A stretch of 63,969 bases of DNA, filler included, from Olpidium bornovanus S191 (taxonomy: Eukaryota; Fungi; Olpidiomycota), in assembly GCA_017911155.1 (NCBI GenBank). It is 31 parts of 31 records of this genome, joined end to end, with 100 filler letters (N's around TTAATTAATTAA, not from the genome) between each part and the next. Parts side by side here need not be neighbours in the genome. Positions count along the whole stretch, not along the records: positions 36,041 to 37,878 come from JAEFCI010004999.1; 30 more parts are not named here. One strand, written 5' to 3'. The notes under the pieces were generated by a model. That model did no database searches. It was not told the origin of the DNA and was given only the letters and a program-made list of their open reading frames with translations. Shown here in pieces: positions 1 to 63,969 of the stretch. Every line of letters starts with the position of its first letter. Position 1 is the stretch's first letter. A program made the position numbers and the translations under genes.

Positions 1-400
1 CATGCAGATTCTGACACAGCATCCGACGTAAATCTGGTTCAGAATGCAACTCGGATTTGGAAGCAGAATCGGATGCAAAATCAAAGCAGAATATTTGACA
101 AAAAATCTGATGCTGATTCAAATGCAGATATGATGCAAACAAGAAGCCAGATTTAACACATATTTCAATTATATAGCAGATACTGACTAGATTATAATGC
201 AAAATCCAATGCAATTCCAATGCAGAATGGGGAGCAGACTTTGACCTATATTCAAACGTGGAATCTAAAGCAAAATCTGGTGAGCAAGCTAATGCATACT
301 TTGAAATAAATCCTAACATACAATTCGACTAGATTCCGAAGCAGAATCGGACAAAGGATAGGATGCACATCCAACACAGAACCCAAATTAGATTATGAGT
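1..400 (+). repeat. Highly decayed ~12-nt minisatellite (consensus GAT-GCA-GAN-TCT), same family as 51109-51380
   Basis: Units such as gatgctgattca, aatgcagatatg, ggagcagacttt, aaagcaaaatct and gaagcagaatcg recur with ~12-nt spacing; AT-richer than flanking genes. Confidence 0.6.
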
Positions 401-828
401 CAACAAAGGGTGGGGATTTGGACCAGAGACTGTGGAAGTGGCGGAAAGGCCTTAGGGCCAGCGGGAGGCCGGGAAATCCCCTTTCCCTCGCCCGCTCACC
501 CACAACTACCGCTCACGCTCGAAAGCGAAAAGGAACGCCCACCCCGGCTGCCCTCCAGCACAAGCACGTGAGTGGCCAATTCAACGTTTGAATCCGTGAC
601 CTCAACTAAACCCAGCAGGAGCACAGACAGGAGGGCAGGTCATGCAGGTGAGCGAGCAGCCGAAACACTCTTCAGAATAAAAGCAAGTCTCATCTGTGAG
701 CCACGGTGGCCAATTCTTTGTTTATTTGAACGGCGACGTTGAAGCCTGCAGAGTGAATCCAAGAACACCAAGAATTGGCCACTCCCCACAAAGAAACGTC
801 GCCATTAATGGCAAGATCCTGCGTGGTG

Positions 829-1391
829 CCCAAAAAGCGGCATTTAGCAGCTAGAAATCGGACACTACAGTTCATCTGAGGCATCGCCAGACACCGAATC
901 TACTTTGTAAGACCGCACAAGGAAGATGAGGTTTAACCATGTACTCTGACGCTGATTGGGCGGGATGCCGTTAACCGAGGACATCTATCGCGGACTATGT
1001 CATGGTCTACATTGCAGGATCCGTGTCGTGCCACTCCACTCGCTAGAAATGCATGGCAACTTCATCATGTAAGGCCGAATTTGTTGCTCGGTCAGCGGCT
1101 GTGCAGCAAATGCAGTGGACACGCTTTATTGTATACCACATCGGCCCAAGCACCACCGCCGGTCAACAAAACTTCAAGATAAATAACGATTGTGCTGCAG
1201 AAATTTTGCGTTGGATGTGAAGACGTCGCGGTATTTCAAGCACATTGACATCAAGTCCCACCACTTGCGGCATGTGCAATGGACGAATCGCCTGAATTAG
1301 TCACGTCGCCATTGCAGATAACCTGGCTAAGTTCCTTACCAAGCCACTTGACAAAGACATATTCGGCAGGTTCCGTTACGTTCTCGGCATG
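829..1391 (+). mobile_element. Degenerate Ty1/copia pol fragment (RT C-terminus + RNase H), pseudogene
   Basis: Manual translation gives PKKRHLAARNRTLQFI*G, MYSDADWAGC, GSVSCHSTR*KCMATSSCKAEFVA, KHIDIKSHHLR and ADNLAKFLTKPL..FGRFRYVLG. These match the copia motifs YSDADWAG, SW.SKKQ..VALSS.EAEY, KHIDIRYH and ADIFTKPL; stops and frameshifts are present. Confidence 0.85.
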
Positions 1392-1768
1392 CATGCCAAT
1401 CAGAAGGCATTGATGTATGCAATATCGCACGACGCTCCCCTCTATCCATATCCCTGTAAATTTGTTAGAAAATCTGAATCCTACAAAGGGTAAAGTCAAA
1501 TTTTGATTCCAGAAGAATCCGTATGATTTTACGCTTTGTTCGTTACCGCCACGCCTCGAGCTCTGCGTCCGCGCATTCCTCTTGTCTCCCGAACTCGTTT
1601 TTTTTTTCTTACTGCAAATGGAATTTGCAGCCGCGCGCGGCTTTCGTGTTCCCGATGTGTTCTCAGTTTCCTTTTCCTCCCGTTCCGCCGTGCGCCGAGG
1701 ATAAAAATTATGAAAAAAAAAAAAAAAAAAAAAAGAATAACGTTTAACCGCACAACAGCACACTAGCA

Positions 1769-3538
1769 ATGGACGCCGCCGAGGAGGCCAAGCCCGCTGC
1801 GCCGCGCCGCCGCGGCCGCCCGCCCGCGAAGAGGAGGAGCAAGAGGAGGAAGCAGGGGCCCGCGCTCGCCCCGCCGCCGCCGCCGCCCACGCCGCCCACC
1901 GACTGCTCTGCTGTCTCTGCCGCCGTCCTGGGCCCCGCCGCCGCCGCCGCCGCCTTCCCTCCTGCCGCCTCCACCCCGCGGCCCGCCGACGTGGGCGGCG
2001 TTTGCCAGACGGGTACGGAAGGCGACTCGCCTGTCCTGGAACGCTACCTGCGCAACGCCCTCGAGGAGTTTTCCGCGCTGGACGACACGGTCGAGCTCAC
2101 CCTCCACGTACTGTCCTCGCCGTTCGAGCGCGTCGAACGCCTCTTCGCTCTGCCGCCGCATCTGCGCTCAGGGCCGGCCGCGGGTTCCGCGCCCGGCGAC
2201 GATTCCGACGGCGAGACCGTGCGTCGCAGGCGACTGATTGTCGTCGGCGAGATGGTGCGTCCGCCTCCAGAACTGTCATCCGACGGGGCGCCGCTTGCCA
2301 GTGACGGCGCCGACCCGGACGCCGACGCCGACCGGACGAGGGAGGCGTTCCTGTTTGCCCTGTACGCCCACGAGTTCCGCACGTCGCGCCGCCCCGGCGC
2401 CACGCCCGTCACGACGGCATACATCGAGAAGGTGGACACCACTGGCTGCGCGTCCGCCTCCCGCGCCGGGCTCCCCGACGGCAGCAGGGCTCCGGTCGCG
2501 AGCGCGGTCGTGAGCGCGTACGTCCGCTTCCTGGACACGACACTCCCGCGCCTGACCGTGACCGGCGAGATCACGCCGCGAGCGCGGCACTACCTCCACG
2601 TGTTCTCGCGGGCCGCCGGGCAGTACCTGTTCCCGAACTCGGTGAACAACGACGGCAAGCGTGCGCGAGACGGCTCGTCGTTGCTCCGCTGGTGGATCCG
2701 CGCAGTCGACGCCTCGTTCGGCTCCGGCGCCGGAACCCGTCACGCACGTCGCTCCGCGAAGTGGTTCGTGCCGGGAGCGGAGGAGGTGGACGCTGCCCGG
2801 GCGGTGCGCCTGCGCGAGCTTCTTGACGCCGGATACCTCGACTGGCTTTGGGGCTACCCGTACCCGCCTGGCGCCCCCGCGCTGTTTACGCTGCCCTGGT
2901 TCCCCGACGACGCGAAGTGCCGCCAGATGGAGGAGGGAATCCTCGCCGGCCCCGAGACGACCGTTGCCGAGTTTTTCCTCGTGCTCGGCGGCTGCTGCGA
3001 GTTCGCTAACGAGACCGCGGGACTCCTTGCCGTCGAACTGCTGGGTCGCTGGACAGGCGACGACTATGACGCAACCCCTTGCCCACCCGATCCGCGCGGT
3101 GCCGCCGCCCTGCGCGATGCGCTCGAGGTGCACCGACTGGCCGAGTCGTTCCTTCTGGGCGAGGACAGAGATTTCGGGGACCTCGCATCGTCCGTCGTCA
3201 GCTCCGAAGCGTGCTCCGCATACTGGCGCGAGCTCGGCGTCGGCACCCACCAGACGGTCACGATCGAGAAGAAGCCGGGGACCAGAGCCGCGCTGGCCCG
3301 CGCCTGGTCATCCTCCTCCGCCGCCCCGTCGGCGTCGGCGTCGGCCGCCGACGCCGGGCTGAGAGTCGTGAATGACCTGCAAAGCCTGGTGAAGAAGCGC
3401 CCGGCCGCTACGGAGCAGAATTCCCCGCGGACAGTGAACGATCCGCAAAGCCTGGCAAAGGAGCGCCCGACGAGGGGACGGCCCCGGCGTACCGCGGACG
3501 ACCCGGCGAAGCCGCCGCCGCCGCTGCGGACCGGGTGA
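1769..3538 (+). CDS. RTT109: Histone H3K56 acetyltransferase Rtt109 (KAT11), intronless 589 aa
   Basis: Motifs AYIEKVDTTG, LHVFSRAAGQYLFPNS, LLRWW, W.WGYPY and LPWFPDDAKCR (cf. FPDDPK.R); A-rich tract just upstream. Confidence 0.88.
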   Translation: MDAAEEAKPAAPRRRGRPPAKRRSKRRKQGPALAPPPPPPTPPTDCSAVSAAVLGPAAAAAAFPPAASTPRPADVGGVCQTGTEGDSPVLERYLRNALEEFSALDDTVELTLHVLSSPFERVERLFALPPHLRSGPAAGSAPGDDSDGETVRRRRLIVVGEMVRPPPELSSDGAPLASDGADPDADADRTREAFLFALYAHEFRTSRRPGATPVTTAYIEKVDTTGCASASRAGLPDGSRAPVASAVVSAYVRFLDTTLPRLTVTGEITPRARHYLHVFSRAAGQYLFPNSVNNDGKRARDGSSLLRWWIRAVDASFGSGAGTRHARRSAKWFVPGAEEVDAARAVRLRELLDAGYLDWLWGYPYPPGAPALFTLPWFPDDAKCRQMEEGILAGPETTVAEFFLVLGGCCEFANETAGLLAVELLGRWTGDDYDATPCPPDPRGAAALRDALEVHRLAESFLLGEDRDFGDLASSVVSSEACSAYWRELGVGTHQTVTIEKKPGTRAALARAWSSSSAAPSASASAADAGLRVVNDLQSLVKKRPAATEQNSPRTVNDPQSLAKERPTRGRPRRTADDPAKPPPPLRTG

Positions 3539-4600
3539 GCGGGGGTGAACAACAGGCCGGCGGAGCCGCCGCGGGTTGGGCACGCGAAGAAACGGTTAAA
3601 ATTTTTTCTTTTTGGTTGCGTTTTGGCGGCGTCTTTGTTCGCCCTCCTCTTCCCCCCTCCCCATCCCCTTCCCCTCCGGCATTTTTAAGACAGTTATGCG
3701 GCTCTTATGCTTTTTTTTTCGAACTCCGGTGCTGCCTCCTCTTTCCGCCACCCTCTGCCCGATTCGCGAAACACGAAACGGACGACGTGTGGGGGCGTGC
3801 GCGTGTATTGCGCGTGCGTTGGAAATTTTTTTTTTCCCCCGCGCCGACCCGGCCTTTCTTGGATTTCCTGTAAATACATCTCTCTACCCCCGCCTCTTCC
3901 TCATCCCTCCCTTCTTCCCGCATTCCGGTGCGCATCGAGCAGTTAGAGTAGAAAGTGCCCTTACCGCCGGGTGGAGAAAGGGGGCGTGGGGGTTGTCGCA
4001 CGTTTTCCCGACATTCCAACCGACAAGACGCCGTTTGAAATGCTTTTGCGCGAGGTGGTTTTTCCTTTTGTTTGCCGACAACGGCTGGCCATCCGCCCGC
4101 CCTCCGGTGGGTTGGGTGCCCTTTTCGAGTCGGGCTTCTTTCGACGGGGTTTGCAGTAGACGCCTTCGGGCGGAATCTAAACCTGGCCCTGATATTTGCG
4201 GCCGCAGCCCTGCGCTTTCGCATACGCCGCTTTGCGCGACCAGCAAAATCGGTTGTGGGTCGGCGGCTCCAGCAGGCTTCAGCAAAAAACATCCCTCGCC
4301 GCTCGTCCGGGCGCCGCGCCATGCGCGGTTCTAATTTCCTTTCGTTTATTCCGTAGTTCCCCTCCCCCCCTCCCCCCCCTCCTCTCCTCCCCGGTTTGGT
4401 ATGAAACATTTGGTATTGAAGCGGGCTGGAAACTTTTCAGGCGACAAACCTCTCCCTGCTCCCGGACGGCGGTCTCCGGCTCGTGTTAGATTTCAGCTGC
4501 TGGACGCGCTCCGTGTACTCATTTTTTTCCTGGCATTTGGGGGGGGGGGACATCCGGTTAGCACAAGCCGACTCTAACACGCATCTTCCCGAGCGAGTCA

Positions 4601-6547
4601 TTAGGCATCGGTCGGGAACAAGCAGGGAGATTTCAACACGCATCTTCCCGAGCTCTTGCTCTTTCTCTCTATGGCTGGCCCAATGCCCCTCCCCCGCCTC
4701 CTCTCCTCACACAAGGCTTTCGCCGGTGCCGTACGAGAAGTCCCGCTCACCTGGGCCTGTCTTGCCTTGGACCTTTGTATTATAGCGTCCCGCGTGCTCT
4801 CCAGCTGAGGGCTTCGGCCGAACGCCGCGGCTTCGGAGAGTCTCCGCCGGATCCTCTCCTGCAACTCGGCGGCCGACGCGGTCGCGGACATACCAGCGAT
4901 GCGCTCTTGCAACTCGGCCGTCGGCCCGGTCGCGGAGGAGCGCATGACCTGCACGTAGTGTTGGTAGTCCTCGTCGTCTTCGTCGTGGTCGTCGAATTCG
5001 TCCTCGTCGCTGCGGGGCCGGCCGAGCTTTCTCGTTTAGTTGCGCGGGAAAGAAAGCGGCGAAGGCGGCCCCGCCCCGGAGGCGGAAGGAGGAACCTTCC
5101 GTGTTTTGTCGGGAGTCGGAGGAACTCACTCGGCGTCCGCGTCCGAGGCGTCCCCGCCCTCCGCCTGTTTGCGCTCCCTTGCGGATATCAGCTTCGCGTC
5201 CAACCCCTGAAGCTGCGGCAAGCTCCGGATCGCGCGCTGGCGGTATCCCTCCTCCGTCACGCAGGGGTTGCCCTCTAAGTGAAGGAACGTCAAAGTTTTC
5301 GGGCACTGGGCTGGGTTGTTGCCGGCCCGTGATACACCACCACCCGTGAGAAAACTGGCACGCGTTCCAGAGACGCAGGGTTCGCAAAGCAGGTCACCAG
5401 ATACGCTCACCAGGCTCGAAGCACTTGATCAGGTTGTCGGAAACATCGAGCAGGACGAGCCGCCGCAAGGACGTCAGGCCCCGCAGTTCCTCGATGAGGT
5501 TGTTTGCCAGCGTCAGGAACCGCAACTGGGTCAAGCACTCGATGTTTTCGATGTGTCTTATGCTGTTCTACTCGAAAGCAAAAGTCGCGGATGACGCGGA
5601 ATTCAGTTTGCGACGCGGCGATGATGCGGCGGGCTTTTTGCGCCTCACATTATGCAAGTAGAGGTTGGTAACCGGCCCTAGACACTCCAGGTTTTCTATG
5701 TTCTCTATACCGCACCCATCGAGGCGGATGTGTGTTGCCCGAAAGACAGCGGCGATCCTGTCCGGCAGGCGGGTAGACGGCGGAGCTCGGAACTCAGGAT
5801 GCCGCAGAAGGAACTTTTCACAACGTGACGGGGGCCGTACGTTTCCTCAGGAGTTGCCCTGCTGTCCTGCAGCGCGTTCTTCTTGAGGATGGCATCCAGC
5901 GTTATTTTCGTGCGCTTCAGCGCCTCACCGCCCCTCGGGACGTCATGAACTTCGTTCTGTATCCGCTGGGCGACACCTGGGTCTGCAGACAAGATCGTGC
6001 TGTTGCGCTTTCCCGGACGCTTCACGCCGGAGTCTCCGTCACCCTCGTCGTTCGCTGCGAGCGACAGGTGCGCGGGGACGGGGTCTGCCGGAGACCACTT
6101 CAACGCGGCACCGCGCGCCCCGGCTGCCGGCCTGTGGCCCGAGGCCGAACCGGGCCTGCGGGAACTCTGGCCCGAAGGCGCGGCGGGCGGCAGGAACGTC
6201 GGCTTGAGCTCGGCGGACGACGCGGCCGCCAAGTCGTCTGTCGGGCCGGCCGCGCGGAACCTTCTTCCCTTGTGCGCCGAAAGCGGCCGGGGCACGGGCG
6301 CCCCCGCGTCGTCCGCTCCGGAACCGGCGGCGCGGGGCGGCGACCACCGGGCCGCGCGGACTGCCCTGGGCGAGGACGCCGCCGTCCCCGCGCCGGACGG
6401 CGCGCCGCCGCCGCCGCCGCCGGGGCCGGCCGCCGCCGCGTGGGGCGATCCCGGCTGGCGGCGGGGCTGCTTCTGCGGCACCAAGGCGTCCGCGGCGACG
6501 AGCCTCGCCGGCGGGCGCACCGGCGGGAGCTCGGCCCTGGTGGTCAT
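4601..6547 (-). CDS. Leucine-rich repeat protein, LRRC46-like (multi-exon; 3' end approximate)
   Basis: Spliced reading at GT-AG junctions: KRTKITLDAILKKN..IAAVFRATHIRLDGCGIENIENLECLGPVTNLYLHN|NSIRHIENIECLTQLRFLTLANNLIEELRGLTSLRRLVLLDVSDNLIKCFEP|AQCPKTLTFLHLEGNPCVTEEGYRQRAIRSLPQLQGLDAK, then an acidic stretch and a coiled coil. SDS22-type LRRs with an LRRcap, in the order I recall for LRRC46. Confidence 0.75.
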
Positions 6548-7273
6548 CGGGGAAATCGGTCGACTTGAAAGAGCACGTCGTTAGGAGAAGCGTGAGCGCA
6601 GATGGGGACCCAAGATCGTGCAGGACGGAGGTCTGCGTCCGCGATTATTTTTTTTTCCTCTTTTGTTTTTTGCCACATCAGGACGCGTTTCCCCGGCGGC
6701 GCGAACGCGGTTCTGTTTATGTACTATAAATATTAGTACTAGGACGGCAGAACTGGCTTTGGCGCGCGCCGCACACGATATCGACCGTCTCTGATGGTGC
6801 GCGACAGCAAGCCCAGATGTCCTTGCAGGCCGGGAGAGTTCAGCAATCAGCGCCTGCACGCGCGTCTCTGCGGAAAGGGAAGGTGTAAAGACGCTCGGGC
6901 GGGGCGTCGGGCTCCGCACCTCGACGAACGGCCCCTCGAAAACGCTTTTCTTTTTCGCTGATTGATTATTCAGGGGGACGCCTCCCTGTCATTTACCACG
7001 GACGATCGCCCACCGAATCTCGGGTCTACTGCACTTCCCATTTTTTCCCTTTCGTACGACCCTGCGGCACGACTTATCGCGGGGTACGGATTCTCCTGCG
7101 TCGTCGAAATGTGTTCCATCAACGCGGCTGCGAGCATCGGCGAGGGAACTACCCCGGCGAGGACGTCATGGNNNNNNNNNNNNNNNNNNNNNNNNNNNNN
7201 NNNNNNNNNNNNNNNTTAATTAATTAANNNNNNNNNNNNNNNNNNNNNNNNNNNNNNNNNNNNNNNNNNNNCC

Positions 7274-7307
<34 letters not shown>

Positions 7308-7517
7308 CCCCCCCCCCCCCCCCCCCCCCCCCCGGCGCCCGCCCCCTCGAGGTGCGGATTTTCAATTGGGCGCCGAGCCCTCGGAGCCGGCCAATGCGTC
7401 CCGTCGGTAATTGCGGCCCAGGTGGAGGGGGAAGGCTGCCTGGGTCGAATCGGAGATGGACTTCCCCCCCCCTTACCCCCCGGTGCGGCGCGGCGCAGGC
7501 CAAATCGAGTTTGACCT

Positions 7518-8590
7518 TCAGCACGGCAGGTCCCTCGTCCGGCACGTTTCGATCCCGAACCGGGCCGCGAACTCCGCCTGTTCCGCGTCCTCCGTGACCA
7601 GAGTGACGACGGCAGCCTGCCCCGTCGCGTCTTCCTGGCCGCAAGCCCCAGCTTTGCGGCGCCAGAGACAGCAGCTGATGGCGTCCCGCAGGCGTTTCGG
7701 CACTTTGCTGACGTGTTCGAAAGTGAACGGATGGTCCGGCGATGCCGCCGCCGCCGCGTCCAGCGCGCCGGTCGGCGGCAGCAGGAACTCTGCGGCCGCA
7801 GACCACGCGGGCAGCCGCTCGTTGTGGCGCTGCACCCGGAGCATCGTGCGCTTCTGATGCTGCTGCTGCTGGTCCCGTCGTCCGCCGCGGGACGCGGGAG
7901 GGGGCGTGCGGGACGGGCCGCGTTTGCTCAGTGTGTGGTCGAGGTACCGGACGGCCTCTCTGGCGCGGACGTTGACGACGCCTGTGCCCTTCTTCAGGAC
8001 GTCGAGCTCGTCGATAACTGCGAAGGAAAATCCGACACTCAGCTCTCCGGAAGCAGGCTCAAAAATCCGCTTTACGCGAAACAACGGTAAAAAACGACGG
8101 GGCTAAATAGAAAGACGGGGAAAAAAAAAGAAGAAAAGACACAAAAGACTCCCAAATATCGCGTGGACCTACCGTTGAGCAACAAGGTGACGTGGTATTT
8201 GCCGGACGAGAGAATACGCTTCAGGACCGGGAACTGCTCGAGCAAAACCGTCACGTCCACGACGACGTCCCTGGGCTTGACGGCCCCGACTCTCGCCATG
8301 CCGGATACGGACACGTTGCCCAGGTTCTGCTCCAGGTGGCTCACTTGATCCTTCAACAGCTGTTGGGCCATCGCCCGCATTTGCCGCTCGCGATCACGTT
8401 TCTGCCGGATTCGCACGAAACCCGCAGGGAGAAAAAAAAATAAGAAACATATTCCGTATACCCCCAGAGGGAAGAAGGCCCACCAGGCGTCGGCGGACCG
8501 CCGAGCGCTGGTGGCAACAATAACTCGTTATCCCACCTTTGCCTCTTCTTCGACGACGATGAAGCCCGATCCTCTATTTCCGCATTCCTG
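7518..8590 (-). CDS. SMG5/SMG6 (Est1-family) C-terminal PIN domain protein, 5' truncated
   Basis: RERQMRAMAQQLLKDQVSHLEQNL resembles the SMG5 segment M..MAQLRLQLEVSQLEGSL. It is followed by VVVDVTVLLEQFPVLKRILSSGKYHV, VIDELDVLKKG..AREAVRYL, LRVQ, DAISCCL and LVTED; GT-AG intron near 8020-8170. Confidence 0.7.
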
Positions 8591-9398
8591 GAATTTGAAA
8601 GACTAGCCGGGAAGGGGGGTGGGGGGTGGGGGGGGGGGGTGGGGGGCCGGGGGGGGGGGGNNNNNNNNNNNNNNNNNNNNNNNNNNNNNNNNNNNNNNNN
8701 NNNNTTAATTAATTAANNNNNNNNNNNNNNNNNNNNNNNNNNNNNNNNNNNNNNNNNNNNGTCTCAGAGGGGTGGACCGACCTCCTCCTCCGGCCCCAAC
8801 CCTCTGACCTCAACTGGGGGTGGGCGATGGTCGCCGTCGCGCGCTACACACTGCACGGCGACCACTTCCCGCTCTCGGCGGTCCGCCACGCCGTTCAACG
8901 GGCGGCGAACCGTGAGTGGCCGTTGGTCCCTGGCCACGACGATCGACAAAAAGCCTGCCGAGAAGCTCGCCGAGAAGCTCTTCGAGAAGCCTGCCAAGAA
9001 GCAGGTGTCGAGATGGGCGGCCGGCTGACGGCTGCAAGCGGACGCTCCCCCTGGCCGAACCGGGAGGGCCCGTGGGGCTGCGCAAGCGGCAGCGACTCAA
9101 GCCTCCGTAGTCCCCCGCTCCACTCCTCGCCCCCGCCCCTTCCCCCTATAGACTCTGCCATCCGCCCCTGCTACATGAATCCGCCCCTGCTACATGAAAA
9201 ACGCCCGGCGCCACTCCCCGCCCCCGTCCCAACCTGATCCCGCCTTCACCAGTTCCCGCTTTCCCCCACACACGGGGCCTTTGGCCCCGCAAGATGGGTT
9301 CAGATACATACGTGAGGGCCTTCGGCCCTCGCTACAGATTGTACTAAGATAGCGCGTGCCTGGCGGCTGCCACCGGCGCTTGATAATAAAGCGAGTTC

Positions 9399-9521
9399 AA
9401 CCCTAACCCTACCCCTAACCCTAACTTGCTCTACAACTTTTATTAAATGACCAGGGCAAAAAAAATTCCTAACTCGGGAGGGTCCTTGTAACTCTAACCC
9501 AAACCCTAACCCTAACCTTAA
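9399..9521 (+). repeat. Two degenerate interstitial telomere-like (CCCTAA)n tracts
   Basis: aaccctaaccctacccctaaccctaac at 9399-9425 and taactctaacccaaaccctaaccctaaccttaa at 9489-9521. Confidence 0.75.
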
Positions 9522-9870
9522 GACGGTGACTACGGCGCTGCAGCGGCGGCGGCGAAGATCGCGTCGACGTTGCGGCGAAGGCGAAACGCAGCGCCGGCAA
9601 AGGCGGCAGCGGCGAGCGTCTGCGGCTTGGCAAAAACCGGGGGCGGCAGAGCAGAGACGATCAGTTCTTTGGCGGCTGTGAAGGCGGCGGCGAAAGGCGC
9701 GGCTGCGGCCGGAAAACAGTGGCGGTGGCCGGAAAGCGGCGGCGGCGGCCAGAAAGCAGCGGAAAAGCGCAGCGGCGGCGGGGTGGCGGAGCGGCGGCGG
9801 AATGCGGCGCCAGCGAACGCGCAGCGGCGGCAGCGGCGGAGCGCAGCGGCGGCGGAGCGGCGGCGAAGCA

Positions 9871-9954
9871 AGCTCGGGCCGAAGGCGGAGGCGAGCTCGG
9901 GGCCGAAGGCGGAGGCGAGCTCGGGGCCGAAGGCGGGAGGCGAGCTCGGGGCCG
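9871..9954 (+). repeat. ~24-nt tandem repeat, 3.5 copies
   Basis: agctcg(g)ggccgaaggcgg(g)aggcg starts at 9871, 9894, 9918 and 9943 (last copy partial). Confidence 0.85.
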
Positions 9955-10606
9955 TCAGAGTCCCTTTGGGCTCATAACCTGTTGGTTTTTACGTTCCGCC
10001 GCGGATCTAAGGGAATTATTATTCAAGGAATTTTTACGCGTAATGTAGAGTAGACAAACATTCAGGGGTTCTGAGGACCCGCGAAACAAAGGGGAAGGGA
10101 GAAACTTCAACAGTGTACGGGGCATTCTAAAACCAACTCTGAAAAACTACTATGCAAAGCTACTATGCAAAACCAAAGTTCCGGAGCGCACCAGGGAGAC
10201 CCATAGATACCCCGCAGATAGCTGGCATATCCCTTCACCATGTTTCAAGATTTAGAAACGTATGTCTGACATCCAGAGACTCAAATGCTTTGAATCAAAC
10301 CAATTGGCTTCCCTAAAACCTGTCAAGGATGGAAATAACTTATAAGCAATACGATTGANNNNNNNNNNNNNNNNNNNNNNNNNNNNNNNNNNNNNNNNNN
10401 NNTTAATTAATTAANNNNNNNNNNNNNNNNNNNNNNNNNNNNNNNNNNNNNNNNNNNNGCAAGTATGGACAACCAAATGACAAAAGGCGCTGGGCTAGGC
10501 ACGAGAGTTGGATCAGGGTAACTAGGTCTGGGGTGCCCAGACATCCGAATTTCGGCTCCGGAAGCTGTGCGCAGACATGAACATTTGGTAATGAAGAGCG
10601 AATCGT

Positions 10607-11414
10607 TCAACTCGCCTCTGATTGATCCAGGAACGATCGCAATCTTCGGAGCATCTCCGTCTAGCGCGGATCCACGCGTGGCAAAATTACAGGCACGGCA
10701 GCAGTCAGTATTTACCAAATTCAGCGAGGATCCCACAATTTGTGCATTTAGCGCCGAAGCGCCATCCAGAATAATAATAGACGCCAAACCTTTATCGACT
10801 CCGGCACCGTTCCTGTGGTGGAAAGAGGAAATAAATGTTTATGCGGTGAAGCCAGAATCAGAAATATCGCCAGAAACAGAACTTCACGCTCGAAACGTGG
10901 ATTCTCGAGAAGAGCATCATCATAGGAATAAGGTCGAGAGGCACGTACGTCGACCGTATGGAGCAACCTCTACCATGAGACCCTCGACTGTGACCTGGTC
11001 CAGACCTTTGCTGTTGACCACTTCTACATCCAGAAAATTTCCGAGTCAGCACCGATCAACGGATTCAGGTAGTACGTGGGTAACGTTTTTATCCCCTCCA
11101 TGTGTGCTGAGATTCTTCCTCGGCGACCGTACTCCGGTGCTAATTTCAAACGTCAAAATTTCACCTTCAATATGTTTCCTTAAGTTGTCCCTCCAGCCCG
11201 TCTCCGAAAGTCGCAGCCGGAGGAAATCCTTTAACCTTGGAAACGGGTGTTTGGTGTGTGGGGAGGGCGCCTGCCGTCAGTCTGTTTTCAACGGCAGAAG
11301 AGATCTCGCCCTACCATATAAACGCTAAGGCGACCCCAACCTCACCGACCTCTCCTTCTCCCCGGACTCGACTAGTCTTTGGTGTATGGCCGCCCGCAAT
11401 TGCGTCTGGTCCAT
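10607..11414 (-). CDS. SUS1: SAGA/TREX-2 subunit Sus1/ENY2, complete, 5 exons, 95 aa
   Basis: Exons 11414-11350, 11235-11165, 11023-10949, 10812-10790 and 10660-10607 (288 nt, all GT-AG) give MDQTQLRAAIHQRLVESGEKERLKDFLRLRLSETGWRDNLRKHIEEVVNSKGLDQVTVEGLMVEVAPYGRRTVPESIKTEMLRRLRSFLDQSEAS*, collinear with ENY2. Confidence 0.92.
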
Positions 11415-12260
11415 TTCAGGCGCTGACAAAGAAAAACAAGACGTACTGAACGTTACGACAACAAAGCGGGCGCTCCCTTCGCAGCCCCGCAGACACAACA
11501 GGATCACGAGCTTGCCGAGGAGCCCAACCTGGGGTGGGGGCAGGTGCCCCGGAACGGAGGGGGGAAGGGAAGAAAGAAGAGGAGAGGGAGCGGGGGGGGG
11601 GGGGAACCTTGGTTCGTCGCGTGCTTTTTGCGGTTGGCGTCGCTTAAACAGCCGACGCCCCAGCCTCTTAGATGCCCAGGTAGGGCGCCCGCGCCGTCGG
11701 GTGGATAAACACCCGGCCTCTCGCAGGCACTTTTCCCGGGCGTCACGCACCCTCGCGCCTCGCGGGGCCAGCCGCCGAGCGGACGGGCGTCCCCTTTCCA
11801 CCACCGCCGCAAGGGCGGAGGAGAAAAGCGCGGAAAAAATCATGAGTCCGAACTGGGGAAAATCCCCCCCCCCNNNNNNNNNNNNNNNNNNNNNNNNNNN
11901 NNNNNNNNNNNNNNNNNTTAATTAATTAANNNNNNNNNNNNNNNNNNNNNNNNNNNNNNNNNNNNNNNNNNNNCCCGGTGAAGGGGAGCGAGGGCTGCCG
12001 GTCGGAACGGCTCTAGTTGTTCTGCGCGCCACAGGCCTCCCGTCGTCACGAGCGCGCGCGGTCGCCTCCACGCGCCGACTCTCTGTTCCTAATGCCGGCG
12101 TTGGCGCGAGGGCGGGGAGCGGCAAGTGCGCGAGCGGACACGGTCAATACTTGTCACGCAACGGTCGAAGGAGCACTTATAACCTCAGATTTCCCCTCGC
12201 CCGCCGACCCGCTCCGCCCCGGCGTTCCCTTTGATCTTAACGCGTAACGCCTTTTACTAG

Positions 12261-13740
12261 GCCAGTGGTACGTCAACATCTTTGGCTGTTGAAATGACAG
12301 CCACACTGTTCTCAAAAATTTACTGACAGTTCTCAGCGCTGATCGGCGGGGCTTTGTTTCTACAGCGGCAACCAGATCACAAGCGCGTTCTGGCAAACCC
12401 TTGCAGACGAACATGGGTTTGACGCGACCGGCCACTATGTCGGTGACAATGATCTACAGCTCGCCCGCAGCGACGTCTACTTTAGCGAAGCGCAGGGCGG
12501 GAAATATGTGCCCCGCACGGTGCTGGTAGACCTTGAGCCCGGTTGGTGACGGTTTTTGCGGTCTCGCGGCAGTTCCCCGCGTTTCGCGGAAATTCTGGCG
12601 AACTGACGCGTTTTACCGGCTCTGGGAAAAACGCACGTTCCCAGGGACGATGGACGCCATCAAATCTAGCCCCTATGGCAACCTTTTCCGGCCCGACAAT
12701 TTCGTGTTTGGCCAGAACGGCGCCGGCAACAACTGGGCAAAAGGCTACTACACCGAGGGTGCCGAACTCGCGGAAACGGTCCTTGATGTTGTCCGCAAGG
12801 AAGCGGAGCACTGCGATTGTCTTCAAGGCTTCCAGCTTGTGCATTCTCTTGGAGGCGGGACCGGCTCTGGGCTGGGCACCCTGCTGTTGTCTAAAATTCG
12901 GGAGGAATTTCCGGACAGGATGATGGCGACGTTCTCTGTGTTGCCGTCTGCTAAGGTTCGCCCCTGTTGCCATGCGTTGAATCATTTTGCAGAACATGCG
13001 GAATGTTTTCGTGACATTTTGCCTTTATTATAGGTGTCTGACACGGTCGTCGAGCCGTATAACTGCACCCTTTCCCTCCATCAGCTGTCGGAAAACTCGG
13101 ACGTGTCCGTCTGCCTGGACAACGAGGCGCTCTATGACATCTGTATGCGAACGCTGAAGATCTCGGCCCCGAGGCACGGCGACCTGAACCATCTGGTGTC
13201 CTGCGTCATGTCCGGCATCACGACTTGCTTCCGGTTCCCCGGCCAGCTGAACGCCGACCTCCGCAAGCTGGCCGTGAACTTGATCCCCTTCCCGCGCCTG
13301 CACTTCTTTTCAGTCGGCTACGCACCCCTGACCGCCCGCGCTTCTCAGAATTACCGCGCTGTCTCCGTTCCGGAGCTCGTTTCCCAGATATTTAGCCCTG
13401 AAAACATGATGTCGGCGGCCGACCCCAGGCACGGGCGGTATCTCTCATGCACCGGTGCGTCAGTCCGGCCTTGTTGGTCTCTTGCGACTGGTGTGCGCGG
13501 ATCCGACAGAGATTTTCCTTTCAGAGAGCAAGCGAAATAATTCTCTAAAACTTTGCATGCCGCTAATTGCCTTTATTCGCCACCGCGGGATCGACACAGC
13601 CCTGTTCCGCGGAAAACTTAGCATGAGGGAGGTGGAAGAAACATTCAGCACTTTCCAGTCCAAGCACGAAGCGAGTTTCGTTCAGTGGATTCCCAACAAC
13701 TGCAGCACGGCCGTCTGCAGCATCCCGCCCAAGGCCAGCA
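12261..13740 (+). CDS. TUB2: Divergent beta-tubulin; first exon(s) not located, 3' truncated
   Basis: 7-nt microexon 12261-12267, then [93 protein letters not shown] and FVQWIPNN. Confidence 0.93.
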
Positions 13741-14136
13741 ANNNNNNNNNNNNNNNNNNNNNNNNNNNNNNNNNNNNNNNNNNNNTTAATTAATTAANNN
13801 NNNNNNNNNNNNNNNNNNNNNNNNNNNNNNNNNNNNNNNNNAAAAAAAAAAAAAAAAAAAAAAAAAAAATGACGCGAAAAACGCGGCAAAAATCGAGAGA
13901 AACCCCGTGGGGGAAGAGATGGGGGTGCGCCGTGCCGCCGCCACGGAGAGGAAAAAAGTTAACAAACAAATAAAAAATAAACAGTAAAACGCGACGCGCC
14001 GGGTGGAAGTCCGCTGCTTTGCAAACGGGCGAGAAGACACCCCACCGCACCCCGCTCCCCCGGGGGACGAACGGGGCGGGCGGAACGCGCGCGGAGGCCC
14101 CTCGCCGCCTGCAACGCGCGCGAGCGCCCCACGCAC

Positions 14137-14208
14137 CTGCAGCTTCTTGACGATGTTTGCGGTTCCCTGAAACTGCTGGCCTTCGAAGGTCAACATAGAC
14201 ACGTCCTT
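14137..14208 (-). CDS. NTF2: Nuclear transport factor 2, single internal exon
   Basis: 72-nt AG/GT-bounded exon KDVSMLTFEGQQFQGTANIVKKLQ, matching the NTF2 motif SMLTFEGQQFQG..I.EKL. Other exons were not clearly found. Confidence 0.75.
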
Positions 14209-14284
14209 CTGCTCAACCCGGCGATGCGAAGGTAAAGCGAAGGGACGGCCGGTCCGCAGGGGCCGGGAAGCAGCGAAGGCGGTC

Positions 14285-14321
<37 letters not shown>

Positions 14322-14850
14322 GGCAGGGGGCAGGGGGCCCGGCCCCCCCCCCCGGCCCCCCCCCCCCCCCCCCCCCCGTTTGCCCCTGGTGCTCTCGCGA
14401 TTTCCCCCCTGGCCCAAAACAAGCTGTGTATGAATATCGTGGATGCAGCTTCGTTACAACATCCGCGTTCGTTTTTTGTTGGCAAGCCTGTGCCGAGTTT
14501 TTAGCAACCATAATTCCGGCAGATCTACAAAGTTTCTAAGCGAAGAGAGGGTGTTCTGTGTCGGGAAGAAAAAGCTAGGGAAACGGGGAGCATGAGGGGG
14601 ATAAGGCTGGTGAGGAGGAGAAGTGGGCTACGCGTCGCCTTTTCCCAACTAGCAGGAAAAAGCTCCTCCCCACCCCACGTCGTGCGGGTGAACTGTCTCC
14701 ACGACTCCCCGAATGCTACGTTCTTCCCCCCCCCTTCCCCGTCGACCCAAAGTGCCGACGGCAAAATCAAGCGCATCGGCTCGCTATCAGGTACACACGA
14801 CGTTCTCCTCCGGGTGAATTGCCGCTCGCGCGCGCGCTCCGCCTAGCACC

Positions 14851-15674
14851 TCACAGTCCGTTTGAGAACCTCGACGGATGAGGCGAGAACGCCGCGAGTT
14901 GCGTAGACGAGGCGGCGGCGGAGGCGGCGTGAGGCGAGGTGTTGGCGGTCGGCGGCCTCCGGCCGTTCCAGAAATCCGCCTGCTTCTTCGTCTCGTAGTT
15001 GGCGACCAGCGCCACCGTCGTCGTGAGCAGCGATCGAATTTGCCTCTGCAGCTGCAGCTGGTCTTCTTCCAGTCGCGCCGCTGCCGAGAGCGCGGGAGGG
15101 GGCCCGGAGGCGGTTGCGCCACCCCTCGACGATTCCGCGGCGGCAGAGGCGGCGAGCGCCGTTGTTTCCGCGGGCCGCGAGGAAAAGGCGGACGCTTCGG
15201 ACGATCGCAACGGCGGGCAGGTGAGCTCTGAACCGGCAGCCGGCAATGGCTGAACCGCCAGCACCGGGGAAGGATCGACCGGTAGGCACGGAGCCGCGCC
15301 GCGGCTCGCCTCCAACGCCAACAGCTGCTTCAGACTGTTTTCGGCAAGCCGCGACTGCTCAGCATGTTTTAGCCGCACGAAAACAGGATCCACGTGCCAC
15401 GCGTCAAATACCTGCCGCGGGTAGGTGTAGTGAGTACACCACTGTTTCTGAGGGAAGCCGGGCAGAGAAATACGCATGCGACTGTCCGTACAACATTTCA
15501 AAAAAGTCAGAATGAACTTTACCGCCGTCTCCTCGTACGTGTAGCGGGCCGGGAACGGCGGCATGTGCTCGAGAACGTATTCCGGCCGGATTGGGGACGC
15601 ATACTCCGGGATAAGCGCCTTCGCCGCTACCTCCGCGCGGTCGTCTCCAATCGTTGGTAATCGTGCAGTGGTTT
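14851..15674 (-). CDS. TAF8: TFIID subunit TAF8 (C-terminal domain), 5' part missing
   Basis: RPEYVLEHMPPFPARYTYEETA|VFDAWHVDPVFVRLKHAEQSRLAENSLKQLL matches the TAF8_C pattern P.YIP.HLP.FP..HTY..T...D...IR.K...Q.R..E.AL..L. Confidence 0.7.
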
Positions 15675-16075
15675 CTGCGGGAGAGGTAACCAGGAACAGC
15701 GGTAAACTTTAGTGCAGATTTCGTTCGCCGAGCGGCGCCGCTGCAGGAGTGCGGCGAAAATAACGGTTCGGGAGCGCGTTGCGGCCAACGTCAGGATGGA
15801 ATGCTGACATGTCCTCTCCTCGCCGCAGGCTCCAATTCCAACTTGGAAGGTCAGAGATGTACGACGCCATCCCAAGGGCACCACCACCAGCGGCAAACTA
15901 AGCCAGAAACAGCTCTTCCCACCGGAACNNNNNNNNNNNNNNNNNNNNNNNNNNNNNNNNNNNNNNNNNNNNTTAATTAATTAANNNNNNNNNNNNNNNN
16001 NNNNNNNNNNNNNNNNNNNNNNNNNNNNCATGGACGCGGACCCATCCGTTTACATCCTGTCGTACACGCGCACAG

Positions 16076-17097
16076 GTGGACAAAAGTCTTCGTTTAAGGG
16101 CACATCCATCCGGGTCCAACAAACCGGCAGGGTGATCCTGCGGACGACCAAGTATCCAGAAATATACATCATCACTTACCCAGAGATTCACATTCGAAGG
16201 TGGAAGTCCTTGCGCGTTACCGGCTGCCGTGAACTGCGAACCTTGGAAAAGGTCACTAAGCAGCATCCTACGTTGTGTGCAGCCTTTACACCGGTAGTCC
16301 ATTTCTGGAGCTAACAGCAGGATGCGATATCCGCTCGAGTAATGGCCTCACGGCCAGTATCACGTTTGTTCCAAAGCCGTGGTTCACAGGTACGATATTA
16401 TTTCGCTTTTGTTTTTTTTCCCATCTGATTGCGGGACCTACAGGTTGACGGGAACTGCGTTCCGGCAATTTTTGCCACGGCTTCTCGACTTTCACCTCAA
16501 TCAGGAACTTATCACCAGTTTAACGTGAGCGTGTTCCGCGACCCCAGCAAGCCGCTGTACACCGGCTCGGGCCGGTGGATGGCAACATCGTTCATTACGG
16601 AGGTGGCCACGAACTCCACCGAGACGCTGTTTGATGCGGAAGCGTCCCCGATGAGCGAGCGGATAGTGGCACCGACGGAGCAACAGCATCCACTTGAGAG
16701 CCGTAAGCTTTGGCTCAAGGTGACCAAGGCGATAGAGGCTGGAAACTACTCGATTGCTACAGAAGAAAAGAGAATTATCGAGGAAGCGCAGCGCCAAGCG
16801 AAGCGCGAACGAGAGAGCAGCGGCGCCGAATGGCAGCCGAAGCTATTCCACTTCGTCCGCGACGACCACGCCGAAAAAAACCTGGACGGGTTTCTTATTT
16901 CCCCAGCCGAGGCCATCGTCGCAGGCAACGGCGGCCGCGAAAAGAAGAAAAAAGACAAGAAGCCGTTTTCTGCAACATCTGGTCAGGCTTCTCCGTCCTC
17001 CTCCGGCAGTGACGCAAGCGACCTCCCCGAGTTACCTCCTGGCGAGGGCGGCTCGTGGATCTACAACGAAAGTTATCACCTCAAACAAAAGACGTGA
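16076..17097 (+). CDS. Oxysterol-binding protein, Kes1/Osh4 type, 5' truncated
   Basis: GGQKSSFKGTSIRVQQTGRV, EIYIITYPEIHIR, GSPFLELT..CDIRSSNGL, KPWFTG, VAPTEQQHPLESRKLW.KV..AI, ATEEKRIIEEAQR and WQPKLFH. Confidence 0.88.
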
Positions 17098-18046
17098 CGG
17101 CAGTCATGGAGAAAAAGGCACTCCCGATACCTGGCTGCGGCGTTCCGCGTCACGCGCAGTCCCCTCCCGGTTGTTCGCGTGTATAACGGCGTCCGCTGCG
17201 CTCGTCATCTGTTTCGCCCGGTCCGTCTTCACTCTTTCGTTTTGCCTTGAACTGACCGTTAAGCCCAGGCGCAAAACCGCCTCTGGCGTCGCCATTCTTT
17301 TCAAGTGAGCGGAACTCCATGGTCGTGATCGTGCATTGCTTCCTCCCCTCCCTATTGTCGTTAGATTATTGGGCGTTAGTTCCGCCTGCTTAGAGAACCG
17401 CTTCGGCACCGGCGTGAATGGAAATTCCGGGCCGGCTCCGGGGCGCCGGAACGTCACGTCGCAAACCGCCCGGCAGACAGACGGCGGCCCGACCGCGGGG
17501 CCAGCTCCCGAATGCCGTGCGCAACAAGTGTGCTAGTATGGGCTTTACTAAAGTCTCTCAACCGCTGGACTGAGCCTGGGTCTGCTCTGCTAATGTGGGG
17601 GGCACGTTCGACCACTGCGGAACAAGGTAACCTCAAATCGCGAGGCAACAAGTTTTAAAGGGGCGGTTCGACAGTATATTTGGGTTTGGTGTGCAAGTTT
17701 GCTGCGCACTCTCTTCTAGACGAGGGTGAGAAGAACCTTTTACCACCGCGAGGGGGGTTCCAACACAGCAACCAGAAAGAGATTTTGTGTAGTCGAGGAG
17801 GAGCATACGGTACAGCAGAGCGCATTTGGGGCCCGCAGGCTTAGGCGTCACGGCGGTACGCCAATCCCGGCGGGACTTCCTCAGGCGCGGGGGGGTGGTC
17901 AAAACCGCCGACGGGCGCATCCGCTAGCGGAAAGGAACACAAAGAAAACAGGCCAGGCAGGTGAGCAGGCGGCTGAGAAAACCATCTTCTGAAAATAGAA
18001 AAATACTCTCCTGCTAGTTTGGGAGCCGAGTTAAGTTAGGTTTTCT

Positions 18047-18083
<37 letters not shown>

Positions 18084-19413
18084 GAAAAACCAACTATTAG
18101 TTACATTTCCGTAGTTTGCCTGCACAATTCAGACTGGGGTTTTGCCGCGAAAACCTGTACTGCGCTTCGAGATAGCGAGGGGATGAATTAAGAAAAAAAA
18201 AAAAAGGGTTGGGGGGGGGGGGGTGGCGGGGGCGGGGAGCCCAGAGACGGCTGCGGTAAACAGATCAACGAGGGGTGCGAACTGTCGCGCAAACGCAGCA
18301 GCTCGAAGCCGGGGACCGCCTTGGAAGGAGCAGAACGCGGAGATGCAGGGCGGGAGCGGTCTGAAAACCGGATTGGCCCCGCGGATTCTGGCCGAAAAGG
18401 CCCTCACGCAACCTACCGGTTCCAACAGGCAAGGTCGAGGTCCGCAGCCGCTGTCCACGACGGCCCCGCCCGTTCGCTTTCGCCGCGCACGTCTTTCGCG
18501 GGCGGTACTTACGGTCAATGATGCTCCGCGACCGAGGGCTCCCCCCTTCGCTGGTCGGTATTACTACGCAAGTCGTTATTTTTTTTTTCGTGTGATCAAG
18601 ACCGTTTGGTCGAGGGGGGAAGGGGGGACGGAAGCCGGCAAAAATATTTGTTGTGATACCACGCCTCGAAGGGGGGGGGGCCAATTCTGTAGGAAAAAGG
18701 GGGGGGGGGCGCAGCCAGGGGGCACCACGGATAGAGCTCCTACACGAATTACGTCCCCCTTTCCCCCTTTTGTAGAATCCGCACGGAATCCCAACATAAA
18801 TAGGCGAGGAATCTGTAGAATCAAAACACCGCGAAGAAACAGAACAGTATTTTCCCTTTTCGAATCCTTGCGCGGCTCCCTTGGATTTCCCGGGGTCTCC
18901 CCCGGAGGGCATATTTTACCACAGGTTATGTTTATGAGCCCAAACCGCGGACTCCCCGTCAAAGAAGCAAACGCAAACCTTCTACTCCCAGTACGCGGAC
19001 GCGGAACCATGNNNNNNNNNNNNNNNNNNNNNNNNNNNNNNNNNNNNNNNNNNNNTTAATTAATTAANNNNNNNNNNNNNNNNNNNNNNNNNNNNNNNNN
19101 NNNNNNNNNNNACTAGGCGACAGTATCAAAGAGTAGAGTAGAGTAGAATAGATTTGTATCGCCCGAAAATACAGACCAGACAGACAGGCAGACGATGAGT
19201 CCTTTGTACAGCCTCCTTTTCTCGTCTCCATGACGAACGCCCGGCGGCGCTCTGCTCGACAACCGTCGGGTGGGCCCTGTCCGAAAAGCCAAATCACGTG
19301 ACTTCGGCTCCCACACGGGTGCCCCCACCCTTTCGTCGCAATCAAATTTTTTGCGAGCCACGGGTTCGTTTGGACACAGCGCTGGCGTTTCGCTGAACCA
19401 GAAACTGAGGCCC

Positions 19414-20742
19414 ATGGCCGGCGAAGGAGCTACTCCCGGCACTGCGGTCAAGCGGTCAAACCCGCTCGCGGACTCGAACGGAGAAGGCGGGGGCGCGCCA
19501 GGCCCAAAGCGAACGAAGCGGACCGATGACGGCGGCGGCGGCGGCGACAACGGAGGGCCGGTGCGTCCCGCTGTCGGGCAGGACGACGCGCCAGACGCAG
19601 TCGGGATAATCGGCCATCTGACTGGCGGCTCCGCGGCGCCGGACCACGACGGTGGCGGACACGGCGGAGATTTGGTAGAGCCTGACACCACGAACCCCTA
19701 CGTCACGGGCCAAAGCCCGGCGCGGTGGCGCCCAAAGCGGACATTCGTGCGCGCCTCCAACGAAAGGAGACCAGCCAACGACGCGAAAATTGGTGACAAG
19801 GCACGAACCTGTGCAACGACTGGGCCTTGTTGCGTGGGCTTTTCGGGAGCAGCGGGTGGGGGAATGGGAGACGGGGTGGGGTGCCATTTGCTGATGCTTC
19901 CACCCTACCCTCTTGCCAGATCTACCCGCATGGGAATTACAGAGGCTACTACAAGAAACGTTTCCCGTACCTCGCCGTCGGGACTCGGGACCCCCGGCTG
20001 TGTGCGCTACCTGAGGGCTTCTTCAAGCACAAACGAGTACTGGACGTTGGTTGCAACTGCGGTTATATTACCATCGAAATAGGTGTGCCCGCCGGGACTT
20101 CCACTCTCTTTTGCTGTGAACGAACACTCCGGGCGGCCGCTGGCTTACGCAACCGCACCCGCCTCCTCAGCCGCGAAACTTGGCGCCAAGAGGGTGATCG
20201 GCATCGACATCGATGACCAGCTCATTAAGGAGGCGCGCGGCAACGTGCTGGACCGTTGGTCGCTGACAAACCCTGCTCCCGATGACTTGCAGCACCAGAA
20301 CCAGTGGGCCGACGCCGACGTCCCGTTCGACTACATGCCCTCGTGCATGCCCGCCATTTTCGGCAGAAGAAAAGTCCCCGCGGGTCGCAGGCGCTTTCCC
20401 GCCAACCTGGAGTTTGTTGCCGGCGACTGGCTTCATGACGCGACGGAAAGGGATAGACCGGGCAGCTTTGACGTTGTCTTTGCGTGAGCCTTATTTGTTC
20501 CAGCCAACCGTATAAGTCGGAGAACGGGTGTGCTGTTAGAGGAAGTGAGAGTCGTTTGACCTTTTTTTTTCCTGTTCGGTACATCTAGCTTGAGCGTGAC
20601 AAAGTGGATTCACCTCACCAAGGGCGACGCTGGGATCCGGAAATTTTTTAATAAGGTCCATGCTGTGCTGTCACCCGGCGGAAAGTTCCTCTTGGAGGCG
20701 CAGCCGTACATCAAGTACAAAAACTCAAAGCTTGTGAATTCC
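19414..20742 (+). CDS. BIN3: Bin3/MePCE-family RNA 5'-methylphosphate capping methyltransferase, 3' truncated
   Basis: HGNYRGYY, DPRL, RVLDVGCNCGYITIEI, RVIGIDIDDQLI, FPANLEF..GDW, FDVVFA|LSVTKWIHL..GDAGI..FF and GG.FLLEAQPY. Confidence 0.9.
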
Positions 20743-21935
20743 GTGAGCAATCGGCGACATTTTTGGATCCCTATTTGTGNNNNNNNNNNNNNNNNNNNNN
20801 NNNNNNNNNNNNNNNNNNNNNNNTTAATTAATTAANNNNNNNNNNNNNNNNNNNNNNNNNNNNNNNNNNNNNNNNNNNNCTCGTGGATGGGAAGCTCGGT
20901 GGGGCGGCGTTGTTGACCGGTTCAACAACGCCTTTTCCTTCTCTTTTTTGTGTGGCAAACGCATACAGCCAGTGTCAGTGCGGTGGGAACGCACACCAAG
21001 CTAGTGAGACCGTCGTTCCCCGTAGGGTAATCCCTTCTGAAAATTTCCCACTCCACCGGCGTCCTCGAACCGCGCGTTCGGGACCGGTCGCCCGTCCGGA
21101 CTCCCCTTTTCACCCCGGGTGAAAAAAGCTGTTCGGCGCGTCAAAATTCCGGCCGGCGCCGGCTTTTCGCTGCCGCGCGCGTTGCCTCTCGGGCACGCGG
21201 TGCGGGCTCTGGATTTGGCGAGTCCCTCGGCCGCGACAGGTTGCAAGGGCTTTGCTCCGTGGCTTTTTCTAAGCTCGCCCGTCGTTTTTTTCCGCTGCTT
21301 GCGGTCGGGGTAGCGCGGGCAAGCTCGAATTTTCGAGCTGTAAATTCCGGTGAGACCAATTCTGGACCTTTTTGTTTGCCAGGCCCGATCTCCTTCCCTG
21401 TTTGCGCGCAGATTTGTTGAGACCCCTTTTTATGTTCTCCGTTTCGAAAAAACGTTTTCGCCGTCTTTCTTTGCTTTTTTTTTTCCGTTGCTGAATCCCT
21501 TAAGTTACATGGGCTTGCGCGAAAAAGACGAAAATATAAATGTGAAATGTTTGTGTACACAGCAAAAAAAGCTTGCTGCTGGTTGGGAGACGCATGTCGT
21601 CCGGGGCGGGGAAAGAGGGGTGGCCGAAAAATGGCTGCGTTTTATGAGAAAAAATAATAGCGATCCGGACCTCTTCCCCGGAATCGACGAGGTTTCCACG
21701 GGAGATGGAGGGGAAGTGGGCGGGGAAACGCGGAATGCTCATGCAGATGTTTGTTGCGGGGAAGCGCGTGTGTGTGGGTGAGGGAGGGCGGTAGGCGGGG
21801 CGCCCTCATGACGTGTTGGTTTTGGTTCACAAAAAGAAAAAAAAAATATTAGCGCCGACAGTGGGGACGATCCCGGAGTCTGGCGCGCGGTAAAAACGAG
21901 GTTTTGCCGCAGCCGCGGAGGCGGGTTGCAGCCCG

Positions 21936-21971
<36 letters not shown>

Positions 21972-22084
21972 GGGAGGGGGCAACNNNNNNNNNNNNNNNN
22001 NNNNNNNNNNNNNNNNNNNNNNNNNNNNTTAATTAATTAANNNNNNNNNNNNNNNNNNNNNNNNNNNNNNNNNNNNNNNNNNNN

Positions 22085-23100
22085 CAGGTCGCCAATGTCG
22101 CCACATTTCCAGGGATGGCGGCTATGGCGCGGCGGACAGAATCTGACAAGTTCTCCAGGTACTGGAGCATCAGGCTTGAGTTGTCAGGACTCCTGTCCAT
22201 CATGTAGGTGTGCCAGTGGCCAGAAGATCCGTAGGGAAAATCTTTGCGGTTCGCTTCCATACAGCAAATGCTGGTCCTGCGAGCGTGCTGGCCGCGAGCT
22301 GCAATGCGGCTGCATCATCGAGATGTCCAACTTCGAGTGCTGACTCTAACTTGGTCGCCCGTTCGTCGAGAACCGTTGGTGTGATTGTCACCTGCCCCTT
22401 CGCGCTGCCGAGCGTAGGGACCTTGCTGAACAGCGTCTTGGCGATTCCCGTGAGCGAGGAGGAGAGGAGGACAGCGGTTCAGATTGGCTCCCCGGAACCG
22501 GGCCGTTTTGGGCCTGCAGAGTACTTGGATAGCACGACCAGGTCCTTGCAAGGTGCGAAACGCGCCGATTTAACATCTCTCTGGATTCCACGAAAATCGC
22601 GACAGAGACCTCCAATCTCAAAAAAAACCTCGCCCACGTTCGGATACTCTCGATGTCGACGTTTCGTATCAAAGTCTCCAGCAAATCTCCCTAAGGCTAG
22701 ATCCAGAGAAGAACATAGATGGAGTTGGGACTGGAGCCCCTGGGGCCGTCGGGGCTGCCGTTAAGTCGAGTTTTTGACCCAGCAATCCGTCCTCTGGCAC
22801 CGGCACATGCGCATGCATACGAGCCATGCGTGCCGATCGATCTGGCGTCGCTTGCAACTGTGCATCAAAGTAGAAACTGCGTTCGCGCTCTTCCGCGTCC
22901 TCTGCTTGTTGGCGACATTGGGCAATGACAATGGAATCGTTCAGACCGATCTCCTTGTTGCTGAGAGCGTCATCATCATCGCTCTTGTCGCACACCTCCT
23001 CAAGGACTTCCTCAAGGTCTCTCTCGGCTTCTTCGGCCTTCCGGCGTTCGCGCTCTGTGTCCTCCTGAGCACGCCGCTTGTCTTCCTCAGCTCGTTGGAG
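22085..23100 (-). mobile_element. Degenerate, frameshifted ORF remnant, possibly transposon-derived (coiled coil followed by gag-like segment)
   Basis: No evident introns. The readings RAEEDKRRAQEDTERERRKAEE.., ..GIAKTLFSKVPTLG..ALQLAASTLAGPAFAVWK..* and MLQYLENLSDSVRRAI lie in different frames; a tandem array lies immediately upstream. No diagnostic domain recognised. Confidence 0.3.
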
Positions 23101-23108
23101 CCTGATAT

Positions 23109-23207
23109 GGTTTGGACGGGGAGTCAACGGTTTGGACGGGGAGTCAACGGTTTGGACGGGGAGTCAACGGTTTGGACGGGGAGTCAACGGTTTGGACGGG
23201 AGTCAAC
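23109..23207 (+). repeat. 20-nt tandem repeat, 5 copies
   Basis: GGTTTGGACGGGGAGTCAAC at 23109, 23129, 23149 and 23169, plus a 19-nt copy at 23189; no spacers. Confidence 0.95.
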
Positions 23208-23384
23208 GGTTGGGCTGATAGCCTGTTGAATTCGGGTTTGAAGAGGAGCTCCCAAGAGCTTCTGTATTCCGCCGATCTAGCCGGTTTTATGTAGACGGAT
23301 TCAGGGGGAAATCTCGGGGCGGGTGCGTGCAGTGCTACGGTACCTCGGTTCCCCCTTTATTCCTAACACGTGCCCTTCCCCCCC

Positions 23385-23428
<44 letters not shown>

Positions 23429-23474
23429 ACCCGCGTCCGCCCCCGCAGTTTGAGGAAAAAGAAGGGAAAGGGGG

Positions 23475-23549
<75 letters not shown>

Positions 23550-23685
23550 GGCCCCCCCCNNNNNNNNNNNNNNNNNNNNNNNNNNNNNNNNNNNNNNNNN
23601 NNNTTAATTAATTAANNNNNNNNNNNNNNNNNNNNNNNNNNNNNNNNNNNNNNNNNNNNAATGTATAAAAAAAAAAAAAAAAAAC

Positions 23686-23730
<45 letters not shown>

Positions 23731-23767
23731 AAAAAAGGGGTTTTTTTTTTGGAAAAACAACCGGGGG

Positions 23768-23801
<34 letters not shown>

Positions 23802-23853
23802 AGAAATCAAAAAAAAAAGAAAAAATAAGGTTGGCTTTCCGCCGGCACCGGAC

Positions 23854-24735
23854 TCAGCGGTCGCCGTGGCTCAAGTTCATCCAGGTTGCCCACAGGATGT
23901 TCTTGAGCTGCAGCAGGTCCTGCCGCCGGCGGTGCTTCGCGGGGAGCCGCCGGAACTCGCCGGTGATGTTCAGGGCACGACCGACGTGCTCCGGCGACAC
24001 GAAGTCCATCGCCACCTTGACGGCGCTCCGGACGTTGGCGACTTGGTGCACGCAGCCCGCCGGCACGTACACCGCGTCTCCAGGTTTCTGGTAGACGCGC
24101 CAGCCCTGGACGCCGTACTTCTCGTGGAGGCTGCGGCGCTCCTCGTCCGTGAGGTACACGACCTGGTCGTGTATGACGTCGGCCGCTTCCGCCAGGCCCG
24201 ACTTCGACGCGGTGCCGCCTTTGGCGCCCGCCGCCCGCGATCTCGGCTCGCCGCCGGCGGCCCTGCCCGACCCTGGCCTGCCGCCGACCGCCTCGCCCGA
24301 CCCTGACGCGCCGCCGACGGCCTCGCCCAGCGGCTTCCGCGGGATTACTTCCGTCTGCAGAAACTCCCGCAGGACGTCCAGTTTGTCCGCGGGGAAAATG
24401 TCCCAGACCGCGCCGACTTGGTCGCTCTCTCCGTCGTTGTTTTCGGAATCCTCATCTGGACCGACATGAACCATGAGGTTGACGGCGTCGGCCATGTCGA
24501 GGTGCAAGCACGTTGTGCCGACAGAACCGCGGCGCACTGTGGCATCCAGCTCCTGCGCCGCGTACGCGTTGTACATCTTCGGGCCGAGGTCCGGCGGCGA
24601 GAACTCCTTGGGCAGGTACGACACGAGGTTCAGATGGCCGTTCGGCCGGGTGTATTCCGGATAGGGTAGAGCGCTCATGAGGTCCTCGAAATGACCAGGG
24701 AACTTCTCCTTGAAGTGTTGGTCGGTGGGCCAATC
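23854..24735 (-). CDS. JmjC histone demethylase, KDM3/JMJD1 family, last exon
   Basis: DWPT..HF.E.FPGHFEDLMSALPYPEYT..G.LNL, PDLGPKMYNAY, GTTCLHLDMADAVNLMV, GAVWDIF, IHDQ..YL, GDAVYVPAGCVHQV.N, KVAMDFVSPE and EFR.LP..H...D.LQLKNI; the Fe-binding HxD and distal H are present. Confidence 0.92.
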   Translation of the reverse strand, partial: DWPTDQHFKEKFPGHFEDLMSALPYPEYTRPNGHLNLVSYLPKEFSPPDLGPKMYNAYAAQELDATVRRGSVGTTCLHLDMADAVNLMVHVGPDEDSENNDGESDQVGAVWDIFPADKLDVLREFLQTEVIPRKPLGEAVGGASGSGEAVGGRPGSGRAAGGEPRSRAAGAKGGTASKSGLAEAADVIHDQVVYLTDEERRSLHEKYGVQGWRVYQKPGDAVYVPAGCVHQVANVRSAVKVAMDFVSPEHVGRALNITGEFRRLPAKHRRRQDLLQLKNILWATWMNLSHGDR

Positions 24736-24895
24736 CTAGGGCGCACAAAGCAGCCGGAAACCAAAAAAAAAAGAAAAGAAAAGAAAAAAAAAAATNNNNN
24801 NNNNNNNNNNNNNNNNNNNNNNNNNNNNNNNNNNNNNNNTTAATTAATTAANNNNNNNNNNNNNNNNNNNNNNNNNNNNNNNNNNNNNNNNNNNN

Positions 24896-26337
24896 CATGT
24901 CGGCTTCCGGGGGAAGCTTGAGTTTTCCGGTTAGGTGGCGAGCGATCACCTGGGCCTGAATGAGAGAAAAGGCTTAATAATTTACAAAGTTGGCCTGGCC
25001 GCTCCCGCCGCGTCCCACCGCCGCCGTCGGCCCTTTCTCTCTCTCTCTTGTCTCTCTTTCTCTCTCTCTCTTGTCTCTCTTTCTCTCTCTCTCTTGTCTC
25101 TCTTTCTCTCTCTCCCTTGTCTCTCTTTCTCTCTCTCTCTTGTCTCTCTTTCTCTCTCTCTCTTGTCTCTCTTTCTCTCTCTCTGTCTGTCTTTTTCCCC
25201 CTTCCCCCCTCCCCCATACCCTCCCCCCCCAAAAAAAACCGTTTGTTTGATTCCCTTTTTGGCAGGGTTACCTGGTAGTCGAACAGTTCGAAAGGAACGA
25301 CCATGACGGGGAGGCCGACGAAGGACAAGGTGGGGTCTTTCATGTAAAACATCTGCTCCCAGAGGTTGTGGACGCACCACCCGTCCGTGACGAGCACCTC
25401 GTCGTCGTCCGGGGGTGGGGAAGCGTTCTCCGCTCCGGCCGCGCCGCCGTTGCGCTGCAGGCGGTCGAGGAACGGGAAGGAGTACAGGTATCCCGTGGCG
25501 AAGATCACGGCGTCCGGGCGCGGCGTCGCCGTCCCGTCTTCGAACGCGACGTCCCCGGTGTCCGGGTCCATTTCCGCGATCTCGGGCTTCGCGACGACGG
25601 CGGAGCGGCGGGGGCGGTCCCCGGCCGGCCCCGCGGGCTCGCCGGCGTCTGCGCCGCCGCCGCCGGCGCGCGATCGCACGGACCGCACCACCTCCTTCGC
25701 GAAAGGCGCGAGGTCCCTGGCGATGTCGACGGCGCTCGACGCGCCGCCGACGACGAGCACGCGCTTCCCGGCGAAGTCCTCGGGCGCCCGGTACGTCTTC
25801 GAGTGCCGCACGTTCCGCCACCTCTCGGCGTACGCCGACAGGCCCTTGACCGGCGGGACGTACGCGGCGGAGTGGTGGCCGCTGCAGACGACGACGGCGT
25901 CGGCGGGCTCCTCCCAGACCCTGCCCGCGTCCAGGTCGCGCAGAGTCAGAACCCAGCGCGGACGGCCGCGCTCGCCGCCGCCGGCGTCGGGGCCGGGCCC
26001 CGGCGGGCGCTTCGCGACGTCCGTGACGGCGGTCCTGAGGCGGACGTGTTCCTCCAAGCCGAAGCGGCGGGGAAAGCGGCGCAGGGAGTCGAGGACGTCC
26101 TCGTGACCCGGGAAACTCCTGCTCCGGCCGGGCGGGGGGCCGCGGCCGTCGTCGCCGGGAAACGGGAAGTCCGGGACGGCCATGATGGAGGTGGGCAGGT
26201 TGGTCCGGAGGTTTTTGTACATCGGGCCGGACGGCGCGGGAGGGACGGCGGCGGCGGAGGCCGGCGGAGGGGCGGCGACCCGCGGCGTCGCGGACGGGAA
26301 AGCCGCGGGGGGTCCCCTGACGGCGGGACTGTAGATC
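24896..26337 (-). CDS. Flavin-containing monooxygenase (class B FMO), partial at both ends
   Basis: MYKNLRTNLP..IM..PDFPFP, VVVCSGH, HSKTYR.PEDFAGKRVLVVGGASSAVDIA, ATGYLYSFPFL, PTLSFVGLP..VVPFELFDYQ| and a next exon AQVIARHLTGKLKLPPEADM (24955-24896). Confidence 0.9.
25035..25190 (+). repeat. CT-rich 23-nt compound microsatellite (~6.5 copies) inside an FMO intron
   Basis: Repeated tctctttctctctctctcttgtc unit; the 23-aa period seen in the ORF track equals 3 units. Confidence 0.8.
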
Positions 26338-26731
26338 CTGCGACGGAGAGAAGACCAGCCGGTCACGCGCGCAGCAGGCGGAAGAGGTTCCGAGGCGGCG
26401 CCCGGAAGGGTGACGGGGGGGCGGTCCGGTCCGCCGCCCCCCCCCCACCCCCCCCCACACGCCTCGGCCGGGCGAAAAAAAAAAAAAAAACAAACAAAAA
26501 AAAAAAAAAGAGGGAAAAAAAGCTTTCGCAGGGGCGGGCGCGCACCACGTCCCCCCGATTTCTGCGTTCCGGTCGTACGAGGTGACCTCCAGCCTCGGGC
26601 TTCCACCACCTTCTCCNNNNNNNNNNNNNNNNNNNNNNNNNNNNNNNNNNNNNNNNNNNNTTAATTAATTAANNNNNNNNNNNNNNNNNNNNNNNNNNNN
26701 NNNNNNNNNNNNNNNNCCACACACACACCCG

Positions 26732-26774
<43 letters not shown>

Positions 26775-27189
26775 CCGCCGCCTCGGTGCCGCCTGCCCGT
26801 TCCTTCGCCTCCCTCCTTCGACCTTCGAGGTTGCTCCTCCTCTCGCGGGCGGCGAGTTTTCTCGTCAAAGGCAGCCCGGCCAGCTGGTCGGCGCCAGCAG
26901 CGGCAGATCCGCCCCGCCCTTTTCCCCACCCGCCGCCGCCGCCGAGGAAAGGGAAAAAAAAAAAAAAAAAAAAAGTAAAAGGAGAGACCATCCCCTCCTC
27001 CCTCCCCAAAGCGCCGCACGTTTCCATCGGGGCGAACGCTTCTCTCCCCGGCCCCTTCCCCCACTCTCTCCCCGGCCCTTTCCCCCTCCTTCTCTCCCCT
27101 CGCCTGCGCCCTCTTTGGAGGGACGCTGTTTGCCGGGACCGGCGCAAGTTTCGCGGCCACCCCGGGACGTCGACAGCTTTTCTCCTCCG

Positions 27190-28432
27190 ATGGCCGGAAA
27201 CGCGCCCGGGCAGCCGCCAATACCCTCGACGACCGTGACGTCGTCCTCCGCCGTTTCGGCGTCGACGTCCTCCATAACGTCGCCGGTGGAGGGTGCCGTA
27301 CCCCCCGGACCGCCGCCGACGCCCGCCGGGACGTCCACCAACCCCGAAGCTGAGGCCGCGGTCGCTCTGATCCGCAAGCGCATCGCCACGTTCTCGTTCC
27401 TCCGGAGGTCGCACGAGGGACGGGCCCACTGCTTCAACACCGCACTGCTAACGACGGAAAACCTGGCGCCGCTGGCGGAGGGTGTGAAGATTAAGAAAAG
27501 GTAATAAACCCCCCCCCCTTAAAGTGAGAGGAAAAAAAAAAAAAAAAAAGAAAAAGCGACCAGTGCGCCGTGCGGAGAGAAACGTTTTAATTTTTACAGG
27601 GAAGACGTTTGCTTCCGGGTGTTCGCCGAAGTTTATGGAGAAAACGTCTGACTCTACGCCCGCGGTTCTCCAAGGTGCCTGCGCTGGTTCACTTTAGGCC
27701 TCAGCATCGGGGGACTCCTGGATGTTGATAATCACGTGGATTATCTCCGGGCCCTGCTGCTGTTGGTGCAAGAGTACGAGCACTACACAGAAAAGGCTTT
27801 TTCTACAGAAAGGATGGTCAGTTTTGCTCTGCTCTCTCCTTTCGCCGCCACTTTGCCCACCCGGCGCAAGAGGCGCTGTTACGCCGCAGACGCCTGGCCT
27901 GCACAGGAGACGACTGGCGCCACCGCTCCAAGCGTTTACAGATATGCAGGCGAACCACCGTGTTACCCGGTGGCTGACGCGTACCCCGCTCTGTCTTGAA
28001 CAATCTGTAACGTGCACTCGGTCCTGCGCCGCGCAAACGCCGGCTCGTTCGTTCAAAGAAACGGATATTCAGCCGGCGAAGGTCTCGACCTCCGGACAAC
28101 GTGTCAAATCCCTTTGCCGTGCCGCCGATCGTTTCGGACGCCGGCGACTACACGTACCTCGATGTGCGGAACGTGGTACGGAAAAAAACTGGTCCGCTAC
28201 ACGGAGGCTTCCTGTCGTCAGGCCCCGATCTTTCCTAGCGGCGCCTTGGGGGGGGGGGAAGGGTGGGCGTGGGTTCATCGGTGCTGACGTGCGGGCGACG
28301 CAACCGCTACCCTACACGTTCCGCCGTCCCAGGCGTTCGAGCTGGACTACTTCCAGGTCTTATACACGTTGTGTGATATTATGTCCGACGCGTACGCCAA
28401 GATCCTGGAAAGTCCCGCCCTCATTAACATGC
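27190..28432 (+). CDS. Conserved uncharacterised protein (multi-exon, 3' truncated)
   Basis: Spliced reading IRKRIATFSFLRRSHEGRAHCFNTALLT..KIKKR|CLRWFTLGLSIGGLLDVDNHVDYLRALLLLVQEYEHY..|..GDYTYLDVRNV|AFELDYFQVLYTLCDIMSDAYAKI. It resembles an unnamed fungal/protist family I recall only from sequence motifs. Confidence 0.65.
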
Positions 28433-29312
28433 NNNNNNNNNNNNNNNNNNNNNNNNNNNNNNNNNNNNNNNNNNNNTTAATTAATTAANNNNNNNNNNNN
28501 NNNNNNNNNNNNNNNNNNNNNNNNNNNNNNNNCTTCCGCCCCCCCCCCGGACGTCACAGACCGTGGCGAAGGCGTCACGCGAGCAGAGCAAAGTTCACGA
28601 TGCAGGAAATCAACAAAACACCGTGCTTCGGGAGGCGGTGCGCAACCTGGCAACGTGGATCCCCCCCGTCTCATTAATTTGCTGGTTCACGCGGTTTACG
28701 GTGTTCAGCGGTGCGGTCCTTGCACAGCGAGTTCCGTTTTCCTCCTTTTTTTATAAAAAAAAAAAAAAAAATTGCAAACGCCCGGAGTTCTCGTTCACTT
28801 TTTGATGATCGCTGAGAGAGAGCCCACCGAACCATCCATTAAAAAAAAAGAAGAGATAAGAAAAAAAAACCCCCTTGGAGTGCGCAAACGCGGGATTCGA
28901 GCAAAAAAATAAAAAGAAATAAAAAGAAAAGGGCCCCCGACCGAACTCGTGACCTGAAAGGCTCTCGAAAACGGACTGTGTTTTCCCTGCCTACACACCG
29001 CCCCATTCCCCCTTCCCTGCAATTCCTGGGTCACGTCGGCTCTGGCCGCTCGGCCGCCTGTGCGAGAACGGAGTTTGCGGGCCGGGTAACGCCCCGCGGA
29101 GTTTCACGACGAAAAAAAAAAAAAAAAAAACTTCCCTGGAATTTCCCGATTGATCGCGGCCCGTTGTTAAAAGGTGTTTTTCCCTCTTTTCCTTTTTTGT
29201 TTTTTCTTTTTTTTCCTTTTTTTTTTTTTTTTTTTTTTTCCGGCCGGTCCCGGCTCACCGCGTTTTTGTCCGGCTTTTCCGTTCGCGTTCATTTCCTCGT
29301 TTTTTTCGGTCC

Positions 29313-30850
29313 TCATCCCCGCCGCACAAACACGCATCCGCGGCAGGCCCGGTAGTCGGTGGCGGTTTCGGTCGTGCACACCGGGCAGACCCAGACGCTG
29401 TCTCCGTCGGACGTCGTGTACACCAGGATGCCGCCGTCCGGATGTCGCGGCGGCCGCGCGTCCGGCGCCGGCGCCAGCGGCGTCCCGCACATTTCGCACG
29501 ACCGCGCGCCGGCGGCGTTTCCGGCAAAGGTGCAGGCCGGGCACGGCCGGCGGGCGTCCGCCGCGCCGTCCGTCTGCCCCTGTGCTTCGCGCCCGTCCGC
29601 GGCGGCCTGTGGCGGCGGTTTTCGCGCTTCCTCGGGCGGAACGGTCGCCCGCGCGGTCCCGCACACGTCGCACGCCGGCGCGGGACCGGGGTTCCCGGCG
29701 AACGTGCACAAGGGACAGGTCCACATCGGCGACGCGCAGACGGGCCCCGCTCGCGCGTGTCGTTCGGATGGCCCTCTCCGCGACGGCGCTTTGCCGGCCG
29801 CCGGCTCCCCGGCGTCCCTGCTGAAATCCGCGGAATCGCCGGGAGGCCGATCCGGGCGGGCGGTAGAGCACGCCTCGCACAGGACGTCGACGCCTTGGTT
29901 CTTCAGCGAACACGTGCCGCATATCCAGAATGGAGGATCGCCTTCGCCTTCGACGCCGGCGCGCTTACGCCGCTTCGGGCTTCCGGCAGGAGCCGGCGGC
30001 GCCGCAGTCGGGGCTGACGGCGAGAAAGGCGTTCCCTTCAGCTTGTCTGCGCCGAACTTTCGCATCGCCTCCGATCCGGTTACGGCACTTTCAGTTGAAC
30101 CCGCTTTCTCCGTTCCTGCCGCGGGCCCCGCCGCCGCCCCTGCCGCGTTGCCCTCGTCGTCGTCGGGGGCGAACGTGACCGTCCGCCCGCGGTCGTCCTG
30201 TTCCACCTCGACTTCCCCGCCGTCTTCGAGGTTCCCGCACCACAGGGCGTCGTTCGCCCTGCGCTGCGCGGCCATTGCGGCCATCTGCGCGGGCGTGTGA
30301 CGCCGCAGCGTCTCGCGGTCGACGTTCCCGCCGAGCCGCTGCCCACCCGGGCGGGCCATGATGGCTGCCAGCTTCATCCGCTTCTCGGCCGCGGCAGCCG
30401 CCGCGCCGCGCACCTGCGTTGTGGGCACGTTGACATTCCCGAGGCGCGTCCCGTGCGAGTAGAAGCCTTCGCCGGTGTAGCCATTGGCGATGAGCTCTGG
30501 CGGATGCGTCGCGCCCGCCGGGGTGCGGGTGGGGCGGGGGCGGGGGCGGGGCGGGGCGGAAGGGGAAATGGGGAAGGACGGGATGAAGAAAGAAAAAAAA
30601 GAAAAGACGCCCGTCATTCCTTTGCCTGATGTGCACGTTCGGCGCGCACCCGACGTGACGAGAACAGCTTCGCCCAAATCTCCGCGCGACGTGCGCGGCC
30701 CGGAACGCGGTTTGACGGGAGTCAGAAGTCGCCCGGAATCGCCCGGACGTTTATTCGCAAATACCTTCCGTTTCTGCGGTTATCTCGTCCAGCAGCTTGT
30801 AAAACGCCACGTCGTGGGGGCCGTGTTTGATGTGAGTCAGCTCGTGCAGC
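29313..30850 (-). CDS. WSS1: Wss1 (WLM) zinc metalloprotease with four C-terminal RanBP2-type zinc fingers, 5' truncated
   Basis: Exon at about 30850-30765 reads LHELTHIKHGPHDVAFYKLL (HExxH). It is followed by GYTGEGFYS.G.RLG, AAAAAEKR, QRLGG, AAQRR..D..WCG and four C-x2-C-x(10-11)-C-x2-C fingers. Confidence 0.9.
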
Positions 30851-33800
30851 CTGCACGGGCGCTCGATACAGCCGAAAAAAAAAGGCGTTTCGGAATCAGG
30901 GTTTGGCGGGAACAGGCGAGAACTTCAGCAGCCGGCACACCACCCCCCCCCCCCCCCCCCCCCCGGGGGGGGGCCCGGGGGGGGGGGGGGGGGGTTGGGC
31001 GGCNNNNNNNNNNNNNNNNNNNNNNNNNNNNNNNNNNNNNNNNNNNNTTAATTAATTAANNNNNNNNNNNNNNNNNNNNNNNNNNNNNNNNNNNNNNNNN
31101 NNNCCCGGGTCCTTCCCGCCACCAACTCGGACCCCGTTTGCCCTCATGTTCGGACGGCCGGGGCACTGGCCCCGACGGCCGTCCGGTCCGCCCCACTTCT
31201 TTCGCTTCAGCAGGTCTCCGAACGCTTTTCAGGCTGCTCAACGAAGCCGTTCCGGGCTACGCTGGCCCGCCGTACCCGCCAAAGCGTTACCGTAAACAGG
31301 CCCAAATCCCCGCTTCGACGACACTCTCACCTCACTCGTCAAATCTCAAAAACCGGGGACACATCGTGATGTGGAAAAAAAAAACTCCCCCCGTTCGCTG
31401 CGCCAAACAGCAGCCCCGTCTCCGAAAGGCCCCGGCTTGGATCATTCCGCAGCCACTTCCCCCCCCCCCTCCGGGCGGTTCCTGCGTTGTGCTCGATACT
31501 CGTTCTGACCCAAGTCCTTAGAACCGTCCGCTTTTGCCCCATCTCACCTCAAATTCGTGGCTGACCCCCCAACAACGCCCCTTCGGCCTTGCTTTTCAAC
31601 GTGATTCTGCCCCGAGTCCCGAATCCCAGCACATGTAGCTTCTTATGGTGCTATCAGCTTAGGCTCAAAGTTTTTTGGCCCGTACGCCAACCGCTACTCC
31701 TTTCTGAGAAACGAAGATATTTGGAATCTTTTCAATAGGAATTGAAGAGATTGACAAGAGCTACAAACCGTATTGAACGGATTCCGGTAACCTTATTGGT
31801 CGTCGGAGGGTGTGCGGGAGGGAAGCGGCTCGCGAAACCTCGTGCTCGCGCCTTTGGTAGGACGCGGAGACGAAGAGCGTTTGCGGTGCTGGGCCCAACA
31901 ACCTCTCGCGGGCCGCCGCCCTTTTTCCTCTCCCTCTTTCTCGCTCCCCCCCTCCCCCCCTGCCCTCTCCCCGCCATTTACGGACCTCCCGTGAGATTTT
32001 TTTTTTTTTTACCGCCGCGCACGTGATCACCCCTTCCCCCGTTCTTACACCCGCGTAGAAGAACGAGGAACTCGTCATCACAAACGCCGTTATACGTGAA
32101 TTCCTTATTGGACGGCCGTGTGCCGATTGAAAGAACAGGCGGCGAGAGAGACAAGGGCAGCGCAGGCCAGGAGTAATGCTCTTCTGTACTGCGGCAAGGT
32201 TCACAGCGTTATATTCCTCTCCCTCGTCAGGTCTGAGACGGTGCTACAGGTAAGGTGACGAGGGCTGCAAGTGCAGTCGAAGGGGAAAGGNNNNNNNNNN
32301 NNNNNNNNNNNNNNNNNNNNNNNNNNNNNNNNNNTTAATTAATTAANNNNNNNNNNNNNNNNNNNNNNNNNNNNNNNNNNNNNNNNNNNNCATGAATCGC
32401 AGGCGGTATTGTTTCTTTTTTGGTCTGCCATCGGGAATGATGTCGGTTCTGCCTAATTATCTCGCTCGAAATGGACAAAATATAGCATCATAGATGCAGT
32501 TTAGAAAATCGGCGCGCTGGCCGTCGCCGGGAATCCAACGCCGCACGCGGGAGGAAGTGGGAAGTGGGAAGAGCCCGAAGGGCATAATTGTTACGGGCGG
32601 CAGGTTGGCTTCCGGTTTCGGGGGGACGCTTGTCATCAGGCAAATGACGGCGCAGGTTGAGGCTGCCCAACAGGCAATACAGTGTGCAAAACAACGAAGC
32701 ACGATTTCCGGATATTGTAATGCCGTATGTCATTTATTCCCCTTGAAACGCGCTGTGAGTCGTATGATCAACGGCTGCGGAGAGCGAATAGTCTGGAACA
32801 CCTCAACACTATGCGCGTCAACGCGGCTTTCCGCGCACCCACGCCCCCTTCCCCACCGCGAAATTCGGCATGCGCTTGGCAAACAAGCCGGCTAAGGAAT
32901 TCAAGGCGGTTTTGGTTACCTCAACGTTCACCAAATCACTCCCTCCACATCGCTCGCCGAGTCTCAACTGTTGACATAGCCCCGTACTTTCCCCGGGTTA
33001 TGGTCCAAACCCCCAACACAAACACTCCAGGTGTTGTGATCATCATCAAGGCTTGACGCTCGACGACTAGAGGCGACATTGTCAACATAGGGCCACGGGC
33101 CGACCCCTCCTCCGCCAAACGCCCCGCCCACCCCGCCCACGAAAAGCGAGAAACCGCGTCGTGCCCTCTTGTTGCGGGCGCAAAATTCGCGCAGATTTTG
33201 CTCTGCCGTTTTCGTTTTTTTCTCTACCACAGCGACCGAATGCTGGGTGGGGGAGGACGAACAAACCAAACAAAGAAACATTCCCCTTCTCCCTCCCCCC
33301 GAACGCCTAACGAGCTCGAAAAGCAACTCCGCTGTCCACAGAAGGTGGGGAGCGAGCAGCACTTGAAAAAACGATCCCGCGCCGTCTCGATGGTGCGCTG
33401 GAGCGGATATAACGAACCCCCGAATCGCGGACTGCCGGAACCAAACGTAGGATACGTAAAACCTCTCTGAATCTCGTTTTTCTTTTTGTCTGGCAAAAGC
33501 TGACTGTTGTTGGGAATTCGCTGAGTATAATCATCTATTTGTATGAGCAGATGCAACGGGCGATCCGGCTCAGCTTCCTAGAGGCAAACCGTCACTCCCC
33601 TGCCAGCGGCACTTCGGCGCGTGCGCGCCTTTTTAGGGGCGGAGCTCATAACACAATTACTACTGCAGCATGNNNNNNNNNNNNNNNNNNNNNNNNNNNN
33701 NNNNNNNNNNNNNNNNTTAATTAATTAANNNNNNNNNNNNNNNNNNNNNNNNNNNNNNNNNNNNNNNNNNNNCATGGAGGCAACCGGCGTGTTAACTGAA

Positions 33801-33860
33801 AATCCGTTCCGCCGTCAATCGCGACAAAACCAGTCGGAGACGCAGAAACGACCGGGTTAC

Positions 33861-35557
33861 CAGATTTTGATGAGAGTAGGCCTGTCAGTGGAGCGCTTGG
33901 CCTCCTCCACGGCCTTGGCGACGGCTTCCACGTCGTGGTCGCCGCCGTTAACGTTGAGAACCTTCCACCCGTAAGCCTCAAAGCGCTTGCCGACGTCTTC
34001 GGAAAACGCCAGGTCGGTGGAACCTAGAGCACACGGGAAATTTCGTCAGTAAAGTTTCCGCAAAACAGGAAAGGCCAGACGAAAATCATTTTCGCTGAGA
34101 CTTGCCGTCGATCTGGATCTTGTTGTCGTCGTAGAGGCAGATCAGGTTGCTCAACTTCAGGTGGCTGGACGTGAAAACAAAAGTTCAGCTTGACGGGCCG
34201 CCGCTCCGAACTTAAAAACCGCCGCCCAGATTTACCCCGCCAAGGACGCCGCCTCGGACGCGACGCCTTCCTGCATGCAGCCGTCCCCGGCGATGACGTA
34301 GACGTTGCTGTCAAGAAGCTCCAAGTCGGGCTTGTTGAAGCGGGAAGCCATGTGCTTGGCGGCGACGGCGATCCCCACGGCGTTGGCGAAGCCCTGGCCG
34401 AGGGGTCCGGTGCTGACCTCGATGCCGTCGGTGTAGTCGCACTCGGGGTGCCCAGGGGTTCTGCGGTCGGCGAAAACGGAAACGCCTGGTCAAACATGAA
34501 GCCCGCCGTCTCTAGGAATCGTCTGCGGAACCGCTGACTCCAATAGTCGTCTAGGGGGCTGCCGTTTCTACGAATAGTCTGCGGGACCTCCGGCTCTAAG
34601 AATCGCCTATGGAGCCGGAAAGTGCGCCACGCAAGAGCGATCTCCCGGCAAGAGCCCAGTCCTTACGCGCTGTCCACCTGTCGGAACTGCTTCAGGTCGT
34701 CGATCGAAAGGTTGTAACCCAGAAGATGCAGGATGGAGTACTGAAGAGCGCAGGCGTGGCCGTTAGACAGGACGAAGCGGTCGCGGTTTACCTGGAGACG
34801 AAGAAGCAATCGCAGGTCGGGCAAAAAGCGGGTTAGCCGCAGAGCAAAAGAAAAGAAAGAAGAAAAAAAGGGCCGCGCCGTGAATTCCAAAACGTCCGCA
34901 GAAGAAACCGGTCGCTCGAGAGCCGCGGTGTGTGCCGTACCCAGTTCGAGTTGGCCGGGTTGCACCGCAAGAACCGCGAGAAGAGAACGTGGGCCATCGG
35001 CGCGCAACCCATCGGAGCGCCTGGGGCAGATAAACAGAACGGACATCAGCGAGTTCGCCATTCTTTCGCAAAAACAGCAAAAAAAAAAACTATCGCACGC
35101 AGGCAGGCGTCCAGAGACGGTGAGGCAACGGCCCGGCTCTGGACTCAGCGCGTCCCCCGAAGAACAACAGCGCGGGCAAAGGGCGGCTCAGGACGCTCAC
35201 CAGGGTGTCCCGAGTTGGCGGCAGAGACCATGTCCGCAGAGAGGACGCGGATGGCATTGATGCAAAGCTCTGCGGGGTGGGGCGGAAGGAAGTCCGCGGC
35301 AACTGGAGTAAGTTTGACACTCCCGCGGAAGGCAGAGACGGGGAGGCAGACAGGTGGGTGGGAATGCGCTCCGGCCGGGGGTGCGGGGCGCGGTGGGGGG
35401 CTCGGCGCGACGCGCGGGCGGCGGCGGCGTCCGGCCTCGGGGGAAAAGACGGAGAGTGGTTTTTTCCTCCGCGACGGAGTGTGCGTCCCCGCCCGCATCC
35501 GCCGACGCGCCCGCAACGCGCGCACGCACACGCACACTCACGTTCGGTGTTGGTCAT
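33861..35557 (-). CDS. TKL1: Transketolase, N-terminal part, many introns, 3' truncated
   Basis: [100 protein letters not shown] and [14 protein letters not shown]. Confidence 0.96.
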
Positions 35558-35849
35558 GGTGGGCGCCGGGCGTTTGGTGTCGCCGCCGGGTGTGGTGCTG
35601 GGGGCTGTTTTTCGATGAGAAACGGCAAGACTTTTTTTCTTTGTTTTTTTTTTATTTTCTTTTGAGGGGGAAATGCGGGGAGCGAGCGTGTGCGGGGGGG
35701 AAAAAAGAGAAAACCGGCCGAGGAGGGCGCGCGGGGGGGATTTCTCCCTTTATTTTTAATGACGATGATGATGATGATGATGATAAAAAAAAAAAAAAGA
35801 AAAAAACAACAATTCCGCTTGTCCGTTCGTTCCTGTCCTCCCTTTCTCG

Positions 35850-35932
<83 letters not shown>

Positions 35933-36345
35933 CCCGCGGCNNNNNNNNNNNNNNNNNNNNNNNNNNNNNNNNNNNNNNNNNNNNTTAATTAATTAANNNN
36001 NNNNNNNNNNNNNNNNNNNNNNNNNNNNNNNNNNNNNNNNCTCCGAGACGCATCTGAATGCCAAAAAGCACGTCATTTTGTGCGCGACGTTTTTTTTACC
36101 GCTTACCATCGGCAGGCGCACGCGAAAAGTCAGAAGTTCCGACGGATATAAAAGCCGGACGTTTTCTCTTCGATTTTTGAGATTGCACAACTTCGAAATC
36201 CCGGACGTAACGCAAAGTCGTGTAGGTGAGATGCCTTGATTCCCAACGGGAGTTGTTTTCTTCTGGCTCCACTGCGTGCGCTTTGCGAAGGACCCCAACC
36301 GTGCCAGAACATCCGTTTCTCCCAGCTTAAATAAAGAAAGCCACA

Positions 36346-36693
36346 ATGAAGGTTGCTGTCATTGCCCTCGCCGGCGTCGCCGTCCTCGCGCAAGTCGTTT
36401 GCGCTGCCCCTCATCCCGATCCGGTCCCGGCCCCGGCCCCGGCCCCGGCCCCGGCCCCGGCCCCGGGCCCTGCCCCGGCTCCGGAGCCCGGCTACTACGG
36501 CGGCTACGGGAAAGGAAAGGGTTACAGCAAGGGCTACGCCGGCGACGGCGGCTACGGCGGCTACAGAAAGGGCAAAGGCTACGGAAAGGGCAAGGGCAAG
36601 GGCTACGGCGGCTACGGGAAGGGCAAGGGCTACGGCGGCTACGGGAAGGGCAAGGGATACGGCGGCTACGGGAAGGGCAAGGGCTACTACTGA
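36346..36693 (+). CDS. Small secreted precursor: signal peptide + (X-Pro)14 propeptide + 67-aa Gly/Tyr/Lys-rich repeat peptide
   Basis: Complete single-exon ORF. Hydrophobic N-terminus MKVAVIALAGVAVLAQVVCA; TA-rich ttaaataaag just upstream; 27-nt tandem repeats encode GYGGYGKGK. Confidence 0.85.
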   Translation: MKVAVIALAGVAVLAQVVCAAPHPDPVPAPAPAPAPAPAPGPAPAPEPGYYGGYGKGKGYSKGYAGDGGYGGYRKGKGYGKGKGKGYGGYGKGKGYGGYGKGKGYGGYGKGKGYY

Positions 36694-37992
36694 GATACTA
36701 GTTTATTTAAAAACCTGGAACATACTTGCCCCGCCTCTGTTTGTGGAGAAAAAAAGGAAAGGATTGATACAGGAATGGGAGGGATCATGGGCTGTCACCG
36801 GAAGAAGCAGCTGAGCTTTGGATAGCGTGCGGTATCAACGGGTTGGGAGCAGCCCGTCACTTGTTATAATGCAGAAACCCGCAAACAACCGGGACGGGGC
36901 CACCCCGGCGTCTGGGCCGTCGATATCCGGGATTGCGTGGAGAGACGGGAACGCCACCGGGACCCGCCGTCGACCCGGAAACGGACGTTTTTTCTGGCTG
37001 AAATTCCAACGTTCCCCCACGGCTCTTTTCCCTCGCAGTGATACGTAACCCCACAAGAAAAAAGGAAAAAATCGATTAACCGCAAAAGCTGTATTTGATA
37101 CTTAGTCGTTTAGCTCAGGCCGAAAATGATTCAAATTAACGTCCTGCAGACCTGTGGCCATGCTCTTTCAAGCCGTGCTCCTTCAAAAGGCATACTCGTA
37201 CAATTGGGCATAATGACAGCTGGCATTTGGGCCCTGTTAAATTCGTAGAACTATCGGCATATGTGAACATCCATTGAGGTACCTCGAGATCCCGCGTCAC
37301 CAACCGCCGAGGTTTCTTCTGCGCTGTCCCATCTGGTGGTTTCGGCACATATATAGCTGCCGAAGCCAGATTGATACCCAGCATAATTCTCCACAGTTGG
37401 CCGCGGGAAGCCTCTTGTCATTATTGCAGTTGTCAGCTGAACATTGAAGCAAATTTACATAACCGTGAGCGTCTAAATATCCAACAGTCCACTTTCATCC
37501 GCTTCCTCCGTCGTTGGCTTCGCCTTGTTTTGAACGACAACAACATGTGCTTGAGGTTGGATTGTTTGTGAACGGCAGCACCATGTGTTTGAGGTTGGAT
37601 TGTAATAGTTTTAAGTTTTTGCAGATGAGTTGTTAGTCCTAGTCCTAATTCATTTTTGTTCGTAAAACCTGACATCCCATGGGGTGGATGGGGAAGTCGT
37701 GGCGGACAAGGTGGCCAAAAAAATTTGAACGAAAAGACAGAAACGCAGAATGACGAAGGACGCAACCGGGACCGTTTTGTTTGCTCTCCCCCCCCGTGTC
37801 AGCCGACCGGGCCGGCTGTGGCGTCGCGATGGTCTGGCGCGGAGGGCAAGGGCGACGCCCTGGGGCTATGAAGGGGAANNNNNNNNNNNNNNNNNNNNNN
37901 NNNNNNNNNNNNNNNNNNNNNNTTAATTAATTAANNNNNNNNNNNNNNNNNNNNNNNNNNNNNNNNNNNNNNNNNNNNCATGCTATTTTCAG

Positions 37993-40900
37993 ACGGATAA
38001 GCTGCTGGCGTGCGCCAACACTGCAAAATGCCATCGCGAGCTTGGCGAGCTGGAAAACGCGATACAATATTACGAGCAGAGTAAGCACGTTGCGTATTCT
38101 GTACTTTACGCCTTTCCCCGGCCGAGCGGCTTTCTCTTCTGTCACGTGTTTGCGCGGTTTTCGCGTAGATGACTCGGTTGACGGGAGTTCCGAACTGATT
38201 TTGTCGTTTTCAGTTCTCGGAATGGAGGGTATTCCAGAGGGAGACGTACTTTCGACTAAGGCGGCTCTCGCCGACATTCACGCCGAACTCGGCGACAGAC
38301 AGAGGGCTCGCGAGCTTGTGGAGGCAGGTGCGTGGAGGAGTGCTGCGTTGCGTCGTCTTGGGTAAAACCTGAGCGATCGCGGACGGGTTTTTTTTTTCGG
38401 TTGCGAAGTTCGGCGTTTCCCGCGTTAAATAACCAGTACTTACTGGTCACAGTGAAGCAAGCCCAGGCGGCGATAAAGGCCGCCGGACCAGGAAGGCGTG
38501 TGTCGGCCGCGGATCCGGAAGGTGTTGGAGAGCAGTCTGCCTCCGGGCACCCCGCGGCGTCCGCCCGAGACCGCCGCTCGATCTTGCAAGCCAAGCCGAC
38601 GATGAGTAAGGCGGTCTCCAAGGCGCAAATTAAGCGCAGGCGGATGGCCAACGCGGCCCGCCGCGTCGCGGAGCGGGAGGCGCAGGTGCGGGTATTATTC
38701 GACAAGTGGGATCAGGCGTCCGCCGCAATCAGGAAAGCGCGGGGAGAGCCCGGGAGGGAGATTAAGGACCAGTACGTCCTCCTTTCCCGCGACCTCATGG
38801 CCGAGTTTCGGAGTGAGAGAAAGCTTTTTCCCACGGCTAAGGTGCGCTCTTTTACCTCCTGTTTCATCCCCGCTGCTGTTGGTTTTTCCCCGCCCATTTG
38901 CTCGTTTCCTTTTCATTTTTTGGCATCCTCGTCGGGCTTAACTTTCGAACGTTTTTGCCTTCCGACCGTCCACTTGCCGCAGAGCGAAAAAATCCTTTCG
39001 ACCCTCGCGGCCAAGCTCAGGCCGCCCGAGTCGTTGGGCGGTAGCATTGAGGAGCAGGTTGGCAACGTCGAGGCTCGGCTGCAGGGACAGAGTCAGTGGC
39101 AAAAAGCGTTAATTTTTGAGGAAGCGGGGACGTCCTGTGGTGACATCAGCCTTCCGTTTCGCACCTGGCCAACTCTGTATTTTTTGCCTTGCATTTTTCG
39201 AGCAGCTGTCGCCAGGGACCCACAAGCCGAACCCGCCGACGTGCCGCGCACGTTCCGCGGCATCAGCTTCGAGAGGTGGTACGATCTATTGACGCAGGTG
39301 AGGCGGGCAGACCGTTGGTTCGACCCTTTTCCATTGTCCAGCCTCGCGCGGATCTGAAAACGCTGAAACGCAGGCGATGGTCCCATGTTCTGCCAGTTTG
39401 CCATCGTTGCCGCAAAGGACGGCGCCTTCGGCGAAGCGTGGACGGCTCTCGCGACCGCTTCCGAGGCCATCGTGTTTTACCGGGATTCGCAGAAGAAAAT
39501 TATAACCCGGCTGTTTAGGATTGGTACGACTGGGAGGAGGAACCGGGGGGTTTTGTGTGTTCGTGTTATGTTTTCCTCGCCGCTTAATTTTCTCACGTCG
39601 AACGTCGTGCACATTCCATATTTTACGCCAGCGGTCGGCCTCATGCAGCAAGACATGGATGTCGTCACCGAGAACTGCCGGTGGTTCGTCATGAGCCAGC
39701 CGCGGGAGCCGAGGTCGTATCATCTCATGAGCATGTCGTACGCGAGGTAACCGCTGCTTGCGCCGGAAAAGATCTGTGGGATTGGAGAGGTCAGCGAGGG
39801 GCGTGCGTGGGCGACTCATTCTCAGCCGACGGAAGAGAGCTAATCTTCAACCCGCCTATTTTAACCACGCGGGTTTTGTACGACTTCGAAAGCGGCTCCG
39901 ATGGCATCGCTCAGTTCGGCTCGAAGTCGGTCCAGATGCTTATCCAGCGGAAAGTGAAGGCGCTGGATGAGCAGCTCAGTTCCGAATTCGGACTCCGTAA
40001 CGCGGTCAACAGCACCGTTGACAAGGACAATCGTGCTGGAACGCCCGAGAACCCGGGAGCGCCGTCGGCCGACGACGGCGGCGAGAGAACGCCAACGGAA
40101 TCGGATTGGCCACTCGCGGCCGATGCCGGTCGAGACTCCGCGGAGCCGATGGACATCGATCGGGGTGCCGCGTCGAGGTCTTCGTCGTTGGTCTCGGTGG
40201 AGCCTAAGCTTCTGGAGGACAAAGACGATCCTAGGCTGACCCTTTTTTACGGAAACGCGCTTCAAATTGCGCGGAATTACGTGGGCGCTAAAGGTGAGCT
40301 GGCCCTGATTTCACCTGAAAACGCGAAGGAAAGAAAGAATGGAGAAAAAAAGTTTGTTTTGCGCAAAAGTCTTACGCTGACGCAAGCCTGAAAATGGGGA
40401 CCCCACGTCGACCGCCCCTCTCCGCCCATCCTCGGGCTCTCGTATTCCAGTATTCTTTCTGCGCGCATACGCTTCCGCTCCGGACGACCCTCTGGCCAAC
40501 TTGTGCGCGGGCCTGGCGTACCTTCACCACGCCATGCAGCGCCGTACGGGCAATAGGCACTTCCAGATCGCACAGAGCTTCACGTTCATCTTCCGGTACT
40601 TTGAACTTCGGGGGGGCGATTCCGAACGGAAAGAACCCGCGCGCCAAAGGCTTTACGCCCAGGAAGCCTATTACAACGTGGCGAGAGCGTTTCAGCAGCT
40701 CGGTGAGACGGTGGAAAAGAAAGTCGTGTTTTAAAAAGGGGGAAATGAAGATGGGGTAAGAGTATTGCTTCGTTGCTAACGGCTGCCGGCATACGCGCGG
40801 GTAACTTTCCCCGTTCAGGATTGACGCACCTGGCTGTCCCGTACTACGAGAAGGCTCTCGCCTTGCCCTCTATGGCCGAAGTTTACGCCGAGATGGTTGG

Positions 40901-41191
40901 TACTTCCCGGCCCTTTCCCCTTTCCCCCTTCTTTCCGCTCCCGCCGATTGTTTGACGAGTAAACCTGACGCAGACAACCCAACCCCTCCCCCTCCCCATC
41001 CCCCCCCCATCCCTGCGCGTTGGCTTATATCACAGGGCCTCCCTCTTCCCGACGGCTGGGACGTCGAAGAGGGAGGCGACGACCCTACGAACCTGAAGAG
41101 GGAGGCCGCCTACAACCTAGCCATGATTTACGTGTGCAGCGGGTCCATGGGCCTGGCGCAAAATCTCCTGGCCGAGTACTGCACGATTTGA
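37993..41191 (+). CDS. TFC4: TFIIIC TPR subunit Tfc4/GTF3C3, 5' truncated, multi-exon
   Basis: TPR exons, FRGISFERWYDL, LFYGNALQIARNY, AYASAPDDPLANLCAGLAYLHHAMQRRTGNRHFQIAQSF.F...Y, QEAYYNVARAFQQLG|LTHLAVPYYEKAL and NLKREAAYNL..IY..SG...LA..LL..YCTI*. Confidence 0.92.
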
Positions 41192-41459
41192 AAACCCTGT
41201 TTTTCCCCTTCCCTTTTCCAACCCTTTTCAATTTGGGGTGAGACACCCCGCCCCGGTCAATCCGGCNNNNNNNNNNNNNNNNNNNNNNNNNNNNNNNNNN
41301 NNNNNNNNNNTTAATTAATTAANNNNNNNNNNNNNNNNNNNNNNNNNNNNNNNNNNNNNNNNNNNNCGCAAACACAACGGTAAGTCACCTTCTGTTTTCT
41401 TGAATTTGCCGGGCTGCGATCTTATACGAGGCCCGCTTCGCGTGTGTTGAAACGCCCAG

Positions 41460-42416
41460 GCGGGGCATCGTGGTCGACGACTTCATGGCTGTCCCGGGAG
41501 CGGACGGCGTGTACGCCATCGGAGACGCAACAGCGACCAAGTACGCCCCCACGGCTCAGGCCGCCGCGCAGCAGGGCAAATACCTCGGGAAGGCCTTCAA
41601 CTCCCGCGCGAAGGACGCCGAATCCAAGATCAAGGCGTTCGAGTACAGTCACCAAGGCTCGCTTGCGTACGTCGGCAGCGAGAAAGCGAGTGAGTGACGT
41701 CTTTATGTTTTGTTTTCGTTTCTTTGCTTCACGTCGCGCTCGTTTTCGTCTACAAAGCGTGCCTGGCGTCGCTGGCGAATTCGTTAAACTTGGACACCTC
41801 GGCGCCGGTTGACGCGCGTCGCGGCTGATCCTCCGACCGCTGACATTCTTCCATCCCCTTCCCCCCCTCCGCCTCTCCCTCTCCTTTTCCTCCTCCAAAA
41901 AAAATGCAGTCGCCGACTTGTCACTCGCCGGTACAACGATAAGCAGCGGCGGTATCGGTACGCATCCTGCTTAATGCCGCGGTTAGCGAGTCTTGCTTTG
42001 TTGAAACCGAACAGAGGCTGAATTTATTTTAAACTTGCGATTCAATCCTCTCCAGCGACGTTCCTCTTCTGGCGGTCCGCTTACCTGTCAAAGTGAGTGT
42101 CACGTGCTTCTGGCACAGACTTCCCGTTCAAAAATCTGGAAATAAGCCTCTGCTGTTCACTGAAGTGTCCAATCCCCGTCCCGAAACTACCCAGATTGTT
42201 CTCTCTGCGACAAAAGACCCTGGTGTTGGGCGGATGGATGAAAGCGGTAAGCGCGAAAGGAGGGCCGTCCGGCAGTCGGCCTGTCTGCGCGGCGACGCAT
42301 ACGAAAAGATGGTGGGGGGGGTTTGACGCGCTCCTCCTTCCTTTTCTTTTGCGCTCCGCCTTCCTTTTCTTTTGCGCTCCGGCTCAAGAAACTATTCGGA
42401 CGCGACATCGGCCGCG
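41460..42416 (+). CDS. Type II (alternative) NADH dehydrogenase, Nde/Ndi family, C-terminal exons
   Basis: RGIVVDDF..V.G..GVYAIGDA, APTAQAAAQQGKYL, FEYSHQGSLAYVGSEKA, ATFLFWRSAYLSK|LFSLRQK.LV...W and LFGRDI. Confidence 0.9.
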
Positions 42417-43026
42417 GTACGTGTGTGCCGGCTGCCGGCTCTGTGATCTTTTGTAATCGGAAAACGCGGGGAGATTTTTTTTGTTGACCTAACCCCACCC
42501 CGCCTCCGGGCGCGCCCGTCGGAAATGCAGAGTGAAAATGGTCTTGTAACGGGGCCACGTAGACGAAGAGAGACGCGAACGTTCGGCACGGCCGAGCGGT
42601 TTTTCGAAGTTTCCTCTGTATTAAAACGCAGACACTTGACGATGTTTTTTCTTTTTAAGAAACCGACGTTGGATTCGCAATCGTCCCGCCAGGGTTTTAG
42701 GGTCAGCGGTTGTATCCGAGGTACGGAGAGTCAGAGAGAAAGAGTAAGAGAGGCTATGTGCGTGTGTGTATCTGTGAGAGAGAGAGAGNNNNNNNNNNNN
42801 NNNNNNNNNNNNNNNNNNNNNNNNNNNNNNNNTTAATTAATTAANNNNNNNNNNNNNNNNNNNNNNNNNNNNNNNNNNNNNNNNNNNNCGATCTGCGCAC
42901 ACCACACAGACGGCGCCAACGCGCACTCCCGCGCTTTTAATAAACCTCACTACCCTTCATATTTTCTTTTTTCTTTCTCGCCGCCCCGCGAATTTGCTGC
43001 CCGCCATGCTCCCCCCCTTTTGCCCT

Positions 43027-43068
<42 letters not shown>

Positions 43069-43157
43069 CCCCCCCCCCCCCCCCCCCCCCCCCGCGCGCC
43101 CCGACTCACTCTCGCGCGCCCCTCCTTTCCCCGCGCTCTTTTGCGCGCGCGCTTCAG

Positions 43158-44491
43158 CCGATGTGTCGACCAACCTCCACAACGCCGTGACCAAGGCCGC
43201 GGCTCAGAAGGCCCTCGCGGCGTTGCAAGAAAAGGGGGCCGTAACCGGGAAGCTGTACGGGAAACAGACCGTTTACGTGGCGAAGCAGGTGAATTGCGCG
43301 GCCAAAACCCTTCCCCCCGCGCGCGTTGGCCGGACTCGCGTGTCCCGCGGTTTTCGCATTTACCCCTTCCCCAGTTTTACGGACTGGGCCGGTACCGTCA
43401 CTGCTTGACACGATAGCACGTTTCTCTTTCTCTCTATTTTTTTCTCTCTCTCTCTCTCTTTCTCTCTTTATCCCTCTTTTGCTCTCTCTCCCCCCCTCTC
43501 TCCTTCTCTAACTCTCTCCCTCTCTTTATCCCTCTTTTTCTCTCTCTCCCCCCCCTCTCTCCCTCTCTCTCTCCCTCTCTTTATCCCTCTTTTTCTCTTT
43601 CTCTCCCTCTCTCTCTCTCCCCGTCAGGACGACGTCGACATCCCGTCCCAGGAGGAATTGGATCAGATGGACGTGGACATCGAGCAACTAAAGAAGGAGG
43701 TGGATGACTTGCGGGAAACAAACAAAGAGCTGACCTCAAGTGAGCGCCTGCTCACCGAGCCAAGGGGCGGGCGGCTCTAGCCGAAAAAAAAAACCAGCCT
43801 GTCCGGTCGCTTCTCAGCGTTCCGCGTGTTGATCTGCGTCGCGCCCCCAGGACTGAATAGGCTCATGAGCCAGCTGACAAACGAGCAGATCCGTGCCAAG
43901 CTCGTTGCATTGGCGGAGGAGGTATGTCCCCCCCCCCCCCCCTCTCCCCAAGGGAATCATGCGCACCCGTGCACATCCTGGGATGTCTTCCCCGCGACCT
44001 TTCGCTGAAATTTTGCGCGTCGTCACTCAAAAATGAAAGACTGCCGGATACGAGCAGAGGTTGGTGATTCTCCGCTCCGGGGGAACCAAAGTGATCACTA
44101 AAGAGGAGAAGAAGCAAATAGATGCCGCTTACGAAACGAATCGAAAGCTGTGGGCTAAGCGGAAAAGGATGGTAAGCTCGATAGTGTTGTGCGCGCTCTG
44201 AGAACAACTGTAGTTGAGGCGTTGTTTCCGGATTGTAATGATTTGTGGTCTCCTGTACCTGGGCGTGCGACTCGAAGTTCAACGATATATTTGGTGTTAT
44301 TACGGAACACATGCCGGGTAAACCTGCGGACCTTATGGTGAGGACCGATGATGGGACGCTGTCGCCAGTTCTTTCCAAAGCCTTACACTTTTGGACACGT
44401 TCGCTCTCCCGTCACGCAGGAAGAGTTGGGGATCGAGACGGATGCGGAACTGGGCTTAGACTTTAATAAAGAACCGTCGGAATTCCGATGA
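43158..44491 (+). CDS. HOP2: Homologous-pairing protein Hop2 (PSMC3IP/TBPIP), first exon(s) missing
   Basis: DVSTNLHNAVTKAAAQKALAALQEKG....KLYGKQTVYVAKQ|DDVDIPSQEELDQMD..IEQLKKE, LMSQLTNEQI, RLVILRSG..VITKEEKKQI.....WAKRKRM|FNDIFGVITEHMP..|EELGIETD. Confidence 0.9.
43420..43620 (+). repeat. CT-rich microsatellite in a Hop2 intron
   Basis: (CT)n with recurring tttatccctcttt units. Confidence 0.8.
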
Positions 44492-44961
44492 TCACGGACG
44501 AAGTTTCGGTGTTCGATGCACGTGCCACCCAGAAATCATTATCGTTCACGTTTATCCTGGTTCTATTCTGGCCCCCCTCCCCCCTTTCCCTTTTCCCTAA
44601 CCTTACCCCACAAAGTATAATGTGGTGCTGATGAACGTATTATGTCGTACCTTGTGCATTTTTTTGGGGGGGGGGGGGGGGTCGGGTAGCCGGCGGGATC
44701 GACGCCGCCGGCCGCCCTGAGCGCGCGCGTGGAAAATGCGCATGCAACTCCCGACCCTACGGGACACAAGGCTGTGGACGGCAAAGTTCCACAACGGCCT
44801 CTCAGGCGACAGAAGAACCCGCGTGTTGACCGTGGCGCCCAATCTCGACGACCTTGGCACANNNNNNNNNNNNNNNNNNNNNNNNNNNNNNNNNNNNNNN
44901 NNNNNTTAATTAATTAANNNNNNNNNNNNNNNNNNNNNNNNNNNNNNNNNNNNNNNNNNNN

Positions 44962-45738
44962 CATGTACTTGCGAAGCACCTTCGGTATCGGAACGTATCT
45001 CTTGCTACTCGCGTACATCTCCGCGAGCTGCCGCGCCCGCTCCGGGTCTACGGACGGCAGCTCCGCAGCCCGCACCGTCATCTCCGCTTCCGACATGACT
45101 TCTCCCTTCCGGGTGAACTTCGTCATAACGCCGCTTTTGACCGGCGGAAGGCCGAAGCTACCCCGCGCAAGCAGCTCCTTGGCCTCCTCCGCGACCTCGG
45201 GCGACCATCGTACCGTCAACCGCGGCGGCCGGTGCCACGCATTTCGCACAGGCAAATACTCCGATGACTGCATCGAGAACTCCCGGCTCTGCTCGCGGCC
45301 TATCTGGCGTCCAGGTTCGGCAAAGCTTCTAGCTCCGGCGGACTGCTGTTCGCCGGCACCGTCTGAAGCACCAGAATTGCTATTGGTCGCGTCTGCCGCT
45401 TCCGGCTGCTCGTTCTGGAATGTAGAGAACAAAAAATCATGGAACGTCACGGAGATTTGGGGATTTAAACCTGACTCGTCGCCAGTCTCGCTACCGGCGT
45501 TTCCGACCGTCGGTCGTCCGTTCCTGTCGCCCTCCGCGGCTCCCGGAGCCGCCGAAGTGGAGAATGACAGAGCGGACCGGAAACGTCTCGCTGGCGCGCC
45601 CCGTCTCGGCGCCCAAACACGCAAAAGCACGCGTCCGTGTTTCCACACAGCAGCAACAGCGGGGGCAGCGGACCGCGCGGCGAAGCGGACAGAGGCGGCC
45701 GGCACGGACGAGCTCGCGGTGGCAGGCGGCAGCAGCAT
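44962..45738 (-). CDS. Hypothetical protein, possibly mitochondrial (Arg/Ala/Ser-rich N-terminus), 3' truncated
   Basis: 274-aa ORF with a probable small intron near 45410-45470; no family recognised. Confidence 0.45.
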
Positions 45739-45816
45739 CGCAACGCTCTCTTGTCACGGGGAGGGGCGTGCGGGCCAGGCGGCCGGGTGGAGGGGAGATG
45801 CGGGGCGAAGTGGCCT

Positions 45817-45849
<33 letters not shown>

Positions 45850-45851
45850 AA

Positions 45852-45888
<37 letters not shown>

Positions 45889-46389
45889 CTGTCGAACGCA
45901 ACCGCTCGTGCGCACCAAACTCCCATGGGTGGAAGCAGGCACTTCCGCGTCGCAAGCTGCGTTCCGCCGCCTCTCCTTTCTTGATCTGCCGTCTCTTTCG
46001 GACCATGGGACAATGGAGATGACGGTAAGATGGTTACAACGAGCATGGTGCTTTCCTTGCCCGCGGTCACTTCTACTGAATGACTGTGCTGCCCCGTGAA
46101 AAACCTCTGCCCGGAAACCCAACAGAGTAAACCAGGATCGTGAAGCAAAAGTTTTGCGCTGACGGCGTGCTTGACGTACGAAGGAAAAAACCACAGTGGG
46201 ATAAAAACCGTTCGTCCGCTCGGCAACAATTCACGGTTATTTGATGAGGATGCGTTTGTCTGCATGCATGCCCTCACCGTATTCAACCCTATTTTGGAGA
46301 GTGACTTAAACTCGTTTGGCCAACCATTAACGTTCTCGCTGTTGGGCAAGCAACACAGAAGGGAATCTCCGTCCAGTATTCCCACGACA

Positions 46390-46680
46390 TGGTTACTTTC
46401 ATGAAGAATGGCACGCCTGTCCTTCAAGGCATCCGCCTCTGCAACAATCTTTACAAGCTGGACGTCGCCGTAATCGCACCAATACGGATGGCATCTAACA
46501 CCACGGTCATCAACGGCCACTGAGGAATCTCACTCCAACTCCTCCACCACCAACTGGGACATGCCAGCTACGGGGTACTGGAGACTCTGTTAGACAACCA
46601 AGTCGTGACCAGAATTCCTCACCCTTTGACGGACAAAACAGCACCTTTCTGTGATACCTGTGCTGCATCCAAGGCCCGAC
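46390..46680 (+). mobile_element. Ty1/copia gag-pre-integrase fragment
   Basis: TFMKNGTPVLQGIRLCNNLYKLD and LLHHQLGHASYGVLETLL...FCDTCAASKAR, matching LWH.RLGH....L..L...C..C...K. Confidence 0.75.
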
Positions 46681-46780
46681 NNNNNNNNNNNNNNNNNNNN
46701 NNNNNNNNNNNNNNNNNNNNNNNNTTAATTAATTAANNNNNNNNNNNNNNNNNNNNNNNNNNNNNNNNNNNNNNNNNNNN

Positions 46781-47072
46781 CATGCACGGTCAACCTGAAG
46801 TAGCGGAGGAGTTCCGCGTCAGAAAGCTCCCACTGTCAGACTGCTGTCTCGAACCTCCTGAAATAAGCCGATATGTTCTCCTCTTCGAACAGCCCGGCGT
46901 CCTTGGTGAATTGGACCGTCGCCGCGCGGACCTCCGCAGACCGCATCTGCGCAGCGAGAGCGCGCACGTCCAAAGGACCCGTCTCCATTTTTACTGTCTC
47001 TTCGCCCCCGAGGCACTCTCGTAGCAGCTCTTCTCGCTCTCGTGTCCCGTTCGTCCTGCCCGGGAGCGCCAT
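46781..47072 (-). mobile_element. Retrotransposon gag-like relic with an in-frame stop
   Basis: ..QFTKDAGLFEEENISAYFRRFETAV*QWELSDAELLRYF resembles the LTR-element capsid N-terminal pattern F.G.NIS.YL..FE...LSD.E. Confidence 0.5.
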
Positions 47073-47514
47073 TTTGTCGGGAGACTGTTGACTCCGACGG
47101 GGTTGTGGCAGGCTGGGACGGGCAGCAATGGGCTGCTTTACGCGTGCGGATTGCCGTAGGTACGGGTGGCCGCGGGACAGCGGAGTCCTCTTTTTGCTGT
47201 TATCGCGGCCCTCTTCGATGCAGCCTTCGGCGTGCTCCCCTCGCTCCCCAATACCGCACTCCAACCCCAGGAGCAGCCAACCGCCCACTCGAAAGGGCGT
47301 CGCAGTCGCAGGCGGTCGAAGCTAGTTGGCTTGGAGCCCCATGGGATGGCGTCAAGCGCCTTCGAAGGGTGCTACGTTGCTTTATATTTTGTTGTTGTTC
47401 TGTTCGGTTCGTCGAGTGGATGGGGGGGGGAAACAAGAGGGGGGAGCCTCCTTATGCGCCAAGTGCTTAATTCCCCGGGGCATTAATTGCCCGACAATGC
47501 GCTCCGGATGGGCG

Positions 47515-47765
47515 CCAGCGTGATTGAAACGATCGAGCAGCACTTGCGTGTAGCGACGTTGCACGAGGTGCACGGCTCCGAGATTCTCTTCTTGCAGGAT
47601 TTGCATGCCGAGGACACTTGAGAGGGCACCAGAGCTTGTCAGCGGGAACCTTGCATGTAGTGCGCGCTCAAGATTGATGAGACCAGATTCAATGGGACCA
47701 GTAAGAATTAAATTATCTACCCAAGTAGCGAGAATTGCAATCACGGAGGTGAAGTCGTGCAGAAT
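47515..47765 (-). mobile_element. Ty1/copia reverse transcriptase fragment (YVDD degenerated to WVDN)
   Basis: IAILATWVDNLILTG...LERALHARFPLTSSGALSSVLGMQI...VHLVQRRYTQVLLDRFN. Confidence 0.8.
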
Positions 47766-47956
47766 GGGGTTAAAAAAATCATCGAAAAAGGCATGGTCGC
47801 CATCGGAAAAATCATGGGCGCCTTGTGCGAAGTCGGCGTTGTGGGCGCGTCGTTCGAGGCCGCCGCTGCGTCGTTCGAGGTCGCCGCTGCTCCCTTCCTC
47901 ACGCCGCGTGCCATCGTCGGGCGTTGGCGTGGACGCTTGGCGACGAAGGACGTAGA

Positions 47957-48088
47957 TGTTGTGAGTTATGTGTTTCGCCGCGTAGGCGTTTATTCAAAAG
48001 AGGGGCGGTTACGCGTAAAGTACATTGAACGCTCAGGGGTTCCAAGAAGGCAAGAAAGAAAATAGGCGAGAATTCAACACTCCTCCTC
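47957..48088 (-). mobile_element. 123-bp LTR (47957-48079) with adjacent polypurine tract (48080-48088)
   Basis: The minus strand reads GAGGAGGAG|TGTTG...AATAAA...CAACA with perfect TGTTG/CAACA termini, about 60 nt after the RNase H stop codon. Confidence 0.8.
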
Positions 48089-48150
48089 GATTTATGGAGG
48101 GAAACAAAATAAAGCATAAAGGCGTAATGAATTGTGAAGTTAAAAAAGAA

Positions 48151-48500
48151 CTACAAAGGAATAAGACCGAGTTTGGTGACACATTGAAGAAATCGGGGTT
48201 TGGGCAAACCTTTTGTAAACACATCTGCACTATTTGCGTTGGTGGAGATTGGCTGAATGTGCAGAATACGCTCTTCAACTTGTTGTTTCACGAAGAAATG
48301 ACGGACTTCGATATGTTTGGAACGACGAGTGATACGCCGACCGCTTGAAGCAAGCGCGATGGCTCCCTGATTGTCGACAAAAGAACGGGACAGCAGGCTG
48401 AGGTCCAAGTATGGCAGTGGTGACATGTCGCGTCAGGGTGCCTTTCCAAGTAGGAAAACCATAAATTCGCTGGGGTCCCGGCGAGTTTATTGGCAGCCAA
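48151..48500 (-). mobile_element. Ty1/copia RNase H C-terminus
   Basis: FVDNQGAIALAS...TRRSKHIEVRHFFVKQQVE...ISTNANSADVFTKGLPKPRF...KLGL*; the upstream part is frameshifted. Confidence 0.9.
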
Positions 48501-48600
48501 NNNNNNNNNNNNNNNNNNNNNNNNNNNNNNNNNNNNNNNNNNNNTTAATTAATTAANNNNNNNNNNNNNNNNNNNNNNNNNNNNNNNNNNNNNNNNNNNN

Positions 48601-49625
48601 ACCATGGTCGCGAAGTGGAGCCGTAGTAACTGCGCCGCCTGAGCGAGCTCGAGGTGCGGGACCAGCTGCCGCAGGCCAAAGGAAGACGTGAGAACGTGCA
48701 TCAAAAAGAAATCCAGTTGGGGAGCTTTCGGATGCCCGGGACGGGATGACGCGAAAAGCAACATAGCCGCCGCGTCATGCAGCTCCGAGAGCTTGCGGAC
48801 GACGTCTTCTTCGGCCTCGTCGACGGTCCACTGGTTCAAGTATCCCGTCAGCATCGTCGCATTGGCGAGAGTTTCCCTCGTCTTCTCCTTGTCCGTGTAA
48901 TGAACGACCGAGTCCAAATTCCGGTCCGCTCGAATGTCTTTCAGAATATCAAAAATAGGTTTGAGCCTGCTCCTGTCTAGGTTCGGATCAAGGAGATCCA
49001 CCGTTTGCTGAAACTCGGTGACTGCGAGGGCAGTCAAAGCCAACGCTTCCGCGGCAATCTCGTCGTCCGCGGCTTCGACAGCATATCCTAGATGAATCAA
49101 GGGGTGGGAAACGCCGCCTAAAAGTCGAGGCAGGCAGGCCGGATCGAACGCGTACTTGACGGCCGTCTCCAGGATGGAACTCTCCTTTATTTGCATGGCG
49201 AAGAACTCGAGGTAGTTGGTGTAGCAGCTGTGGTCTCCGAGCCAATTCTTCCAGTTGGCGCCGTTGATGTTGACGTCCGTCCGGCGACGCGGCTTTTTGG
49301 GGAGGTAGCTGTCGTATGCGGCCCACAGGTCGTCGAAGCGGCAGGCGCCGCCAAGGTCCTCGCAGCCGAGGGCCTCGACGGCGACCACGTGGTGGGCCAG
49401 GTGGTTGTGGAACACCTCGTTGTCGTGGAAAATGTAGTGGTAGTGGTGGTTGCGGCTGATGATGTCCTTGGCGGCGCGCGAGAGCGGGGTCGTCTGCGGC
49501 GGCAGGAGGCGGCGCAGAAGGTCTGACCCTCGTGATCCCGGGACGGCGGCGGCAAGCGGCTGCTGACGCTTGGCGCAGCCGCTGGCGGCGGCGGCGGCCA
49601 ACGAGGCCGCGCTGCCCACGGGCAT
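48601..49625 (-). CDS. Questin oxidase / HypA-AflY (DUF4243)-like protein, 3' truncated
   Basis: FHNHLAHH..A..ALG, NWKNWLGD..CY.NYLEFF, RLLGGVSHPLIHLGYAVE.....AEALA..A and LDFFLMHVLTSS..L..L. Confidence 0.85.
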
Positions 49626-50523
49626 TTTTTTTTTAAGCTTTGCGAGCGAAAAGCGGGCGGGAGAGGCGGCGGGAGGACGGCACGCGCGGGCGGCGGGGTC
49701 AGAGTGGGGCCGCGTTTTATTCTTATGCTGTGCCGCGCGCGCGGGCGAAACTGCCCCGCCGGACCGACCTCGATCTTCAAAAACTTCCACAAAATTTGGA
49801 AAAACCACCCTCGGAAGACCAAGATCTCGTTGGCACCCAGACACAACACTCCCCCAGGGCGTACTAAGGTGTGTTCCAGCGTCTGGCAACACAGGAGACA
49901 CGTTGTGGAAGTAAAACCCGGCCGAGCTGCATTAGTGGCGGAAGGGCGCTGTGGGAGGGGGGGGGCGGGGGGCAGGAGCGAGGACAAACGGAGGCTCGGC
50001 GGCATCATCATATCACTCGGGGGGGGGAGTATATCCTCCGAGGTTCCGAGTTGTTCCTCCAATTTGCGCTAATGATTGGAGAGTACCGAGAGTATCAAGT
50101 AACATCGATGAGTGCTCCGTTGGGCGGTGGGGACTCCGCCGCAAGAGGCAAGATGACGCGTCGCGGTGGGGCAGGGCCTCGTAATTAAAGTAGATTACAC
50201 GTGAACACCCCCCGCACGCGAACTAGTGCAGCCCTATCCGCTGCCCGAAACCCGCACCAACTCCAAAGAGGAGAGCACCCGCCGCCGAGGCGAGTTGTTT
50301 TAGAGAATAGAGCAATGCGTTCGGACCCCGTTTAGAACTGTCGCCGAGGCATAGTAAGAGAGAGAGGGAAAAAGAGACGAACAGACGTCCGGACTTAGCA
50401 CTCCGGCAGTCGCCGAAAGAGACTGCCATCGTGCCGAACTGGGCCGTTCTTGCCCACAACGTGTCAACCCGTTTTCTGCCTTCTGGAGGGCACTACACTT
50501 ACCAAAGTAGCTGCTGTAAGAAT

Positions 50524-50751
50524 ATGCCTCAGTTACCTCACATCGAACAGAAGCGCCAGATCTGTCGTTAGAAGGACCGCTATCCACAGATTACGCAGAC
50601 GGCACTGGCTGCTTGGGCAAAGACGGAATTCAATCTTCCTGGGAAAGGCTTCACGCAGGCGACAGTCTGTAACATCCTAAAGAAGCGCCAGGAACTGGAG
50701 GCGATGGATAAAGATGAGCTCAGCACAAAGCGCCCGCGCACTGTTCAGCAT
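50524..50751 (+). mobile_element. Truncated pogo/Tigger (CENP-B-like HTH) transposase relic
   Basis: IEQKRQICR*KDRYPQITQTALAAWAKTEFNL...FTQATVCNILKKR...KRPR; in-frame TAG at 50569 and truncation before the DDE domain. Confidence 0.75.
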
Positions 50752-50852
50752 CTTATAAGTCCCCATTTTCTTATAAGTTATCAATTATAACGTATCGGCC
50801 ATAGAACGATGTCAGTGGAAGCCAAAACGTGTAAAATAGCAGAGACTATTAA

Positions 50853-51036
50853 GTATTAGGATATAAAGTATGAGAGGGACGACTGAATATTTATATTGGC
50901 TACACATCGGGGAGCTTTGCTCCCTCAGAGAGAGCGCCAGGGTTGTATTAGGATATAAAGTATGAGAGGGACGACTGAATATTTATATTGGCTACACATC
51001 GGGGAGCGTTGCTCCCTCAGAGAGAGCGCCAGGGTT
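50853..51036 (+). repeat. 92-bp tandem duplication (2 copies, 1 mismatch)
   Basis: gtattaggatataaagtatgagaggg...gggagc(t/g)ttgctccc...gcgccagggtt starts at 50853 and 50945. Confidence 0.92.
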
Positions 51037-51108
51037 ACCCTTTATACTTACCCTACCCTACGTTTTCTCTTACAGTAAAGATTCTGATGGAAACTTTGAA
51101 CATATTGT

Positions 51109-51380
51109 GATGCAGAATCTGACACAGACTCTGATGCAGACTCTGAAGCAGGCTTTGATGCAGAATTTGACCCGAACTCTGACTTTGAATCTGAAGCAGA
51201 CTTTGGAGCAGGGTCTGACTCAGACTCTGAATAAAGATCTGACGCAGACTCTGAATCAGTATCTGAAGCTGACTCTGAATGAGGATCTTAAGCTGGCGTT
51301 GAATGAGATCTTGAGCTGACTTTGAAGGAGAATCCGATGCTGACTCCAGTGCAGATTTAAACGCGGACTCTGATGCTGTA
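51109..51380 (+). repeat. Degenerate 12-nt tandem repeat (GAN-GCA-GAN-TCT; D/E-A-D/E-S in one frame)
   Basis: gatgcagaatct gacacagactct gatgcagactct gaagcaggcttt gatgcagaattt ...; the acidic frame is broken by TAA/TGA. Confidence 0.8.
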
Positions 51381-52162
51381 GTAAAGAGAAGCAAGCGGTT
51401 GTCTTCCCTTCCTCGTCTTATGGTTTATCTGAACGGAAGCCGGGAGAATCTCAGGGAAATGGACGGTTGGGAGCGAGAGGGAGGAGGTGCTCGTTCAAGT
51501 GCTGCGTCGTCGGGCGGGCCCCGGGCGCCTGTTCAGCGCCCTGCCTAATTTTTCCCCGTGGCTTCTTGGCAGAGCGCCTCCCTCCTCAGGCAATTATCAT
51601 CCCGCTCTTCCCTCTGGCAAAATCCCATCCTCGCGTCTCTCCCAGTTCTTCTTTCCCGTAGCCGGCGCGTCGACAGCCTTCAGTCGGCAGGCCGCCGCAC
51701 CATAGCCGGCTGAGCGAGGTTTCTCAGCGCTCAGGGGTTTCTTCCTCCACGCCCGGCAACAGTGCATGGTCACGGCCGGTTCGACTCCAGCACACAACTT
51801 TCACGTCACCGTAACACAGCTGTGAGAAGGAACCGCTTGGGAAAGGGGCCGGCCGACGGTGATCGATGCGCAAAAGAGTTTTCCTGGCCCGACCGCGCGC
51901 CGACTGCTTTCGCGGAGAGGCGCTCCAACCACTGAGCTATCCCGCCCGCCTCGCCGGGTGTCTTGTTCCCGCCGAAGCCATCCTTTAACACAGGGAGAGG
52001 AGGGCAGCGGGAGGAAAGGGGCTGCGTGCAACGGGGTTTTGGCGGTGAGGAGGACGTCTTCTGGGGAGAGCCGCACCGCTCCGCCGAGGAGAAAAAAAAA
52101 AAAAAAAAAAAAAAAAGAGGTGCGTTTCCTGCGTCGTTGTCGCTGCGCGTCCTCTCACTTTG

Positions 52163-52248
<86 letters not shown>

Positions 52249-52573
52249 NNNNNNNNNNNNNNNNNNNNNNNNNNNNNNNNNNNNNNNNNNNNTTAATTAA
52301 TTAANNNNNNNNNNNNNNNNNNNNNNNNNNNNNNNNNNNNNNNNNNNNAAACACATCTCGAACCCTTTTTCCCCCCGTGTTCTTCCTGGGAAGCTCAAGG
52401 GACTCGCGATGACGAATTGCGAAAAGATGCGACTGGCACACAACAGCTTTGTGACGTGCGGTTTTCATGCGTTTACTTTTTCTTGTTTTTTGGTTGTAGG
52501 GCGTTTGAACGTCTGCGATTTTCATTAAACTCGCGGGGTGCTGACGGACAGTTTGACTTTTTCCGGGACGCAG

Positions 52574-53796
52574 CCAGGTGTTCGACGTTGAAGAGGAGGA
52601 GGATGAATCGCGGGGCGATCAGAAGGTCGCCGACGCGGGCGAAGCCTCGAAAAGGGGGAAAAGAAGGAAGGGGGAGGACAGCGAGGGCTACGGGACGGCG
52701 GCATACCACTTCATCAGCTACGTTCCCGTGAACAACAGGTTGTACGAACTGGACGGCCTGAAACGCGGCCCGTTTGATCTTGGTGAGATGGAGACCGTTT
52801 AATAGAAGCGGCGCCCCCCCCTCCCCCGTGCGGACAACCTTGTCCCTGACTTTTTTGTTTCGTTCGTCCGACAGGGCCGTGCGCGTCCGAGAACTGGCTG
52901 GAGGACTGCATCCCGTTCGTGCAGAAGCGGATGCAATGGTTCGCGACCGGCGCGCCGTTGTTGTCGTTGGCGAATTTGGGATTTCGTAAAATGATGGCGC
53001 TGAACCCGCGGCTGCGTGTATGCGCGCGCGCGCTTGTGCGCCCCGTGTGTCACAGGTTCAGTAACGAGGAGGCGTCCTTCAACTGCATGGCGGTCGTCAA
53101 AGAGCGCCTACCCATCTGGCGGGAACAGCTTCGAAAGGCAAAGGAGGACCAGGATATAGTCGCGAACCGCATCCGGGCCGCGCTTCGCCAGAGCGCGGAC
53201 AAGAGGACCTTCAAGAAAGTCGTCAGGGACGCCGATTGGAGACAGTACTCGGCGGAGGTCGGTCTGCTTCGCGAGGGGCAAGCTGTGTGACCGAAACCTA
53301 TTTTTAACTCGGCTGCTCCTGTCAAACTCGCGTTTCACGCGCGACAGGCGACGCGCACAAAGAAAATGCCTGATTCGGTTTTTTTTTCCCGTCCGCCGTC
53401 GTTTGCCTCCAGACCAGCGCGATGCGGGACCCGTCTGACGCCGTCTTTGTCCGGGTGCCCGACCAGAGCCGCCTTGACGAACGGGAAACGTCCGACGGCT
53501 CTTGCCGGGCCTCCGGCGGAGCGAGCCCGTCCGCGTCCGCGCCCCCGCGGGAGGGCCCGCACGTCGAAGAGCTCGGCGTGTTGCACGCGCTGCTGGACGT
53601 GCAGGTCGCGCAGCTGCAGGCGGCCGTCGAGGACGAGGAGGCGCGGCTGGCGAGGTACGCCACGCGCCGCACGAGGGAGCTGTTCGACTACCGGCCGTTC
53701 ATCGAGCGCCTCATCCGCATGCTCGAGGCGAAGCGCGGGGGCAAACTGTTGAAAGAACTCATGGCGCAATGCCGGGAAGCGAAGGAAGGAACGTAG
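52574..53796 (+). CDS. UCH37/UCHL5-type ubiquitin C-terminal hydrolase, 5' truncated
   Basis: [28 protein letters not shown] (catalytic His and Asp), NWL....P.VQKRM, FNCMAVV and a C-terminal [16 protein letters not shown]...FDYRPFI..LI.ML. Confidence 0.88.
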
Positions 53797-54047
53797 CGGA
53801 GCGTGGGTTACCAGGATTTTTTCTTTTTGGCGAAAAATTTTTGAGAACGCGGCCGGTCGCAAAGAATAATTTTTTTGGCGNNNNNNNNNNNNNNNNNNNN
53901 NNNNNNNNNNNNNNNNNNNNNNNNTTAATTAATTAANNNNNNNNNNNNNNNNNNNNNNNNNNNNNNNNNNNNNNNNNNNNACATGAACGGGCGGGTGGAG
54001 TTCTTCGGGGTGCGTGCTAGGAAAGAAACTGTGCCGAGTAATTCACG

Positions 54048-55260
54048 TCAGCGAATGACGGGCGGCTCGTCGTCGAAGATATCCTTCCCCAGAGGATCAG
54101 CGGAAACCCTTCCACGTGGGACAGCTGGGCTCCTGCACGGACGAACATTTGTCAAGAAGTAAAAACACGGCCGGTTGAGGCAATAGCTGGTTAACGCGCG
54201 GGAAAAGCGCCTCGATGTAGACAACAAAACAGAAGCGAACAACGACCACCAGCCGCCAGAGCGAAAGCTGTTTGCGGAACCGGGAAGGAACCCACTCTCT
54301 AGGCGCAAATATCTTCACTTGGCGGACGTGAGTGTCCTTCCCGTTCTGGTGGTTGGACAAGATGGCAATCTGGAGAAACCACGTCCGGAGAAGCTGCCTT
54401 GAGGTGCAGCTAGGTGTGCGGCAGGTGTCACGGGTCGTCGCCAGAACGCACCGAAAAAAGTTTCTCCGGAAAAGCACCGTCGCATCAGCGCCCACCTCGC
54501 CGGCCCCGTCATCGGAATGACCGTCCACCCTTCCGGTTCGTTGAGTTCAACCTGCGTGACTTCCTGCGGCAGAGTCCCACCGCGGCCCAGGCTCCTCGGG
54601 TCAAAACGCCTTTTTTTCTTTCCTTGTCTGGTGAGACGCCCGTCAAAAATAAACGTCCTCTGCTAAGCCCAATTCACCTGTATGTCCTGGAACGTCGTCC
54701 CGGCTCTTATCGATACCCGGCACGGGGTGTACGACTCGTCAGTCTTGTACTGAGTGAAAATTTTGACGTTCTGTGGACACCAGAACGGAAGGTGGAAGGA
54801 GAGGAGAGGCCACTCGCCCGAGTAAGAAAAAAGCCGCGGCTTTGCTCCGCGAACCGACGTCGAAGGGGAAGGCAAGAGGTGGGCGGAGGCCCTGGCGACG
54901 CACCTTGATCTTCACCTTCCTGTGGAACTGTATGCTGACAGTGTGCGGCTGCGGCCCGTCCGACCTGAAGAACAAGGCACGCAAGCGCGCGGTCCGGGCA
55001 ACCGCCCGTTCGTGCATAGAACGATTCGTGAGCGACGGCGGCCCCCGCAACGTCCCTACGCCAGCAGCGCCCGTCCCCCCGGCGCGCAGAACCTGGCCCC
55101 GCACTCCTCCCCTTTCCCCACTCAACTGCCAATACGTGTCGGTGCTGCCGTCCCTGAGCTGCTGCACGCCGTAACCGGGCTTGCAGCTGGAGAGCGTCCA
55201 CACGCCCAGCTCGCCGATCTCGCGCAGCTCCGTGTCGTCCGAAGCGTCAAGGACGACCAT
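54048..55260 (-). CDS. APC10: Anaphase-promoting complex subunit 10 (Doc1); 3' end approximate
   Basis: [34 protein letters not shown]|SDGPQPH.V.IQF..K|..DESYTP..VSIRAGT.FQD.Q|[11 protein letters not shown] and [26 protein letters not shown]. Confidence 0.95.
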
Positions 55261-55261
55261 G

Positions 55262-55306
<45 letters not shown>

Positions 55307-57052
55307 GTACCCCCCCCCCCCCCCCCCCTCCCCCCGGGGGCGCTTTCTCTCCCTCCGCCCGTCACCCTCCCTTTGTGTGTTGCAAACCAGAGTCAGTCGA
55401 ATGGCGGTGCAGGCAGNNNNNNNNNNNNNNNNNNNNNNNNNNNNNNNNNNNNNNNNNNNNTTAATTAATTAANNNNNNNNNNNNNNNNNNNNNNNNNNNN
55501 NNNNNNNNNNNNNNNNATATTTTCTTCAAAAAGCGAGATTAAGCATCGGCGTGGGCGGCCCAAATCGTCAAAACTAAGCTCGCAGAGCCAACCGAAATCA
55601 AACGTTGGGTCGGAATATTTGGAAATGTGACCCCATGTTGTTTCTTTCTCGACGACTACCGACTACGTTGTCACGTCAAATGGTGACCGCCGAGCACGGA
55701 CTTTATATTGTCCCGCGTACTTCCGTGTGACGCCGTGTTACATAGTATCTTCCACTTTAAACTCGCCGAACTGGAGAGGAATTTCAGATTTTTGAGATTG
55801 CTAATTAAAAAAAAAAGCACTCGATGACCATCACCGGCAAAGGTTTTCCGAGCCATACCGTAATCGGAGAAGCAGCAGGCTGCCTCCCTCGCGCGCAGAT
55901 ACTCGCAAAACACCGCTTATGACGGTATTGAAACCAAGTGGTCGAGTGCATGCTCTACTCGACGCAGAACGAAGACGAGTTCGTCTCGGGTGAAAAGCCT
56001 GCGAGCTCTCTGGCCCACGTTCGCGGAGCACATTCGTGACCACGCTAAAGGCCTGCCTGCCCAACGTGATCCCTGTCATCCTGAAATGCGCGGTGTATTC
56101 CGAAGAGGATGTGCAATCGGCCGGGCGGCGGACTCGGACGAAAGCCCGATTTCCCTGACTCGCATGGAGAGGCCCGGTTCACCCCCCACGGCCCGCGCAG
56201 CGGCCCGGCCCGTCTCCAAGAGCGAAAAAGTCATGTAAACGACGGCGGCAGGCCGCGACACCGAGTGGAAACTTTGAGGAAAGCGTGCGGCCCGGCTTTC
56301 GCTGGACACCGTCGCGCGGGGTGTTCCGGCGGGGGAGAGGGTGGCCGGCGGTCCCTTCTGCCCGCCTCGCAGGGGAGGTTAGAAAAGCGACTGGTTGAAA
56401 AAGCCAGCGAGAGCGGCATCCCGGGCGCCCGGGAGCCGCCGCGGAAAAAGCGGCGCCTTGGAATCTGTGCGAGCGATCCGCAAAGATCGCGGCACCCGCG
56501 AGCGGTAACTCCCATGGTTCGCGATCTCGCCGTGTTCGGGGTTTGCCCGGAAGGGGAAACGAGCCCCGACACACCGTGGCCCGCGCGCCCCATGCCGCAC
56601 TTCTTTTTTTCAAACGCCTGTTTTCTTTCTGTACGCGCGAGGGTGATCACCGTCACACCTGCAAAGTCTTCATCGCCACCCCGTAAGACCATCTATGACC
56701 CGACGGTTCGGGAAAAATAGGCTCCCCCCCCCGGTACGGCGGCCTCGGACAGGCGCAGCCTTCCCCGTCTTTTCCTGCCGACCGGCGTCCTGGTGTCTCG
56801 TCCCCCTTCGTCTCCCTCGGCGGGGTTCTCCTAGTCTTTTCTCCTGTTTCGCGCTGTTCAGGTCGTTAGGGGCACGCGCAGAGAAGCCGCCGCCGCGTTC
56901 GGCAACGGGCCGGCTGAGACGTGGTGCGGTCGCCGTGCCGCGTGGTGAATACCACAGGCCGAGAGACCTCGGGAAGTCGACGCTCTTTTTGAATTTGAGC
57001 GGAGCCCACGAGCGGCGAAAAGCTGGCCCTCCCCTCGTTGCCTTTCTTTTAA

Positions 57053-57097
<45 letters not shown>

Positions 57098-58814
57098 NNN
57101 NNNNNNNNNNNNNNNNNNNNNNNNNNNNNNNNNNNNNNNNNTTAATTAATTAANNNNNNNNNNNNNNNNNNNNNNNNNNNNNNNNNNNNNNNNNNNNCGG
57201 CATCAATTTTTGTCCCGGCATCCTTGGTACGGTGATTCCTTTTGTTTCGTTTTGGGAGGCCCTTTGGAAGCGCATTCCTAATGTGCCTGTTTTCGTGAAA
57301 TGCCGATAAGCAACATGCTGACGCAGGCGATACGATTTTTGGTGTGCCGCAACCAACGGCGGATCCAGCCTATCTTGCTGCGCGGAGGTCTTCCCGGCGA
57401 TTCTTATCTGGAAATATGGCGGCGTCCGCAATGACACGGCGTGCATCCATCACGCAGCGAAAAAACGCACCTCAGGCTCTGCGAGAAGGTGAAATCCCGT
57501 CTCCGTCGCCGGATGCTGCACCCGTGGAGCCGAAATCGCTGGCCGCGGCTGAAGAGCCCGTGAAGCGACTAGAACCTTGCATCGCGCAGATTTCGACGAA
57601 GCTGCAATTGCATGCGTCTGAAACCGCGGAACCGCCCGGCGCGCCGCCGCGTAATCTCAAGACGAAGGAGCGAATCGGCGTCATTCCCGCCGACAACTCA
57701 GTGGACGTACACAAAGTGTACAGCGGGCGAAGACGCCGCTCGTCGGCTCCTGGCGACATCGTGATCTCCCAGCGCCCTGACCCACCCTCGAGACCTCACA
57801 CAGAATCTCTTTCTGACTCTCGGTCATGTTCCCAGTCCTCTGGCAACTCTACCCTGAGCGGCGGCGCTAGTAGGGTTCTGATCAAGGTGGGAGACGCTCG
57901 TCTGGGTCGTTCCGGCTTTTTTTTTTTTTTTTTTTGGATTCCCCTTTTTGCGTCGACAGCGTTGGTGTACCAGGGCCTTCTGCTCCCGTCGCGTCCGAAT
58001 TTTGGCGACTAACGAGCCGCGATCCCCGGAAGTCGCCGAGCCAGTATCGCTCCCACGGAGGCGCATCCAATGCAAGCGTGGGCGAGGAGAGGGGATTGGT
58101 GAGTAGCCGCTCGTTGACCACCGAGGCGGACGGCGCGGGTCTCCGAAGATCCAGCACAACCTGCAGGAAGCCCCGCCCCAAAAAGTCAATTCCTTGGGAG
58201 ATTACGGCAAGATCACATAACCCGGCGCACGTCGTCCAGTGAAAAAAAGACAAAAAAATTTGCTGATTTTCGCGATTCCGACAGCCGGTGCCGGCAAGGG
58301 GAGAGTATAAGAAGTGATTTCTGGAAGTGACCTAAAAAAAGTAAAGCAANNNNNNNNNNNNNNNNNNNNNNNNNNNNNNNNNNNNNNNNNNNNTTAATTA
58401 ATTAANNNNNNNNNNNNNNNNNNNNNNNNNNNNNNNNNNNNNNNNNNNNGGAAGGCGTCGGCACTCGGCCGCAGCACCAGCGCGAGAAGAAAGGAAGGGG
58501 AAGGCGGGGAAACAGAGAGGCAGCGTGACGGAAGGGGGGCCGGGGGATCTGGGGGAAACGGGTGATGGATGCGTGTGGTGCGTGTTGTGCGTGCGGGTGC
58601 GCGCGCGCGGACGTGTGCGTGTCCCCCCCCACGCCCCCTCCTTGCCCCCCTCGCCCCGCCGCTCTCCGTCTTTTTCCTCCAGCCCGAAATCTGATCGCTT
58701 TTCCATTCCCCGCGGCAGGGGAACAAAAAAAAAGAGAAAGTGGGAAAAAAAAAAAAAAAAACCGGAAAGAAAGAGAAGAGGACAGCGCTGGGGGAAGAGC
58801 GATTAATCACACGC

Positions 58815-59544
58815 ATGGCGTCGATGATCCACCAGGTCCCGTTCGCCGCCGCCGACGCATCCTCCTCCGCCTCTTTTTCGGCCGACCGGCGGCAAAAAGA
58901 CGACGGGGAGGCGGCGGCGGCGGCGGCGGCGGCGAGAAGGCGGCAAGCGGGCCGGCGCCGCCGCCGGCGATGCGCCGGAGACCGCCGGGCCGGGACGCCG
59001 GGCGTAAAGCATTTGCCGCCGGCGGCCTCCTCCCCGTCGCCCCCCTCGTCCTCCTCCACCTCCCCTCCGCCGCCGTCGTCCTCGGAGCTCGTCCGCGCCG
59101 GCCCGCCTGCGCTCGCCGCCGCCGCCGCCGCCGCCGCCGGGACCTGCGGTCGGTCCAAGGCGCTCGAGCTCATGGGCGACCTGGCGTTCAGCCGGGACCT
59201 GGAGGCGCTGCTAAAGGGGGCGAAGCTGCGCCCGCGCTGGGCCCAGATCATTGAGCAGTACGTCGCCCGCTGCGCCGCCGCCGCCGCCGCCGTCGCCGCC
59301 TCGCCCCCCGCCCGCCGCCGCCGCGACGGCCTCCACCACCACAACCACCACCACCAGCACAGCAACCTCCACCACGCCAAGTTCCAGGCGGCGGCGGCGC
59401 TGGCCGCGGCGGCGTCCGGGACGACGACGACGACGACGACAACGACCCAGCTCGCCCGGTGGAGACCCGGCGACGTGGGGAGCAGCGCCGGCGGCGGCGC
59501 GGACGACGAGGACCACTGCCTCTGCCGCCTCTCCGCAGCCAATC
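58815..59544 (+). CDS. Hypothetical protein, first exon, low complexity (poly-Ala, poly-Thr, His-rich)
   Basis: GC-rich ORF ending at a GTACGT donor; the ordered segment ALELMGDLAFSRDLEALLKGAKLRPRWAQIIEQYV is not assigned to a family. Confidence 0.45.
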
Positions 59545-59832
59545 GTACGTGCGGGAAGCGGGAAAAAAACAAAAAAAGGGCAGCCGGGATGGCCGAAAGA
59601 GAGGGAGAATTGGAAAAAAAGTGGACGTGGGGGGGGGGGGAGGAGCGGCGGGCGGTTTTGCTGCCGGGGGAAGAAGAAAGGGTCCTCTTGCGGTCCCCCC
59701 CCCCCCCCCCCCCCCCCCCCCGGCCCCCCCCANNNNNNNNNNNNNNNNNNNNNNNNNNNNNNNNNNNNNNNNNNNNTTAATTAATTAANNNNNNNNNNNN
59801 NNNNNNNNNNNNNNNNNNNNNNNNNNNNNNNN

Positions 59833-61957
59833 CATGATCTCCAAGGAGAGCATTATCAAGAGCCTCTCCCGCGGTCAGCGCAGCTCTGGGGATCTCATCC
59901 CCTGGCTTATCTCTCAACAGTTCCAGGACAACGACTTCGCGTCCCTGTCCGGTGCGCGCATCGTCCGGATCGCCACCCACCCGGACTACGTCAAGGTGCG
60001 TGTTGGTGTTTGGCAAATTTTTCCGCAAGATGGCGACGGCGAGTTTGCGGATGGTGATCCAGGAATCACGCCTGCGCACTGAACTCTGCGGCTTTGCCCA
60101 ACCACGACTTTCGGCGCAATGTATGGGTCGCGCGTTGCAGATGGGCTACGGAGGGCGTGCTCTGGAGCTTCTGAGCCGATTCTACGAGGACAGAACTGGA
60201 GCGTTGAGCGACGATGAAAATATTAAGATGCTTGGGGACGATGACACCGAATTTAAGCGTGTCAGGGACAGGGAACTGGAGGTAACGCTCGGGAGCGGTT
60301 GGCTCTCTCCAGGCTGTTTCCTTTCCTCGCACCAGACGTTTACAGCGAGGTTCACATGCGCTTTATTTCAGAACGGTTTTCTTGCGACGGATAAGATTGC
60401 CGTTCGCGATCCCCGCAAGATGCCGCCGCTACTTCTGCGCTTGTCTGAGCGACAACCACTGCGCCTTCACTGGCTGGGCGTGTCTTATGGTCTCACCGCC
60501 CAGCTGCACAAATTCTGGAAGCGCGCTGGTTACGCGCCGGTGTACTTGCGCCAGACGACGGTGCGAAGCTTGCTCATGCGCGTTTCGGTTTTTCTTTTTT
60601 GTCCTTTCCATCGGACGTCGGCGGGACCCTGGGAACTGAACAAACTTCCCTGATTTCGCATTGCTTTAGAATGACCTTACCGGGGAGCACACGTGTGTCA
60701 TGCTGAAGGCGTTATCATCCAACGGGATGACAATCCAGCCCTCCGAGGACTGGCTCGACCTGTTTTCCCAGGACTTCCGGAAGCGGTTCATTGAGCTGTT
60801 GTCGTACCAGTTCAAGACGTTACCGTCTGTTCTGGCGTTAAGCATCCTTGAAGTCACCTACAGGAAGAGAAAGGCTCACGCAAATTGTGAGGCGGTCTTG
60901 TAACTCGGACATTAGCGTTTTTTTTTCAGTGCGTCCATTGCTGGACCTGAAACCGTTTGGTTTTTTCTTTCCCCGGACTAGCACTGACGAAAGCGGACAT
61001 CGATCGGAACTACAGCGCTTACGACTTGAAGCGCTTAGAAAGCTACGCTCGCAACATGCTGGACTACCACGTGATACTCGACCTGATACCCTCGATCGCC
61101 CGGCACCACCTCAACGGCTGGTTTGGCGCTTCCCTTAGTTCGGCGTCCGGTGACGGCGCCGCGAATACCGGTTTGTCGGTTACGCTTTCCGCTCTGCAGT
61201 CAGCGATTCTGCTCGGCATTGGCCTCCAGCGCAAGTCCGTGGACGACCTGGAGAAGGAGTTCTCCCTCCCGTCGTCGCAGGTACTCGCCCTTTTTGCCAA
61301 GATCGTTCGGAAAGTCTCGACGTTCCTCCACGGCGTCCTCGAAAGCGCCGCGCGATCCGAGCTCCAGGGGGAACAGGGGAGCGTGGGGAACGGGGGCGAA
61401 AAAGAGGAGGACGAGGAGAAGGAGGATGAGGACGAGGAGGAGGACGGGGAGGAGGCGGGCGCCAAAGCGAGGCCGACGAAGAGGAACGCGAGGGACGAGG
61501 TCGCCTGGGATCCCGTCTCGCAGGCCCTCGACGACGATCTCTGCGAGGCCGGTTCGGAGGCCCTGCGCGCCGTCCGCGAAAAGCAACGCGAGTTGATCAA
61601 CTCCCTGGACCTGTCCAAGTGCGTTCGTTGTTCCGGGGGTCGCCGGCCGCGGGGAACCCGCGGTTTTTTCACTCTTTGCACTCTTTTACCTTCAATGCTC
61701 CTGGTTTTTCACGGTTTTATGAATGCTCGGTCTCTCTTGCACCGCCGCCCTGCAGGTACGCCATAGGCGGCAGGGACGAGGATTGGGAGGAGGCGGCCGC
61801 CCACGCAGTCAAGGGCAAGGGTTCGCAAGTCATCAGCATCGCCAACCCGAAAAGTTCCAAAAAGCGGAAGTCTTCCGGCGCGGCTGCGATCGCGGCCGCG
61901 GAGCTGGGTAAGCAGCGAGGAAAGGTCAAGTTAAGCAAGAAGGCCAGGAGAACATAA
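59833..61957 (+). CDS. KRE33: RNA cytidine acetyltransferase Kre33/NAT10, C-terminal half
   Basis: RGQRSSGDLIPWLISQQFQDNDFASLSGARIVRIATHPDY..|MGYG.RALELL, PPLL..LSER, LHWLGVSYGLT..L.KFWKRAGYAPVYLRQT|NDLTGEHTCVMLK, DFRKRF..LLSYQF, YDLKRLESYA.NMLDYHVILDL and LGIGLQRK. Confidence 0.97.
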
Positions 61958-62685
61958 TCTGATCCTCCTCCCCTCACTTCTCCTCCCTTTCCCTCCCTCC
62001 CGCCCCCTCCCCCCCCCCACCCCGGCCGTCTCGTTCCCTCTTTTCTGTGTATGTGATTTTTTCGGCTACCTATTACTTGCATGTAAAGAATGTACAACCA
62101 TCGTGATAATTTTCCGGGCAAGTCTTGCCAGATTTTTTTTTTTTTTTTTTAATCTCCGGGGCCCCTGCAAACAGAGAGACCGTTTCTGGGCAGTCGTTGT
62201 GCACACTGCTGCCGCGCGGTTTTTCCGCGGGCGGTGGTTGCGGAAACGGGAGGGCGCTTCAGCATCCCGCGACGGGTTCCCCCCGTTTGCAACGTGCATC
62301 GACCCCAAGGTCGGGGTTTTTTTTTTTTTTTTTTTTTTTTTGTATACATCGGGTCGGCACCCATTGACGGCGCGGACTGGTAATCGGAAAGGCAAGCCGC
62401 CGCAGGCCGTCCCGGCCGAGAGGGGAAGGGGTTTTTTTTTTTTTTTTTTTTTTTGGTTTTTTACCTGTGGGTTTCTGCGGGCGCCTGGCCACCTCCCCCT
62501 TCCACCCAACCCCTCCTTCCCGCACGCAACCCGCAGGGGGGGAAAAAAAAAACCCCCCTCTCGCTCGCCTACCGGCGTTCGCAGCGTCAGCCGATCAGTG
62601 CTGCCGACCTTGCGCCTCTCCAACCCCTTCCCCGCGAGACGCGATGGCCGAGTTCGAAGACTTCGAGAGCTTCATGTGCGTTCTT

Positions 62686-62735
<50 letters not shown>

Positions 62736-63969
62736 CGGCCCCCGCCCCCCCCCCCCCCCNNNNNNNNNNNNNNNNNNNNNNNNNNNNNNNNNNNNNNNNN
62801 NNNTTAATTAATTAANNNNNNNNNNNNNNNNNNNNNNNNNNNNNNNNNNNNNNNNNNNNCATGGCCGGCGCGCCGTCGTTTGCGCCGTTTCTTTTTTTCT
62901 TTCTTTCTCTCTTGTTTTTTGGTTTTTTTTTGGTCTGGATCGCACGCATATTTGGGCGCGTTTTCGGACGCGTTTGGTTTTTTTTTTTTTTTTTTTTTGT
63001 TGTCAGCGCAACCGATACCCCGCGGAACCCACCGCAGTTGGAAGAAAAAATAAAAATAAAGAGTAAAAAATAAACAAATTGCGCACGTGAGAGGCGGGTC
63101 GGAGAGCGCCCATCATCAGCGCGACACGGTCGTCATCACCACCGTAAATGTAAACACGCGCGGCTTCGGCGAGCTCTTCGGCGAAGAGCGATCCGCCAGA
63201 AAAAAATACAAAGAAAGACGATTCGACGCCGTGGCCGCCCGGAGTTGGGGGAAGAAGGAGCGCGCGCGGCTTTCCGTCCGCGCGCGTTTGGAACTTCTGC
63301 GCTGTCCCCCCCTCCCCCTTCCCCTCCTCCCCCGCACATTATTCTTTTTTGGTAGCCCAAACCCCGTTTCTCTCCGCCCGTGACAAAGACCGGCGCGAAA
63401 TACAAAATAAAAGCCTCTGCGGTCCGGATGGAAAAAAAAATGACGCGAAATCCCTCCCCCCCCACATCACGCCCCTTCCCCAACCCCACGTCCCAGAAAA
63501 CGTGTCGGGGAGGCGGGCGACGGAGGCGGAAGAGGCTGAGGGTGAGGGGGAAGAAGGGGTCGCGGCGGCCCGGGCTATCCCCCGACGTTCGCGCGCCAAA
63601 GACGAACGTCGAGATTTGCGCCCGCGCGAGCCGAGGAAAAGAAGGGTGAAAAAGTCCCCCCATCCCTTCTTCCCCTGCACCCACCCCCCCGGGAAAATGC
63701 GGAACTCGCCGACCAGGAAGGAAGACGGGAGAAGTCTGGGGGGGAGGGGGGGGGAGGGGGTGTTTTGAGTTTTGGAGCCGGGTGATACGCGCAGAACACG
63801 GTAACGAAGGTGTTTGGAAAACGAGTAATTCCCTCCCGGTGACACCCGCGCCCCTTTTTTGCAGGGTGAATTTCAACGGCAAAGAGACTCTCACAAGGGG
63901 AAGAAAAAGGGGCTTGCTCGCGAGCAGTGCGCCCTGGGGCCCGGCCCATCCCTCATTTTGTCTAACAAG

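Follow-up and report, generated by a model that had tools for sequence, protein, structure and literature searches.

An orphan, intron-bearing gene in the Olpidium bornovanus S191 assembly with a signal-peptide-like N-terminus, a run of X-Pro dipeptides and a cationic Gly/Tyr/Lys repeat tail

In the Olpidium bornovanus S191 assembly (GCA_017911155.1) we identified a real, intron-bearing eukaryotic gene, an orphan, which encodes a small precursor made up of a signal-peptide-like N-terminus, a run of X-Pro dipeptides and a basic repetitive tail rich in Gly, Tyr and Lys. The reading that we favour, drawn by analogy and with a probability of about 0.42, is that the product is a secreted polycationic Gly/Tyr/Lys protein of ~6.7 kDa in its processed form that would serve as a matrix, glue or wall-hardening precursor. 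The evidence for the gene, for the fate of the X-Pro run and for the role of the tail is presented below.

Architecture of the gene and its product

The gene is the ORF 36346-36693 on the plus strand, the only convincing one in the piece at positions 36041-37878 of the window (the whole stretch of DNA analysed, 63,969 nucleotides); the piece comes from JAEFCI010004999.1. The coordinates of all features are collected in Table 1. Translation of the ORF gave a protein of 115 aa. Its residues 1-20 are signal-like and consist of Met-Lys, a 16-residue hydrophobic core and Val-Cys-Ala, with Kyte-Doolittle values that average about 2-2.9 in 9-residue windows along the hydrophobic N-terminus. Residues 21-48 read AP HP DP VP (AP)x6 GP AP AP EP, so that Pro occupies 14 of the 14 even positions; for this part (2.6 kDa) a pI of 4.35 and a net charge of about -2 were computed. 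The tail, residues 49-115, contains 33 Gly, 16 Tyr, 14 Lys and one residue each of Arg, Asp, Ser and Ala (G 49%, Y 24%, K 21%), and Cys is absent. Its computed mass is 6.7 kDa, its pI 9.9 and its net charge +13.7. By manual count, Tyr and Lys are about equimolar in the tail, with Gly preceding Tyr in 14 of 16 cases and following it in 10 of 16.

Translation thus bears out to the residue the layout proposed in an earlier, sequence-only reading of this DNA, namely a signal peptide, exactly 28 residues forming 14 X-Pro dipeptides that stop at Gly-Tyr, and a Cys-free cationic tail with a net charge of about +14. The residue counts given there for the tail were right as well, apart from the single Ser and the single Ala, which had been omitted.

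Tandem Repeats Finder (TRF) showed that both repetitive parts of the protein lie over tandem arrays in the DNA. Beneath the X-Pro run there is a 6-nt unit repeated 10.7 times (36421-36484), and a perfect (GCCCCG)6 encodes the six central dipeptides out of the 14. The GYGGYGKGK repeats are underlain by a 27-nt unit repeated 5.2 times (36550-36687, 84% matches).

Table 1. Features of the gene, in window coordinates, with the basis of each assignment.
Feature	Position	Strand	Basis
TATA-like box TATAAAAG, putative role	36147..36154	+	read from sequence
Putative non-coding first exon of the 5'UTR, start approximate	36185..36225	+	contig loose ends
5'UTR intron, 100 nt, GT-AG (GTGAGA ... pyrimidine tract-CAG)	36226..36325	+	one X1 contig
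5'UTR part of exon 2, start context CCACAATGA	36326..36345	+	contigs from 36290/36324
Signal-peptide-like N-terminus, 20 aa	36346..36405	+	hydropathy, -3/-1 rule
14 in-register X-Pro dipeptides, 28 aa; propeptide or polyproline-II-type spacer	36406..36489	+	translation, TRF
Gly/Tyr/Lys repeat domain, 67 aa, GYGGYGKGK units	36490..36690	+	translation, TRF
Stop codon TGA	36691..36693	+	sequence
3'UTR of this copy, end approximate	36694..36986	+	X1 contigs

Evidence for a transcribed gene with a 5'UTR intron

That the ORF is a non-functional frame, open by chance over simple repeats, is hardly credible. The sequence is of low complexity and all three forward frames are indeed open across the repeats, but an ATG, in a start context rated good, and a signal-like N-terminus are unique to this one. 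The GC content of the ORF is 0.70 versus 0.54 for the whole piece and about 0.45-0.5 for the flanks. GC3 reaches 0.84, and TAC is used in 16 of 16, AAG in 13 of 15 and GGC in 27 of 35 cases; read from these counts, the bias is of the kind seen with heavy translation in a genome that leans towards GC. The sole ATG, its context, the codon bias and the confinement of run contigs to the transcription unit together argue against a chance frame, as do the TATA-like box, the spliced 5'UTR and the transcript-shaped, very deep coverage described in the following.

Contigs of public sequencing runs were aligned to the piece. Those of run X1 cover 36290-36986 only, and coverage by run contigs is zero upstream of 36289 and beyond about 37032. 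Summed word depth in X1, contig depth being a poor measure of expression, amounts to 5e3-2e5 over the coding part versus 7-18 on the 3'UTR belonging to this copy, i.e. it is about 1000-fold lower there. This 3'UTR is represented by X1 contigs at 36696-36986 (4 differences and 1 gap in 290 nt; 98-99% identical) and at 36789-36942. RNA is the simplest reading of coverage shaped like a transcript, of the splice and of a depth that varies a thousand-fold. Expression, which the sequence-only reading had presupposed, was accordingly found, in X1 contigs of transcript shape that include a splice, with X1 being an RNA run by a guess on record. X22 and X16, two large raw RNA runs that bear the same organism label, gave zero reads, a result not readable as silence, and reads were found in some studies only; there are signs of sample-specific expression.

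The TATA-like box sits about 30-40 nt upstream of the putative transcript start. Loose ends of the run contigs match 36197-36216 and 36211-36223, the matches beginning at 36197. In one X1 contig, the 13 letters of 36211-36223 are joined directly to 36324/36326, which is the outcome expected from removal of the GT-AG intron listed in Table 1. This spliced contig diverges further upstream and hence derives from a paralogue or another strain, not from this copy. An X4 contig shows a different arrangement, with 36197-36216 (containing one extra base) followed by one unmatched C and then by 36290. The ~73 nt skipped overlap the 5' end of the putative intron and could be due to alternative splicing, to a deletion in a paralogue or to a different strain.

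Sister copies and strain variants

The run contigs hold several versions of the gene. In an X1 contig another 3'UTR begins directly after the stop codon (behind 36693), and in X4 a variant tail ends in ...GGWY-stop and is followed by yet another 3'UTR (behind 36640). X1 also contains a variant with a different upstream coding part, PGGSSGGFDG, that continues in frame into YGKGKG (before 36580), and the order of the repeats varies among run contigs. In X4, X5 and X9 (guessed to be DNA, with 47-49 Mb of contigs each) only the coding part and 63 nt of the 3'UTR are found, which points to a relative, or to a paralogous locus, whose flanks have diverged. Contig totals of roughly 47 Mb in these DNA-like runs, together with the intron, the TATA-like box and the start context, would suit a fungus or a protist. 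Taken as sequence evidence, the several alternative flanks point to a small paralogue family. Given these variants in the contigs, the very high depth would stem mainly from sister copies or from another strain; this copy itself is modestly represented.

At 36374, every X1 and X4 contig covering the position has C, not G, which changes Gly10 of the signal peptide to Ala. The strain or copy in the window therefore differs from the sequenced material. An exact-protein look-up with the 115-aa protein returned no record, and the difference at 36374 may lie behind this. A 2717-nt X4 contig matches 36658-36756 (99 nt) perfectly at its end and then continues into unlike, AT-richer sequence, which suggests that the locus is paralogous or rearranged, or that the contig is a chimera.

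Searches for relatives

Pfam, ESM Atlas, word, HMMER and metagenome searches revealed no homology to any described protein family beyond composition. Pfam returned sub-threshold noise only (best E-value 0.33), the ESM Atlas feature search no usable match, and word-index searches with the whole protein and with residues 49-115 at E<=10 found nothing. A HMMER scan of 1.84 billion protein representatives yielded 41 matches at E<=1e-3, the best at 1.9e-7. We read 19 of these in full and the context of the X-Pro run in all 41, and rejected them as relatives: the similarity is compositional and runs via the X-Pro dipeptides. The composition correction in HMMER penalises sequences of this kind, so that the scan does not prove the absence of homologues; a near-identical annotated paralogue, if there is any, should have surfaced regardless.

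Metagenome contigs were searched with a degenerate DNA pattern that encodes the 12-residue core of the repeats, GYGGYGKGKGYG, and a single one matched, L001 (1-560, minus strand). In the encoded protein a signal peptide is followed by a His-rich stretch, then by a domain with Cys and finally by GSGYG/GYGG repeats; the 12-residue core occurs in it. This glycine-rich protein of plant-like type lacks an X-Pro run, and its N-domain, which contains Cys, is a different one. It was rejected as convergent; the likeness is one of composition.

A protein from another metagenome contig, P0017 (L002:396-728, 110 aa), starts with a hydrophobic stretch, continues with an acidic pro-part that contains Pro and closes with Gly/Tyr/Trp/Arg repeats that end in GYYG. 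Judged by its sequence, it may represent the same design, arrived at independently. The neighbourhoods of P0017 on its contig and of P0003, another analogue, on a 50-Mb chromosome showed no informative neighbours. Literature searches on the repeat motif and on Gly/Tyr-rich proteins in chytrids or in fungal spore walls gave nothing relevant. The ingredients of the precursor are each known (DPAP-type prepro layouts, X-Pro linkers, Gly/Tyr/Lys cements, eggshells, antimicrobial peptides); for their combination, no homologue was detectable and no description turned up in the literature searched.

Fate of the X-Pro run

The X-Pro run had been interpreted in the sequence-only reading as a propeptide removed stepwise by dipeptidyl aminopeptidase (DPAP), with its even register as the telling feature. 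By the -3/-1 rule, cleavage of the signal peptide after Ala20 (V-x-A) is favoured, and 14 of 14 dipeptides then follow as X-Pro in register and with no Pro at P1', just as in substrates of Ste13/DPP-IV-type enzymes. The run halts at Gly-Tyr, a dipeptide that DPAP does not accept as substrate and that would form the mature N-terminus. To our knowledge, 14 pure X-Pro dipeptides would be the longest such run directly behind a signal peptide.

There is fungal precedent for such processing. Maturation of Yarrowia AEP proceeds through signal peptidase, a late-Golgi DPAP that removes X-Ala/X-Pro dipeptides, and then the Kex2-like XPR6, and Yarrowia Lip2 bears four X-Ala/X-Pro dipeptides behind its signal sequence (PMC6311201, PMC10095220, PMC4651352). 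AEP/XPR2 and Lip2 thus resemble the present precursor in having, in a fungus, a dipeptide run directly behind the signal peptide, and there it is removed by DPAP. The Yarrowia runs, about nine dipeptides in AEP, are shorter and of mixed X-Ala/X-Pro type, and they precede a folded pro-domain with a Lys-Arg Kex2 site and an enzyme as cargo, whereas in the protein described here, which is not homologous, all 14 dipeptides are X-Pro, Lys-Arg and Arg-Arg sites are absent and the cargo is of low complexity.

The same secreted protein might instead retain the run as a stiff spacer of polyproline-II type that arose largely by slippage of the hexanucleotide, its register being a by-product. We rate this at somewhat under an even chance, and trimming by a dipeptidyl aminopeptidase at about even odds. 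In-register runs of 7-21 X-Pro dipeptides occur in 37 of the 41 unrelated HMMER matches, 10 of which have at least 14 dipeptides. Most of these runs are internal linkers out of reach of an aminopeptidase; several follow immediately on a bacterial signal or lipobox sequence (P0008, P0018, P0034, P0010, P0015, P0033). Bacterial and other (X-Pro)n linkers can therefore be equally long and equally regular, mostly joining folded domains, and the likeness to them is compositional. Moreover, the six central dipeptides are encoded by a perfect hexanucleotide microsatellite, so that their register is kept mechanically. For these two reasons the even register is not diagnostic. Signal peptide cleavage after Cys19, which is also allowed, would in addition create the N-terminus Ala-Ala-Pro-His, with the register broken and trimming stalled after one step.

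Against a retained spacer stands the fact that an X-Pro N-terminus in a eukaryotic secretory pathway meets the Golgi DPAP whatever its origin, and the runs of Yarrowia AEP and Lip2 are trimmed. Pro is invariant throughout the run while both the residue before it (A, H, D, V, G or E) and its codon (CCG, CCT or CCC) vary in the flanks of the microsatellite, which suggests a constraint on the alternation itself, and the run stops exactly at a dipeptide that DPAP does not cleave. The original proposal stays plausible and has partial support, in the fungal precedent of AEP and Lip2; the register, shared as it is by unrelated linkers, does not count as a diagnostic feature. The run offers a clean test case for processive action of Golgi DPAP on natural substrates in non-yeast fungi.

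Nature of the tail

Several classes of secreted fungal protein were ruled out by composition, C-terminus and the absence of sites. The tail is devoid of Cys, Asn and Thr and has one Ser, and its C-terminus, ...GKGKGYY, is not hydrophobic; with no Pfam match either, it is neither a GPI-anchored nor a PIR wall protein nor a hydrophobin. A Kex2-processed repeat protein (fungal KEP, alpha-factor type) would have KR or RR sites, of which there are none; one Arg-Lys is present. AlphaFold2 (AF2) run on the single sequence, a setting in which models are often poor, predicted no fold (mean pLDDT 54, zero secondary-structure elements), consistent with an intrinsically disordered tail.

By contents of Tyr, Lys and Gly and by pI (see above), the protein has the make-up of DOPA- or quinone-tanned precursors, i.e. 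a signal-like N-terminus and a basic, repetitive chain with Tyr and Lys next to Gly. Gly, Tyr and Lys likewise dominate the composition of the mussel proteins mfp-3 and mfp-5 and of the tubeworm cement proteins Pc-1 and Pc-2. All four are, like the tail, small, basic and repetitive and consist of few residue types; they differ in being animal proteins, without homology to the tail and without an X-Pro propeptide. The Tyr residues of these cements are modified to DOPA, which serves in adhesion and oxidative curing (PMC4275877). The Tyr-rich trematode eggshell proteins of the P14, P19 and P48 families have Tyr flanked by Gly, and DOPA-quinone made by tyrosinase binds to Lys of neighbouring chains; these precursors are made in very large amounts (PMC2758302). 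The balance of Tyr and Lys and the Gly neighbours counted in the tail follow the pattern reported for the eggshell proteins and for Pc-1 and Pc-2, and by composition these proteins and the mussel foot proteins are its closest functional analogues. They, too, differ from the present protein in being of animal origin, in their repeat units and in the lack of an X-Pro run, and there is no homology.

Role of the secreted product

The sequence layout, transcription, the splice in the 5'UTR and the occurrence of variants are direct observations, as is the lack of detectable homologues. In the course of events that we infer, which covers secretion, trimming, cross-linking and the place and time of action, the precursor would be exported through the ER. 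Thereafter, with about equal chances, a Golgi dipeptidyl aminopeptidase of Ste13/DPP-IV type would shorten the X-Pro run dipeptide by dipeptide, as happens to Yarrowia AEP, or the run would stay in place as a stiff spacer. Through its Lys and Tyr residues the sticky tail would attach to anionic surfaces, and oxidation of Tyr, giving dityrosine or bonds between DOPA-quinone and Lys, would then cure it in the manner of tubeworm cement and trematode eggshell. A structural, adhesive or cross-linked role is favoured over an antimicrobial one by the very high transcript depth, the variants in repeat number and the Tyr:Lys balance; as an argument by analogy, the matrix role stays tentative and the antimicrobial one unlikely. 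Some considerations speak against this reading. The compositional analogy is weak, since Gly/Tyr-rich cationic peptides can also be antimicrobial, the X-Pro part, at -2 against +14, cannot neutralise the tail, and in-register X-Pro runs are, by the sequences compared above, generic linkers. The adhesive or cross-linker function suggested in the sequence-only reading keeps its parallel in DOPA cements and quinone-tanned eggshells and is weakened by antimicrobial analogues that are also rich in Gly and Tyr; these fit the composition less well.

A host-defence- or toxin-type peptide, unlikely as it seems, has a coherent form: the tail would be a secreted cationic antimicrobial or membrane-active peptide directed at competing microbes or at a host, and the X-Pro run a protective propeptide removed stepwise. 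Insect prepropeptides (prepromelittin, apidaecin, cecropin) consist of a signal peptide, an X-Pro/X-Ala pro-part and a cationic peptide, with stepwise removal of dipeptides, and the precursor has this classic form. The paralogue family, the very high transcript depth and the analogous layout of P0017, with its signal, pro-part and Gly/Tyr/Trp/Arg repeats, would fit as well. So would the size, the +14 charge and the Gly/Tyr repeats, which recall the C. elegans NLP/CNC peptides, glycine- and tyrosine-rich cationic antimicrobials of multigene families that are very strongly induced (PMC2453101). The NLP/CNC precursors share with the present one a signal peptide and cationic, GYGG-type repeats; they are not known to have an X-Pro pro-part, and they are not homologous. 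NLP/CNC peptides are also Arg-rich rather than Lys-rich, and the insect pro-parts are strongly acidic and carry amphipathic or Pro-rich antimicrobial cargo, whereas here, in a different lineage, the pro-part has a charge of -2 and the cargo is Gly/Tyr/Lys. A pro-part that is barely acidic cannot mask the +14 tail, i.e. neutralise it as the acidic pro-part of promelittin does. Furthermore, AF2 predicted no amphipathic or folded element, dibasic sites for the release of smaller peptides are absent, and equimolar Tyr and Lys with Gly flanks suit a cross-linking substrate at least as well. Some other extracellular role for the polycation appears improbable, be it as an effector binding host wall or pectin, as a coacervate or scaffold for anionic polymers, or as a peptide interacting with minerals or silica. 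High positive charge, disorder and the signs of sample-specific expression are compatible with any of these; nothing specific speaks for them, and neither a homologue nor a domain ties the protein to such a system.

If the favoured reading of a Tyr/Lys cross-linked glue or wall hardener is true, the tail would be a compact microbial counterpart of the animal DOPA cements, reduced to 67 aa with no Cys and no glycosylation sites, and would be useful for biomaterials and with regard to the attachment and hardening of spores, cysts and sporangia. In a bolder version, which we regard as distinctly unlikely, a lineage-restricted, massively expressed family of Tyr/Lys 'cement' proteins has come to resemble mussel and tubeworm glue and trematode eggshell by convergence, in a microbial eukaryote that might be an early-diverging fungus. 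The 14 steps of a DPAP countdown would provide a built-in delay or quality gate, so that the sticky N-terminus becomes exposed only late in the secretory pathway. The gene also exemplifies short, low-complexity, highly expressed genes that are missed by gene callers and homology searches.

Remaining features of the piece

An Rfam search of the piece 36041-37878 gave no match, and a scan for bacterial promoters and terminators, irrelevant to a eukaryotic gene, stayed at chance level. At the right edge (37750-37878) the GC content rises up to 0.60, and an ATG-started frame runs from 37750 out of the piece; as read from the sequence, it is too short and too featureless for a gene call. The non-coding, lower-GC DNA downstream of the gene contains a 38-nt tandem repeat (37525-37603), to which ORF and Rfam scans tied no ORF or RNA family and which is present in 2.1 copies with 88% matches.
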